From assembly GCA_000004985.1 (NCBI GenBank), contig GG739273.1: 2,303 nucleotides of DNA, one strand, 5' to 3'. The position numbers and the translations under genes were made by a program. How positions within the stretch are numbered: position 1 is the first letter of the stretch; each line of letters opens with the position of its first letter. The stretch is from Naegleria gruberi (lineage: Eukaryota). This document shows positions 1 to 2,303 of this stretch, piece by piece. The notes under the pieces are model-generated. The model did not search any database. It was not told the DNA's origin and was given only the letters and a program-made list of their open reading frames with translations.

Positions 1-2
1 TG

Positions 3-170
3 GGAAGTAGTATTCTGAGTAAATATGGATTGAGTGGTGCTTATATCAATTTTAAGGATTGCAAAACAATTGAAACAGTTATGGATGCATACAATTTTGG
101 ATGCTCCCATGGTTTTAATGAAACAATTACCAAATCATGTTCAAATGGAGTTTCTTTCAAGTGTTTCTAA
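3..170 (+). CDS. Possible 3' end of an upstream coding region or exon. Frame 3 is open from the window edge (...SGAYINFKDCKTIETVMDAYNFGCSHGFNETITKSCSNGVSFKCF) and ends at TAA 168-170
   Basis: Frame 3 is uninterrupted from nt 3 to the TAA at 168-170 (55 codons). The stop overlaps an AATAAA hexamer (171-176). The peptide is Cys-containing and not low-complexity. I recognise no domain, and no start codon is visible inside the window. Confidence 0.25.
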   Translation, partial: GSSILSKYGLSGAYINFKDCKTIETVMDAYNFGCSHGFNETITKSCSNGVSFKCF

Positions 171-176
171 ATAAAA
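168..176 (+). promoter_or_regulatory. TAAATAAA: stop codon fused to an AATAAA-like polyadenylation hexamer
   Basis: The literal motif taaataaaaac directly follows the open frame-3 tail. AATAAA is the canonical eukaryotic poly(A) signal, but in AT-rich DNA it also occurs by chance. Confidence 0.2.
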
Positions 177-406
177 ACAAGCGAATTGGTTCCACCAAGA
201 AGGCAAATTCAAACAAATTCTCTATTTACCTTACCTGTTGGACAATGGAATCACCTCAATGTGTTTGATATTTAGATATCAAATAACAATAATCTAATTG
301 ATTTGTGCCTCTTCGCACAATAGTCAAAGATAATCATGTTGTTATTACAACAGTTTCAAATGTAGTATTAAGGCACTGGTTTGGTCCTAATCCAGACGGA
401 TTATGC

Positions 407-812
407 ATGAGGGGTTCATTTAGCACACAATGAAAATTTTGAGGTTTTCCGCACTATTGGTACAAAAAAGAATGGTCTTGCTCCTTCAGTGAACGTAAAC
501 CTTACAGTTTCTAATAGTTTTTCAGTATGGCTCAAGAGTCCTTATGGAGGTATTCCACTTGCTTTCAGTGTCAATGGTAATAACATATCGCGTCTTTGCT
601 TCCAACATTTGGAGACACTTGGTGTTTGTTTTTAGGACAGATGGTACAGATCTCTATTTAGATGGTTCGTTATTCAAGACTAGTTCAACTTCTATTGCTT
701 CAAAGAATTTGAACGATGGCAAGTTGACCATTGGTGGACACAACGCTGGTACTATTATAACACTGGTTATGTTGCCAACGTCATGATTTTCACAAAGGCA
801 CTCTGCCTCTGA
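407..812 (+). pseudogene. Concanavalin-A-like lectin/glucanase-fold (LamG_3 / pentraxin-like jelly-roll) domain gene. It is disrupted by frameshifts, running frame 2/3 -> frame 1 -> frame 3, and has no uninterrupted start-to-stop ORF
   Basis: Frame 3, 411-584: GVHLAHNENFEVFRTIGTKKNGLAPSVNVNLTVSNSFSVWLKSPYGGIPLAFSVNGNN. Frame 1, 586-750: YRVFASNIWRHLVFVFRTDGTDLYLDGSLFKTSSTSIASKNLNDGKLTIGGHNAG. Frame 3, 750-812: YYYNTGYVANVMIFTKALCL* with TGA at 810-812. Joined, these follow the LamG_3/pentraxin pattern in order: f-T-v-s-a-W-v-k, then r-f-s-v-n-g, then W-x-H-v-a-v-t-y-d-g...l-Y-v-n-G, then l-x-i-G, then f-n-G-x-i-D-e-v-r-i-y-n-r-a-L. Frame 3 is closed by TGA at 408-410 and has no Met in 411-576. 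An ATG at 407-409 (frame 2) sits immediately before a GGGG run (411-414). Removing one G gives M-R-V-H-L-A-H-N-E-N-F... and, with the two other indels corrected, a ~135-aa single-domain ORF. There are no in-frame stops within any of the three domain-bearing segments. Confidence 0.6.
544..786 (+). CDS. ORF-track 80-aa ORF. This is the frame-1 middle segment of the frameshifted LamG_3-like gene. Its Met at 544 is probably not a genuine start
   Basis: It contains the WRH...LYLDG...LTIGG core of the domain. Its N-terminal 14 codons (MEVFHLLSVSMVIT) overlap the better-supported frame-3 reading (SPYGGIPLAFSVNG). Its C-terminal 12 codons (TIITLVMLPTS*) overlap the better frame-3 reading (YYNTGYVANVMIFTKAL). 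Confidence 0.4.
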   Translation: MEVFHLLSVSMVITYRVFASNIWRHLVFVFRTDGTDLYLDGSLFKTSSTSIASKNLNDGKLTIGGHNAGTIITLVMLPTS

Positions 813-929
813 GGTTTCTTCCCTCACTCTCAATAACTACTTTTAAAAATCTATGGCGAATCATTTTTCTCCATAAATTATTGAAATCTCAAATTATCTT
901 ATTAACAAAACCAACAAGAATTCATTTTC

Positions 930-966
930 TTTTTTTTCAAAGCAATTTCAAATAATTTATTTGAAA
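930..966 (+). terminator. T8 run (930-937) followed by a perfect 21-nt AT palindrome TTTCAAATAA-T-TTATTTGAAA (946-966). Candidate 3'-end hairpin or terminator of the upstream lectin-like transcript
   Basis: The reverse complement of tttcaaataa is ttatttgaaa, and the two arms are separated by a single T at 956. The structure lies ~135 nt after the TGA at 810-812. An oligo-T run lies immediately 5' of it (TTTTTNT-like). Confidence 0.2.
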
Positions 967-1202
967 AGAAATACTCCTTGCGGAACAGTGCTCCAATCTT
1001 TCCAAAGTTATACATTAGCGATGGAAACTCCTTTTCTGCCTGACTTGGTTTCAATAACAATTGATTATAGTGTTGATGAGGTGGAAGGAGTAGCTTAGGA
1101 AGAGATACTTGAATAACTAATTATTGTGGTGTGAGGATGATCCATTTTAAGCTTATGCATACTATCGATGAGATTCAATCGTCTTACTTTCTTTACAATT
1201 TA

Positions 1203-1221
1203 ATAATTAATATATATTACA
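1203..1221 (+). promoter_or_regulatory. TATA-like element (ttaataattaatatatatta) about 100 nt upstream of the BTB-gene ATG
   Basis: An AT-only stretch containing TATATAT, upstream of the A-rich leader. Its position is compatible with a core promoter. There is no experimental support. Confidence 0.2.
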
Positions 1222-1278
1222 GCTACAGTAGCCATAAAAGTACTGAAAAAGTAAATACCATTCGTGTGGTTGAATCTA

Positions 1279-1318
1279 AAAATAAAATCACAATAAAACA
1301 AAAAAAACAACAAAAAAT
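1279..1318 (+). promoter_or_regulatory. A-rich 5' leader or initiation context (aaaataaaatcacaataaaacaaaaaaaacaacaaaaaat|ATG)
   Basis: 40 nt of almost pure A with interspersed C directly abuts the ATG at 1319. This is typical of start contexts in AT-rich eukaryotes and of A-rich early-type promoters of large DNA viruses. Confidence 0.3.
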
Positions 1319-2296
1319 ATGCTCTCCTCATCATTTAATAACATGGAGCGTATGCTTGATGATAATCATAATAACCTGATACAAACAGGAGATATGATCA
1401 CTATTCATGTGGACAATAACATATCAAAACCAGCAACATCAACAGAAGGACCTTCGGGAAGTTGTGAGTATTTGACTGGTAAATTTTCAAAGAGGGCCAC
1501 TACACCTTCGTACTACCATCTATTGTACAATGATGCTCCAGTCTGTCCACCCGACTTTATTATCAATATTAAATTAATAGATATGAATATGACTATTGTA
1601 TCTATCAAGGTACACAAAGTATTTTTGGCTTTGGAATCATTGTATTTTAGAACTTTGCTCAATTCGGAATTTACAGAGAGTACTAATTCCGTTGTAGAAT
1701 TTGAATTAACTTCTGTAGAAAAGGATATATTCGAGCAAATTATTTTGAGATATATTTATGGTGAGAGAACTTTGGATATTGACAAAGGCTTACCATATGC
1801 CTGTACATTATGTCTTGCTCACTATTTGCAAATTTCTCCTCTGGAATGCCAACTTTTGCAACAAATGACAAAAACATCAAAGTATACCGAACAACATTTA
1901 TTGTATTATTCACAACTTCGTGATCACTCCATGTTGGCTGTTAATTCTTCCTTCCTTTCACAATCACTGACTGCTTTCGGAAAAGACATTTCAAAGAAAC
2001 GTGATGAAGTTATGAATTTACCAGTGGAATTTTTCTTGTGGCTTGTTTCGTTGGACAATCTGAACGTTAGTAATGAGGATGAAGTTTTTGATCTCATTCA
2101 AGAGTACATTATCAGAAATGAAAAGTCCATCAGACAAAATAATCCAGAAGGATTTGATCAAAAACCTGATATTATTGAACAAGTTTGGTCAAATGTGAGA
2201 GTTTGCTTCCTTTCCGAAACCAAATTGTTGAGCTTTATGGATCAACCATCTATTTCTACAGATCTCAAAATATCAATGCGAGAAAGAAGACAGTGA
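1319..2296 (+). CDS. BTB/POZ + BACK domain protein, 325 aa, with no kelch, MATH or other C-terminal domain. Likely a Cullin-3 substrate-adaptor-like protein
   Basis: The ORF is uninterrupted and ends at TGA 2294-2296. The BTB domain spans about aa 79-185 (nt ~1553-1873): KVHKVFLALESLYFRTLLNSEF...VVEFELTSVEKDIFEQIILRYIYGERTLDI...ACTLCLAHYLQISPLECQ. This matches the aHk-vLaa-S-yF / f-x-x-l-L-x-f-i-Y-t-g / L-x-a-A-x-x-l-x-i-x-x-L-x-x-C blocks. The BACK domain spans about aa 195-310 (nt ~1901-2248): LPVEFFLWLVSLDNLNVSNEDEVFDLIQEYIIRNEKSIR...VWSNVRVCFLSETKLLSFM. The N-terminal 78 aa look Ser/Thr/Asn-rich and possibly disordered. Alternative in-frame Met codons occur at codons 9 and 12. Confidence 0.8.
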   Translation: MLSSSFNNMERMLDDNHNNLIQTGDMITIHVDNNISKPATSTEGPSGSCEYLTGKFSKRATTPSYYHLLYNDAPVCPPDFIINIKLIDMNMTIVSIKVHKVFLALESLYFRTLLNSEFTESTNSVVEFELTSVEKDIFEQIILRYIYGERTLDIDKGLPYACTLCLAHYLQISPLECQLLQQMTKTSKYTEQHLLYYSQLRDHSMLAVNSSFLSQSLTAFGKDISKKRDEVMNLPVEFFLWLVSLDNLNVSNEDEVFDLIQEYIIRNEKSIRQNNPEGFDQKPDIIEQVWSNVRVCFLSETKLLSFMDQPSISTDLKISMRERRQ

Positions 2297-2303
2297 CAGC
2301 ATC

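Follow-up and report, generated by a model that had tools for sequence, protein, structure and literature searches.

A likely non-processed pseudogene of a Naegleria-type Laminin_G_3 gene

Positions ~430 to 846 of a 2,303-nt stretch of DNA (33.7% G+C), the whole of which is referred to below as the window, are very probably what is left of a Naegleria-type gene encoding a secreted protein, now a non-functional pseudogene. The parent would have been of the NAEGRDRAFT_75284 type, coding for a hydrophobic leader followed by a Cys-rich region of the EGF type and by Laminin_G_3 at the C-terminus, and the copy would have been disabled by deletions of ~640 nt, 74 nt (net), 1 nt and 2 nt. Only about the last two thirds of the LamG_3 domain are retained, probably fused to the first 11 codons of the gene. 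Inactivation would be recent relative to the divergence from the N. gruberi gene, and the relic may be a young unitary pseudogene or the decayed partial duplicate of an intact paralogue located elsewhere in the genome. As read from the nucleotide sequence, it would make no LamG protein.

Homology to a domain family and to an intact gene

Sequence coding for a Laminin_G_3 (ConA-like) domain occupies positions 464 to 846 and is distributed over frames 3, 1, 3 and 1. The initial annotation of this DNA had proposed a lectin fold on the basis of motifs dispersed over the reading frames, and profile searches bore this out. The translation joined in the manner of that annotation matched Pfam Laminin_G_3 (PF13385) with 58.3 bits (E=1.3e-15), a join guided by the intact homologue described below matched it with 59.4 bits (E=6e-16), and the frame-1 piece alone reached 32.0 bits (E=1.6e-7), in comparison to a curated gathering threshold of 27.6 bits. 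The match of the joined translation covered profile positions 43/52-151 of 151, beginning at approximately 464-467. Three-frame translation of positions 1-900 agreed with the placement of SFSVWLK and AFSVNG in frame 3, of WRH...LYLDG...LTIGG in frame 1 and of YNTGYVANVMIFTKAL in frame 3. The successive readings were KKNGLAPSVNVNLTVSNSFSVWLKSPYGGIPLAFSVNGNNI in frame 3, NIWRHLVFVFRTDGTDLYLDGSLFKTSSTSIASKNLNDGKLTIGGHNAGT in frame 1, YYNTGYVANVMIFTKAL in frame 3 and SASEVSSLTLNNYF in frame 1, the last of which (segment D) had been overlooked. The pattern "...raLsa.Ev..L" is the typical end of a Laminin_G_3 domain, which this final frame-1 reading fits, and segment D matches the C-terminus of the intact relative (...PEVSSLTVNNYF). 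The TGA at 810-812, initially taken for the end of the gene (frame 3, ...KALCL), is an out-of-frame stop; the homologous stop is at 844-846.

A complete LamG_3 domain in one ORF was not found in the window, the coding sequence being divided into four frame segments and carrying a net 74-nt internal deletion. Unlike members of PF13385, which the conceptual joined translation resembles with a score well over the gathering threshold, the relic has no continuous ORF and has lost the first 40-50 profile positions and ~25 internal residues. By its sequence, the locus is to be regarded as the remnant of a LamG_3 domain rather than as a domain.

When the joined LamG translation served as the query of an exhaustive HMMER search, a single close relative was found, designated P0002 (E=6.9e-54, 75% identity); the matches that followed were giant multi-LamG or multi-domain proteins that were ~30% identical. 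P0002 is a predicted protein of N. gruberi (XP_002669727.1; NAEGRDRAFT_75284; UniRef100_D2W1V6) of 378 aa, composed of a hydrophobic N-terminus (MIQLLRFCALLVVFLLLANITLTL), a coiled region, a Cys-rich EGF-like region and a C-terminal Laminin_G_3 domain. Pfam assigned EGF_2 to residues 139-165 and Laminin_G_3 to residues 231-370 (profile positions 7-151). A second 378-aa protein, P0152, belongs to the same 90%-identity cluster and is encoded by an uninterrupted 1137-nt ORF at positions 337-1473 of L002, an environmental contig that carries a near-identical copy of the gene and was used as the DNA reference for base-level comparison.

The relic and NAEGRDRAFT_75284 displayed 83% amino acid identity over 121-127 alignable codons and 80-81% identity at the DNA level. 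They also have in common a C-terminal series of motifs, namely, SNSFS-WLKSPYGG, WRHLVFVFRTDGTDLY-DGSL, KLTIGGHNAG, ANVMIFTKAL and EVSSLT-NNYF-stop. NAEGRDRAFT_75284 is a single ORF, whereas the relic has lost ~640 nt plus 74 nt and is frameshifted further by two small deletions. With dS ~1 separating the two, the window copy should be considered a paralogue or a gene from another species; sequence divergence of this extent means that it is not the same locus.

The intact gene itself resembles a lineage-restricted orphan. A search of 5.8 billion proteins with P0002 retrieved only its own cluster (N. gruberi and one environmental copy), and neither this search nor the exhaustive HMMER search detected a counterpart in N. 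fowleri. No match was obtained in a word-index search with the joined protein as the query, and two metagenome scans for orthologous loci found none. Exact look-ups of the proteins encoded by three ORFs of the window showed none of them to be on record.

Map of the lesions

Alignment of the window to L002 revealed two blocks of similarity, and a global DNA alignment placed the lesions (Table 1). Each of the four deletions alters the reading frame, and ~60% of the parental coding sequence is missing from the relic.

Table 1. Features of the relic and of the neighboring ORF, in window coordinates
Feature	Position	Strand	Description
Probable leader remnant (parental start codon, first 11 codons)	430..462	+	Frame 1, MKILRFSALLV
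Breakpoint	463..463	+	~641 nt of parental CDS (L002 373-1013) missing
LamG_3 segment A, KKNGLAPSVNVNLTVSNSFSVWLKSPYGGIPLAFSVNGNNI	464..586	+	Frame 3; ungapped to L002 1014-1136, 81% nt identity; P0002 227-267
Deletion junction	587..594	+	8 nt in place of 82 (L002 1137-1218); net -74 nt
LamG_3 segment B, FASNIWRHLVFVFRTDGTDLYLDGSLFKTSSTSIASKNLNDGKLTIGGHNAGT	595..752	+	Frame 1; aligned to L002 1219-1376
LamG_3 segment C, YYNTGYVANVMIFTKAL	753..802	+	Frame 3; aligned to L002 1378-1427
LamG_3 segment D, SASEVSSLTLNNYF, and ancestral stop TAA 844-846	803..846	+	Frame 1; L002 1430-1472
Intact ORF with BTB and BACK domains, 978 nt	1319..2296	+	Pfam BTB E=1.9e-10, BACK E=2.6e-5

The similarity to L002 has an abrupt 5' edge, with 81% DNA identity from 464 on and none 5' of this position. 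The sequence missing at the breakpoint codes for what remains of the leader, for the coiled and EGF-like regions and for about the N-terminal third of LamG_3. Initiation at ATG 407 followed by a disrupted GGGG run (411-414), as initially proposed, has no support, since similarity to the intact gene and Pfam coverage start only at ~464; the frame-3 codons at 411-463 are also unlike the parental residues preceding KKNGLA. Correction of the frame had been expected to yield a complete single-domain ORF of ~135 aa, but the intact relative is a 378-aa protein with an EGF-like region.

Upstream of the edge, MKILRFSALLV matches residues 2-12 of P0002 (IQLLRFCALLV) with E=1.2 over the whole search. The score was reached by 5/2000 shuffles in a restricted, post hoc test and was not significant in the unrestricted search. 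A DNA-level alignment of the leader sets ATG on ATG but is weak, its score being reached by 30/300 shuffles. Apart from this remnant, comparison of window positions 1-463 with residues 1-226 of P0002 gave nothing beyond shuffles. These alignments suggest that the segment at 430-462 probably derives from the parental start and that an internal deletion of ~640 nt probably fused KKNGLA to the beginning of the leader in a different frame. The alternative is a plain 5' truncation at 464, and preference for the internal deletion depends on the post hoc test of the leader remnant. Under an internal deletion or a 5' truncation alike, ~60% of the gene is gone.

The three remaining lesions lie within the domain. 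Replacement at the 587-594 junction removes ~25 codons (FFNVASAKGFSFYDDKFTTPFVTDGT) from the domain core, between the 'WLK' and 'WRH' strands, and shifts the reading from frame 3 to frame 1; alignment to L002 therefore replaces the +1 single-nucleotide shift previously reported at 577-590 by this net 74-nt deletion. The -1 shift reported near 748-757 was found in the global alignment as a 1-nt deletion at 752/753 (L002 base 1377; ACTTAT to ACTAT) that returns the reading to frame 3. These two shifts had been thought to compensate each other, but a further deletion of 2 nt at 802/803 (L002 bases 1428-1429) brings the reading back to frame 1. Comparing the DNA with one intact homologue thus changed the picture from three single-base frameshifts to two large and two small deletions.

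Splicing was also considered. A candidate intron at 577-635 (GTAATA...TTTTTAG) was rejected, since it would excise the conserved WRHLVFVF codons and its phase does not fit. Compared with the intact gene, all four lesions are deletions and none is an insertion, indicating that splicing cannot explain the frame changes.

Restoration of a single frame by programmed ribosomal frameshifting or by insertional RNA editing, which was among the possibilities raised initially, is scarcely credible. The frames used are free of stops within the homologous segments, and an A6 run (CAAAAAAG, 463-470) is present at the first frame change. However, the intact gene shares the Lys-Lys codons of KKNG that form the A6 run at 464-469, and this run does not lie in register for a slippery site; at none of the positions 463, 587-594, 752 and 802 was an X XXY YYZ heptamer found in register. 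Recoding would have to combine four events of three different kinds within 400 nt and could not supply the ~25 and 213 missing codons, leaving the joined product ~240 residues short of the parent. RNA editing is known in Heterolobosea as mitochondrial C-to-U substitution rather than as nuclear indel editing, which counts against the editing variant of this explanation.

The features of the locus are those of a non-processed (duplicated or unitary) eukaryotic pseudogene, namely, recognizable homology, several frame-disrupting deletions and truncation. Homology is documented by the HMMER match to P0002, by the intact ORF on L002 and by the DNA identity to it. Disabling lesions comprise the four frame-changing deletions, and the frame-1 reading from the probable ancestral ATG at 430 meets a stop at 490-492 after 20 codons. 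A processed (retrotransposed) origin was rejected, as the A run behind the stop is limited to 5 nt (845-849) and no flanking direct repeats were found. Loss of introns is uninformative in this respect because L002 carries the parental gene as an uninterrupted ORF.

Substitution pattern and competing explanations

The 121 codons aligned in the parental frame retained 101/121 identical amino acids and contained no stop codon (0/121), in agreement with the initial observation that the conserved segments are stop-free. Differences at the first, second and third codon positions numbered 19, 4 and 46, respectively, and the Nei-Gojobori method gave dN=0.091, dS=0.99 and dN/dS=0.09, a value that spans all of the divergence from the gene of the N. 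gruberi type and not the relic branch alone; the protein searches with the joined translation and with P0002 yielded no close outgroup for a lineage-specific rate. This coding-like pattern is that of a gene whose divergence from the N. gruberi type, judged from the aligned codons, built up almost entirely under protein-coding constraint. Taken alone, a dN/dS of 0.09 resembles that of a functional gene, and loss of function is argued only by the lesions. The relic differs in this respect from non-processed pseudogenes in general, since no relaxation is visible in its substitution pattern, indicating that the relic is young.

If every nonsynonymous difference is counted as having occurred after inactivation, neutral decay since that event has an upper bound of ~0.09 substitutions per site; with an assumed ancestral omega of 0.05, the estimate is ~0.044 neutral substitutions per site. 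In simulations, the probability that 121 codons would stay free of stops at ~0.044-0.09 substitutions per site was 0.19-0.44. Thus, the absence of stops is no argument for function. Four indels in a gene of ~1.1 kb at that divergence would represent an ordinary indel-to-substitution ratio.

Strong purifying selection and the lack of stops in the retained codons could also be expected if the gene were intact in the organism and the disruptions were sequencing or assembly artefacts at this locus. The 1-nt and 2-nt deletions lie in TT and CAC-T-CAC contexts, which are prone to error or slippage, and each of them could be an error; the related contigs in public collections stem from metagenome assemblies of low coverage, such as L001 with a coverage of 1.8. 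Losses of ~640 nt and of 74 nt (net) are not base-calling errors, however, and mending both small indels leaves a sequence that is still frameshifted and ~240 codons short. The adjacent ORF of 978 nt, which is rich in homopolymers, was found open throughout with matches to the BTB and BACK families and contains no indel, versus four lesions within 400 nt in the relic, a contrast that a uniform rate of indel errors, initially called unlikely, cannot explain. We consider the artefact explanation highly improbable. Since single-base repair restores no intact lectin gene, the view of the locus as a small lectin gene that is intact but locally misassembled is untenable. Of the three options offered by the initial annotation, pseudogenization is the one that the evidence supports, its recency being in agreement with the substitution pattern, and neither the assembly-error option nor the frameshifting or editing option was upheld.

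Another possibility is that the broken copy is still used and under selection, either as a truncated LamG-core peptide encoded at 544-786 or as an element 5' of the BTB gene that is transcribed or has a regulatory role. An ATG-initiated frame-1 ORF of 80 aa at 544-786 contains the WRH...LTIGG core and reaches 32 bits alone versus LamG_3, and 473 nt separate the relic from the start of the BTB gene, which follows it on the same strand. Selection on the broken copy, if true, would explain why the coding-like substitutions are undisturbed despite four deletions. However, an 80-aa piece of a ~150-aa beta-sandwich that lacks the N-terminal and C-terminal strands and ~25 internal residues is unlikely to fold, and the protein encoded at 544-786 was not on record in an exact-protein look-up. 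Moreover, descent from a recently functional gene fully explains the conservation. Residual use is, on balance, slightly less probable even than an artefact, and a recently inactivated, non-processed pseudogene is by far the explanation that we favor.

Flanking DNA and significance for Naegleria-like genomes

The BTB/BACK ORF downstream of the pseudogene lies outside the relic and provides context. Over 324 aa, its product shares 66% identity with a protein cluster whose named member is N. fowleri FDP41_004858, a 742-aa protein with BTB and WD40 domains. Together with the match of the relic to P0002, this identity indicates that the window is nuclear DNA from a Naegleria-like heterolobosean eukaryote rather than from a prokaryote or a virus. 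An origin of the window in a giant virus, prompted by the AT-rich DNA and the BTB gene, was rejected, as scans of viral contigs revealed no relatives and the homologues came from Naegleria. An A-rich tract at 1278-1317 (A5, A4, A4, A8, A6), directly 5' of the start codon at 1319, is probably the 5' leader or the promoter of the BTB gene in an AT-rich genome. The ORF ends with ...MRERRQ* at a stop located at 2294-2296, 7 nt before the end of the window, whereas its N. fowleri homologues (a 539-aa fragment and the 742-aa protein) run ~185-385 residues past the aligned RKRQ into WD40 repeats. Possible reasons are an intron of the window gene that starts here (GT at 2293-2294) or a gene that is shorter or truncated.

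On contig L001, which is N. fowleri-like, the call for the BTB-WD40 gene (401-2633) was split into two ORFs (401-2020 and 2136-2633); comparison with the annotated 742-aa N. fowleri protein suggests an intron or a frameshift between them. This split supports the eukaryotic, intron-containing nature of BTB-WD40 loci. The only 400 nt present upstream of the BTB gene on L001 lacked LamG similarity.

At the other end of the window, frame 3 is open for 55 codons from the left edge (3-170, with a TAA at 168-170) and may represent the 3'-terminal part of an unrelated gene located further upstream. Reading through this frame to ~330 gave, by eye, a Cys-rich, LamG-like appearance (GCSHG, SFKCF, LPVGQWNHLNVF). 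The possibility that positions 1-330 contain a second LamG/EGF-like relic, raised by SFKCF, LPVGQWNHLNVF and the Cys spacing, was rejected, as Pfam gave nothing at E<=10 and Smith-Waterman scores versus P0002 were in the range of those of shuffled sequences (30 versus 32±5 and 39 versus 37±5). Rfam, tRNA and repeat scans of the window revealed nothing relevant.

A literature search on Naegleria pseudogenes retrieved nothing specific. This relic is undescribed, and its kind is wholly ordinary. We recommend that the locus be annotated as a pseudogene and neither as a small lectin gene nor as a candidate for recoding. It documents one dated case of a gene decaying through deletions in a genome of the Naegleria type, with little weight outside annotation. 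For the family, it means that a LamG_3 gene known so far only as an orphan of N. gruberi possesses, or once possessed, a relative in another Naegleria-like lineage.
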